Source of the DNA: Candidatus Heimdallarchaeota archaeon | GTDB taxonomy: Archaea; Asgardarchaeota; Heimdallarchaeia; Heimdallarchaeales; Heimdallarchaeaceae | DNA: 32,000 bases | Assembly: GCA_030668875.1 (NCBI GenBank) | Contig: DAOVER010000002.1 | Span: forward strand, 30,001-62,000 | Direction: 5' to 3' | Shown here: positions 1 through 32,000 of the stretch, in pieces | How positions within the stretch are numbered: position 1 is the first letter of the stretch | Layout of the letters: the number at the start of each line of letters is the position of its first letter | The notes under the pieces: model-generated | What the model was told of the DNA's origin: nothing | The model's database searches: none | The model's input: the letters and a program-made list of their open reading frames with translations, nothing else | Made by a program: the position numbers and the translations under genes

Positions 1-309
1 GGTGAGACTTCTTCAGATAATATGATTGAAGAAATATCTGATGGGATATTTGTTAATTCTACACAAGGATATATGACTGCAGACTATCATTCTGGAGCTT
101 TTAAGGTTTCAGCAAATGATGCCTACAAGATTTCCAATGGAGAAATTGTTGGTACTTTAGACACATTTGATATTATAGGTAATATGTATAAACTTTTATC
201 AAAAAACCCACTATTTTCCAAAGACAGAAGGGTTGTTCGTCCAAGTAATACTCCTTATAGTATTGTATCACCCTTTGTTGTAACTGATGAATTAACAATC
301 TTCCTTTAG
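1..309 (+). CDS. TldD/PmbA family metalloprotease/modulator, C-terminal fragment (5' end lies before the window)
   Basis: The frame is open from base 1 (GETSSDNMIEEISDGIFVN...SGAFKVSANDAYKISNGEIVG...IIGNMYKLL), matching the typical TldD/PmbA C-terminal domain. The ATG at 22 is internal. Confidence 0.8.
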   Translation, partial: GETSSDNMIEEISDGIFVNSTQGYMTADYHSGAFKVSANDAYKISNGEIVGTLDTFDIIGNMYKLLSKNPLFSKDRRVVRPSNTPYSIVSPFVVTDELTIFL

Positions 310-354
310 TCGTTTATTCATATATCTCTCAATTTTCTAGGAGAAAACAAGTTC

Positions 355-369
355 GAAAAAGTTTAAAAA
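355..369 (+). promoter_or_regulatory. Candidate archaeal BRE + TATA box for the surface protein gene
   Basis: Purine-rich cgaaaaag directly followed by tttaaaaa, about 40 nt upstream of ATG 410. Confidence 0.4.
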
Positions 370-409
370 TACAAATGCTTTCCCAACTTTGAATACAAAG
401 CCCAATTTA

Positions 410-1936
410 ATGGTGATTTCATTGGTAAAAAAACGAACATTCTCAGCTATCGCAATATTAGTATTAATGTTAAGTATGAGTATTATATCCCTTTCTCAAA
501 GTAAGATTGAACAAAATTCAACTCTACCCAGTTTCGATGCAGTATTGAGGCCTGTATTTGCTGGAGGAGATGATAACACAACAGTATTAGTTGCAAGAAA
601 TGATGCAGTACATAATGGATCTATAATAAAAGCTGAAGCACCTCTTTACTCTAATATGACTACAGATGTAACTATCTGGTACAAATATAATGGTGGAGAT
701 AATGAGTCAGCGCCTTTATTATTTGGTGATGAGGGTACAAATATTCCTGATGGTTTAAGCTGGGAAGATTCAACTTTAATGACCTATGACAACGAATCCA
801 CAGTTGAACTTGGTTTTAATGTTTATGCTTATTATAACTACACATTTAACCTGAACTCCTCTTTTATATCATTCTACGCAAGGTTTGGTGAATATGAAGA
901 TGATTTCAAAATACCCAATATTATCACAACAGGTGTATGGTTAGAATCCTATTTTGTTCAAGAAGAATACACCCAACATGAGGACATTGAGTTAGACATT
1001 ATCCTACATGATTATAATATCACCCAATATGGATTAATGTATAGAGAAGTAGAACCAACACATAGCCTCCCATTTGAGAATGTGACATACTCACTTTCTG
1101 ATGAAGGTGTTCAAGAAAATGTGACAGCAGCAATTGCTCATTCTTTTGAAGCTGGAACTGAATTAGAAATTAGAGCATTTATAGTTCAATATGATAATAT
1201 AACTTCAGAAAACAGAGTTCTACAAGAAAACAAAGTACGTTTAATTACTCTTGTTGATGGTAATCCAGAATTAAGTATAGATACAGAACTATTCACCAAT
1301 TCTAGAGAAATAAGCATTGATTGGTATGCTGAAGCAATTAACTCTAATATTACAGCTGTTGAAGTTGATTGGGATGACGGTACAGTTGTAGAATCTATTG
1401 CAAATGTATCAGTTTATACTATTCCTCACGAATATGCTAGTAGCGGAGAATACAATATTTTTGTAACTGCTTATGCAGGACTCGGAGCTACAACAGAAAA
1501 CATCACTGTACTAATTGAAACTACAGCGCCAACCGGGACTATTTTTATACTTGATGAAGAAGGAAATTCAATTGCACCAAATGCAACAGAAACTATTGAT
1601 ATTTTTGTTGAGAAAAAGGAACTTAAGTTCAATATTTCTGGCACTGACAACATAGGTGGAAGTGGTGTAGAAAAACTCATCATTGAAACCGATGAAGGTA
1701 ATGTAATTGAAAGTCCAGTGGACACAGTATTAACTATTCCATTCCTCAAATATGGTTTCCATGTTGTAACCTTCAAAATAGTTGATTTTGCAGGTAATGA
1801 ATATTCATTCATCATCTATGTAACCTTAATTGAAAAAGAATTATCAACTTATCCCGGTGTTCCATTTCCATTCGGGTTGGTCACCGTAATAGGTCTTATC
1901 GCTGTTACATTAATCTCTCTAAAGAAAAGAAGATAA
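410..1936 (+). CDS. Secreted, C-terminally anchored surface glycoprotein with a PKD/Ig-like domain
   Basis: N-terminal KKR + hydrophobic signal. PKD-like motif VDWDDGT...HEYASSGEYNIFVTA. About 17 N-x-S/T sequons. C-terminal YPGVPF + TM helix + KKRR. ATG 410 preferred over TTG 389. Confidence 0.8.
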   Translation: MVISLVKKRTFSAIAILVLMLSMSIISLSQSKIEQNSTLPSFDAVLRPVFAGGDDNTTVLVARNDAVHNGSIIKAEAPLYSNMTTDVTIWYKYNGGDNESAPLLFGDEGTNIPDGLSWEDSTLMTYDNESTVELGFNVYAYYNYTFNLNSSFISFYARFGEYEDDFKIPNIITTGVWLESYFVQEEYTQHEDIELDIILHDYNITQYGLMYREVEPTHSLPFENVTYSLSDEGVQENVTAAIAHSFEAGTELEIRAFIVQYDNITSENRVLQENKVRLITLVDGNPELSIDTELFTNSREISIDWYAEAINSNITAVEVDWDDGTVVESIANVSVYTIPHEYASSGEYNIFVTAYAGLGATTENITVLIETTAPTGTIFILDEEGNSIAPNATETIDIFVEKKELKFNISGTDNIGGSGVEKLIIETDEGNVIESPVDTVLTIPFLKYGFHVVTFKIVDFAGNEYSFIIYVTLIEKELSTYPGVPFPFGLVTVIGLIAVTLISLKKRR

Positions 1937-1975
1937 TCTCTTCTCTTTTTCTTTTGTAAACCCTTTTTAGTATCC
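1937..1975 (+). terminator. Oligo-T (archaeal-type) terminator candidate
   Basis: tctcttctctttttcttttg...ccctttttag immediately after the stop codon. Confidence 0.45.
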
Positions 1976-1994
1976 TTTGATTATATCTATTAGT

Positions 1995-2555
1995 ATGTCT
2001 AGTAATTTTGATCCTAACCAGATACTGAGTGAGGAAGAAATTGTAAAGTACTTACTTGAGTCGTTAGAGGACGAGAGAAAGGACTTTAGTATTTTCGCAA
2101 TCAGACAACTTAGACATTACCATTCAGCTAAGATTGTAGAGAGATTACTAAGAATAATAGAAGAAGAAGGAGATACTGATAAAAAAATTGCTGCCCTTGG
2201 TTCACTGCAAAAACGAAAACCCAATCTTTACGTGAAAGATATAGTCCTCAAACAATTACTATCTCCTGAGGAAGAATTGCGGACTGAAGCAGCCAATGTT
2301 CTCATAGAATATGATGAAAGCATAATCCCTGATTTAGAAGTAATATACAACAATGATTTGCCAAGTTATGCTGTAGATAAAATCGTCTGGTTACTGGGTA
2401 AGGTAGGAAATCCTGATACTTTGGCAATACTAAGTAAGTATAAAGAAACTATACAAAAAGAAAGCCAACCTACAATAGATGATGCAGTTGAGAGCATCAA
2501 AAGAAAGTACACTAAAATGATGTTCAAAGAAATAGAAAAAAAAGAACAAAAATAA
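1995..2555 (+). CDS. HEAT/PBS-lyase-like repeat protein
   Basis: Repeated helix pairs: VR-type ERKDFSIFAIRQL, KKIAALGSL, ELRTEAANVL, IVWLLGKVGNPDTLAIL. Confidence 0.7.
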   Translation: MSSNFDPNQILSEEEIVKYLLESLEDERKDFSIFAIRQLRHYHSAKIVERLLRIIEEEGDTDKKIAALGSLQKRKPNLYVKDIVLKQLLSPEEELRTEAANVLIEYDESIIPDLEVIYNNDLPSYAVDKIVWLLGKVGNPDTLAILSKYKETIQKESQPTIDDAVESIKRKYTKMMFKEIEKKEQK

Positions 2556-2942
2556 CTATCCTTTCCATGCAATTGCTGATATTTCAACATCAACATCTAG
2601 AGGTAATCTCGCAACTTCAATAGCTGCTCTCGCGGGAGGTTTCTCACCAAAAAATGATCCATAAACCTCATTCATTTGTTTAAATTCATCCATATTTTTC
2701 AGATACACCCTGCATCTTACTAAATCATCCATCGAATAACCTGCTTCTTCTACTATTGCTTTTAAGTTTTCCATGACCCTCTTAGTGGCATCTTGTATAT
2801 CGCCTCTAATAATTTCTCCTGTGGAAGGATTTGCAGGGATTTGTCCAGCAATGAATAAGAACTCACCAGCTTGAATAGCTTGTGAATATGGACCAACAGG
2901 AGATGGTGCATTTTCTGTTAAAATCACTTTTTTAGATGACAT
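2556..2942 (-). CDS. ridA: RidA/YjgF/UK114 family reactive intermediate (imine) deaminase
   Basis: [40 protein letters not shown] (catalytic Arg present), VEI. Confidence 0.95.
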
Positions 2943-2983
2943 GTCATATAGTTTGTTTCTGATATAATAAAAGTTATCCTAAA

Positions 2984-3859
2984 TCAACAATCTGTAAGAT
3001 TCTGAATAATTAAATAGATTAAACCCACTGCAAAATTAAGAACAATTCTATTTTTTCTTGTGCATTTTGCTTCAACAATGTCAACGTATTTCGCTTTAGG
3101 CAAGATGATTTTAATGACTTCCATCAATAATTGAGGAGTAAGTCCAAAAGGCTCTGCTGTTGCAAGAGTTGGTACAAAGGCTTGATCTAGAGAATCGAGG
3201 TCAATGGATAGGTATATTCGATCAAACATTTGAACAAAATTCTGTATGATGTCTAATGATTTACCCTTCTCAGAAAATAGTTTGTGTGTAGGTATAAATT
3301 CAACTTCATTATTTCTTAATTTCTCGTGTTCTAGTGAGTTTTGTGTATATGCATGACCCCCGACTAGGAGCATCTGATGTCCATCTAATTTCTTATCTTT
3401 CTTAAGATTAGCAAAAACGGTCCCATGTGAATAAAAAACGTTTTTTGGGTATTCATCATTTAGATCTGCGTGAGCATCTAGCCAAATAACTGCTGTTTTC
3501 TCGTCCCAAGGAGCAGCGGTAAGCATGTCATAAGTTATGCTGTGATCCCCACCTATGGCAATTAATTTGTTGTTATTGCTAGATATTATTTTCCAGAGCT
3601 GATTTAGTTTATCTACTTCCTGAATAGAATCAATGTCTCCTATGTCATACAAGCTAGTTTTGCATTTGGAAATATCAAATTCAGAAGAAATTCCACTAAA
3701 CTCAAGTGACTGTTTTCGAATTTCTTTTGGAGCTTTTCTGGAACCGCCAGGAGTAGTCTTTGCTTTTTCTATAGGAACTCCTACTAATATGACTGAATCC
3801 TTCTCATCAAAATTAGAGAAATCTTTTACTGGATAAAAACCAACAAATGTCCTAGTCAT
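2984..3859 (-). CDS. speB: Agmatinase / arginase (ureohydrolase) family protein
   Basis: All Mn-ligand motifs present: GGDHS, DAHAD, SHGT, SIDLDSLD. Also the PGGSRKAP..IR motif and the ...AEPFG motif. Confidence 0.8.
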   Translation of the reverse strand: MTRTFVGFYPVKDFSNFDEKDSVILVGVPIEKAKTTPGGSRKAPKEIRKQSLEFSGISSEFDISKCKTSLYDIGDIDSIQEVDKLNQLWKIISSNNNKLIAIGGDHSITYDMLTAAPWDEKTAVIWLDAHADLNDEYPKNVFYSHGTVFANLKKDKKLDGHQMLLVGGHAYTQNSLEHEKLRNNEVEFIPTHKLFSEKGKSLDIIQNFVQMFDRIYLSIDLDSLDQAFVPTLATAEPFGLTPQLLMEVIKIILPKAKYVDIVEAKCTRKNRIVLNFAVGLIYLIIQNLTDC

Positions 3860-3908
3860 CTTCTTTCTTTCCTATGTTTGAAATATCTTAAAGAGTACGT
3901 TGATATAA

Positions 3909-6413
3909 CTATTTCTCACGAAGATAGTAATCTGGTGATGCAACAAACCTTTTGTCCTCGTCAACATCTCCTTCTTCAATATCTGATGTTATCTCATCCA
4001 TTATTTCCTTATCACTGATATCTGCAAGAATCTTTTGTTTGTCAACTGTGATAATTCGATCTAGGTCTATGGTTCTGGGTTTGAATTTAGTCATTGTTTC
4101 TTCAATTTCCTCAATTTTAGAAATCTTTCCTATGAGATTCATAAAGGTCATAACCATATCTGGTCGAAGTGCTACCTGTGGAGCGATACTCATGAGTTTT
4201 CCAATTGAAATCGCTAAATTATCAATGAAATTTTTATCCTTTTCAAACAATGTCTCAGGGTTGGAATCAATGAACGAAGCAATAAGCAACAAATCAATTG
4301 ATGTCCATAAGTTTAGTACAGGTTTCTCTTTGAGTTCTAAATTATGAATAACTCCAAGCTCAGTACCTTTTACATTCTCAACAACCTTTCCTCGGATATC
4401 AAAAACATCAGATATGGTGAATTTTTGTGCTCCATAGTCTAGTAAAATATAGTCACTTACAATTTTTAAATTCCCAACAGAGTACAAATCATATCTTGAG
4501 CTCTCAACTATATCCGGCAAGATACCGGTGTTTTTTTCTACTAATATTTTCTTTAGAAGCTCAGGATTCTCGATATCTTCTGCAGACATACCAAATTCTT
4601 TAGATAATTCATCAATGACAATTTTCTTTTTATCTGCTGATAGAATTTCTGTCTCATCAGTTGAAATATTTGCATAGAGAAAATCATGAATGAAATCGAA
4701 TAGAAAGTCAGATAAGTTCAATCTTCTAGATACAAGAAAATAACCTTTGCTTGGATGGTGAATAACTGAATTAGCTGATCCAACAGTGTGATTAAATATG
4801 TTTTTAATCTTTAAATCCTGTTTTTCCATAAGTAAACTAGTGAAATTATTGCTTTCAGTAGGATTATAGTATGGCAATAAATAACCATTTAGTAGAATAT
4901 TTTCATTTTTTATTCTGATTTCACGTTGAGTTTTTGAGGTAGATTCAAGTGGAACAAAAAGATAATTATCTGGTTGGCGCATAACTTTCTTTAGTTCTTC
5001 AGTTAATTCCACATTCTTCTTAGTACAATACTCAATTATTATCTCAGGTATGAGAAAATTAAATGGAACTTGAGGAAGAGTATTTATTAATTCTTTCAAG
5101 ATATATTCTTTCTTATCTTCTTCAGTTTCTTGACGTTCTGACCCCTCTGGAGATAAAATATTGTCATAAATTCTTCTTATCATAGATAAGGAGATCTCTT
5201 GCTGTTGAAGAATTAGTATTCCATACTTTTCATTAAGTTTAGCTGGTCCAATTAGGAAGCCAACTAAGTCATTTTGCTCATCAATTACAGGTTTTCCTGT
5301 AAACTTCCAAAGTGTTCTTAATTCGGATAAGACCATATAGTCCAAATCTTTGGTTTCAGTACTGGTTGCTATGGAAACTTTGTTTCTCATTTGCTGAAAA
5401 CTAACGACTTCACTATAATTTTGTATCCTAGTTTCTATATCAATAGCTAAATCTTTGAAATACGGAGTAACGATTTCTTGAAAACGCAGATGCTCTCCAT
5501 ATATCTGATCCATTGCGTCTATGTCACGTGTATAATCATTAATGTCATCATCAAGAAGTTCTTCATAGATGTCAAACTGCTTCATATCTCGCTTCATAAT
5601 TTCTTTCTGTTTTTGAGTAAGATTTTCTTTATTTATTTCGTAAAAAAGAGTGAATCTTTCTTTCTCTTGTTGAATCTCCGTCTTCCATTTGAGAGTATCT
5701 TGAGCTGCTTTACGAAGAATCGGTCTGTTACGGAGAACTCTATCATTAATTTCGAAAATAATCCCTTTCAGTTCAGGTTTATCTGTTTCTAATCTTCTTA
5801 AACGGTTAATATTTTCGCTAAGTTCATTGTTAAAGAGGAGGAAATTGTTGTGAGTATTTTTGAACAGATGATCTTTAGAAACAGAAAAAAGGAGTTCAGA
5901 TAATTTGTAGAAATGCTGGAATATCTTGTGTTGTTTAGCTTCTACTTCATTTTTACTTGTCATATATTCTTGATCGTCTAATTTTCCAGAAACATAGTCT
6001 TGTTCTAAATTCATTTCCTCTTCAAAGGTTTTAGTAGCCGCCTTAATGGCCATATTCATAACGTAACGTACTTTTAATTCTTCAATTTCAAGAACTGGAA
6101 TACTCTTTAACTCTATACTAGGTAGTTCTAGAGTTCTTTGAGGAACTGATGGGGGGGATGTGTCAACTACTACTCTGTCAATCTGTTGAATATCTGATTC
6201 TAGTTCTGGAAGAGATTTCTTTGTTTCTTCGATTTTTTGTGTTTCTTCATCAGATTTCAATGATGTTGGAAGACCTGTAAGGATTTCTTGATATTTGTTC
6301 TTCAGAGTTTGATAGGTTCTCCTATCTATTGACCCTCGAATATAACGAAGATCTAAATCTCTAATGAATCGTAGAATTCTACGCTTCTTAACTGTGGATT
6401 CTTCAGCAGACAT
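3909..6413 (-). CDS. Large uncharacterised protein: SHOCT-like motifs, long coiled coil and three PRC-barrel-like repeats with helical inserts
   Basis: 834-aa ORF. Repeat starts FTGKPVIDEQNDLVG, KIKNIFNHTVG and IRGKVVENVKGTELG. Repeat ends FVPLES..REIRI, YSVGNLKIVSDYILL and IDLDRIITVDKQKIL. Confidence 0.65.
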   Translation of the reverse strand: MSAEESTVKKRRILRFIRDLDLRYIRGSIDRRTYQTLKNKYQEILTGLPTSLKSDEETQKIEETKKSLPELESDIQQIDRVVVDTSPPSVPQRTLELPSIELKSIPVLEIEELKVRYVMNMAIKAATKTFEEEMNLEQDYVSGKLDDQEYMTSKNEVEAKQHKIFQHFYKLSELLFSVSKDHLFKNTHNNFLLFNNELSENINRLRRLETDKPELKGIIFEINDRVLRNRPILRKAAQDTLKWKTEIQQEKERFTLFYEINKENLTQKQKEIMKRDMKQFDIYEELLDDDINDYTRDIDAMDQIYGEHLRFQEIVTPYFKDLAIDIETRIQNYSEVVSFQQMRNKVSIATSTETKDLDYMVLSELRTLWKFTGKPVIDEQNDLVGFLIGPAKLNEKYGILILQQQEISLSMIRRIYDNILSPEGSERQETEEDKKEYILKELINTLPQVPFNFLIPEIIIEYCTKKNVELTEELKKVMRQPDNYLFVPLESTSKTQREIRIKNENILLNGYLLPYYNPTESNNFTSLLMEKQDLKIKNIFNHTVGSANSVIHHPSKGYFLVSRRLNLSDFLFDFIHDFLYANISTDETEILSADKKKIVIDELSKEFGMSAEDIENPELLKKILVEKNTGILPDIVESSRYDLYSVGNLKIVSDYILLDYGAQKFTISDVFDIRGKVVENVKGTELGVIHNLELKEKPVLNLWTSIDLLLIASFIDSNPETLFEKDKNFIDNLAISIGKLMSIAPQVALRPDMVMTFMNLIGKISKIEEIEETMTKFKPRTIDLDRIITVDKQKILADISDKEIMDEITSDIEEGDVDEDKRFVASPDYYLREK

Positions 6414-6613
6414 TATAAATAAAGTAAAGTGACTACACCTAAAAATATGTTCCTAAACATCTGAAGAAAATACATCGAATTTTTTAGTTGAATTTCTCAA
6501 TATTTAATGAAGCATTAGTAATGAGCTCATAAGCTTAACACCTAAGAAAGAATAGATTTCGAAGACTTATGTAAATTCTTTTAAATTCCTCATTTCCTTT
6601 GTTTTTGTTATTA

Positions 6614-7297
6614 ATGGAAACTGTATCTATAATTCTATTAATGTTATTAATTTTCTTTTCTTTATTGCATCTACTAGGTGAATTCCTTGTTGATATTGGA
6701 AAAGAGAAATTCATAGTTGTTAGATATCTTACAAAACCCTTTCTCATGCCATTACTTCTATTATTCTATGTTATTGGGAACGTCAATATCAATTGGTTAA
6801 TCAGTAGTGCTATAATTGGTGGATTTGTTGGTGACATCTTCTTGATGCTTCCTGATCCTGAGAAAACTCGCAAATGGTTAAGAGTAGGTCTAGTTTCCTT
6901 TCTTTTAGGACATTTGTTATACATTTCTGCTTTTATCTATATAGCAGGAAACTTTGTTCATTTTGTATGGTGGAGTGTTTTACTTGCGATACCTTTTGTA
7001 ATTGCAATGGTTATAATCCATCCACGTTTGACTAAACATACTGGTAAAATGACAACAGCTGTAACTATATACACTATTGTAATTGGGTTAATGGGAATAA
7101 GCACAACCCTTCTTTTTGGCTATGGAACATTAGAAGGGATAATACTTCTATATGTAGGAGCATGGTTGTTTATAATTTCTGATATACTAAATGGATATGC
7201 AAAATTTGTAACTGTGTTTAAGTATGAACGAGTAATTACGATGTTTACATATATTGCAGGTCAACTAATGATTGTACTTGGCGTTATATTTCTATAG
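6614..7297 (+). CDS. Lysoplasmalogenase-like membrane protein (YhhN/TMEM86 family)
   Basis: About 8 TM segments with family motifs TKPFLMP, GDIFLM, GLVSFLLGHLLYI, FIISD and TYIAGQ. Confidence 0.9.
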   Translation: METVSIILLMLLIFFSLLHLLGEFLVDIGKEKFIVVRYLTKPFLMPLLLLFYVIGNVNINWLISSAIIGGFVGDIFLMLPDPEKTRKWLRVGLVSFLLGHLLYISAFIYIAGNFVHFVWWSVLLAIPFVIAMVIIHPRLTKHTGKMTTAVTIYTIVIGLMGISTTLLFGYGTLEGIILLYVGAWLFIISDILNGYAKFVTVFKYERVITMFTYIAGQLMIVLGVIFL

Positions 7298-7425
7298 ATC
7301 AACATTATCTTTGTTTCTTTTCAAGTATAACAAGCGTTGAACATCAGTTATCAGATTGTTTTTACCTACTAATATTGAGTAAGATTTAAGCACTAAGAAA
7401 TCTAATATTACTTTGATGAAATAGT

Positions 7426-7986
7426 ATGCCTGATTTAGCAACACATTTTGGATTATCTCTACTAATTAATATGGCAATCTTTGGAAGAAAAGAAAAAAAA
7501 CAGTGGTTATGGATAATTCTTTTATCCCCTCTGTCTGTCTATCACGATATAGATATCTTGCTTAAGCATAGAGTTATTTTACATTCTTTTTTTATTCAAG
7601 CTTTAGTTGTTGTAGCTGTTTATCTCCTAACAAAAAGAAATCTTTTCTTCACTGGAGTTGTCGCTGTATATGTTTTTAGCCATATATTAATGGACATGAG
7701 TCAGTTTTATGTTGCTTGTTTTTGGCCATTATCTGATGGTGTCTTTTCTTTCCATTTTGATATATTCGTAAATATGTCTGACCCTTCTATGATTGATTCT
7801 GATATTTCTGGGAATTTTGAGAACAATTTTCCTAGTACAGGACTTGAACAATGGGGAACTCTAATCTCCACTTTAGGGCTGATGATGTCTTTTTGCGCTG
7901 TTCTAGTATGGATTATATACTTTTACAGATTGTCAAAAGATGATAAGAAAAAAATAGTCACAAAAACTGGTAGTAAATTAGTTTAG
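7426..7986 (+). CDS. Membrane-bound metal-dependent hydrolase (YdjM/YbcI-like)
   Basis: MPDLATH, DID...HR..LHS and SHILMD metal-binding motifs, plus TM segments. Confidence 0.85.
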   Translation: MPDLATHFGLSLLINMAIFGRKEKKQWLWIILLSPLSVYHDIDILLKHRVILHSFFIQALVVVAVYLLTKRNLFFTGVVAVYVFSHILMDMSQFYVACFWPLSDGVFSFHFDIFVNMSDPSMIDSDISGNFENNFPSTGLEQWGTLISTLGLMMSFCAVLVWIIYFYRLSKDDKKKIVTKTGSKLV

Positions 7987-7990
7987 ACTC

Positions 7991-7998
7991 TTTATATA
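7991..7998 (+). promoter_or_regulatory. TATA box candidate (tttatata) for the profilin transcript
   Basis: Consensus-like TATA in the intergenic region, about 180 nt upstream of the profilin ATG. Confidence 0.4.
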
Positions 7999-8035
7999 AT
8001 TAAGAGGTTCACGAGTGTTCGGAGATTTCTAACCA

Positions 8036-8098
8036 ATGGATCTTGGAAGAGTTGGATGGATTGGATATTTGCGAACTGGTATGGAATGTAAAAAGTAA
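8036..8098 (+). CDS. Possible 20-aa upstream small ORF (MDLGRVGWIGYLRTGMECKK)
   Basis: ATG..TAA frame preceded by ggag at 8021-8024 and lying downstream of the TATA candidate. No homology evidence. Confidence 0.2.
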   Translation: MDLGRVGWIGYLRTGMECKK

Positions 8099-8176
8099 TA
8101 TAAGAAGAGAATTACCTTAAGAGAAAAAATAAAATAGAGGAAGAAAAAATATAGTATGAAATTAAGGTGATTTAAA

Positions 8177-8536
8177 ATGAGCTTTGAAGAAGAAGTAGAA
8201 AAATTAGGACAAGAGGGAACAATAGGAGTAGCGTGGTTGGTAGGAGACGATTTAAAGGTATATTACCAGTTTGGAGATTGGCCTGTTGATCCTTTAATAC
8301 CTTTCAACGCTTGGAAGAACCAAACTCATGCTGTTGATTTTGGTGGAGGTCTGAAATTTACTGTTATTACTATGACTCCAGAAAGACTTATCTCCACCAA
8401 TTTGGGTGGTCAAGGACATATTTGCATTGCACGATGTCCTAAGTGGAATGGTTGTGTGATTGTATGGTCTCCAAAAGATATTGAGAAGAACTATGCATAT
8501 GCATCTACTGCACGTTTAGCCGCAAAAGTGGGATAG
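8177..8536 (+). CDS. Asgard-type profilin (actin monomer-binding protein)
   Basis: 119 aa with a profilin pattern: VYYQFGDW..., FTVITMTPERLISTNLGGQGHI, C-terminal helix YASTARLAAK. It resembles Asgard profilins as I recall them (TPERLvaTN..gkGH). A strong GGTGA SD precedes it. Confidence 0.85.
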   Translation: MSFEEEVEKLGQEGTIGVAWLVGDDLKVYYQFGDWPVDPLIPFNAWKNQTHAVDFGGGLKFTVITMTPERLISTNLGGQGHICIARCPKWNGCVIVWSPKDIEKNYAYASTARLAAKVG

Positions 8537-8564
8537 AAAACAACACCCCCTTTAAGGTGTTTTT

Positions 8565-8867
8565 ATGACAACTCCTTCTTTTATTTCTGAAAAGACTGAT
8601 TTTTTGTTGATTACTCTTAATGTTCATCCTAGTTCAACTCAGAAGAAAATTTTGATTACTGAACATGCTTTTGATATTTATGTTAAGGAACCTCCTGATA
8701 AAGGAAAAGCAAATAAGGCTGTTATCAAATTTCTTTCTAAGTATTTTGATATCTCTAGCTCATCTTTTTCAATTGTTAAAGGACATAAATCCAAAATAAA
8801 AGTTGTATCTGTTACTGATGATAAAATGGAAGGAGTGAAAAAAACAATTATAGGAGTTATTAATTAA
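8565..8867 (+). CDS. DUF167/YggU (UPF0235) family protein
   Basis: VHPSS, VKEPPDKGKANKAVIKFLSKYF and IVKGHKSKIK motifs. Confidence 0.92.
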   Translation: MTTPSFISEKTDFLLITLNVHPSSTQKKILITEHAFDIYVKEPPDKGKANKAVIKFLSKYFDISSSSFSIVKGHKSKIKVVSVTDDKMEGVKKTIIGVIN

Positions 8868-9430
8868 AGACTCATCTTTTCAAATGCTCTGATTAACTCA
8901 TTTCTTTCGTTAAAAATGTTGAATAGATTACTACTTAGTGACATTAAACTTGAGATGCTGTCTTCGACTGTATCTAACATCATCTCTTCTAGATTTACTT
9001 GATTTTCAACAATTTTTTCTTTGAATTCTTCAGCACTATCTAAAATATCTATCTCTAATAGATATAGTATAGATAGATCAATACCATGCTCTCCTTCTAC
9101 ACTCTTTACATCAAAGAAAGTACTGTATTTGTAATCAGTGTTATCAGTTTCTCTCAACATATCCTCTATACGCTTAGCAACAATACCTGAAGCCCCCCAG
9201 CTAGTTAATAATTGAGAATGAATCAATAGTTCGTTTACTTGAGCCATAGCATCTTTGGAGTCACGAAGTAGGGTAAACAATTTCTTTCTAAAAGCCATAT
9301 CTGAATCTCTTCGGTTTTCGAGATTGGGATAACCTTGGTAATCAGGAATATTTGCCATTAATATTTTCAAAGCTTCAGGAATTTTACCACTGATTTCGTC
9401 TTTTGCAGGCTTATTTTTTTTACCAAACAT
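8864..9430 (-). CDS. Conserved-looking alpha-helical hypothetical protein
   Basis: 188 aa. The IPDYQGY...ENRRDSDMAFRKKL motif resembles an uncharacterised prokaryotic family (IPGy.GY...E.RR.aD). It follows ligase after 17 nt. Confidence 0.7.
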   Translation of the reverse strand: MFGKKNKPAKDEISGKIPEALKILMANIPDYQGYPNLENRRDSDMAFRKKLFTLLRDSKDAMAQVNELLIHSQLLTSWGASGIVAKRIEDMLRETDNTDYKYSTFFDVKSVEGEHGIDLSILYLLEIDILDSAEEFKEKIVENQVNLEEMMLDTVEDSISSLMSLSSNLFNIFNERNELIRAFEKMSL

Positions 9431-9447
9431 TGGATTTCACTTTTAAC

Positions 9448-11217
9448 TTATTTTTTTTGATTTAAATATATTGTGTGTATTTCTTGATTTGATGTAGAGT
9501 CTTCGGGAGTTTTATCTTCAACAATCCTTCCGGTGAATCTTGGGAAACGCAGAGCTAACCCATCTTTTTTTCCTCCTAAAAGACCTCTTGCACATGTGTG
9601 AATCTGACTTACAGTAATTTCTGCTCCAATTACTTCAATAACTATTGAAGGTTCAAACCAGATTTGACATTCTGTATCACTTTGTATTTCCTTGGGTTTT
9701 GCTCGTTCCAATTTTTTGAGAACATTGTAGAAATATTGAAGGTTTTCATCACTAAAACCAGTAGCAACTTTTGTAAATGTTCTATACACAGTATCATTCG
9801 TATCAAAACAACCTATTAGGAACGTACCGTACAATCCGGCTCTTTTACCTTTACCGTAATCAGCTCCTAGGATGACAAGATCGAATGAATCTGATAGTTT
9901 GTCAACATAATCGGCTTTGTATTTTACCCAATTCCAACCTCGAGCTCCAGCTTGATAAGCAGAACCTTTTGACATATCCTTGCCCATTATTCCTTCGCAG
10001 CTGTTTTCTAAGGCTTGTTGAAAGAAATTTTCTATGTCATCAGAGTTTTCAGCAACTGTCTGATGAGAATATTGGATATTATTATTCGTTTCCACAAGTT
10101 TTTCCAATAACTGTCTCCTGTCAAGATAATCGCTTTCTATCTCTGATTTCCCAAAAGCATAAAGTGAGTCAAAAAGATACACTCTAACAGGAACCTCGCT
10201 AATTTTCTTATCAATGTCATGCTTTCTTTTCCTTTGTGAAACTTGCTGAAAGGGTAGTATTTTGTCTTTTTGTAAATCATAAGCCACAATTTCCCCTTCA
10301 ATTATGAAATCATCTTCTTTAGCAGCATTGTTAATGAATTTGACTACATCAGGGAATTGGTTTGTTATATCTTCAGGTTTTCTGGAAAATAATTTGATTA
10401 TTGTACCTTTTTTATGTATTTGAACTCGCAATCCATCATATTTGTATTCTAGAGCAACCTTCCCTCCGAATCTTTCCAACAACTTTTCAGAGCTTGAAAC
10501 TCTTTGTGCCAACATGACTCTTATCGGATTGAAAATCTTCACTTCTACTTTTTTTATGCTTTCTAAACCTTGGGCAAAAAGTGATGATGCAACAAACTCT
10601 ATATCTGATGTTCTGTTATAAGCTCTTTCGAGAATATCTTTGTTTTCTCTGGTGCTTGTTTTAGCTAGAGACAGAGATTCTAATAGTAACTGAGTTGCAA
10701 CTCCTAATCTTAGTTGCCCACACACCATCCTAATTATGTATCTGGCTTCCAGTGGGGAAACTTTGGAAATAAGACCAGATAATGTTCTAATCTTCTTATC
10801 TGATGATCCTTCACCAGACATTTTTGCTATAGAATCAAAAATATTCCATATGTCTAGAACACTTAACTCTTGTTGCTCTTCTTGTTTAGTAAAAGCTAAC
10901 AGAGTCGATTGAGGTTTGTTTTCTAATAGCTTGTGAGCCGTTTTTCCTAAATCACCAAATTCATCTAGCAGGGTTTGAACAGATTTATCACTCTTACCTG
11001 TAGCTATTGCTAATGATTTAACTGCCATTCTTTCAGCTAGCATTAGTTCAATTCCAATAAAATCTGGATAAAGCTTACCCAGAGTTAAAAGAGCAATTTT
11101 TCCAATCTCTTTTGAATCAGAGTCTTTTATTGCATCTGCTAAAATGTCAACCATTTCAAGTTTTTTCTGTGTCTTTTCTAATTTGAAATAACACTGCGAT
11201 AGATCTTTGAACATCAA
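9448..11217 (-). CDS. lig: ATP-dependent DNA ligase
   Basis: EYKYDGLRVQIH (motif I), IEGEIV, YLFD, EGIMGK, WVKYKADY and ALRFPRF. Confidence 0.98.
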   Translation of the reverse strand: MMFKDLSQCYFKLEKTQKKLEMVDILADAIKDSDSKEIGKIALLTLGKLYPDFIGIELMLAERMAVKSLAIATGKSDKSVQTLLDEFGDLGKTAHKLLENKPQSTLLAFTKQEEQQELSVLDIWNIFDSIAKMSGEGSSDKKIRTLSGLISKVSPLEARYIIRMVCGQLRLGVATQLLLESLSLAKTSTRENKDILERAYNRTSDIEFVASSLFAQGLESIKKVEVKIFNPIRVMLAQRVSSSEKLLERFGGKVALEYKYDGLRVQIHKKGTIIKLFSRKPEDITNQFPDVVKFINNAAKEDDFIIEGEIVAYDLQKDKILPFQQVSQRKRKHDIDKKISEVPVRVYLFDSLYAFGKSEIESDYLDRRQLLEKLVETNNNIQYSHQTVAENSDDIENFFQQALENSCEGIMGKDMSKGSAYQAGARGWNWVKYKADYVDKLSDSFDLVILGADYGKGKRAGLYGTFLIGCFDTNDTVYRTFTKVATGFSDENLQYFYNVLKKLERAKPKEIQSDTECQIWFEPSIVIEVIGAEITVSQIHTCARGLLGGKKDGLALRFPRFTGRIVEDKTPEDSTSNQEIHTIYLNQKK

Positions 11218-11228
11218 ATAAATCTGTC

Positions 11229-12581
11229 CTAAAATATCCTTTTCTTGCCTTTTTGCTCTTTAATTTCAAGAACAATTTCACTCATTAAATGAATTAGATT
11301 TGCACTTAAAACATCGACACTATTTTTTAGTTCTTTTATTGCATCTACAACTTCTGTTAAATCAGATTTTTGTAATTGTTGAGAAACAGCTGGTACTTGA
11401 CTACTTGATTGTATTTGTTCCTCTAGTGTTTCGTCAAAAATCAGCACTTCTTGTTCAAACCTATCAGCTGGTGTTGGTAAAGGAATGGAAGATTCATCGA
11501 TTCTACGAGCTTTATCTATTTGCTTCTTACTAGATTCGCTTTTTAGTTTCTCCTTCTCTCGGATTTTTTCTAGATATGGCAAAACTTGTGAATAATCAAT
11601 ACCTTTTCTTCTCGCCATATCTGTAAGAAGTATATCTCTATACCCTGGATCTTCTATGTTGAGTTCAGAAATATCTTTTTCTAAATCTTGAATAATTGCA
11701 ATTGCACTGTAGATATCATCCTTAGAGAGTTTAGGTGCTGTTTTCTCCACTTTTGATTCCTTTATTTTCATTTCTTGTTTTAGTTCCTGAACGATAGATG
11801 TTGGAGTGACTACTTTGTCAGGAGTGGGAATTTCAGGAACAGGAGGTTGTTTAAGTGTGGTTACACTCTGTGTTTCAGGTTCAGGTTTCTCTTCAGTTAC
11901 TTCTTCAGTTTCACCCGATGGAACCTCAGAAATGAAGTTGAAAATATTGTTTGCTAATTTTTTATTGTTCCTTAATCTCAAACCTGATTTTAGATCGGAA
12001 AGCATTAAGTAAGATCCACAAGCCAAAACTGTTCCTAACCCGTACGAAGCCATAGCTAAAACTGTTGAACTTGGTGGATCACTATCAGAAGCTGTTCTTG
12101 CAAGTTCTATTCCGTTCTTACCTATGTTGATTGAACAACTCGATACCATAGTTATTTCTTTAATTCCTTCAGTTATGGAATGGTCGAAGAATTTGCTGAT
12201 AACTGGGTTACTTTCCAGTTTCAAATCATAGTTCTTATAATCAAAAATTTGGTTTGCTACTATCTCCATTTTGAAGTGTTTTAGAAGTGTATTTAGATTA
12301 GTGTTTAATCCTCTATCACCACCAGCATTAGCAAAAATTGCTATAGAACCCCCCTCATCTACAAATCGTAAGAGAGCTTTAACTTCATGCCCATACAATT
12401 TCGAACCATCGGGACAGAGAAACACAAGAATATCGTATTTAGAAATTTCTGAATACTTTATCGGAAATGTGTCCAAACGGCCGATTTGATGTCCTGAATC
12501 CTCAAGGGTTTCAGCTAATTTTCGAAAGTTATCAAAAATAAGACCTCTTTCTTTTTGGGTTTCGTCAAACAAAATTTTCAT
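11229..12581 (-). CDS. Cytoplasmic GIFT (GldG/IFT52-like) domain protein with a Pro/Glu/Thr-rich linker and C-terminal helical/coiled-coil domains
   Basis: ILFDETQKE; YDILVFLCP..KLYGHEVKALLRFVDEGGSIAIFANAGGDRGLNTNLNTLLKHF; GTVLACGSYLMLSD..NKKLANNIFNF. No signal peptide. ATG 12581 has an AGGTG SD. Confidence 0.75.
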   Translation of the reverse strand: MKILFDETQKERGLIFDNFRKLAETLEDSGHQIGRLDTFPIKYSEISKYDILVFLCPDGSKLYGHEVKALLRFVDEGGSIAIFANAGGDRGLNTNLNTLLKHFKMEIVANQIFDYKNYDLKLESNPVISKFFDHSITEGIKEITMVSSCSINIGKNGIELARTASDSDPPSSTVLAMASYGLGTVLACGSYLMLSDLKSGLRLRNNKKLANNIFNFISEVPSGETEEVTEEKPEPETQSVTTLKQPPVPEIPTPDKVVTPTSIVQELKQEMKIKESKVEKTAPKLSKDDIYSAIAIIQDLEKDISELNIEDPGYRDILLTDMARRKGIDYSQVLPYLEKIREKEKLKSESSKKQIDKARRIDESSIPLPTPADRFEQEVLIFDETLEEQIQSSSQVPAVSQQLQKSDLTEVVDAIKELKNSVDVLSANLIHLMSEIVLEIKEQKGKKRIF

Positions 12582-12777
12582 ATTAACACCTTGCAACTTT
12601 AAATAATCTCTTCGACTCTAGTGAGAACAGTTAAAAATTGATAAATATAAGTTTGATGTTGGTGAAAACAACCCAAAAAAGAATATAAATGTTCAATGTA
12701 GCATCTATTAACGAGAAACTTCACATCACTTAAACTTTAATATAGGCTGTTTCCAAATATAATTATCCGGTGAGTTA

Positions 12778-13644
12778 ATGTCGAAATTCGATTTCAGTAA
12801 TCAGAGTACTCTTTCTTCAACAAAACTTGATATTATAATTCTCCATTCTCAGAAAGGTGGGCCTGGAAAAACAACTCTTTCATGCAACATTGCAAAAGAA
12901 TTGGCAAAAAGGGGAAATAAAACAGTAATAATTGATCTTGATATTGCACAACCAACAATTCAGCACATATTTCATATAGATGATATTGACATAAAACACA
13001 CAATTAACGATGTTCTCCTTGGAGAAACATCTGTGTCAGAGGATGTCCTAAACAAGACAGATGATCCCAATTTGTTCGCCATTGTAGCTAAAGAAAATGT
13101 AGAGTATGGTGAAGGATTACTTTCTATGTTAGAAGAAATTCAGAAACATTCTTTCTTTGCTTTGCATGAGATGACAAAATTCCTCTTAAGAATGGGTTTT
13201 AGATATGTGATTTATGATTGTGCGCCTGGATATAAGCTTGAATCTGTCAATGCTGCAGCGATAGCCGATGCTAGAATTTTTGTTTTAAGACCATCCACTT
13301 TTAGTTATGAAGGATCAAAGCAGATGTTAAATGATATCTACAAGAAACTAAATATTCGTTCTTCAAATTTCTTCGTTTTCAATCAACTCCCCCCTAATCT
13401 AAAAGAAGAAAGCCAAAACTTGCTTAATTCATGGAAAGATGGTATTGTAGAACTCTATGAACCTGAGACCATTAAATTTCTTGATTTTCTTCCTATTTCC
13501 CATGAAATTATGGAAATGGGTCTTACAGGAGAGTATATTTTTCCAGAATCAAATCCTCTATATAAGAGACTCACCAAAATAGTAGATACAGTTGTTGAAA
13601 CACTTGATGAGATGAAAAAGGTAAAATTAAAAGAAGAAAGCTGA
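12778..13644 (+). CDS. MinD/ParA family P-loop ATPase
   Basis: Deviant Walker A KGGPGKTT, IIDLDIAQP and Walker B YDCAPG. A GGTGA SD precedes it. Confidence 0.92.
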   Translation: MSKFDFSNQSTLSSTKLDIIILHSQKGGPGKTTLSCNIAKELAKRGNKTVIIDLDIAQPTIQHIFHIDDIDIKHTINDVLLGETSVSEDVLNKTDDPNLFAIVAKENVEYGEGLLSMLEEIQKHSFFALHEMTKFLLRMGFRYVIYDCAPGYKLESVNAAAIADARIFVLRPSTFSYEGSKQMLNDIYKKLNIRSSNFFVFNQLPPNLKEESQNLLNSWKDGIVELYEPETIKFLDFLPISHEIMEMGLTGEYIFPESNPLYKRLTKIVDTVVETLDEMKKVKLKEES

Positions 13645-13699
13645 TTTTTATCGGAACCTTTGCTAAATTTTATATGTAACGGTGTATTTAGTATTCTTA

Positions 13700-14686
13700 A
13701 TGAGCCAAATTGTTAAAATTACTTGTGGTTACTGTAATTCCCCAATTGATGTTAATCCGGAAGACGCAGTGTTCAACTGTGTCTCTTGTGGTCAGGCTTT
13801 CTTGTCAGATGGAACTGAATTCAAAAACCACTACATACTCGACAACAGGTTTAATCAGAAACAAATTCGAGACATTGTAAAGGGATTTATTAAGAAAAAG
13901 GGTTTCATGAGAGGGATTAAAGGTTACAAAATAACCAAATTTGAACCTATATTGATGCCATTTTGGGTAGCAACATCAGATGCTTATACTCACTATGTTG
14001 GGTATAAAAGATATACGGAAACAAAAACAAGGACTGTAGGTTCAGGTAAAAATAGACGAACTGTAACAGAACATGTAACAGTTTATCGTCCCGTTGATCA
14101 AGAAATTAGAGAAAAAAGAGCAGATGTTCTTCTAGGTAGAAGAGGAAGCTCTATGTATGGATATAGAAAAGTTAAACAGATTCTCCAAAGTGAATTTTCT
14201 CAGGCTGTTCCCTTTAACCATGATAGGTTGATGAATACAGAGAAGGAATTTGATTATCTGTCATCTGAAATTTCTTTAGATGCTGCGAATCAATTAGCAA
14301 AGACTGCAGTTTTTGATAATCACAGATCAAGAGCAGAGAGAGCCTGTACGAAAGTGTTTGACTGTGCTACGCAAATAGCATACACTGGAACTTATTTTGT
14401 TCATACTCCTGTATGGCAGATTGAATATGTCTTTCAAGATGAGACTTATAGAATAGCTATTCTTGGAAGCAGTGGTAAAATTATAGCAGGGGAGATTCCT
14501 GTTACAACTCGATTTAGAATGATATTTCTTGGACTTACAACCTTACTTTTCCTAGGCGGAGGAGTTGGAAGCTATTTCTTAGGTTTTGATGAATATATAT
14601 TTCCAATCGTTTTTGGTGTTATTGTTGCAATTATCGGTTTCTTCACGCTGAAAAACGTGTTTAAACCCGTGTCGGTGGTGGAATAA
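13700..14686 (+). CDS. Zn-ribbon membrane protein, paralog 1 (N-terminal CxxC-x15-CxxC, two C-terminal TM helices)
   Basis: CGYC...CVSC; PILMPFW; HTPVWQIEY...G.SGKIIAGEIP; two TM segments. ATG 13700 has a ttttatat TATA candidate about 28 nt upstream. Confidence 0.8.
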   Translation: MSQIVKITCGYCNSPIDVNPEDAVFNCVSCGQAFLSDGTEFKNHYILDNRFNQKQIRDIVKGFIKKKGFMRGIKGYKITKFEPILMPFWVATSDAYTHYVGYKRYTETKTRTVGSGKNRRTVTEHVTVYRPVDQEIREKRADVLLGRRGSSMYGYRKVKQILQSEFSQAVPFNHDRLMNTEKEFDYLSSEISLDAANQLAKTAVFDNHRSRAERACTKVFDCATQIAYTGTYFVHTPVWQIEYVFQDETYRIAILGSSGKIIAGEIPVTTRFRMIFLGLTTLLFLGGGVGSYFLGFDEYIFPIVFGVIVAIIGFFTLKNVFKPVSVVE

Positions 14687-14687
14687 G

Positions 14688-15677
14688 ATGAGAAGTATAA
14701 TGTGTCCAAATTGTGCAGCTCCGTTAGAATTAGAGGATACCCAAACCCATGTAACCTGTCCTTTTTGTAGCGTTACAAGTGAGCTAAAGAAAGTAGATCA
14801 GTTGATTGAGCACTACATGTTACCAGTTACATATGACGTGGATCAGATTAGGACAGAATTGGTTGGTGACATTCTTAAAAATCCCGGAACTCCTGACGAT
14901 TTACATACATCACTTAATATGAAGAAAGTGGATTTGAAATTCTATCCTTACTATATTGTGACGGTTCACCTTAGAACTGAATACAAGGGCAATGGTGAAT
15001 ATGCAACATTCAGTCATCGGTATAAATCAGGTTATAGAAATATTGAAACACATCTTAAACCTGAACAAGGTGTTTTCGATGATGAACGTGAATTCATCAT
15101 TTGGGGTTCAAAAGAGATTATCAACGATTTAATCAACTTCGAGATTTCCACACGTGGCAAAAGATATTTCCAAGCTTTAGAAGCAGACAAAGTGAAAGCA
15201 AAAATTGTGCCAACTGTATTGGATGTTGAACAAGCTAAAGTTCAAGGTGTTGCTACTATACGAGATATTCATAAGGGATTGATGTATAAAGAATTAGCTC
15301 AAATTCAAGAAGTCAAAGATAAACCTGAAGTTAAAGGAATATATCTACTACACATACCATTTTACTTCTTAGAATTTGAAGTAAACAAAAAGATGTATAA
15401 GGCAACCATGGATGCAGCTACTGGACGAACAGTAATCACTCAAATACCTAGGGAAACATCTTATTGGGCTTTGATAGGCATGTTATCCGCATTCTTCGGA
15501 GTTATAGGGATTGCAGGTATATTCTTTGCTGTTCAAGCTTCACAAGACGTTGGATTTTTCGGTTTAGGTATAAATTGGGTTGGAATTTTTGCAGCAATTG
15601 CGGGGATAATTTTAACGATTCGAACTCTTATGCTAGGATTACGCTCTAAATATAGAGAAACTAGACGAAAAAAATGA
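14688..15677 (+). CDS. Zn-ribbon membrane protein, paralog 2
   Basis: CPNC...CPFC; KFYPYY; HIPFYFLEF...DAATGRTVITQIP; two TM segments. It starts 1 nt after paralog 1 ends. Confidence 0.8.
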   Translation: MRSIMCPNCAAPLELEDTQTHVTCPFCSVTSELKKVDQLIEHYMLPVTYDVDQIRTELVGDILKNPGTPDDLHTSLNMKKVDLKFYPYYIVTVHLRTEYKGNGEYATFSHRYKSGYRNIETHLKPEQGVFDDEREFIIWGSKEIINDLINFEISTRGKRYFQALEADKVKAKIVPTVLDVEQAKVQGVATIRDIHKGLMYKELAQIQEVKDKPEVKGIYLLHIPFYFLEFEVNKKMYKATMDAATGRTVITQIPRETSYWALIGMLSAFFGVIGIAGIFFAVQASQDVGFFGLGINWVGIFAAIAGIILTIRTLMLGLRSKYRETRRKK

Positions 15678-15693
15678 TAGAGTGAAAAGTTTT

Positions 15694-15722
15694 AAATTCC
15701 TCTTTTTTCTTTTATTTACTTA
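15694..15722 (+). terminator. Oligo-T terminator candidate
   Basis: aaattcctcttttttcttttatttactta after the stop of the Zn-ribbon pair. Confidence 0.4.
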
Positions 15723-15744
15723 TCATAATCGATGTTGATTGACC

Positions 15745-16488
15745 ATGGAAGAAAAAGTTCCTATTTTTGTTGACTTTGGTGGCACTCTTGTAGACACAAT
15801 AGGTATAACCGCTGAAGTTTTTGAAGAAGTTTTGGGAAAGAAATTTTCTCACGATCAAATTAAGAAAATGTATAAAGATGCTTCTAAAAAAAGAATGAGT
15901 ATGTACATGTTTTTTAAATATCCAGTAAACCCAATTAAGCTCTCTCTAAAGAGGAAGAAACTTCAAGAATTACAGATAGAGAAATTTTTGGAAATCAAGA
16001 AATTGATACCTAATGCAAAGGAAACTCTCCAAAAAATAAAGAAACTTAAAAACATCGAACTTGTGCTAGTTACTCAAAATCCAACAATGCAAGACGATGC
16101 TGTTTCTAAAAAGGTTCTTCAAAATCTCTTTGGCAAAGACGTTCCTTTTGATTTTCTATTAGCAGGTGATGATAAAGTCGAATTGATTGCAACTAATTAT
16201 GATACAGAAACGATTTCTAGGGCAGTTATCATTGGGGATTTACCAAATGATGTTTATGTGGCGAAAATTCTCCAAATCCCTTGTTTTGGTGTAACTTGGG
16301 GATATTCTGAGGAAAGCGAATTAGATACTCCATTTATTGCTGAAGAAGCTCTTGAGTTATTTGATTTAGTTAAAGATCATTTAGAAGACCTCAAAGAAGA
16401 CAAAGAACGAGAAAATGATCTTGAGGAATTTGAGTTTGATGAATCATTCCCTGAACTAGAGAAGGATTATGAACTTGTTGATGAATAA
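15745..16488 (+). CDS. HAD-superfamily hydrolase (phosphoglycolate phosphatase-like) with an acidic C-terminal tail
   Basis: IFVDFGGTLVDT (motif I), LVT (motif II), IIGDLPNDVYVAK (motif IV) and GVTWGY. Confidence 0.88.
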   Translation: MEEKVPIFVDFGGTLVDTIGITAEVFEEVLGKKFSHDQIKKMYKDASKKRMSMYMFFKYPVNPIKLSLKRKKLQELQIEKFLEIKKLIPNAKETLQKIKKLKNIELVLVTQNPTMQDDAVSKKVLQNLFGKDVPFDFLLAGDDKVELIATNYDTETISRAVIIGDLPNDVYVAKILQIPCFGVTWGYSEESELDTPFIAEEALELFDLVKDHLEDLKEDKERENDLEEFEFDESFPELEKDYELVDE

Positions 16489-16497
16489 TAACAGTTG

Positions 16498-16830
16498 TCA
16501 TTTGCCTATTTCAAGAATATGATTAGCTACCAATTCAGCAACTTCAGGTATTTTAGGTTTTACTTCATCAAAAAGTTTTTCGGAATTTTTGTTAGCATTT
16601 TCTATTAATTTTTTGTAATCCGAAGTGTCTTTCGCCTCTTCTACTTTCTTCTTAAGTATCTCTCTAGCTTCTGTCTTTGCATGCTCAAGTCTTCTTATCC
16701 TCTCGCTTTGTGCTTTTTCTATGACTAGAGCCGATTCTATTTCTGCTTCTTTTACAATTTGTTCTGCTCGATGTTCAGCAACCTTTATTTGTTTTATTAG
16801 TTCTTGTTCAGTTGATGGCAAATATTTCAC
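16498..16830 (-). CDS. atpH: A/V-type ATP synthase subunit H (G), peripheral stalk
   Basis: Coiled coil ELIKQIKVAEHRAEQIVKEA...AKTEA. The start may be TTG 16821, which follows a GGTGA SD. Confidence 0.85.
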   Translation of the reverse strand: MKYLPSTEQELIKQIKVAEHRAEQIVKEAEIESALVIEKAQSERIRRLEHAKTEAREILKKKVEEAKDTSDYKKLIENANKNSEKLFDEVKPKIPEVAELVANHILEIGK

Positions 16831-17870
16831 CTGATATAGCCTTCTTAACCAGCTATGTGAGAGGGCAATATGCTAAATTACTTACCCAAGAAGACTTTGA
16901 AAATTTAATAAATAAACCTTATGAATTGTTCATTCAGGATTTGTTAAGTTTTGAAATAGGTGAAAAATTAAAAGACTTTCCTGAATATCAACCTCACCAA
17001 TTAGAAAAATTGCTGACAGATAGTTTACTTGACCAATATGTGTTTATATTAAAATACTCTCCAAAATGGTCTAAAGAGTTTTCTGAAGCATATACAACTA
17101 AATTCGAAGTAATGAACATTCAAAGAATTATAAGATACCTTTATTCAAAAGCAAAGGTGGATTTGAAGGATGTTATCAATTTGAGACCACAAGAAATGCT
17201 TGGAAGAACAGCTTTTATTTCGAAGTTAATCTTAGCAAAAGATTTAACAGAACTTCTTGATTTACTTAAGAAATCTGAATATGGGAAAGAAATAGAGGTT
17301 GCTGAAAAATTGTATTCCAAAATCAATGATATATGGCCGTTAGAATTCGCAATAGAAGCATTTTATCTTAAGAAAATAATATCCAAAGCTGAGAAATTAA
17401 AGCTAAGCCAAAGGAAAGGTACAATGAATTTTGTTAAGAATGAATTGCTAACTAATATTTTATTAGTGATTCTAAAAGCTGATTTTGTTGAAGTAGATAT
17501 ACAAGAGGCATTGCAACTTGTCCCCATACCTGACGAACTTCCTTTTAGAAAGCAAATTCTCAAGATGATGGAGGACAATGATTTAAAAAGTGATTTAGAA
17601 CTTCTGAAAACTTTTGCTTCAGATAAGATTTCGAAGGGCATTGATCTGTTCCTTGAGGATAAAATGTTTTTACATATCGAAATTGCGGTCAGAGCAAGTG
17701 AATTAGAGACAATAAGAAAAACCTTTCATTCTGATTTTGGGATTCTTAGTATAATGTGCTATTTGAAAATGTATGAATCTCAGATTCAAGACCTAAACAA
17801 ACTACTTTATCTTAAAGAATACAAGTTTCCTGTAGAGAAAACAAAAGAATTAATTGTAAACTTAGTATAA
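16815..17870 (+). CDS. atpC: A/V-type ATP synthase subunit C (V0 d homolog)
   Basis: AFLTSYVRGQYAKLLTQEDFENL N-terminal motif, FEVMNIQRIIR, and C-terminal CYLKMYESQIQDL..LL..KE. All-helical, about 350 aa, and located among ATPase genes. Confidence 0.88.
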   Translation: MANISPDIAFLTSYVRGQYAKLLTQEDFENLINKPYELFIQDLLSFEIGEKLKDFPEYQPHQLEKLLTDSLLDQYVFILKYSPKWSKEFSEAYTTKFEVMNIQRIIRYLYSKAKVDLKDVINLRPQEMLGRTAFISKLILAKDLTELLDLLKKSEYGKEIEVAEKLYSKINDIWPLEFAIEAFYLKKIISKAEKLKLSQRKGTMNFVKNELLTNILLVILKADFVEVDIQEALQLVPIPDELPFRKQILKMMEDNDLKSDLELLKTFASDKISKGIDLFLEDKMFLHIEIAVRASELETIRKTFHSDFGILSIMCYLKMYESQIQDLNKLLYLKEYKFPVEKTKELIVNLV

Positions 17871-17879
17871 TGACACTCG

Positions 17880-18350
17880 TTAAGCCAGATTAAGGAGAAT
17901 GAATGCAATTAGTAAACCGTAAATTGCTAAAGCTTCACCTAGCCCTAAATAGATAAGATTTGAAGTGAAAACTTCAGAATTTGCAGTTAATGACCCAATA
18001 GCCGCAGGTTCTCCCTTAGTTAAAGTTATAGCAGCTCCTATATTAGAAATGATCATTATTGCCATCGCTCCAAGGAAAATGAATCCTTGGGTTTCTGTGA
18101 ATTCTGCTTCTGCCACTCCGGTAATCGCATCACTTAGTTTTGTATACATAATAAATGCAACCAACAACCCGTAAATAGCTAGTGCTTCAGCAAGCGCTAG
18201 ATATATTAGAATGAAAATATTCAGTCGTTGCTTTTCTGCGACAGCAGCAGCTGCAGCTTGAATCCCTTTAGCTAAAGGTATGCCAGCTCCAATAATTGTG
18301 AGCATTGTACCAGCAATTGCAATAATTCCTAATAGTATACTATTTACCAT
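17880..18350 (-). CDS. atpK: A/V-type ATP synthase proteolipid subunit K (c), duplicated 4-TM form
   Basis: Two hairpins, LAEALAIYGLL (E55) and LGEALAIYGLL (E139). Confidence 0.95.
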   Translation of the reverse strand: MVNSILLGIIAIAGTMLTIIGAGIPLAKGIQAAAAAVAEKQRLNIFILIYLALAEALAIYGLLVAFIMYTKLSDAITGVAEAEFTETQGFIFLGAMAIMIISNIGAAITLTKGEPAAIGSLTANSEVFTSNLIYLGLGEALAIYGLLIAFILLNLA

Positions 18351-20370
18351 CCTTACTCAAATCCATTGTTTTATTAAATATAAATATTGGTTTATGTTGT
18401 ATTCCGCTACCTTCATAGAATTTACTGAAAAATTCATAGAAATGTAATCTTAAAGTTTGAACGAATACTAGAAGCCCTTCTAGAACTAACACAAAGATAT
18501 TTCCGATTAATAGGATTAAAATTTGCCACACGATAAAACCAGAAAGATCTGCTAATGTGTTGATAACACTAAGAAAAACAAAATGAGCTACAAGCATAGC
18601 AAGCATTCTGCCGTAAGAAATAGTATTGCTTGTGAAAGAACTAAATGATTCTAGTAAATTCATCACACCCATCCCAATTCCACCAAAGAATTTTCTGAAA
18701 AAGTTTTTCCTCTCATCCTTTATAATTAATGCAGCAATACCTTGACCAAAAAGTGCTAAAGTCACACCCAAAATCAATGCAACTAATCCCACAATAGCAG
18801 GAATTTCTACACCAAAATTAATGATGTCAAGAGAACTTAAGAAATAGAGGATACCCGCATATAGAAAAACTTGGGCTCCAGTTTCTTTTATTATTTCCTC
18901 AATCTCTTTATGTCTAATTTGATTAATTAATCGAAGAGTCAATCCCAGCACCAGTTGTATTGCACCAATAATTAGTACAAGATTGAAAATCTCAATTAGA
19001 CTACCAACTGGACTTAAAGCTGGATAGTGATATCCAAATAATTGAGGATTTGTCCAACCAAAGATGTCATGAGAAATTCCATATCCAAAAAATTCACCAA
19101 AGACAAAAGCACCCCAGATAAAGGAAGTTAGTCCTATAGAAAAAACTAGAATAAACATAGTGCGGATATTACTCTTTAACCCCTTAGCTAGCATTCCCAA
19201 TATGCCTATTAGCATGAGAATTAGACCATGACCAGCGTCTCCGAACATAATTCCATAAAATATACTAAATGTAAAAACAAGGAATATTGTTGGATCTACC
19301 TCTTTTGATGAAGGTAACCCATAAAGTTCAACAATAGATTGAAATGATTTCATTATAGGGTTCTTAGCTTTTTTGATAGGTACATTTCTTGTTTCTTCAT
19401 CTGGTTCTTCAGTTTCAAAGACTGTTTCAGAGAACTCTGAAATAAAATCTTTTATGTAATTTTGATCCTTTTGAGCAATCCACCCTTGGAAAATTACTGT
19501 TCTTTTTGTTTTCTTTGAAGTTACGTAAATCCAAAGCAACTGTTTATAACTCTCAATTGATAATCGTAAAGACATTATTTTTTCCTTATTTCGAATAGTA
19601 TATTGTTTTGAATCTTCCTCAAGTTTCTTAATTTCCTTCTCTAAATCCTTAGATCTTTTAGCAATTTCCTTCTCAATCTCCAATTTACTGAAATGAATGT
19701 GACCACTATATTTGTGTTCCATCCATCTAACTGTTGATATTGTTTTGAGAAACCTTGTGATTTCTCCCTTTTTACCCTGAGCATAAATTAAAAATTTATT
19801 GTGGACTAATGGAATGATTTCTTTCTTTGATAAATACTTGACAAACTCTTCAGCATCTGATGCTTTTGATGTAGTTAATATCCCTATAATGGCTCTCTCT
19901 TTCTCATTAACTTGGTACGGAAATTCTTCTTCAAGTAATCTAAAACCTTTAGAGACTAGATTCTTTGTTTCGAGTTCATTTTGACTAGTTTCTATTCTTG
20001 TGATTAGCTTGTGTATTTCATTATTTGTTTTTTCTATTTCTTCAATGATTTTTTCCTCAATCTCTTCAATGTTTTCCCAATTAGTAAATAATGGCTCTAA
20101 AGGAGGAATTTTTTGATAAGCTCTAGCTATTTTTTGAGAAAGTTTCTCTTTGAGTTCAGGAAGCATTTTCAACAAATTCTCAAACGAGCTCTCTATACGT
20201 CTGATAGAATCAAGTTTGGTTGTTGGAAAGTAGTCTTCTAATTCCTCAATTATTGTAGTTTCTTTAGGCATGAATTTTTCAGTTTCCGCCAGCTGAATTA
20301 TTAACTTGGGGAAGTCTTCTATTGGAACTATGATCGTTGCCTTCAGCATCGTTTGTGGAAATAAACTCAT
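18340..20370 (-). CDS. atpI: A/V-type ATP synthase subunit I (a)
   Basis: YGLP..KEVDPT, FYGIMFGDAGHG, SNTISYGRMLAMLVAH (essential Arg) and QTLRLHFYEFFSKFYEG. Confidence 0.97.
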   Translation of the reverse strand: MSLFPQTMLKATIIVPIEDFPKLIIQLAETEKFMPKETTIIEELEDYFPTTKLDSIRRIESSFENLLKMLPELKEKLSQKIARAYQKIPPLEPLFTNWENIEEIEEKIIEEIEKTNNEIHKLITRIETSQNELETKNLVSKGFRLLEEEFPYQVNEKERAIIGILTTSKASDAEEFVKYLSKKEIIPLVHNKFLIYAQGKKGEITRFLKTISTVRWMEHKYSGHIHFSKLEIEKEIAKRSKDLEKEIKKLEEDSKQYTIRNKEKIMSLRLSIESYKQLLWIYVTSKKTKRTVIFQGWIAQKDQNYIKDFISEFSETVFETEEPDEETRNVPIKKAKNPIMKSFQSIVELYGLPSSKEVDPTIFLVFTFSIFYGIMFGDAGHGLILMLIGILGMLAKGLKSNIRTMFILVFSIGLTSFIWGAFVFGEFFGYGISHDIFGWTNPQLFGYHYPALSPVGSLIEIFNLVLIIGAIQLVLGLTLRLINQIRHKEIEEIIKETGAQVFLYAGILYFLSSLDIINFGVEIPAIVGLVALILGVTLALFGQGIAALIIKDERKNFFRKFFGGIGMGVMNLLESFSSFTSNTISYGRMLAMLVAHFVFLSVINTLADLSGFIVWQILILLIGNIFVLVLEGLLVFVQTLRLHFYEFFSKFYEGSGIQHKPIFIFNKTMDLSKDGK

Positions 20371-20378
20371 TTCATCAC

Positions 20379-21014
20379 CTAGTTGAATAAATACTCGTTA
20401 ATCTTTGTTCTAATTATATCTCTGCTTTCTTCTAATAAATATTCTATTGTATAGTCTATTCTAACTCGTTCTTCTTTATCTGTAAGAATAAAACCTCCAG
20501 ATGTTACTAATTCTGTTATTTCTATGATAAATTTAACATTCTTTTCTTTTTCAAGTTTTGTAACAACTTGCTTAATTATGCTTTCATCTCTTTTGTCAAT
20601 TAAAAGTTTCATATCTTTAGATTGAAATGCCCTTTGAGTTGATTCCAGCTTACTTTCAAGATATTTTTTGTATTCTGAATTTTTTCTGAAATTTGACAAA
20701 TCTTTTTCAACTTTCTCATAGACTTCATCAATCAGTTTCTCTTTGGTTTGAATTCTTATTCTTTTTGCTTTTTGTTGATATTCAGCTTCTGTTCTCTTTC
20801 TAATATATTCTAAACGTGGCAATTCTTTTTCCAGTTCTTTATCTTTTATTTCTGAAATAAGTTCTTTTGTTTCTTTCTCAAAGTTTACAAGCTTTTTTCG
20901 AGTCTCTTCCCTCATTCTTTTTGCTTCATTTTCTGCTTCAGAGATAATTTTCTTCAGTAGATTATCTAAGTTTGTAGAGGAATGTTCTTCTCTTTGTTTT
21001 TGTTTATCTACCAT
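20379..21014 (-). CDS. atpE: A/V-type ATP synthase subunit E
   Basis: KIISEAENEA coiled coil and C-terminal GGFILTDKEERVRIDYT domain. Confidence 0.93.
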   Translation of the reverse strand: MVDKQKQREEHSSTNLDNLLKKIISEAENEAKRMREETRKKLVNFEKETKELISEIKDKELEKELPRLEYIRKRTEAEYQQKAKRIRIQTKEKLIDEVYEKVEKDLSNFRKNSEYKKYLESKLESTQRAFQSKDMKLLIDKRDESIIKQVVTKLEKEKNVKFIIEITELVTSGGFILTDKEERVRIDYTIEYLLEESRDIIRTKINEYLFN

Positions 21015-21023
21015 TTTATCACT

Positions 21024-21461
21024 TCACACTGGATAGAGTAGTACTGGAATAGATGCTATTTCAATAACGTACCTAATATGATTTTTTAACAACCTTTTTG
21101 CTATTCTCACTCTTTTCGTACCCATTGTAATAAAATCCACTTCTTCTTTCAAAGACGCTTCAATAATTGATTCTGATATTATTCCCGTTTCAATACTATA
21201 GGTGATATAAAGATGAGAATCAGAGTAAATATTAATGATTTTTTGTAACATATTTTCACTTTCAATTTTACATTTCTTTTCTACATCTTCAGTAGTTTTC
21301 CCTCTAAAGTTTGCTAGATACTGAACTGTTTCACTATCAATAACATTAATTAGATGAATCTCAGTAACCCAGTCATCAAAAAAGTCGACGATTTGTTTGA
21401 TTAAGCTTATTCCACTTTCAAAATCACTTATAGCAACTAGAGCTTTTTTAATTATTAGCAC
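21024..21461 (-). CDS. Universal stress protein (UspA family) embedded in the ATPase operon
   Basis: KKALVAI; IHLINVID; G..SESIIEASLKEEVDFITMGT; RYVIEIASIPVLL. Confidence 0.88.
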   Translation of the reverse strand: MLIIKKALVAISDFESGISLIKQIVDFFDDWVTEIHLINVIDSETVQYLANFRGKTTEDVEKKCKIESENMLQKIINIYSDSHLYITYSIETGIISESIIEASLKEEVDFITMGTKRVRIAKRLLKNHIRYVIEIASIPVLLYPV

Positions 21462-22098
21462 CTCTTTTTCTTAATTTTTTTTCTTCTAGCTTACTTTTCA
21501 ATTTCTTAATAGTGTAAATGTTCTCCAATTCATATGATTCAAGAGCATCCTCGATAAATTTGATTATATTTCGGAATCTTATTCTATATACTTTGTCTAA
21601 AGCATTCAGATTTAGTTGTATTGATTGTAAATTGCTCATGATTCTAAAAGCAAGACTCTCAATTTCAGCAAGCTGAATAATTTGATGAAATGTTTCTCTA
21701 AACCTTTCAGCTGTTATCCATAAAAGACTTGATATTCCAAAAAAACCATAGGAAGTATCAGGAAGATTTTCTACTTCTAAATTCATGTAATCAACGCCCA
21801 TATACTCTGTAGGCATAGAATGAATTTCAACTTCCTTAGGTATTGTGTCACTAAAAACATTGATCATTTCTCTTCCAAGCTCTGATTCTGTTTTAATATA
21901 TTCAATGTAAGCTTCACTGAGACCTTTTTCCATCTCTATTCTTGAAGTAGCTACTTCTGCAGTTATTATATGCAATTTCATTAAGAGAGCTTCATATTTT
22001 TCTCGTAAAAGATCATATGCTCTTTCAACCAACTTTAGTTTCCTCTTATATTTGAGCAAATTGTCTTTTGTTGGTGAAACGGTAATAGCTTCTCTCAT
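21448..22098 (-). CDS. atpD: A/V-type ATP synthase subunit D (central stalk)
   Basis: SPTKDNLLKYKRKL..AYDLLREK and QLAEIESL...NALDKV...IKFIEDALE. ATGA overlap with the atpB stop. Confidence 0.92.
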   Translation of the reverse strand: MREAITVSPTKDNLLKYKRKLKLVERAYDLLREKYEALLMKLHIITAEVATSRIEMEKGLSEAYIEYIKTESELGREMINVFSDTIPKEVEIHSMPTEYMGVDYMNLEVENLPDTSYGFFGISSLLWITAERFRETFHQIIQLAEIESLAFRIMSNLQSIQLNLNALDKVYRIRFRNIIKFIEDALESYELENIYTIKKLKSKLEEKKLRKRGANN

Positions 22099-23489
22099 TT
22101 GTCTTTTTCAACTCGATTGAATAGATGTTTTTCAATTTCCTCTGAAGATAATTTGGTGAGTTCTGAAACTGGAAGTAATGACAAAAGTGACCACCCTAAC
22201 TCTAATGACTCTTGCATCGTTCTCTGAGCGTCTCCTTGATTAATAAATAATTCTTCAAATTTCTCAGAAAATTCCAAATAAACTTGATCAATACGATTTA
22301 ATTCTTTCTTTCCAATAACTTCAGCCAATTTTCTTTTATCTACTCCTTCTGCATATGCTGCATATAGTTGATCGCTTAGACCTGGATGATCCTTTCTTGT
22401 GAATCCCTCACCAATTCCATCCTTCATAAGTCTAGAAAGTGAACCCAGGACATCTATAGGTGGATAAATCCCACTTGAATGAAGTGATCTGTCTAGAATA
22501 ATTTGCCCTTCTGTTATATAACCAGTTAAATCAGGAATTGGGTGGGTTATATCATCATTTGGCATTGTTAAATTAACTAGAAGGGTTATGCTACCATTTG
22601 AACTCTCTACTATGCCTGAACGTTCGTAAAGCGATGCTAGATCGCTATACATGTATCCTGGAAAACCTTTTCTTGCAGGAACAGTTTCTAAAGCAACTGA
22701 AACTTCTCTTAGTGCTTGACAATAGTTGGTGATGTCTGATAAAATTGTAAATACATGATAATCTTTTTCAAAAGCTAGATATTCTGATGTTGTTAAAGCA
22801 ACTCTAGGCGTAAGAAGCCTTTCTGCAGCTGAATCACTTGCTAGATTAGCAAACATTACAACTTTATCTAGAGTTCCAGTCTCTTTGAATAAATGCTGAA
22901 AATAGATATAATCATCCATGGTTAAACCCATTGCTCCAAAAACAATTGCAAAATTTTCTCCTTTATCTTCTTCAACTATTCTTGCATGTCTAACTATCTG
23001 TCCAATAACTCTATTGCTGGGCAATCCTGCACCAGTAAACACAGGGAGTTTTTGCCCTCGAACAATAGTATTCATAAGATCAATTGCAGATATGCCTGTT
23101 TCTATGTAATTTTTGGGATAAACTCTTGAAGTTGGATTGATAGGTGCTCCATTAACATCTAAAAATTCGTCTGAATAAACTGCTGGCAGACCATCAAGAG
23201 GTTCTCCAAGAGAATTAAATGTTCTCCCAATCATACTCTCTGAAACAAAAAGTTGCATTGTTCTTCCAAAGAACTGTGTTTCTATGTCATCTTTATTTAT
23301 TTCATAAGTTCCTTGGTATAATAGAATTATTACTCTTTCTTCCTCAATAGCTAAGACTCTTCCTTTACGAATTTGATTGTCATGAATTTTAACTTCTAAA
23401 TATTCTCCCATTTGTATCCCTGATACACCATCGACAACTATCAATGGTCCTCGAATTTCCGATACTCCTTTAACAGTTATTCTTGCCAT
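22095..23489 (-). CDS. atpB: A/V-type ATP synthase subunit B
   Basis: TGISAIDLMNTIVRGQKLP, ERLLTPR, PGYMYSDLA.LYER, THPIPDLTGYITEGQI and SLSRLM. Likely start is ATG 23489. Confidence 0.97.
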   Translation of the reverse strand: MARITVKGVSEIRGPLIVVDGVSGIQMGEYLEVKIHDNQIRKGRVLAIEEERVIILLYQGTYEINKDDIETQFFGRTMQLFVSESMIGRTFNSLGEPLDGLPAVYSDEFLDVNGAPINPTSRVYPKNYIETGISAIDLMNTIVRGQKLPVFTGAGLPSNRVIGQIVRHARIVEEDKGENFAIVFGAMGLTMDDYIYFQHLFKETGTLDKVVMFANLASDSAAERLLTPRVALTTSEYLAFEKDYHVFTILSDITNYCQALREVSVALETVPARKGFPGYMYSDLASLYERSGIVESSNGSITLLVNLTMPNDDITHPIPDLTGYITEGQIILDRSLHSSGIYPPIDVLGSLSRLMKDGIGEGFTRKDHPGLSDQLYAAYAEGVDKRKLAEVIGKKELNRIDQVYLEFSEKFEELFINQGDAQRTMQESLELGWSLLSLLPVSELTKLSSEEIEKHLFNRVEKDK

Positions 23490-23496
23490 TATGTTA

Positions 23497-26400
23497 TCAA
23501 ATCCTGTTCCCACATCTAGAACCAACTTCTTCCATTTCAGAATGGATATAATCCTCAATCTTATTCAATTGTATAAGATTCTCATTGCTTACATCTTCCT
23601 TCATTCTTTTAAGAAAGTGAACTGATTTCAATGAGGTAATTAAGGAAATAGGACAACCATTTTTGATAAGAATGTCAGCTCTTTGATAAAAGAGAAGTAT
23701 TAACTTCATCATTTTCATTTGTTTGTCTAATGGGCAAAAAGTATCAACTGGATGGAAAGCGCTTTGTTGTAGTATTCCACTTTTGATTATATCTGCTATT
23801 AGAATTATCAGTTGTTCATCTGAAGGAAGTGCTTTTGCTCCTATTAACTCAATAATGTGTTGCAATTCTTCATCCTTTATAAGTAAATTCATCATTTCTT
23901 GACGATATCGGCCCCAATCTTCTAAACCGGATTCAAGCGCCCATTCTTCTATCTCAGATATATATCCAGAATAGCTGCTTAACCAGTTAATTGAAGGAAA
24001 ATGTTTCCTGTTAGCTAAAGTTGAATCTAATCCCCAAAACGTTTTAACGAATCTCTTTGTATTCGCCGTTACTGGTTCACTAAAATCTCCGCCTGGTGGT
24101 GAGACAGCTGCAGTAATGTTGATTGACCCTTCACGATATGGAGAACCAATTGGTATAACCTTACCGGCTCTTTCATAGAAATTCGCTAATCTTGTACCTA
24201 GGTAAGCTGGAAAACCTTCCTCTACAGGTAACTCTGCTAACTGTCCTGATATTTCCCTTAAAGCTTCAGCCCATCTGCTTGTACTGTCCGCTGTTAATAA
24301 AACGGCATACCCTTGATCACGATAATATTCTGCCATCGTTATGCCCATGTAGATAGATGCTTCCCTAGCAGCTACAGGCATATTGGAAACATTTGCTAAA
24401 AGAATAGTTCTAGCCATTAGAGGATTATCAGTATAAGGATCAATTAGTTTTGGAAACTCCCTTAAAACATCTGTCATTTCATTCCCTCTTTCTCCACAGC
24501 CTATATAGACGACAACGTTGGCATTACTCCATTTTGACATTTGGTGCTGAATGACTGTGTTATGAAGGACAAATGGCTCATTTCCACCTATAAAATTGTG
24601 ATATTTTTCGACAACTAGATCATAAACTTCTTCATCCCAATTTAACAATTCTATTGCTTTTATTTCATCAAAATAGAATTCTGAGTGTAGTTGTTTGATA
24701 TAATCTAACCTTTGAACTATATCCAAAGATTCTTCTGGACTATCATCCTGATTCTGTTCTTTTATTAAATAAATTATATCTTCTAAAGTTTTGTTGGTGA
24801 TTTTCCTTCCCGTTGAAACATTTTTAATAGCGGTAAGAGCTTTTGATTTCCTAGGGTTGGAATGTGAGTTGATAAATAGTTTCTTACTTTCAGTTAAGAG
24901 ATTTATACTAATAGGGATAGCATCAGAAGAAATAAAATGATCGATGTTTTTTATTGTATAGCCATAAATTTTCTTTGTCTTTTCATATTCTGTTACGCCG
25001 TGCATCTTGAATAGATGTCCTAATTCTTCTAATTGGGAACCTTCAATTGATATCCTATAATAATCATGGTCCTTAACAGTCTGCTTAGTTTTTCTATATA
25101 TAATGTTCAATCTGCTTAATATATAACATAAACCTGAAGAAATGCTCTTACTTGCTGTTGCAATTTCTAATGTATATCCTTTTACATAACCATCCCCAGC
25201 TATGTAGGCGTTCAGAAAATGTATCAAATCTTCATCCTCAGACATTTGAATCAAATCAGGTACAGAGGCAGTTCTAGATTTCTTTTCTGAAGGGAAATTA
25301 AGGTATTGAAGGAAAATTCCCACAGGTCTAGAGTAGAATACGGTTGTTTTAACGTTGTTCTCGACCCTTTCTTTAGATTTTGAATCAAACAGGATTTGAA
25401 CAAGTGTTGAAAACCTCTCTCTAATTTGATTATCATTGTTATATAGATACATTGTTTTGTAATTGGTTATTCTGCCATCAGATAGAAGCAATCCAAGAAA
25501 TTCTGCTAATTCTGGATTCATTTCATTAGGTAGTTTAACGCTGTCACTTTGCCTTTCAGCTTTAACAGTCTTAAAATTGATTTCTTTTTTTGTTATCCTT
25601 TGAAGTTTTTTTATAAATCTCAATGTTGGATTATTTATACCATAATAAAACCCATTAAAAACATCAGCTGAAACATTTAATTTTTCTGCCATCTGTATAA
25701 GCGAAATATTATTCAAACTAATATATTTATCAACACTTTCTCTGATTTCCTTTATAGCATTTTTATCAGCTGTTCGTAAAGAATCATCTATATCATAAAC
25801 ACTTATTTTCTTTCTTGTGATGTTCTTATAATGATAACTTAGTTTTCTCGGACTTAAAACAAACTCACCGACATTAAGTTTTTGAGATTCTTTTTCTATA
25901 CTTTCTTTTCCATCGAAAATTTGCAACTTATGGAGTGGTGTTAAGGTTACACTTCTTCCTTTCTTTGTAGTAACTCTTATCATTTTACTGCTGTAACCTT
26001 TGTACAAATGAGTAGCTTTGCCTTCAGTTATATATCCATCTTTTTGATTGAATGATAATACTCTTAGAGGTTTTTTTAACCTTATCAAAGTTTCATCATC
26101 AGAATCTTTCTCAACTAAGTTATCACCATCTAGAGCTTCTTTATACAAATCTTCAATCTTCTCTAGGTTTCCTTCTTTGCGCAGAATTAGTGTATCACCA
26201 GATACACATTTACCTGTTCCAAAACCTCCTGGAATTGCTGCAGTTCCTCCTTTTGCTATTGGGAAAAACATATCTATTATTCTCTGACCTGTGATGAGCG
26301 GTTCTGATACAGGTAGTTTAGTTGAAAATGGTCTTGCGATTCTTACTGGCCATTCATGCATTAAACTTATTTCTTCTTTCTTCCCATCATTGTTCTTGGA

Positions 26401-26949
26401 TAGAAGAATTGGTTCAATAATAGTATAATCACCCTTCTCCTGAATCTCAATTAGCTCTCCAGAGAAGTCAGGAGGAGCCAAAATTTTACTGATGATTGTC
26501 TTTGTTTCTTGAACTTCTCCAAGAACATCCCCCCCATGAATAATGTCTCCTTTCCCTATTTCTTTATTTGGTTCAAATTGCCATTTCTTTTGTCTGTCTA
26601 GAGCATTTATCCTAATTCCTCTTCTGATGAAATCGGATTTAGAAATCTGTTTAATCCTATCTAAGGGGCGTTGTATGCCATCAAAAATATTAGAGAGCAA
26701 TCCAGGTCCCAACTCAGCTGTTAGTGATTTGCCAGTAGGATAGACTGGGTCATTTATTCTTAATCCTTCAACAGGTTCGTAGACCTGAATTGTAGCAATG
26801 TCTCGTTCTACTACGATTACTTCACCTACCAATCGTTCCTCTCCCACGTAAGTAATCTCACCCATTCTGTATGAAGAAAGACCTTTAACTTGTACTATTG
26901 ACCCATTTATTGAAACAATGCGGCCATCCTCTTCCTTAATGACAGACAT
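23497..26949 (-). CDS. atpA: A/V-type ATP synthase catalytic subunit A, intein-containing
   Basis: Walker A PGGFGTGK|TV split by the intein; [32 protein letters not shown] and [13 protein letters not shown]. Likely start is ATG 26949. Confidence 0.98.
24559..26208 (-). mobile_element. Intein (550 aa) with LAGLIDADG homing endonuclease, in the AtpA P-loop
   Basis: Block A CVSGDTLI; block B TLTPLH; blocks C and [13 protein letters not shown] and [10 protein letters not shown]; block F VYDLVV..HNF; terminal HN followed by extein Thr. Removing it restores GTGKTVIQHQ. Confidence 0.97.
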
Positions 26950-27041
26950 ATATCTAAATCTGATTTGAATGTTAAGTATTTTGCTGTTCAACAATTAGCA
27001 TAAAACCTAAACTTTTAAACGCAAATTCAAGTAGTCTAAGT
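26950..27041. promoter_or_regulatory. Divergent (possibly bidirectional) promoter region between atpA and atpF
   Basis: 92-bp gap between the two start codons. It contains cttttaaac near 27014-27022, which reads TATA-like on both strands. Confidence 0.45.
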
Positions 27042-27353
27042 ATGGCTGACCTTGAAACTACCAAAAAAGCATTTGTCATCGGGGCAAGAGAAACTGTTAG
27101 GGGTTTCAATTTAATTGGTGTTCCAGGAAAAGAAGTTCATGATTCTGCTGAAGTTATGGAAACATTGGAAGAAGTGCTTGAACAAGATTATAGTGTCATA
27201 ATTCTTTCTGCTTCATATACATTTGAAATCGAGAACCAGATAATTGAATTAAGAAAAAATGTTCGGACTCCTATTGTAATTGTTTCAGATGTCAATATGC
27301 AAGTTGATGTTAAGCAAATTGAGAAACAATTTAGATCATTTGTTGGCATTTGA
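27042..27353 (+). CDS. atpF: A/V-type ATP synthase subunit F
   Basis: FVIGARETVRGFNLIGV, DYSVIIL, PIVIVSD and C-terminal ..SFVGI. Confidence 0.93.
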   Translation: MADLETTKKAFVIGARETVRGFNLIGVPGKEVHDSAEVMETLEEVLEQDYSVIILSASYTFEIENQIIELRKNVRTPIVIVSDVNMQVDVKQIEKQFRSFVGI

Positions 27354-28088
27354 TTTCTTCTTTTTACCAATAACTGAATAGGTTTTATTTGCAGTAATAA
27401 ATCCGATTTTTTCATAAATGTGAACAGCAGTCTTATTGCTTTCTTCTACCCATAAAAATATCTTCTCAACTCCTTCTTCAAATGATATTTTACAGATTTT
27501 CGAACTTACATCGTATCCATAACCCTTTCCTCTATGGGAAGGTCGTGTCCAAACATCTCTAATAATTGCAAATGAAAAACTTTCATTTTTCACTACATGT
27601 GGAGCAAAACCACAAGCAACTAATGATCCATTTTCAATAATACCTACACCGCCTACTCTACTATTCATATGGATTTTCCGATTCATTGATACTAATTTCT
27701 GATCATCTGGAGTGAGCTTTTTTGAAAGATATTCTTCATTTGCTTGAAAATCTTTTTTAGATAATTCCATACATAGAAATGAGTTGTATGCATTTTTATC
27801 CATGGAGGGATCCACTAGTTTTAGATCAGTGAAATGCTCATCTATTATAAGCATCCATTCCAAATCAGCAGAAATTAGAACCTCGCCTCTATCATCTATG
27901 TTTGAGAAGATGTCTGGATTAATCATTCCGTCAATTAGGTTGTGATGTCCATATGTACATCTCAATGTTGAACCAATAAGTTCAACCTGAAAAATGTTAG
28001 GTGTGAAAAAATAATCCCATACCATGAAACAATATTTTGCTAAATCCTTTTTTGCTGTCTCTAGAAAATATTTAATGTCATCTCTCAT
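27336..28088 (-). CDS. GNAT family N-acetyltransferase (C-terminal GNAT domain)
   Basis: VWTRPSHRGKGYG acetyl-CoA motif and N..AVHIYEKIGF. Confidence 0.92.
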   Translation of the reverse strand: MRDDIKYFLETAKKDLAKYCFMVWDYFFTPNIFQVELIGSTLRCTYGHHNLIDGMINPDIFSNIDDRGEVLISADLEWMLIIDEHFTDLKLVDPSMDKNAYNSFLCMELSKKDFQANEEYLSKKLTPDDQKLVSMNRKIHMNSRVGGVGIIENGSLVACGFAPHVVKNESFSFAIIRDVWTRPSHRGKGYGYDVSSKICKISFEEGVEKIFLWVEESNKTAVHIYEKIGFITANKTYSVIGKKKKSNANK

Positions 28089-28165
28089 CTTCTAACAGAT
28101 TGGTGTATAATTGCATGATTATCAATCTTATCTTTGATGATTGTATGATTGAATCTTCTCACTGT

Positions 28166-29071
28166 CTATCTAGGGCTAAAGAGTTCTCTATCCACATCTT
28201 TTAGAAACTCTTTATACTCTGATTGAGGGTCTTTCTCTATTGCTCGTTTGAGTCTTGTTATCCCTTCATATCTCTGACCTAGTCGTATCAGTGCTTTTCC
28301 TGATAAGAAAGTAGCTTCAGGATCATTTTTCATTAGAACAAGAAGTTCATTGCATAGATTGAAAGCTTTTTGGTTTTCACCTTTGCTTAAATACAATCGA
28401 GCAAGTTTGTGATATAATTCCTTCTTTATAGGTCTGGTTATTTCCTCAACTTGTAAACCCTGTAAATACTTTTGCTGTGCTAGATCTTCTCTCCCAATTT
28501 GTTGATATAAATCTCCTAATTCTTCGTAAAGTAGTTGGTTTGTTGGATCAATCTCAATCGCTTCATTATATGCATCAATTGCAGAAGTATGATTGTCTAG
28601 TTTTTTATAGCTACTTGCAAGTAATCTCCATACATCAGAATCTTTTTTCTTGTTTCTCAAATATGTCTCAAAGCATAAAACTGCAATTTGAGGTTCCCCT
28701 CTTAGTATTGCTACTTTCCCTCGTCCAAGCCATGATTGTATTGCTTGAGGATTCAAAGACGTTGCTTTAAAATAGTAAGTCTCTGCTAATTCTGTTTTAT
28801 TTGTTGATCTATAGGTCTCTCCTAGAAGTTCATAAGCTCTCCAGAAATCAGAATCCATTGCTATAACTGAAGTAAGTTCCTCAATTGTTTGTTTAAATTT
28901 TCCAGTTAGATAGTAAACTTTTCCTCTTAAATAAATGAAATGTGGATCAGTGTATTTTTTCATCATTCTTTCTAGAAAAGGTAGAGCTTCATCAAATAAC
29001 TGATTATCAATTAAACTTTCTATTAGTTCAATTTGAAATACTTTCATGCTTTCGTCGTCTACAATCCCCAT
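28166..29071 (-). CDS. Tetratricopeptide repeat protein
   Basis: Multiple 34-aa repeats (YLRGKVYYLTG, AYELLGETY, SWLGRGKVA, LYEELGDLY, ATFLSGKAL). A GGTGG SD precedes it. Confidence 0.92.
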   Translation of the reverse strand: MGIVDDESMKVFQIELIESLIDNQLFDEALPFLERMMKKYTDPHFIYLRGKVYYLTGKFKQTIEELTSVIAMDSDFWRAYELLGETYRSTNKTELAETYYFKATSLNPQAIQSWLGRGKVAILRGEPQIAVLCFETYLRNKKKDSDVWRLLASSYKKLDNHTSAIDAYNEAIEIDPTNQLLYEELGDLYQQIGREDLAQQKYLQGLQVEEITRPIKKELYHKLARLYLSKGENQKAFNLCNELLVLMKNDPEATFLSGKALIRLGQRYEGITRLKRAIEKDPQSEYKEFLKDVDRELFSPR

Positions 29072-29189
29072 AAATCCACCTTACATCTATCTCTTAATTT
29101 AACATATTAAAAGTTTCGTAGAAATATAGATTCTTGATAATTTCCCCTCAATAGAGGTTCTAAATTAGAAGAAAAGGAGTAAAAATGAG

Positions 29190-30794
29190 TTAATCTTTTA
29201 ATGAAAATCTATCTATTAATTCTCTCTTTAAAACTTTACCAGCAGCACTCAGAGGAAGTTCATCTATGATTTCATAATATTTTGGGACTTTATATTTCGA
29301 TAGTTGTTCATTACAAAAATCTTGTACTTCTTCTCCTGTAAGATCATGTCCTTCTTTTGTAACAATGAAAGCTTTGGGAACTTCTCCAAAATATTCATCA
29401 GGAATTGGAATTACTGCAGCCACGGCTATAGCAGGATGCTTGAAGAGCACTTCCTCGACTTCTCTAGGATATATTTTGAGACCTCCAGAATTTATAATGT
29501 CTTTCAGTCTATCCACTAAATAGAAATAATTTTCGTCGTCTTCCTTAACAAGATCACCAGTTCTTAACCATTGGTCAGGTGTAAAAACATTGACAGATTC
29601 AAGCCCCTTTCCCCAGTATCCTTTCATCACTTGAGGACCTTTGATAGTTAATTCCCCAACTTCTCCTGTTTCTAACTGTTCTGTTGATTGAGAATCAATG
29701 ATTCTTACTTTGGTATCTATAAGTGGTACTCCGATGGAATTTACCTTTGTTTTTCCGTAAGGATTGATGTGTGTAACAGGACTACATTCAGTTAAACCAT
29801 ATCCTTCAACTATTGAAATGCCTGTTTTTTCTTCGAATGAATGATGAATCTCCTTGGGTAAAGCTGATCCTCCAGATACACATACTTTGAGAGATGATAG
29901 GTCAAAATCTTCAATTTTCTCTCTTAAGATAGCTATATACATCGTTGGAACACCATAAAAAGATGAAGCTCCTTTTTCTTCTATAATCTTTAAAACATCT
30001 ACTGGATGAAATTTTGGTAGAATGATGATCTTTTCTCCTCTAAATAAAGGAGCGAAGAAACCGCATTGAAGACCAAAACTATGACATAATGGAAGAGATG
30101 ATAAAACAGCCTTTGAATATTCTTCTGGAATGTCAGATGCCCAATGATTAAACTGGTAAGCATTTGCTATCATATTGAAATGTGTGAGCATTACGCCTTT
30201 TGCTAAACCACTTGTTCCTCCACTGTAAAGCAAAAACGCAATGTCTTCAGAGTTGCTTATGATACCTGTATATATACCATCTTGTTTGAATACATCTTCC
30301 ATCTTCATTATTTTGTTATCATTTGAAGAATCGATTTTGCATTTTGAATCAGGTGTTAAAATAGATGAAAGCAATTTGTAATGTTCTGGTATATTTGAAA
30401 TTAAATCACAAAATGATTCATTTGTAATTAGAATTTTTGTTTCAGAATCGATTATTTGAAACTCTATTTCTTTCTGAGATAATCTGGAATTAATGAGTGT
30501 TACCTTGGCTCCTACTTGAAAAGCAGCAAAAACTGATACTACAAACCATATTGTATTAGGGAGAAGAACAGATATAGTATCTTGGACTTGAATATTTTCT
30601 GACAAGAAATAATCTGCAAGTTTATTGGAATATTCGATTAGTTGTCGAGGAGTATAAGATACCTTTCCTTGTTCTATTATTACTTTGTCAAGATCTCCTT
30701 TTGTTGCATTTAGAAAGTTTTCATATATGGAGACCTCTGGGTATTTTATTATGGTCTCTTGAATATTTAACCACTTTGAATCACTCAATGCCAT
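29190..30794 (-). CDS. fadD: Long-chain fatty acid--CoA ligase (ANL superfamily, FadD-like)
   Basis: LLYSGGTSGLAKGVMLTH, EGYGLTE, GPQVMKGYW, WLRTGD, DRLKDII and GKVLKREL. Confidence 0.9.
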   Translation of the reverse strand: MALSDSKWLNIQETIIKYPEVSIYENFLNATKGDLDKVIIEQGKVSYTPRQLIEYSNKLADYFLSENIQVQDTISVLLPNTIWFVVSVFAAFQVGAKVTLINSRLSQKEIEFQIIDSETKILITNESFCDLISNIPEHYKLLSSILTPDSKCKIDSSNDNKIMKMEDVFKQDGIYTGIISNSEDIAFLLYSGGTSGLAKGVMLTHFNMIANAYQFNHWASDIPEEYSKAVLSSLPLCHSFGLQCGFFAPLFRGEKIIILPKFHPVDVLKIIEEKGASSFYGVPTMYIAILREKIEDFDLSSLKVCVSGGSALPKEIHHSFEEKTGISIVEGYGLTECSPVTHINPYGKTKVNSIGVPLIDTKVRIIDSQSTEQLETGEVGELTIKGPQVMKGYWGKGLESVNVFTPDQWLRTGDLVKEDDENYFYLVDRLKDIINSGGLKIYPREVEEVLFKHPAIAVAAVIPIPDEYFGEVPKAFIVTKEGHDLTGEEVQDFCNEQLSKYKVPKYYEIIDELPLSAAGKVLKRELIDRFSLKD

Positions 30795-30925
30795 TCACTG
30801 AAACTACAGTTTTTAAAGGTATTAATGAACTTTATTAAACTAATATAAGTGAAGTTTTTGTCTAAGCAAAACTTTGATATAGTAAAATTAGGGGTTGTTT
30901 CTATACTCTCACATGGTCTTAGATT

Positions 30926-32000
30926 ATGTCCTCACCAACAAAAATCGATAAGAGAAGTGGAAAGAAAAAAAGAACCACATACAATGAGGAAGATTTATCG
31001 AAGTTTGCTGAAAAATACGCTGTCTCATATGATTCCGATAAAGAGAAACTTGTGAGTGATTTTGCAATTAAAGGTCAGAATCTACTGAAAAGTGGGAAAT
31101 TTGACGAATCTGAAGAGATATGCGATTTTCTGTTGAGCGTTGGAAAACAATGGAGAGATGATTTTACAAAAATGAAAGCTTTCCTACTGAAAGCCCAATT
31201 GAGTTCTAGTTTGCATCAAGAATCAATAGGATTTCTATCAAAATCTTTGTCTCTTGCTAAGAAATTGAAATACAATGAGCTTATTGTTGGTGTTAGGGTT
31301 CAGCTGGCCTACGAATACTTCCATAAGAGAGACTTCAAGAGGGTTCTTAAACAAATATCCGAAATCGAAAAATATGAACCGTTGGATCTCGAAAATTCTA
31401 AAGTTATTTATGAGTTGAAATCGAGATGTTACTGGGAAACTGATGATTATGTCAAAGGATTTAATGCAACATACAAATGGTTTGGTTATCTTAAAGAAAC
31501 AGAAGATATGCATTCAATGTTTATTGTAATCGTGTATCTTCTAACTGTTGTATCTTCATTAGATTTGCCTCTAACTAAAGAAAAGGTTAACGAGATTAAA
31601 AAAGAAATAGAACAAGTTTTAGTAAATCTCGCTACATCCCCTCATCTATTTCAAGATCTTATACCCCATATTGATACACTGTTTGCTAAATCATTGATGA
31701 TGGTTCAACCTGGAATTCTTTATGAGTTTACTGATATGTTTTTACAAACTGTTAGGTGGATGGACGAGGAAAAATACCTATATTCATGTCTGAAACTTGC
31801 AGATGCCTTTTACAGCATAAATGATTCTAAAAAAGCAGTTGAAATAATCGATAAAGGTAAAGCGTTCATAAAGGATAAGAAATATGATAAGCTGGATAAC
31901 AAAATAGGTTTGAAAAAAGTAGAATATACAAGTTTAATATTCTATTTTATGTCTTTTGACCCTCTTTATGACCCCCTAGTTATTGAGAGTGTAAATATTA
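30926..32000 (+). CDS. Alpha-helical/TPR-like protein, 3' partial (absent from the ORF track because no stop codon falls in the window)
   Basis: I translated it by hand from ATG 30926: MSSPTKIDKRSGKKKRTTYNEEDL...AQLSSSLHQESIGFLSKSLSLAKKL...LADAFYSINDSKKAVEIIDKG. The frame is open for 358 codons to the window end. Confidence 0.85.
   Translation, partial: MSSPTKIDKRSGKKKRTTYNEEDLSKFAEKYAVSYDSDKEKLVSDFAIKGQNLLKSGKFDESEEICDFLLSVGKQWRDDFTKMKAFLLKAQLSSSLHQESIGFLSKSLSLAKKLKYNELIVGVRVQLAYEYFHKRDFKRVLKQISEIEKYEPLDLENSKVIYELKSRCYWETDDYVKGFNATYKWFGYLKETEDMHSMFIVIVYLLTVVSSLDLPLTKEKVNEIKKEIEQVLVNLATSPHLFQDLIPHIDTLFAKSLMMVQPGILYEFTDMFLQTVRWMDEEKYLYSCLKLADAFYSINDSKKAVEIIDKGKAFIKDKKYDKLDNKIGLKKVEYTSLIFYFMSFDPLYDPLVIESVNI

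Follow-up and report, generated by a model that had tools for sequence, protein, structure and literature searches.

A conserved head-to-head overlap of atpC and atpH, with a candidate promoter inside each gene, in a compact ATPase cluster of Heimdallarchaeaceae

We observed that the genes atpC and atpH of a compact ATPase cluster lie head-to-head and overlap at their 5' ends. Each of the two genes probably harbours the promoter of the other, and these promoters would face each other; atpC would then be leaderless and the cluster would form at least four transcription units following an old inversion. The locus is a comparatively supported case of two real protein genes placed head-to-head, each with a predicted archaeal promoter in the codons of the other. 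The analysis concerned a window of 32,000 nt, that is the whole stretch of DNA under study, which comes from a MAG of Candidatus Heimdallarchaeota (family Heimdallarchaeaceae, GC approximately 33%).

Gene content and layout of the cluster

Genes were called by ORF listing and Pfam scans of the window, and their positions are presented in Table 1. They agreed with the coordinates given in a preliminary description of this DNA, and the distance of 9 nt which it had reported between the stops of atpK and atpC was exact. The order of the genes was atpF, then A-B-D-Usp-E-I-K, then C, then H; the strand changes three times along it, and a Usp gene is inserted. From the HAD-family hydrolase gene to atpK the strand flipped at every gene, and the spacers measured 9, -7 and 9 nt. 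The co-directional block from atpA to atpK is likely one operon, and its order was kept in all relatives for which there was enough flank. We found atpF divergent from atpA in two relatives too (L066 and L067), while in another one (L064) it was absent beside atpA.

Table 1. Positions of genes, overlaps and predicted signals in the window
Feature	Position	Strand	Remarks
HAD-family hydrolase	15739-16488	+	convergent with atpH
HAD/atpH convergent pair			9-nt gap
atpH	16498-16821	-	probable peripheral-stalk subunit H/G, 107 aa; TTG start
T5-T6 runs	16576-16614	+	three runs, after HAD stop and before predicted atpC promoter
Predicted atpC promoter	16773-16791	+	BRE-like CAGCAA and TATA-like CTTTATTTG; within atpH codons 10-18
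atpC/atpH head-to-head CDS overlap	16815-16821		7 nt; ATGGCAA / TTGCCAT
Predicted 5'-5' mRNA overlap of atpC/atpH	16815-16885		approximately 71 nt; covers both translation starts
atpC	16815-17870	+	subunit C/d, 351 aa; inverted relative to atpA..atpK
Shine-Dalgarno GGTGA of atpH	16827-16831	-	5 nt before TTG; inside atpC codons 5-6
Predicted atpH promoter	16909-16931	-	TTCATAAGG and TATA-like TTTATTTA at 16916-16909; within atpC codons 32-39
atpK/atpC convergent stops	17871-17879		9-nt gap; 9-28 nt in relatives
atpA-B-D-Usp-E-I-K block	17880-26994	-	co-directional; Pfam scans
atpK	17880-18350	-	two c-subunit hairpins
atpI	18340-20370	-	
atpE	20379-21014	-	
Usp	21024-21461	-	
atpD	21448-22098	-	
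atpB	22095-23558	-	
atpA	23497-26994	-	with intein; true start may be ATG 26948
atpF	27042-27353	+	PF01990, 48 bits; divergent from atpA

The product of atpC matched PF01992 (AC39) with 97.1 bits at a cut-off of 29, with profile positions 3-338 of 339 covered, and its match to TIGR02923 AhaC was under the cut-off. For atpH we obtained 22 bits with Pfam V-ATPase_G_2 (below the cut-off of 28, E=2.5e-4), 22.4 bits with AhaH TIGR02926 (below the cut-off of 48.5, E=1.1e-4) and full-length matches to V-type G profiles from PDB (E=0.04-0.09). On the basis of its size, its coiled-coil character, these weak but consistent matches and the gene context, atpH probably encodes subunit H/G.

Further features of the cluster were recorded. 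The length of AtpA, 1165 aa, is due to an intein with a LAGLIDADG homing-endonuclease domain; intein-free atpA products of 597-601 aa were present in three relatives (L064, L065 and L066). The Usp-family gene between atpD and atpE occupied the same place in every relative with enough flank, the most divergent included. AtpK (156 aa) has two ATP-synt_C hairpins; like its counterparts in V-type enzymes, it is a proteolipid of the duplicated 16-kDa type. The spacer between atpF and atpA (26949-27041) has approximately 93 nt with ATG 26948 as the start of atpA and 47 nt with TTG 26994. TTTTAAA was found at about -28 of the atpF ATG and CAGCAAAATACTTAA at about -37..-23 of the atpA ATG, and the motif CAGCAA was common to the atpA upstream spacer and the predicted atpC promoter.

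Conservation of the gene order and of the start codons

We collected 24 distinct sequences, which comprised the locus in 15 other species of the genus, the results of a genome-collection scan and contigs of the most divergent atpB/atpC relatives. The order H(-), C(+), K(-) was present in all 24 distinct Heimdallarchaeaceae assemblies, which answered the question, raised with the preliminary description, of whether relatives share it; the assemblies come from independent projects and had the same register. Identity of atpC across these relatives ranged from 92% down to approximately 48%. The HAD neighbour was kept within the genus and replaced in L064 and L068, where the flanks differ. Because the layout is conserved in independent assemblies from many studies, neither mis-assembly nor chance can account for it.

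All 24 assemblies had the ATG of atpC. They all had a start codon at the place of 16821-16819 as well (TTG in 19, ATG in 3, GTG in 2), and in every sequence the distance from the A of this ATG to the first codon of atpH was 6 nt. Two upstream starts were considered and rejected. One of them was GTG 16830 for atpH, where four assemblies (L009, L064, L068 and L069) have GAG. The other was TTG 16812 for atpC, in place of which several species have an in-frame TAG; since this TAG stands immediately 5' of the ATG, there is no upstream start of atpC. Since a start codon stands at 16821 in every case and GTG 16830 does not persist as one, the overlap has 7 nt. An overlap of 7-16 nt had been proposed before; the value of 7 nt held, and that of 16 nt, which assumed the start at 16830, did not.

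The coding sequences beside the overlap were also compared. On the C side Pro6, Asp7 and Leu11 were conserved, on the H side Ser3, Lys4, Glu7 and Ile8-9, and on both sides the synonymous codons varied. Therefore both frames are translated up to the overlap. No conserved start was detected downstream of the atpC ATG among the assemblies compared; the Pfam model starts at residue 13 of AtpC, and there was no conserved alternative start before that residue. Divergent overlaps in annotations are often start-codon errors, and several public calls shorten atpC to 308-341 aa, which would fit a mis-assembled inversion or over-extended ORFs and no real overlap. Given the identical order and register in the 24 assemblies, the conserved starts on both sides, the in-frame stop just upstream of the atpC ATG in several species and the conserved residues with synonymous variation described above, we consider such an artefact extremely improbable.

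The shortened public calls (records P0132-P0155; L066 and L068) often result from the use of a downstream start. They conceal the head-to-head overlap.

Constraint on synonymous sites

Codon alignments were prepared, and for each column we calculated the entropy of synonymous codons among the sequences that share the majority residue. The background consisted of 1844 eight-codon windows from eight genes (H, C, K, I, E, Usp, D and B) in 16 genomes. The relatives are not independent, so the rank within the same alignments was used as the statistic and not p-values.

The lowest of the 1844 windows lay at atpH codons 10-18, with a synonymous entropy of 0.0-0.04 vs a gene mean of approximately 0.8 (0.78 with 21 sequences); these are nine invariant codons in a row among the 21 sequences. 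The second-lowest locus was formed by atpC codons 32-39 (entropy 0.08-0.2 vs a gene mean of approximately 1.03). TATA candidates had been named earlier at 16783-16800 (+) and 16904-16916 (-), and these proved to be the two most synonymously constrained spots in the cluster. Invariant codons in the frozen stretches were AAG (21/21), ATA (21/21), CCT (18/18) and TTC (20/20), while other columns mixed synonymous codons. The third-lowest locus was the 11-nt overlap of atpI and atpK (18340-18350 with flanks), where the constraint is consistent with an embedded ribosome-binding site of atpK and translational coupling. As this is a known kind of embedded signal, we used it as a positive control for the method.

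The frozen codons of atpH encode a conserved QIKxAE and those of atpC a conserved NLINKPYE, and the signal could in part reflect protein constraint and codon preference, or a constraint at the RNA level. Freezing of synonymous sites can map promoters in uncultivated lineages.

Candidate promoters

Since there is no intergenic DNA between the two genes, the promoter signals are to be sought inside coding sequence. Read on the + strand, atpH codons 10-18 give GTTCAGCAAnCTTTATTTG, and atpC codons 32-39 read on the - strand give TTCATAAGGTTTATTTATTAA; in both cases an A-rich element is followed by a TATA-like box. TTTATTT, preceded by A-rich sequence, occurs in both frozen stretches on the strand that is sense for the partner.

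The usual geometry of starts was determined in 660 long ORFs with a single unambiguous ATG start, taken from the whole genome. A Shine-Dalgarno-like motif was present in 276 of the 660, with a G peak at -12..-8. Among the 384 ORFs without such a motif, TTTAT, TTTAA and TTATA were enriched 3- to 5-fold, beginning at -32..-29, and this TATA peak was preceded by an A-rich stretch at -35..-32. Judging from the sequence, such a peak marks mRNAs that are leaderless and have a BRE/TATA promoter.

In atpC we found TTTATTT at -31..-25 of the ATG, which places the TATA-like box (16784-16790) with its centre approximately 26-28 nt upstream, and no Shine-Dalgarno motif was detected upstream of atpC in any of the 24 sequences. 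Because the box begins at -31 and so matches the TATA peak of genes without a Shine-Dalgarno motif, atpC looks leaderless. It is most simply read as a putative leaderless gene, the promoter of which would be written into atpH. The relatives L064 and L068, which are without the HAD gene, yet keep the atpC box.

For atpH, a TATA-like box with a conserved downstream stretch was observed approximately 90 nt upstream of the gene. It was TATA-like in the divergent L064 and L068 too, and a G on the - strand near 16885, the predicted transcription start of atpH, was invariant. The Shine-Dalgarno motif of atpH, located at -10..-6, fits the G peak of the genome and was conserved: four genomes have GGAGA or GGAGC, the others GGTGA. 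A leaderless atpH was rejected: positions 16846-16852 held no TATA-like or conserved sequence (entropy 1.9-2.1). On each strand one or more T5-T6 runs came before the promoter box, after the HAD stop on one and after the atpK stop on the other, which is a terminator-then-promoter order.

We also scored the boxes with a PWM built from the leaderless class of the genome. The scores were 7.0 for atpC and 7.2 for atpH (both 99.9th percentile), with the reservation that at 33% GC the PWM is unspecific and rates neighbouring sites that are not conserved just as high or higher, e.g. 16585-16568 (-), and its rank was not taken as independent proof of either box.

Model of expression and alternative explanations

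The model which we consider probable would begin with an inversion of a single gene, old and now fixed, after which atpC and atpH of this accessory, compact cluster for an A/V-type ATPase stood head-to-head. For each gene, an archaeal BRE/TATA promoter of its own would lie within the partner's first 40 codons, and the two promoters would face each other at a distance of approximately 125 bp. Transcription starts were placed at the TATA centre plus approximately 27 nt (atpC at about 16815, atpH at about 16885). The atpC promoter (TATA 16784-16790) would then fire rightward and yield a leaderless mRNA starting at or beside ATG 16815, while the atpH promoter (TATA 16916-16909) would fire leftward from about 16885 and yield an mRNA with a 5' UTR of approximately 64 nt, GGTGA and the TTG start. 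The two mRNAs would be complementary over approximately 70 nt (roughly 16815-16885), and this stretch would hold the 5'-terminal AUG of atpC together with the Shine-Dalgarno motif and TTG of atpH. Functional mRNAs of the two genes would overlap by at least approximately 17 nt, because the coding sequences overlap by 7 nt and the Shine-Dalgarno motif of atpH lies 6-10 nt further inside atpC. There would be at least four transcription units: F; A-B-D-Usp-E-I-K; C; and H.

It had been argued in the preliminary description that without intergenic space each gene depends either on a promoter inside the other gene or on read-through. This reasoning was sound, and the frozen boxes favour embedded promoters. 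The candidate non-contiguous operon in its headline was borne out as a topology, since atpK(-), atpC(+) and atpH(-) follow each other with gaps of 9 and -7 nt in 24 assemblies; neither the frozen atpH box nor the ordinary oligo-T load favours it as a transcript. The defining mark of a non-contiguous operon is a transcript running across the antisense gene, and according to the literature a transcriptome is needed to call one (PMC11034616). We looked for RNA sequencing runs covering 14500-22500 of the window, and none was listed. In a true non-contiguous operon, the atpA..atpK transcript would cross antisense atpC and supply most of the atpH mRNA, with mutual repression between it and the atpC mRNA. 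We regard this as unlikely, although atpH has the same orientation as atpA..atpK and belongs functionally to the same complex, the 9 nt between the stops of atpK and atpC leave no room for an intergenic terminator, and the Shine-Dalgarno motif of atpH requires a 5' leader. With its own conserved TATA-like box atpH does not need read-through, and at least one T5+ run was present between atpK and atpH in every species. The strand antisense to atpC carried 3.6-4.2 T5+ runs per kb, compared with 4.55 for antisense strands of the genome and approximately 2.0 for sense strands. Because this load is at the ordinary antisense level, about twice the sense level, nothing suggests that the strand has been cleared for read-through. 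Read-through from atpK may nevertheless add to the expression of atpH besides its own promoter. A T4-T6 run on the K strand at the atpK/atpC junction, found in 18 of 20 species at 24-31 nt past the atpC stop and at least 33 nt past the atpK stop, was considered as a conserved terminator and rejected: conserved Glu-Lys codons in atpC explain it, and it showed no synonymous freezing.

It is also conceivable that the frozen sites are not promoters but reflect protein constraint with codon bias, 5' structure of the mRNA or a translation ramp, or the site of a regulator or sRNA, and that the two genes are served by read-through from HAD and atpK. Constraints other than promoters are common in the 5' parts of genes, to which both frozen stretches belong; the stretches encode highly conserved residues, and the PWM finds comparable matches nearby that are not conserved. 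The codon choice, in turn, goes against the mix seen in other columns (AAG, ATA and TTC being invariant), and atpC agrees with the leaderless class of the genome in the motif, in the distance from it to the ATG and in the absent Shine-Dalgarno motif. Transcription of atpC by read-through from HAD, the other route named in the preliminary description, is unlikely, with three T5-T6 runs after the HAD stop and an atpC TATA that persists in L064, where HAD is missing; these runs and the box kept in both relatives without HAD also weigh against the sites not being promoters. All in all, we find that explanation quite improbable.

If the genes have embedded, facing promoters, polymerase collision, promoter occlusion or RNA-RNA pairing might, purely by inference, couple the output of C and H, and one can speculate that interference controls the stoichiometry of C. 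The arrangement could as well be a frozen accident that is tolerated. It seems rather unlikely that the promoter pair is a dedicated ratio or switch device that gates assembly of the accessory ATPase, or that the locus is the first non-contiguous operon shown in Archaea. Such a device would work by collision and occlusion between two archaeal initiation complexes, tying the synthesis of C, the single-copy rotor socket, to that of H, the peripheral-stalk subunit, and vice versa; this dependence would be increased if a duplex of approximately 70 nt masked the leaderless atpC AUG as well as the Shine-Dalgarno motif and TTG of atpH.

Comparison with known systems

The head-to-head layout is conserved and, as a transcriptional architecture, it is not unprecedented. 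One face-to-face promoter pair is pR/pL of phage 186. Another is scbA/scbR of Streptomyces coelicolor, the transcripts of which overlap by 53 bp (PMC3134472). Effects expected of such pairs are sitting-duck collision, promoter occlusion and antisense pairing. Like scbA/scbR, the pair described here consists of divergent genes with promoters that would point at each other, and the 5' overlap (approximately 70 nt, as predicted here) would cover a ribosome-binding region. Unlike in scbA/scbR, the coding sequences of atpC and atpH overlap and both predicted promoters lie inside coding sequence; archaeal TBP, TFB and RNAP would be used, with one mRNA predicted to be leaderless; and the genes encode two subunits of one complex and not a regulator and its target.

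Divergent excludons (Listeria; ExcludonFinder, PMC12288877) are likewise divergent neighbours with overlapping 5' transcript ends. For atpC and atpH the overlap of 5' ends follows from the 7-nt overlap of coding sequences and the embedded Shine-Dalgarno motif, and its extent of 71 nt is predicted. Excludons are defined from transcriptomes and usually join opposing functions; they also act through RNase III, which is absent from most archaea.

A non-contiguous operon has been described in S. aureus, namely menEC-MW1733-ytkD (PMC11034616). There, too, a gene on the opposite strand is wedged between co-directional related genes with almost no spacer. In our case the antisense gene atpC belongs to the same complex and is no antagonist, and the sequence points to a separate promoter of atpH. 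In the literature that we searched, no promoter map for Asgard archaea was found. To our knowledge, dual coding of protein and BRE/TATA signals has rarely been documented in archaea, and we know of no case in Asgard archaea.

Second ATPase set and distribution of the cluster

The canonical archaeal A1AO operon is ahaHIKECFABD (Methanosarcina mazei type), and the bacterial V-type counterparts are the ntp operons. The cluster in the window contains the same nine subunit families, but it is arranged as F, A-B-D-Usp-E-I-K, C and H, and the genome has a second set. The order H-I-K-E-C-F-A-B-D, which had been taken as the usual one, is valid for euryarchaeal operons and not as the baseline of this lineage, whose other set is dispersed.

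The cluster of the window type was confined to one clade of Heimdallarchaeaceae. Outside this clade the identity of atpB was approximately 55% (52% for the native B2) and that of atpC did not exceed 29%. Other genera and families of the order had only the dispersed type, in which atpC follows atpI co-directionally. Because the cluster is confined to the Heimdallarchaeaceae clade, the inversion appears to be old and fixed in a distinct lineage of accessory ATPases. A recent transfer from a donor with the same layout was considered and rejected: no such donor was found, and the atpB of approximately 55% identity outside the clade was of bacterial V-type.

The presence of compact and dispersed rotary ATPases in the genus bears on how the energy metabolism of Asgard archaea and the ancestry of eukaryotic V-ATPase are reconstructed. 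In the genome studied here the two rotary-ATPase sets are the compact cluster in the window and a set dispersed over several loci. The latter includes an A2-B2 pair on contig C12 (L042 9307-12561, -) and, on contig C91 (L003 6909-11100, +), an atpI paralogue of 1065 aa followed by a second atpC in the same direction. Aside from this subject, a protein encoded at 11229-12596 (-) of the window gave a match to the GIFT domain of IFT52 (E=4e-10), and its gene was kept near the cluster in L066 and L067.
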